10,792 nucleotides of DNA from Candidatus Aenigmatarchaeota archaeon (GTDB lineage Archaea > Aenigmatarchaeota > Aenigmatarchaeia > Aenigmatarchaeales > JACQIB01): assembly GCA_043799675.1 (NCBI GenBank), contig JAZDNN010000021.1, positions 1 through 10,792 on the forward strand. Direction: 5' to 3'. A program made the position numbers and the translations under genes. The notes under the pieces were generated by a model. It was given only the letters and a program-made list of their open reading frames with translations. It searched no databases and had not been told where the DNA came from. Below are positions 1-10,792 of this stretch, in pieces (position 1 is the first letter of the stretch; every line of letters begins with the position of its first letter).

Positions 1-570
1 AATCTCCACATAGATTCCGCCCAAGCCGACCGAGACGATGGTGCCGAACTGGGAATCGGATTTGGCACCGACTATAAGCTCAAGGCCGGAGAGCTGCTTC
101 TGGAACTGGACCTTCTCGGCACCCTTAATTTTCATCAACTCTGTAAAAGCGATCTTTGCCTGCTCCTCGGTGGAAATATCCTTCTTAATTCCGCCAAGGT
201 CGGTCTTGTGAATTATATTGGGGCCGCTGACCTTCATCACGGCGGGAATGCCGACCTTCTTGAGTGCTGCTTGAATATCGGCTTCCTTCCTGACAAACAT
301 GAACGGGGCGACAGGGAAGCGCGCCTGCTTCAGGAGCTCCCATGCCTTCTCGTCGTCCAGCTTGGGGGAAGGCACCGGTTTGGCTATAACGGCCTTCTGC
401 ACCGGCTTCGAAACGACGTTATGGACAGGCTTTGCAGCTGTCTTGGGCTTTGGTTTGACTTTAGAGATATGTTTTACAGGCTTTTTGGCTACAGTAGGTC
501 TTTTTATATCTGCTTTTGGTGCAGCGGAGCCCTTTTGGTGCTTCCCCTTGAACATGTCAAGCAATGCCAT
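1..570 (-). CDS. Acetate/acyl-CoA ligase (ADP-forming) beta-type ATP-grasp subunit, 5' part; runs off the left edge
   Basis: Absent from the ORF track. Manual translation from ATG 570: MALLDMFKGK...KLDDEKAWELLKQARFPVAP...PAVMKVSGPNIIHKTDLGGIKKDI...GLELIVGAKSDSQFGTIVSVGLGGIYVEI. HKTD-x-GG and D-x-QFG...GLGGIYVE are hallmark motifs of the ACD beta / ATP-grasp_5 family. TATA-like CTTAAAAG lies about 25 nt upstream on the minus strand. Confidence 0.9.
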   Translation of the reverse strand, partial: MALLDMFKGKHQKGSAAPKADIKRPTVAKKPVKHISKVKPKPKTAAKPVHNVVSKPVQKAVIAKPVPSPKLDDEKAWELLKQARFPVAPFMFVRKEADIQAALKKVGIPAVMKVSGPNIIHKTDLGGIKKDISTEEQAKIAFTELMKIKGAEKVQFQKQLSGLELIVGAKSDSQFGTIVSVGLGGIYVEI

Positions 571-655
571 GGGACAGATTGTCAGCTCCACCTTTTAAGT
601 GTAATGATGGAGCGGACTGCAAAAAGCATTTAACCGTCGCCGCGAATAGCATTCC

Positions 656-1537
656 GTGCGAATCCCAACAATCTTCAAGCAAAAAACCAGGAGGCACCGG
701 AGGGCTCAGCCTGAGCCTGATGAGCCGGAACCGGACGAGCCGGATCCGGACGAGCCCAGACCGGTCACGCAGGTGCCCAAACTGACGCCCCACGATTTCG
801 CGTTGCTCGGGCTTCGGTTCGACAGAACACAGACACTCAGGAAAGGGGCCGCCAAAGCGCCCCAGATGCTGAGGAAGGTGCTGCCGAAGCTCGAGACCTA
901 TGTTTACGGTGTTGACCTTTCGGCAAGCAGCCTGGAAGATCTCGGTGACGTTAACGCGAACAGCTTCAAGGAGCTTGCAAAGCAGACGGCAGTCAAGCTG
1001 GCGAGCACCAAGAAGTTCCCGATAATAATTGGCGGGGAGCACACGGTGAGCCTGGCGGCTGTCAAGGCACTGAAGCCGGATACGGTGGTGATTCTTGATG
1101 CACACCCCGATTGCGAGGCGAGCGAATCGCATGACGGGGTGACCAGGAAGATAGCCGAGCTGGTGGGGCCGGAGAATGTGTTCCTGTTCGGGGCCCGGGC
1201 GGCGAGTGCCGCTGAAGATGAATATCTGGGCAGCAGCGGGATCAACGTGATTGACAGCCTGAACAAGCTCCAGTGGGTGAAAGGAAGGGTATACCTTTCG
1301 ATTGACCTTGATGTCCTTGACCCGTCAATCATGGCATCCGTAGGCAATCCGGAGCCGATGGGGCTGAGCTTCTCGGAAGTGACGCAGGCGATAAAAATGG
1401 TGGCACCCTACCTGATAGGGGCAGATTTTGTGGAATTCACCCCGTTGGAAGATAGCTCAGCGGACATCCACGCGCTGATGGCCGGCAAGCTGATTTACAG
1501 CACCATGGCCGCCATCGTGAAAGCCAGGCAGAAGTGA
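656..1537 (+). CDS. speB: Agmatinase / ureohydrolase (arginase superfamily)
   Basis: Metal-binding motifs GGEHT, DAHPD and SIDLDVLDPS, plus GNPEPMGLS and GADFVEFTP. The GTG start at 656 is supported by ATTTAA about 25 nt upstream. Substrate not certain. Confidence 0.88.
   Translation: MRIPTIFKQKTRRHRRAQPEPDEPEPDEPDPDEPRPVTQVPKLTPHDFALLGLRFDRTQTLRKGAAKAPQMLRKVLPKLETYVYGVDLSASSLEDLGDVNANSFKELAKQTAVKLASTKKFPIIIGGEHTVSLAAVKALKPDTVVILDAHPDCEASESHDGVTRKIAELVGPENVFLFGARAASAAEDEYLGSSGINVIDSLNKLQWVKGRVYLSIDLDVLDPSIMASVGNPEPMGLSFSEVTQAIKMVAPYLIGADFVEFTPLEDSSADIHALMAGKLIYSTMAAIVKARQK
710..754 (+). repeat. Three in-frame 15-bp tandem repeats encoding PEPDE/PEPDE/PDPDE
   Basis: cctgagcctgatgag / ccggaaccggacgag / ccggatccggacgag, read directly. 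Confidence 0.9.
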
Positions 1538-1541
1538 TTGA

Positions 1542-1901
1542 ATGCAGCTGACAGCAGAGCAGAAAAAACTGATTGAGAGCAAGACGGCGGCTTTCGCCAC
1601 GATAGGCAGCGACGGCAAGCCCCATGTAATAGCCGTGGCGTCCCTCAGGGTGGTCGGGCCGGACCAGGTCCTGGTAAGCGACAACTACATGCAGACTACC
1701 AAGGCAAACATAGAGCATAACCCGGTGGTTGCGTTCGTTGTCTGGGATGAAAATACGGGTGGCTGGCAGTTCAAAGGAATTGCCGAATATTATGGTACAG
1801 GTGAATGGGTCGAGAAAGTGAAGAAGATTAAAGAGAACAAAGGCCTGTCGGCAAAGGGCGCGATAATCGTCACCGTTCTAGAAGCGCGGAAATCCGCATA
1901 G
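1542..1901 (+). CDS. Pyridoxamine 5'-phosphate oxidase-like FMN-binding split-barrel protein
   Basis: FATIGSDGKPHV...VSDNYMQTTKANIEHNPVVA...GWQFKGIAEY pattern. It starts 4 nt after the agmatinase stop, so the two are probably co-transcribed. Confidence 0.85.
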   Translation: MQLTAEQKKLIESKTAAFATIGSDGKPHVIAVASLRVVGPDQVLVSDNYMQTTKANIEHNPVVAFVVWDENTGGWQFKGIAEYYGTGEWVEKVKKIKENKGLSAKGAIIVTVLEARKSA

Positions 1902-1937
1902 CTGATTCTAACAAACGGAAAAAAGAGGAAGTGCCGC

Positions 1938-2249
1938 TCAAAACATGCTCATAGGAGCCGGAGTAGCGTTCTGGTCGGATGGCATGTCTTCCTGCACGGG
2001 TGCGTTCAGGTGCTTTATTATCACCACGTCACCGACGCTGTCCACGTACTGGTACGGTATCGCCACACCCTTCTTGTTGCCGATCGCGCCCGAGAGGAAG
2101 CTTCCTCTGGTCACGTCAATAACAACCGAATGTATGCGGAACTTTGCCAGGTTAAGGCGGACATCGGCGATGCGCCCTGCGTAGACTCCCCTGTTCGTGA
2201 AGACATCCTTGCCGAACATTTCGCTGATTTGCTTTACCGATATGCCCAT
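1938..2249 (-). CDS. PRC-barrel domain protein (similar to archaeal CdpB-type cell division proteins)
   Basis: ISEMFGKDVFTNRGVYAGRIADVRL...IPYQYVDSVGDVVIIK is a typical archaeal single PRC barrel. RBS GAGGTGA lies just upstream on the minus strand. Confidence 0.85.
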   Translation of the reverse strand: MGISVKQISEMFGKDVFTNRGVYAGRIADVRLNLAKFRIHSVVIDVTRGSFLSGAIGNKKGVAIPYQYVDSVGDVVIIKHLNAPVQEDMPSDQNATPAPMSMF

Positions 2250-2321
2250 CGAATCACCTCAAAAGTTTGTAACCGTTATTGGACGTAATTGACATATAAG
2301 TATGTGGCGCGGAGTCGGCAC

Positions 2322-2329
2322 TTTTAAAG
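2322..2329 (+). promoter_or_regulatory. TATA-box candidate for tRNA-Ser
   Basis: TTTTAAAG, 23-30 nt upstream of the tRNA 5' end at 2352. Confidence 0.55.
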
Positions 2330-2351
2330 CTGTCGGGCTCCGATTATATTT

Positions 2352-2501
2352 GCTGAGGTAGCCAAGACTCTGTCAGTACAGTCTGGCAAAGTGGAAACGG
2401 TACGGCGCTATGTGCGCTGTGTTCAGCAGGGTACACGCTACAGCCTGCTAAGCTAGTGGGGAGTAATCCCCTCGTGGGTTCGATTCCCATCCTCAGCGCC
2501 A
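2352..2501 (+). tRNA. tRNA-Ser(GCT) with two non-canonical introns (15/16: 2367-2397; 28/29: 2410-2441), CCA encoded
   Basis: Acceptor GCTGAGG/CCTCAGC, G73, CCA. Spliced D arm GCCAAG|CGGTACGGC. Anticodon arm CT|AGC-CT-GCT-AA-GCTAG (anticodon 2447-2449). Long variable arm GGGG-AGTAAT-CCCC and T arm GTGGG-TTCGATT-CCCAT. BHB-like junctions GCCA-AGA/TGGA-AAC and GGCG-CTA/CGCT-ACA. Confidence 0.92.
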
Positions 2502-2504
2502 TCC

Positions 2505-2654
2505 ATGCCAGCGAAGGAAGAACTTGTTCGCAAGAAGCTCAAGAGGCTCGAGGAGCTCACCGGCGAAAGACAGGAAAACATCGAGCATGAGTTGATTCCG
2601 TTGCCCGGCGAGAATATCACACCCTTGACAACGAAGAAACGCAAACGCTATTAA
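2505..2654 (+). CDS. Small hypothetical protein (49 aa) between tRNA-Ser and tRNA-Val
   Basis: Manual ORF MPAKEELVRKKLKRLEELTGERQENIEHELIPLPGENITPLTTKKRKRY*. It fills the spacer and looks protein-like, but no homology was recognised. Confidence 0.5.
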   Translation: MPAKEELVRKKLKRLEELTGERQENIEHELIPLPGENITPLTTKKRKRY

Positions 2655-2676
2655 AGGACTGCCCACAGAATCGCTT

Positions 2677-2781
2677 GGGCCCGTAGTCTATCGGCAGGAC
2701 GCGACCCTCACAATGCCTTCCGCACGGCGGAAGCAAACGAGAGCGGTTGAGAGCCAGGTTCAATTCCTGGCGGGCCCACCA
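2677..2781 (+). tRNA. tRNA-Val(CAC) with canonical 37/38 intron (2713-2743), CCA encoded
   Basis: Acceptor GGGCCCG/CGGGCCC, A73, CCA. Anticodon arm CGACC-CT-CAC-A|C-GGTTG and T arm CCAGG-TTCAATT-CCTGG. Intron hairpin CTTCCGC-ACG-GCGGAAG. TATA-like TATTAAAG at 2649-2656. Confidence 0.92.
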
Positions 2782-2948
2782 GAAAGTTCTTTCGCCTTTT
2801 TGATTCCTACAATTTTGATGGTCACCATGTCCCCGCGTTTGATATCAAGCGCATAGGCAACATCCCTATCCAAAGTAATCTGACGTTTGTCCTTTACTTT
2901 TGGACAAAAATTTAGCTGCTGTCCCTCAGGCAATACCTCATAATCCAT
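2760..2948 (-). CDS. AbrB/MazE/SpoVT-like small DNA-binding protein (62 aa)
   Basis: From ATG 2948: MDYEVLPEGQQLNFCPKVKDKRQITLDRDVAYALDIKRGDMVTIKI... matches the AbrB swapped-hairpin pattern. The longer 3104 start in the ORF track overlaps tRNA-Glu and was rejected. Confidence 0.7.
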   Translation of the reverse strand: MDYEVLPEGQQLNFCPKVKDKRQITLDRDVAYALDIKRGDMVTIKIVGIKKAKELSGGPARN

Positions 2949-2964
2949 AATCGTATGCAAGCAT

Positions 2965-2978
2965 GAAAGGTTAAATAA
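2965..2978 (+). promoter_or_regulatory. BRE/TATA candidate for tRNA-Glu, in a short spacer shared with the divergent AbrB-like gene
   Basis: GAAAGG-TTAAATAA ends 24 nt upstream of 3002. Confidence 0.55.
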
Positions 2979-3001
2979 GCTCCGAAGGACAACAGAAGAT
3001 T

Positions 3002-3173
3002 GCTCCCGTCGTCTAGTCCGGTCAAGGATCGAGGCCCTTCGAGCGCGCTCGAAGGATGCGAGCGAAAGCTGTGAGCGCAAGGCAAGCCTCTGACCAGGGT
3101 CCAAAACGGGCTTTCTTAAAAAGAAAGCAGGTTTGCAAAGAAACGCCCGACGGAGATCCCTGCGGGAGCACCA
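3002..3173 (+). tRNA. tRNA-Glu(TTC) with two introns (37/38: 3042-3084; 59/60: 3106-3156), atypical C33 and C55, CCA encoded
   Basis: Acceptor GCTCCCG/CGGGAGC, A73, CCA. Anticodon arm GAGGC-CC-TTC-G|A-GCCTC, 4-nt variable loop TGAC and T arm CAGGG-TCCAAA|T-CCCTG. Perfect BHB CCTT-CGA-GCGC / GCGC-AAGG-CAA. Relaxed BHB TCCA-AAA-CGGGC / GCCCG-A-CGGA-GAT. Confidence 0.85.
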
Positions 3174-3176
3174 GTT

Positions 3177-3380
3177 TTACTTCTTTTCATAATCCGTCGG
3201 AGGAAACAGCGGCGTCGGTTCGCTCTGCGCTTTGCGGAACCTTTCATCGGCATCGTTGAAAAAATTGGCTATGCTTTCGACAAATCCCGGGTCCTTTTTA
3301 TGTGTTTTGTAAATCTCATCAGACCTGAGAACCGGGAGAAGATGGGCCCTTACGTAAGCCACATTTTCTGATTGAACCAT
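3177..3380 (-). CDS. Hypothetical protein (67 aa)
   Basis: ATG-started ORF that fills the gap. TATA-like TTATTTAT about 25 nt upstream on the minus strand. No family recognised. Confidence 0.55.
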   Translation of the reverse strand: MVQSENVAYVRAHLLPVLRSDEIYKTHKKDPGFVESIANFFNDADERFRKAQSEPTPLFPPTDYEKK

Positions 3381-3458
3381 GAATATCCTGTTAATTGCCG
3401 TCGGATAAATAACTCTGTCACCGGAGGAAAATTTACAAAAGTAAAAACAAAAACCGAA

Positions 3459-3689
3459 TTACTGTACTTTCTGCGCTGCCTTGCCTATCCAGATGGTCAG
3501 GATAACGGCCAGCACGGTCACGAATATCGCATAGACCCAGACACCGGATGAGGCCACGAAGGCCAGCGGACCGCCTTCAACGAAAAGGCTCTTTATCGCA
3601 TCATTCCACGCCAAAGCGGCTATCAGGCCGAATGCGGCAGTCATCAATGCCGATATTTTTTCAATGACTTCTTTCTTCATGGCAGGCAT
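3459..3689 (-). CDS. DUF5654-like small membrane protein with two TM helices
   Basis: LMTAAFGLIAALAWNDAIKSLF...WVYAIFVTVLAVILTIWIGK resembles the DUF5654 family pattern (recalled, not searched). The start could be 3680. Confidence 0.8.
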   Translation of the reverse strand: MPAMKKEVIEKISALMTAAFGLIAALAWNDAIKSLFVEGGPLAFVASSGVWVYAIFVTVLAVILTIWIGKAAQKVQ

Positions 3690-3772
3690 TGCATCAGCCG
3701 GTATTTAACGGTTCGGTCATTAACGGGCCGATTTCTATACGGGTTATTAAGGTTTTCGTGTGATTATTTTTA

Positions 3773-6700
3773 ATGCAGCCTGTGAATTATGTCACCTTGA
3801 CGATTATCGCTGTTGTCCTGTCCAGTTCTGCGGTCGCATACGTCGTGCTGGCCGCACCCACCGTTTTCACACTGAGCATCATTCATCCGACTTCAGCGGA
3901 CAAAGCACTGGTCACGGACGGGCAGGACATAACCGTCAAGTTCATCTTCACAATGGACGGTGCCAACGTCACGAGCGGCGTCAGCGTCGCGAACATCACG
4001 GTGGGCGGGCAGACCTGTCAGCTGCAGGATCGCAGTGAAGGCAAGTACCTGCAAAGAACGATCATTACAAACAGCCTGGACTTCGCGTTGACCGATTACC
4101 AGGTCAACCTGACCGTTGATACCTCGTCATTAATTGCGGCCGGAAAGATGCGCTCGGACTGCGGCGATATAAGATTTTTCAACTCGTCAAACGCAGAGAT
4201 TGATCATTGGATAGAAAACGGCTGCAATACGCCCGCCACCAGGATATGGGTCGAGGTGCCGAACATCCCCGCGGCAGGGACCGAAAACATAACGATGCAT
4301 TACGGAAACCCGGACAATGCATACGAAAGCAGCGGCGACGACACTTTCATACTGTTCGATGATTTTTATTCTGATAACCCCGTTTACAGCGAAAACCAGA
4401 CCATTTACAACAACGTAAGGGCGGCTGCGGACAACGTAATTTCACTGGACCACTTCGCCTTTCCCGACGGGACGGATTATTGGGTAGCCGCACCGCGGTA
4501 TGAGATTCCATATGCGGTAGATACCGCCCTGACCATGCTAGGTTACCCCGAACATTTCACGGCAGCCCAGTTGAACAACACGATATACAAGTTTGCGAAT
4601 GCCACCAATGCCAAAGGGGAAATGCCCATATCCTTGACCGTAGGCGGTACCGCCTACAGTTTCTATTCGGGGCACGATCACTGGCATCTCCATGCGGGGG
4701 GCGATGCCCAGTTCATGATGCCGCAACTGGCGAGATTGTACTATGACAAGACCGGGGACATAAACGCTTTCAATACCGGCTACAGGGTCAAGCTGATAAA
4801 TGCCCTAAAGACCATCCAGATGAATTCGGCGACCGGCCTGGTGTATGTGGATCCAAGCAGCCCCTGGATACCGTTCGGTTTCAGGGACGGTGTACTGAAC
4901 ACCGGAAACAACCTGCTGGGGTCCCTGATGTATTACAGGGCATCAACGGACATGGCCTATCTGCTGAACATAAGCGGGGACAGTCAAAACTATACCTACT
5001 TCACGAACGCGGCAAACAACGTAAAAGGCAACATATCCAGACTGTGGAACGACACGGACAACATGTTCCATGCGGCGGACGGCGCGAACAACCTGACGGA
5101 CATCGTGGGAAGCGCCCTTGCGGTCCATCTCGGCGTCGCGAACGCAACGCAGGCATCATTAATCGAGGATTATCTTGTGAACAACTTCGATTCCATAACC
5201 TACAGGGGGTTCGTATTGCAGACCCCGAACAACTGGTCCACGCCCCTCATGTCAACCTACGATGACGGTTACTGGAGCTTCGGCAACGACTGGATACTTA
5301 CCACCCTGGCCGTCAAGAACGCGAGCCTTGCATACGACCTGACGCTCCAGCTCTCAAACAGTCCGAACCCGGACATTGAACACTGGGCGAAAGCGAGAAA
5401 CGGCAACGGGGGTTATGATACCAACCTGGAATCGCCTGTCGGGACCTTAAGGTATATCATGGACAATCCCCAGATTTATGACGGCAGCTCTTACTCTTAC
5501 AGGACCATTGACCATGATAAATGGGCGGTCACTTCGAAAGGCGCCTGCGCCGCAACGATATCAGACAGCCTGCTTAACCAGTACTCCGCAAGCGGGGCAT
5601 TTCATCAGATTAGAAGCACAAAAACGTTCACACCGAACGTAAGCATAGAACGGAGGGTGATGTTTACCGGTAACACCTCGAATACGAGGAACAGGGCCAA
5701 GGTGTTTGGCGCGGATGCACCGACCGACTACGGCGTGTTTGATAATCTGCAGATATATGTCGGCATGGAAACCGGCTATTATGCGCCTTCGGGGTCATGG
5801 ATGCGCGAAGTACAGAAAATCAACGCAACCGACATTGCATGGTATTTCTATAACGAAACCAACAGCATCTTTTCAACCGCATTCGCTGAAGATGTGAGTG
5901 CTTCCGGGCTCCGGTATTATCAGTCGGTAGGCAATCAAGGTTTTTTGGGCAACGGTAATGTCACAACCGACTGGGTTTTTGTGCGTAAATGGTACGGGGT
6001 AGAGCCCATCAGTACGACGGGCGCGGAGGAATATGTGAATGCCGTGTATGATTCTGCGACCGGAATATGGGGCGTGAACTGCAGTGTGCCAGCCGGATTT
6101 AATGATGCCCAGAACCTGTTCGTTTCCGCCAACGCAACAGCCTATTCCGCCAGCATGGCAGACGACACGGAGACCGGGGCCGTATTTTACATAGGACCGC
6201 CAACGGCCTATTCTGTCGGTCTTGACCTGCCTGCCGGGAACTTGGAAACGAACCCTTACGTCACGTTCCAGATGGCATGCACCCCGATAACGAACGGAGC
6301 AGCGACCGGGGTCGATATATTGTACGAATACAACTCGTCGGCGTTCGACTGGACCGCGATTCCGACCTCGGGGACCGCAAATCTTACCGTTGCGACGAAC
6401 CCCGAAACGGATGTCCTGAACAACAGTCAGGTGAGTGAGATCATAACCGCGCACGATAAAGGCGTCTATAACGTCAGGTGCAGAGCCTATAATTCAACGG
6501 ATTCTGTTTACTCGGCGGAAAAGCAGGTCACCGTGACGTCCTGGTGGAACAGCGATTATGCTTACCAAAAGAACCTAATCATCACGAACACCCTTCCGGT
6601 GAACCTCACGGACTATCAGGTCAATGTGAACATTGATACGGCAGCGCTGATAGCCGCAGGGAAGATGAATACGAGCTGCCTTGACGCAAGGTTCGTGAGC

Positions 6701-8713
6701 AGCACCTACGGCTTGATGTCCCACTGGCTGTGGAGCGGCACGTGCAACTCAAAATCAACAACGTTCGTCGTGAAGATCCCGCTCATTTGGGCGAATGCGA
6801 CTACGAACATAACCATGTATTACGGCAATCCGGCCGCTACAAACGCGAGCAGCGGGAACGCAACCTTCATCTTCTTTGATGACTTCAACAGCGTTCCGGA
6901 TACCATCCTGGATATCACGCATTTCAACAAGTTTGCGGGCAACCCCGTGATGAACATCACTTACCCGGGTGCCCCATATGACAACCGCGGCATACGGGAA
7001 ACCGGCATAATGCAGGTGATAGACAACGTGACCTACGAGAAGACGTTCCAGGAAAACGGCACCTATACCATGTTCTACACTTCGGAGGGAAACACGAACG
7101 GCGACGACTGGTACGAATCGATGGCAACTTCCACGGACCTGTACAACTGGACGAGACTGGGGCTCGTTACGAAGAATTTCTCGAGCGCCCCGTGGAACAG
7201 CAGGACCAGGAGTTCGGCGTATGTGTTCAAGTACAACGGCACTTATTACATGTATTACATGGGCTCAAACATAACAGAAGGCCCATCGACCTGCAATGCG
7301 CCACGGATGCCGTATTGGGTCGAAATGGCAACTACGACCGATATTTCCAACATATCCTCGTGGGTCCTGTATGCAGGGAACCCTGTCATAAAGCCCACTG
7401 ATGGAACCACGTATGCATCCGATTTCATAGCTTCCGAACTGCTGCGCGACCCGTCCAACTCGTCCCAGTGGCTGCTGTTCGGAGGCGCAGGCGACGGGAC
7501 CATAGAAAGAATCGCATACTTCAAATCCACCGATCTTTTCCATTGGACGTACGTCGGCCTGGCATCCGGGACCCTGACATGGGAGGAGAATCCGAAGATA
7601 ATCAAGGCGAACGACGGGAATTATTACATGGTAACGAACCACATAGCTTACACATATACGGACTCGGATATATTTTATAGAAATGCAAGCGCGGATCTGA
7701 GCTCATGGACGTATCTGGGCAGCATAACGAACAAGTCAGCCTCCGGCTGGGATTCCGGTGCAATCGGGGTTGCCGGACTGGTGTATGAAAACGGCATCCT
7801 GACGCTGCTCTATGACGGCGGCCCGACAACCAACCACTGCGGCAGGCAGATAGGGATAAACAGGAACGGCGCCACCACGCTCGATTTTGGCAAATGGACC
7901 GTCGGACAGGGCTCATGGGAAATGGAACTGAAAGACGGCTCGAGCAGGGGCAAGCTTACTGCCGCCGGCGTTAACAACACGCTATACACGGACATAGGAA
8001 TCTCGGATAATTACATGATTGAAGGCACCGTCGGGCGGGCTTCAGACAGCGGCCAGGCCGGATTCGTCTTCAGGTACGACAACCAGAGCAACTTCTTCGC
8101 AGCATATTTGAATTATTCCGGTAACAAAATCAGCATCGCGGGTACCCTGGGTGCCGTTCAGCAGGCATACAAGGTGTCGACATCAAAGATAGTGGGCGCG
8201 AACGTCCATTATTATGAGGGACTTTCCGTGTCCGGGGGCAACTTTACGTTCAATGTCCAAGGCACCGTCCTGAGAGGGTATAATTCGAACCTTTCGACAA
8301 GCACGAAGGTGGGACTGTGGGGCAGCAACGCCGGCCAGACGTGGTGGGACGATTTCCGCGTCCGCAAGTACATCTATCCGGAGCCGACGGTGGCCGTGTC
8401 GGAAGAGGACATACCGGCGACCTACGACCCCGCAATAACCGGTCCGACGACGGCAAGCTCGATAAGTACGAGCGGCGGTGCCACCAAGAACGCGACAAAT
8501 ACGACCTCCCCAGAATCACCGATAAAAATGCCGACGCAGACACCGGGCGCCGATGATACCAACGGAACGGCGGCATCATCCCCGATTACCGGCGCGATTG
8601 TCATGACAACCGAATCATGGATAGTAGCCATGTTGACAGCAGTTGTTGCAATATTCATGGGGGGAGCGTACTTCTATGAACATAGGAAGAAAACGGTAAC
8701 GGTTGCGTCGTAG
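3773..8713 (+). CDS. Large membrane-anchored surface protein: two DUF2341-type modules, one with an inserted (alpha/alpha)6 glycosidase-like domain and one with a five-bladed beta-propeller glycosidase-like domain
   Basis: N-terminal hydrophobic signal. Two copies of LTDYQVN...DT..LIAAGKM...C.D.RF...HW...ITM.YGNP...FI.FDDF and closing D..[FR]VRK[WY] motifs. Many N-x-S/T sequons, a Thr/Ser/Pro linker, ITGAIV, a TM helix and a basic tail HRKK. Confidence 0.8.
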   Translation: MQPVNYVTLTIIAVVLSSSAVAYVVLAAPTVFTLSIIHPTSADKALVTDGQDITVKFIFTMDGANVTSGVSVANITVGGQTCQLQDRSEGKYLQRTIITNSLDFALTDYQVNLTVDTSSLIAAGKMRSDCGDIRFFNSSNAEIDHWIENGCNTPATRIWVEVPNIPAAGTENITMHYGNPDNAYESSGDDTFILFDDFYSDNPVYSENQTIYNNVRAAADNVISLDHFAFPDGTDYWVAAPRYEIPYAVDTALTMLGYPEHFTAAQLNNTIYKFANATNAKGEMPISLTVGGTAYSFYSGHDHWHLHAGGDAQFMMPQLARLYYDKTGDINAFNTGYRVKLINALKTIQMNSATGLVYVDPSSPWIPFGFRDGVLNTGNNLLGSLMYYRASTDMAYLLNISGDSQNYTYFTNAANNVKGNISRLWNDTDNMFHAADGANNLTDIVGSALAVHLGVANATQASLIEDYLVNNFDSITYRGFVLQTPNNWSTPLMSTYDDGYWSFGNDWILTTLAVKNASLAYDLTLQLSNSPNPDIEHWAKARNGNGGYDTNLESPVGTLRYIMDNPQIYDGSSYSYRTIDHDKWAVTSKGACAATISDSLLNQYSASGAFHQIRSTKTFTPNVSIERRVMFTGNTSNTRNRAKVFGADAPTDYGVFDNLQIYVGMETGYYAPSGSWMREVQKINATDIAWYFYNETNSIFSTAFAEDVSASGLRYYQSVGNQGFLGNGNVTTDWVFVRKWYGVEPISTTGAEEYVNAVYDSATGIWGVNCSVPAGFNDAQNLFVSANATAYSASMADDTETGAVFYIGPPTAYSVGLDLPAGNLETNPYVTFQMACTPITNGAATGVDILYEYNSSAFDWTAIPTSGTANLTVATNPETDVLNNSQVSEIITAHDKGVYNVRCRAYNSTDSVYSAEKQVTVTSWWNSDYAYQKNLIITNTLPVNLTDYQVNVNIDTAALIAAGKMNTSCLDARFVSSTYGLMSHWLWSGTCNSKSTTFVVKIPLIWANATTNITMYYGNPAATNASSGNATFIFFDDFNSVPDTILDITHFNKFAGNPVMNITYPGAPYDNRGIRETGIMQVIDNVTYEKTFQENGTYTMFYTSEGNTNGDDWYESMATSTDLYNWTRLGLVTKNFSSAPWNSRTRSSAYVFKYNGTYYMYYMGSNITEGPSTCNAPRMPYWVEMATTTDISNISSWVLYAGNPVIKPTDGTTYASDFIASELLRDPSNSSQWLLFGGAGDGTIERIAYFKSTDLFHWTYVGLASGTLTWEENPKIIKANDGNYYMVTNHIAYTYTDSDIFYRNASADLSSWTYLGSITNKSASGWDSGAIGVAGLVYENGILTLLYDGGPTTNHCGRQIGINRNGATTLDFGKWTVGQGSWEMELKDGSSRGKLTAAGVNNTLYTDIGISDNYMIEGTVGRASDSGQAGFVFRYDNQSNFFAAYLNYSGNKISIAGTLGAVQQAYKVSTSKIVGANVHYYEGLSVSGGNFTFNVQGTVLRGYNSNLSTSTKVGLWGSNAGQTWWDDFRVRKYIYPEPTVAVSEEDIPATYDPAITGPTTASSISTSGGATKNATNTTSPESPIKMPTQTPGADDTNGTAASSPITGAIVMTTESWIVAMLTAVVAIFMGGAYFYEHRKKTVTVAS

Positions 8714-8830
8714 TGCCGAAATGAGCCAAAGCTGCTTATACCTTTAAATAGCGGCTAACAGCACTATTTTATGCAGGCTGTACAAAACAGCCTCAAAACC
8801 GCCGTATACGCAACAATTGGAGGAGATAGA

Positions 8831-9004
8831 ATGGGCAAGTCATTGGTAGTAAAGAGCGCAGTCAAGGGTGCGGCCCCGAAAGGCATGCGAATGTCAGGGG
8901 ACTTCACGAAGGCGCTTGACGACATGGTGGCGCGAAAGATCGACATGGCAGCCAAGAGGGCAAAGGCCAACGGCAGAGCGACCATGAGGCCGGCTGACAT
9001 CTAA
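8831..9004 (+). CDS. Short histone-fold protein (alpha3-truncated, HTkC / face-to-face or bacterial-type histone-like), 57 aa
   Basis: MGKSLVVKSAVKGAAPKGMRMSGDFTKALDDMVARKIDMAAKRAKANGRATMRPADI has LVVKS.VK, MR.S.DF and RAKANGR.T.RP.D motifs. GGAGG RBS at 8819-8823 favours ATG 8831 over 8771. Confidence 0.85.
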   Translation: MGKSLVVKSAVKGAAPKGMRMSGDFTKALDDMVARKIDMAAKRAKANGRATMRPADI

Positions 9005-9005
9005 G

Positions 9006-9036
9006 AACAATTCATTTTCTTTTTCTCATTTATTTT
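9006..9036 (+). terminator. Oligo-T-rich archaeal terminator candidate after the histone gene
   Basis: ttcattttctttttctcattt directly downstream of the stop codon. Confidence 0.5.
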
Positions 9037-9791
9037 TCAAGGACCAGCGTGAGCTTTCCGTTCGAGAACTTCTGTTCCGCTATGCTGAGCTGCGGCTGCA
9101 CTTCGAAAAGCTTGAAGTAGAGCTTGTCACCCGCCTTGGCCCTCACCTCGATGCTGTTGGGCATGCGGTTGACCTTGATGTTCCGTTCATCCTTCACGTC
9201 CGGCAGAGCTATGGTGTAGACCTGCTTCCCTTTCTCATTCTTCACGGTCATTTCCGGCTCGGCGGTCATCTTCGGTCTTTCAATCTTTTCTTCACCACCG
9301 TTCCTGACACCCAGCTCTTTCATTATCTGCGGCTCCATCTTTTTTGCGTTTCCGAAAGTTTTCACACTGATTTTGGGCTCGCCGCCCTGGCTACTGTTGA
9401 TTGAAATGCTGATTCCGGAGCCGCCCTTCGGCACGATTATCCTCGGTTTGGCGAACATCTCCTGCCCGAACATCCTGTCCATATCCTGCATCTGTTGCTG
9501 CATCTGCTTCTCAATCTGGCCGAAGATGTCAGACAACCCGAAAACGTCTTGCTCGTCAGGTTCATGGAACGGAGCAATATCGTTCCTGTCTTGCCCGTCA
9601 CGCCCTCGTGACGGGGCCATATCATTCTCGTTTTGCCCATCAAATCGCTCTTCATGCCACCCGGGCGGGGCCATATCATCCTTTTCCTTGACTGAAACGC
9701 CGCAACGCGGGCAGAAGTCCCAATCCGCCTGAATTGAGGCGTCACAATCACGGCACTTGCCCTTGCTCTTCTTCCAAATCATATTCATCAC
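9030..9791 (-). CDS. Zinc-ribbon protein with C-terminal Hsp20/alpha-crystallin-like domain
   Basis: N-terminal CRDC...WDFCPRCG. The C-terminal part AEPEMTV...YTIALPDVKDERNIKV...SIEVRAKA...KFSNGKLTLVLEK resembles archaeal sHsp-like domains. The start may be 9788 or 9782. Confidence 0.7.
   Translation of the reverse strand: MMNMIWKKSKGKCRDCDASIQADWDFCPRCGVSVKEKDDMAPPGWHEERFDGQNENDMAPSRGRDGQDRNDIAPFHEPDEQDVFGLSDIFGQIEKQMQQQMQDMDRMFGQEMFAKPRIIVPKGGSGISISINSSQGGEPKISVKTFGNAKKMEPQIMKELGVRNGGEEKIERPKMTAEPEMTVKNEKGKQVYTIALPDVKDERNIKVNRMPNSIEVRAKAGDKLYFKLFEVQPQLSIAEQKFSNGKLTLVLEK
9570..9679 (-). repeat. Three degenerate in-frame repeats (DDMAP / NDMAP / NDIAP)
   Basis: CGGGGCCATATCAT exact at 9612-9625 and 9666-9679, and degenerate CGGAGCAATATCGT at 9570-9583 (plus-strand text). 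Confidence 0.75.
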
Positions 9792-9840
9792 TTCCGAACC
9801 CGTATCTTAAGAATTTAAGGGATGATTGGTAACCTCGTTT

Positions 9841-10041
9841 GCGGGGGTAGCCAAGCCTGGTCTAAGGCGCAGGTATTCCTTGAGTGCTGACCGCAGCATA
9901 CGATGAGCTGAATCGGGATGATTGCGAAACTCAAGATCCTGTCTCGTAGAGGGTTCGCAGGTTCAAATGAGCGCGAAGCGCCAAGAGGCGTTTTGGCAAC
10001 CTTCGGGTTGCAGTGCTATGAGAATCCTGTCCCCCGCACCA
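9841..10041 (+). tRNA. tRNA-Leu(CAA) with two non-canonical introns (30/31: 9874-9928; 59/60: 9968-10024), CCA encoded
   Basis: Acceptor GCGGGGG/CCCCCGC, A73, CCA. Anticodon arm CAGG|A-CT-CAA-GA-TCCTG, variable arm CTC-GTA-GAG and T arm GCAGG-TTCAAA|T-CCTGT. BHB helices and bulges CGCA-GGT/TGCG-AAA and TTCA-AAT/TGAG-AAT. TTTAAG at 9814-9819. Confidence 0.92.
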
Positions 10042-10238
10042 ACCGTGAACAGTGGTGCGCGCACTCAGCTAATGGCAAACAGGCATAGATAAATCGCTGC
10101 TGCCGAGGGTTTTTCTATTATTATCATCGGTAGTATTTATTGCTAGCTCCATGAAAAACGTTGGGTGACGAATTCTCAAAATAAAACGGCGTTGTTGCCT
10201 ATAACCTGCCGATAAGGTGACGATTGCTTTGCCACCTT

Positions 10239-10262
10239 TAGTCATATATCTCTAGTCATATA
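10239..10262 (+). repeat. Direct repeat TAGTCATATA x2 (14-bp period), candidate operator/promoter
   Basis: Exact copies at 10239-10248 and 10253-10262, upstream of the Zn-finger/MTase pair. Confidence 0.65.
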
Positions 10263-10307
10263 CTGCAGTTACACAATGCTTATATTATGGCCATGGCAAT
10301 TTCTTGA

Positions 10308-10445
10308 ATGCCCAAGGTCACAATAAGCGGTTTCAAATGTGGGCGGTGCCGCCACATATGGCGGCCGAGATCTAAGGGCCAACCAGTTGTCTGCCCAAAG
10401 TGCCACAGCCCTTATTGGGATAAGCCCAGAGGTGGTAGAAGATGA
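10308..10445 (+). CDS. Small C4 zinc-finger protein (45 aa)
   Basis: Manual ORF MPKVTISGFKCGRCRHIWRPRSKGQPVVCPKCHSPYWDKPRGGRR*, with CxxC-x-H-x-W-x-PR...CPxC-x-SPYW pattern. Its stop overlaps the MTase start (ATGA at 10442-10445). Confidence 0.8.
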   Translation: MPKVTISGFKCGRCRHIWRPRSKGQPVVCPKCHSPYWDKPRGGRR

Positions 10446-10792
10446 TAAGTCATTCTTCTTCCGACCGCCCAATCGCTGTTGATCTTTTCGCTGGCGCAGG
10501 CGGCATGAGCCTCGGATTGGAAATGGCTGGGTTTGAAGTTGCCGTAGCCAACGAAATAAATCACCACGCGGTTTTGACATATTCCGCGAACCATCCGGGA
10601 ACGCAGATGATAGAAAAAGATATAAGACGCGTGACAGCGAAAGAAATATTGAAAGCCGCTGGTGGAAAGCCACTGCTGGTTGCCGGCGGACCGCCATGCC
10701 AAGGCTTCTCGATGGCTGGAAGACGAAATGCAGATGATCCTCGGAACTCGCTCGTGATGGAATTCCTGAAAAAAGTGAAAGAAATAAGGCCC
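10442..10792 (+). CDS. dcm: DNA (cytosine-5)-methyltransferase, 5' part; runs off the right edge
   Basis: Absent from the ORF track. MISHSSSDRPIAVDLFAGAGGMSLGLEMAGF...ANEIN...DIR...AGGPPCQGFSMAG...DDPRNSL contains motif I (FxGxG) and catalytic motif IV (PCQ). RBS GAGGTGG at 10429-10435. Confidence 0.95.
   Translation, partial: MISHSSSDRPIAVDLFAGAGGMSLGLEMAGFEVAVANEINHHAVLTYSANHPGTQMIEKDIRRVTAKEILKAAGGKPLLVAGGPPCQGFSMAGRRNADDPRNSLVMEFLKKVKEIRP

Follow-up and report, generated by a model that had tools for sequence, protein, structure and literature searches.

The tRNA-Glu(UUC) gene of a Candidatus Aenigmatarchaeota (DPANN) archaeon encodes C at both position 33 and position 55, where U is nearly universal among tRNAs. 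Gene anatomy, recurrence among relatives, covariation, and gene content are the observations on which we base our reading that C33 and C55 are probably encoded variants, tolerated or possibly useful, in a lineage where the constraints on these two positions have loosened. A preliminary description of the gene had put forward conversion of the two nucleotides to U, by editing linked to splicing, as a candidate explanation. This proposal fares poorly against the evidence presented below. The gene lies at positions 3002 to 3173 of the window, by which we mean the whole stretch of 10,792 nucleotides that was analysed. The window is the entire contig C23 of a genome (G000; relatives are numbered from G001) assembled as 748,753 bp in 45 contigs, with 83% completeness and 0.08% contamination.

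Direct reading of the sequence reveals a complete gene with two introns (Table 1). When these introns are removed at their bulge-helix-bulge sites, the exons form a canonical cloverleaf with four fully paired stems, loops of standard length, and an encoded CCA end. The spliced anticodon loop is CCUUCGA (C32 C33 U34 U35 C36 G37 A38), and the spliced T loop is UCCAAAU (T54 C55 C56 A A A, joined by splicing to T60). Thus, the earlier placement of C33 at 3037 and C55 at 3101, and the claim that stems and CCA are intact, withstand rereading. No other choice of splice points yields U33 or U55; every 7-nucleotide loop that we built carries C (or A) at position 33 and C at position 55. Based on general knowledge of archaeal promoters, the sequence TTAAATAA is a candidate promoter, and similar A/T boxes lie approximately 24 nucleotides upstream of the tRNA-Ser and tRNA-Val genes. 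As previously stated, the other three tRNAs in the window, tRNA-Ser(GCU) (2352-2501), tRNA-Val(CAC) (2677-2781), and tRNA-Leu (9841-10041), all carry T33 and T55.

Table 1. Features of the tRNA-Glu(UUC) gene and its introns, in window coordinates.
Feature	Position	Strand	Remarks
TATA-like box TTAAATAA	2971..2978	+	24 nt ahead of tRNA position 1, following a purine-rich stretch
5' exon	3002..3041	+	tRNA positions 1-37: acceptor, D arm, 5' anticodon stem, C32 C33 U34 U35 C36 G37; C33 = 3037
Acceptor stem GCTCCCG/CGGGAGC	3002-3008 / 3163-3169	+	read from sequence
D stem GTCT/GGAT		+	loop with G18G19; read from sequence
Anticodon stem GAGGC/GCCTC	3031-3035 / 3086-3090	+	read from sequence
Intron 1	3042..3084	+	43 nt, canonical 37/38 site; boundary ambiguous by 1 nt, with A at both ends
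CTCGAAGG within intron 1	3048..3055	+	complementary to positions 32-37 plus 2 nt (CCTTCGAG); forms the minimum-free-energy hairpin
K-turn-like hairpin GCGA-GC-GAAA-GC-TGT-GA-GC	3058..3076	+	resembles box D'/C'; read by eye
AAGG, 3' strand of intron 1 central helix	3079..3082	+	G3081 opposite C33 in CCTT(3036-3039)/AAGG
Middle exon	3085..3105	+	positions 38-59: 3' anticodon stem, 4-nt variable loop TGAC, 5' T stem, T54 C55 C56 A57 A58 A59; C55 = 3101
T stem CAGGG/CCCTG	3095-3099 / 3158-3162	+	read from sequence
Intron 2	3106..3156	+	51-nt T-loop intron (59/60) with a relaxed bulge-helix-bulge
3' exon	3157..3173	+	T60, 3' T stem CCCTG, 3' acceptor CGGGAGC, A73, CCA; followed by a T-rich tract
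A73 and encoded CCA	3170-3173	+	read from sequence

Two open frames were noted near the tRNA genes. The gap between tRNA-Ser and tRNA-Val is filled by a frame of 49 codons (2505-2654, + strand) rich in Lys and Glu, and a metatranscriptome contig from a relative spans 2529-2736. Just downstream of the tRNA cluster (3773-8713, + strand) is a 1646-amino-acid protein with DUF2341 repeats, which is probably a large surface protein.

Standard tools do not detect the tRNA-Glu(UUC) gene. ARAGORN with default settings reports no genes in the window and, when introns are allowed, calls only tRNA-Val on this contig. Rfam searches at gathering and E-value thresholds likewise return nothing at 3002-3173. 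A custom scan for acceptor pairing, CCA, and a T arm produced 49 candidates in G000, 8 of which were rejected by eye as non-tRNAs to leave 41. Two further tRNA-Thr genes bring the count to approximately 43, among which 23 have T-loop introns; ARAGORN finds only 17 genome-wide. Nearly all tRNA genes of this genome bear introns, and we attribute the failure of standard finders to call the Glu(UUC) gene to its two introns.

This gene is the sole Glu(UUC) gene found in the 83%-complete assembly. A second, canonical copy, whose existence would have weakened the case for editing, was looked for in the same assembly and none was found; the only other match within the genome is a Glu(CUC) gene on contig C20. 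The codon GAA is used 31.1 times per 1000 codons (284 long open frames), and the five C55-bearing tRNAs of G000 described below together read GAA, GAG, AGA, AGG, and ATA, or approximately 116 per 1000 codons. Ile is encoded most often by ATA (26 per 1000), which is served by a tRNA-Ile(UAU) (C6:2210-2381) that itself carries C55, rather than by a modified CAU tRNA. Judged from its sequence, the tRNA-Glu(UUC) gene appears to be intact and needed, and not a decaying pseudogene. This agrees with the earlier argument against random pseudogenisation, to which can be added that the same C nucleotides recur in relatives.

Seventeen public read runs were considered, with the best sharing 0.18 of the sampled words, and four of them were compared. 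One of the four gave nothing, and the contigs of two others derive from relatives. A single RNA run covers only positions 2456-2782, outside the Glu gene. A contig from an unrelated sediment metagenome, approximately 88% identical, covers 2719-3173. Among the 40 of its 72 differences that are listed, none falls at 3037 or 3101, which gives weak support for C33 and C55 being real.

Within G000, C33 is unique to tRNA-Glu(UUC), as approximately 31 of the 32 or so readable anticodon loops carry T33. C55 is found in 5 of approximately 43 tRNAs (Ile-UAU, Arg-UCU, Arg-CCU, Glu-CUC, and Glu-UUC), all with TCC T loops. The suggested check for other tRNAs of this genome with C33 or C55 thus turns up no further C33 and four further C55 tRNAs, one of which, Arg-UCU (C10:42136-42257), has no intron in its T loop.

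When the DNA of 41 related genomes was searched with the Glu gene, 38 of them gave matches, from which we extracted another 15 Glu(UUC) genes along with 3 Glu(CUC) genes. Together with our own, the resulting 16 Glu(UUC) genes were gathered by similarity and therefore constitute a sample that is unbiased as to position 55. This comparison of orthologs, which the preliminary description had recommended, reveals C33 in 6 of the 16 genes (G000, G003, G004, G010, G017, and G021) and C55 in 3 (G000, G001, and G010), with all four combinations of C and T at the two positions represented. Even genomes of the same genus differ at position 55 (C55 in G010, T55 in G017). C33 recurs in Glu(UUC) orthologs of four families, always covarying with the intron. 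U33 is replaced by C only, and C and T interchange freely among relatives.

The distribution of C55 is broader. A T-arm pattern for C55 anchored on the encoded CCA matches 13 times in 8 of 42 genomes of the order, whereas the reversed control gives no matches. Eleven of these are recognisable tRNAs, specifically Glu(UUC) (five), Arg(UCU) (three), and one each of Phe, His, and an Ile-like tRNA, while the remaining two have no recognisable 5' half. Among 19 sampled genomes of the order, CCA-anchored T arms carry C55 in 10 instances and T55 in 166. Most other families do not encode CCA, as indicated by the T55 control, and so the search was repeated with a CCA-free 13-mer. It yielded 24 matches in 15 of 121 genomes (control, 1), and the 16 loci newly examined in this manner comprise 12 tRNAs and 4 non-tRNAs. 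C55 tRNAs outside the order occur in G141 (Cys, Glu, Leu, and Asp), G066 and G123 (Thr-CGU in both), G051 (Phe), and G079. In all, 13 related genomes together hold at least 21 tRNA genes with C55. Recurrence of the pattern with a zero control places C55 beyond chance or error.

Within the order, C55 is found mainly in Glu, Arg(UCU/CCU), and Ile(UAU) tRNAs, and position 55 is U in most tRNAs. Glu and Arg(UCU) genes with C55 recur in families f1, f3, f5, and f6. The preliminary description had tied C55 to the intron and its splicing, a link that the wider sample does not sustain: most of the C55 genes of the relatives, like Arg-UCU of G000, lack a T-loop intron, and in the 16 similarity-gathered Glu(UUC) genes C55 is present in 1 of 6 with a T-loop intron versus 2 of 10 without one.

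Position 55 is also replaced by a purine. U33 and U55 form the two U-turns of tRNA, U55 contacts G18, and C lacks the N3-H and O4 groups that are used there. Two tRNA-Thr genes of G000 for the anticodons UGU and CGU (C16:13548-13635, - strand; C6:15771-15858, + strand) have the T loop TGCAATT, and thus carry G55. Across the 42 genomes of the order, a T-arm pattern for G55 or A55 matches 8 times, in 6 genomes, and its control never does. Seven of the eight are G55 tRNAs (Thr, five; Trp, one; His, one) in five genomes, and the single A55 match is a non-tRNA. The G55 tRNAs in relatives (L072, L073, L074, L075, and L077) have T loops of the form TGCRAWT. All seven G55 tRNAs carry AG in place of G18G19, while every C55 tRNA retains GG, and U55 accompanies G18. 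The joint occurrence of A18 and G55 is covariation at the 18:55 elbow contact, which would represent an alternative A18:G55 pair in archaea. G55 in the company of A18 is beyond the reach of deamination and shows that position 55 truly varies in this lineage.

The relationship between the unusual nucleotides and the introns was examined by drawing the precursor helices. The bulge-helix-bulge of intron 1 comprises, in order, GAGGC/GCCTC, a 3' bulge CAA, the central helix CCTT/AAGG, a 5' bulge CGA, and GCGC/GCGC. The minimum-free-energy fold of intron 2 contains the T stem, a helix TCC/GGA (3100-3102 / 3152-3154), a 4-nucleotide 5' bulge, CGGGC/GCCCG, and a 3' bulge GAT, such that the 59/60 site has a bulge-helix-bulge of relaxed form with a 3-bp UCC/GGA helix. 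Both intron pairings described previously, C33 with G3081 and C55 with G3153, can therefore be drawn. The helix in intron 1 stands as CCTT/AAGG, but the helix around C55, given earlier as TCCA/CGGA, consists of three pairs only, as its fourth position is an A57-C3151 mismatch. According to RNAfold, a CCUUCGAG/CUCGAAGG hairpin is favoured over the competing bulge-helix-bulge at 37/38, although the central helix of the latter covaries in 21 orthologs.

The intron tracks the nucleotide at position 33. The base opposite this position in the central helix is G in all nine C33 Glu(UUC) genes, and in 12 T33 genes it is A in nine and G in three; helix registers were read by eye in five genes (L007, L010, L027, L055, and L060). 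Intron 1 has a second segment, complementary to the whole anticodon loop, that is GAAGG in every one of the 9 C33 genes and GAAAG in every one of the 12 T33 genes. Because the intron base follows position 33 as C:G or U:A, these changes point to selection on the precursor helices and not to a need for C. Hence the pairing of C33 with an intron G appears to be real but a consequence, wherein the intron adapts to the base at position 33 and thereby would preserve the helices of the pre-tRNA.

Intron 1 has another feature of interest. At 3048-3076, an 8-nucleotide complement of the anticodon loop is separated by 2 nucleotides from an NNGA box, after which come a short GNRA hairpin, a 3-nucleotide bulge, and GA. 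Equivalent NNGA ... GATGA motifs with the same spacing can be read by eye in approximately 17 Glu(UUC) orthologs (L002-L056). By the fifth-nucleotide rule, this candidate intron guide would direct 2'-O-methylation of U34. The pre-tRNA-Trp of Haloferax volcanii carries an intron-encoded box C/D guide. Like that RNA, intron 1 contains a stretch complementary to the anticodon loop, positioned such that position 34 would pair with the fifth nucleotide before a D'-like box, and a K-turn-like hairpin follows. Unlike that RNA, it has only one K-turn and one guide within approximately 43 nucleotides and lacks complete C and D boxes. Intron 1 contains no second box pair, and there is no Rfam C/D match at this location.

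Genes for tRNAs with multiple introns, including T-loop introns at 59/60, are known in Thermoproteales and in ARMAN/DPANN archaea. The arrangement described here, with bulge-helix-bulge introns at 37/38 and 59/60 and the second relaxed on U54-R57, does not differ from them in kind. Most of the 59/60 introns of G000 belong to one sequence family (GAGCGCGAAGCGCCAAAAGCGC...GTGCTATGAGAAT), with examples at 9841-10041 of the window, C16:536-698, and C13:24579-24744, and their ends also look K-turn-like. Their similarity suggests that one intron has spread among the tRNA genes of this genome.

A search for an enzyme capable of editing was made in G000 and its relatives. CDAT8, the C-to-U editing enzyme of Methanopyrus kandleri, consists of a cytidine deaminase (CDA) domain fused to a THUMP domain. 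No CDA-THUMP fusion was found in G000, where the sole THUMP protein combines a ThiI-ferredoxin domain with THUMP and lacks any deaminase domain. A single PF00383 match is present in this 83%-complete genome, a 155-amino-acid homolog of dCMP deaminase without THUMP, and a scan of 4020 open frames for the zinc motif identified no other credible CDA. The protein matches ComEB with an E value of 9e-34, below the curated cut-off, and PDB entry 2HVV with an E value of 3e-29 over nearly its full length. Thus, the search for a cytidine deaminase or a THUMP-fused deaminase suggested in the preliminary description identifies only this dCMP-deaminase homolog.

The deaminase gene (C16:3106-3570) resides in a cluster (C16:2128-6309, L024) that includes ffh, trmY, pus10, the dCMP-deaminase-like gene, a convergent P-loop kinase gene, and then rpl21e. 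In 14 genomes of the order the deaminase gene is directly downstream of pus10 on the same strand, with a gap of 43-147 nucleotides, as a separate, unfused gene, and in three more it lies within 1 kb. The order of trmY, pus10, and deaminase is not kept in the 12 best-matching genomes compared outside the order. G000 encodes ThyX, and ThyA was not found there; the convergent arrangement with a P-loop nucleotide kinase and the presence of ThyX mean that a role in dTMP synthesis suffices to account for the deaminase. Taken together, the deaminase and the kinase are reminiscent of NF041025, a two-domain model for an anti-phage dCTP deaminase. In two genomes (G006 C1:6919-9678 and G008 C14:6785-9559), pus10 matches fall in two pieces within one open frame of approximately 925 amino acids, which suggests a large in-frame insertion, possibly an intein.

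The deaminase does not accompany encoded C everywhere. The deaminase-kinase cassette beside pus10 is cleanly absent in G011 (94% complete) and G025 (90% complete), where pus10 is followed directly by rpl21e and no PF00383 match exists. Yet G011 and G025 both carry C55 tRNAs, and G025 also has C33. The genome G001, which has C55, likewise gives no PF00383 match, but its contig ends 41 nucleotides after pus10, which makes the absence there uninformative. Overall, 6 of the 9 C55-positive genomes of the order have the deaminase, as do 19 of its remaining 32 genomes. At first sight the juxtaposition of pus10 and the deaminase gene favoured editing strongly, but we do not treat it as decisive, given the missing cassette in C55 genomes and the close homology to dCMP deaminases.

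How might a tRNA with this sequence be made and used? The tRNA-Glu(UUC) precursor would be transcribed from its own A/T box and would lose its two bulge-helix-bulge introns, at 37/38 and 59/60, to the archaeal splicing endonuclease and ligase; its CCA end is already encoded in the gene. C33 and C55 would most likely stay C in the mature tRNA, which would function with them. Neither U33 of tRNA-Glu nor the 18:55 elbow contact is fixed in the order. Several considerations count against tolerated variants of this kind. A C55 elbow or a C33 turn would have to work without the U contacts, frequent C/T flips between close relatives are also what editing would allow, and a deaminase-fold gene sits beside pus10 and trmY in 14 genomes of the order. 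Moreover, at 83% completeness the contigs could lack a further Glu(UUC) gene or a further deaminase.

Editing would involve conversion of C33, C55, or both to U, followed by isomerisation of U55 by Pus10, and could be catalysed by the ComEB-like protein or an unrecognised enzyme, with or without coupling to splicing. The near-universality of U33 and U55 favours this possibility, as do the exclusive replacement of U33 by C, the free interchange of C and T among relatives, the order-specific linkage of trmY, pus10, and the deaminase gene at gaps of 43-147 nucleotides in 14 genomes but in none of the 12 compared outside, and the precedents of C8-to-U8 editing in Methanopyrus kandleri (PMC3695527) and TrcP in Vibrio cholerae (10.1101/2022.02.17.480965), so far as excerpts of these reports describe them. 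Nevertheless, we consider editing quite improbable. The only credible CDA in 4020 open frames is a close dCMP-deaminase homolog for which dTMP synthesis is a sufficient role, no CDA-THUMP fusion accompanies it, and it occurs in 6 of 9 C55-positive genomes versus 19 of 32 others. The slot between pus10 and rpl21e is empty in G011 and G025, C55 is common without any T-loop intron, and G55 with A18 cannot be produced by deamination. The splicing-linked editing suggested originally has no fitting enzyme candidate, the one CDA-fold gene being missing from some relatives with C55 or C33, and its link to introns fails for C55. It is a long shot that these genomes hold a second archaeal C-to-U system, a split-gene analogue of TrcP in which C55 and the C33 of tRNA-Glu would be deaminated by the trmY-pus10-linked dCMP-deaminase-like protein or by an unrecognised deaminase before Pus10 acts.

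The variants might instead have a selected function, in which C55, through loss of pseudouridine 55 and an altered elbow, together with C33, changes the handling of tRNAs for Glu, Arg-AGR, and Ile-AUA. Such tRNAs might, for example, evade a host or viral toxin that cuts tRNA, or bind modification or elongation factors differently. C55 is indeed concentrated in a few isoacceptors that read abundant codons, with Glu and Arg-UCU recurring in families f1, f3, f5, and f6, and an excerpt of PMC1616971 indicates that the archaeal (Pyrococcus) enzyme Cbf5 does not form pseudouridine at position 55 of a U55C transcript, and that Pus10 does so only poorly. We view such a function as unlikely, since the state flips within genera and families in a manner that suggests near-neutrality, other isoacceptors carry C55 outside the order, and our analysis turned up no nuclease or partner. 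Almost no credence is due to the idea that the C nucleotides are assembly errors or that the gene is decaying. Its one attraction is that standard tRNA finders do not call the gene, but this failure arises from two introns and extends to most G000 tRNAs (17 versus approximately 43). Stems, CCA, and A/T box are intact in the sole Glu(UUC) gene found for a codon used at 31 per 1000, and the same C nucleotides appear in independently assembled relatives with compensating intron changes. Encoded variants in a lineage with relaxed positions 33 and 55 therefore remain our preferred reading.

Comparable cases exist, and the comparisons that follow draw on excerpts of the cited papers. Natural C55 is found in tRNA-Gly isoacceptors of Lactiplantibacillus plantarum (PMC10464925). 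As in that bacterium, an encoded C replaces U55 in otherwise normal elongator tRNAs, which work in L. plantarum, and does so in some isoacceptors only. Unlike the bacterial example, which is restricted to one amino acid, the archaeal tRNAs described here represent several isoacceptors, share genomes with an A18:G55 class, and frequently have T-loop introns. Our search of the literature on position 55 of archaeal tRNA found no description of a natural archaeal C55.

C33 is a feature of eukaryotic initiator tRNAs. It also occurs naturally in tRNA-Cys(GCA) of Sulfolobales (PMC7668247), so that there, as here, an archaeon has an elongator tRNA gene with C at the U-turn position. Our example differs in that it concerns Glu-UUC in another phylum, where close relatives vary between C33 and T33 and two intron segments covary with this position.

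The C8-to-U8 case of M. kandleri resembles ours in that archaeal tRNA genes encode C at a position where U is structurally essential. It differs in that the lineage examined here has no CDA-THUMP enzyme that we could find and only a minority of its tRNAs are affected. TrcP is a fused deaminase and pseudouridine synthase that converts C to pseudouridine in tRNA-Tyr. The deaminase gene directly after pus10 recalls this coupling of activities, but the two are separate genes here, the deaminase is a dCMP-deaminase homolog, and the pair is absent in some C55 relatives.

Few nucleotides in biology are as conserved as U33 and U55, and the G18-U55 elbow contact is commonly regarded as universal. Within a single order of ultra-small archaea, approximately one in six tRNAs departs from U55, either as C55 or as A18:G55. 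Standard tRNA finders miss such genes, and counts of isoacceptors in DPANN genomes will come out too low. If the editing explanation were true, it would constitute a new RNA-editing system. The genes with C33, C55, or G55 also provide a natural test set for the need for pseudouridine 55 and U-turns. That the only tRNA gene found for an abundant codon encodes neither U-turn uridine suggests that these rules can relax in working translation systems.
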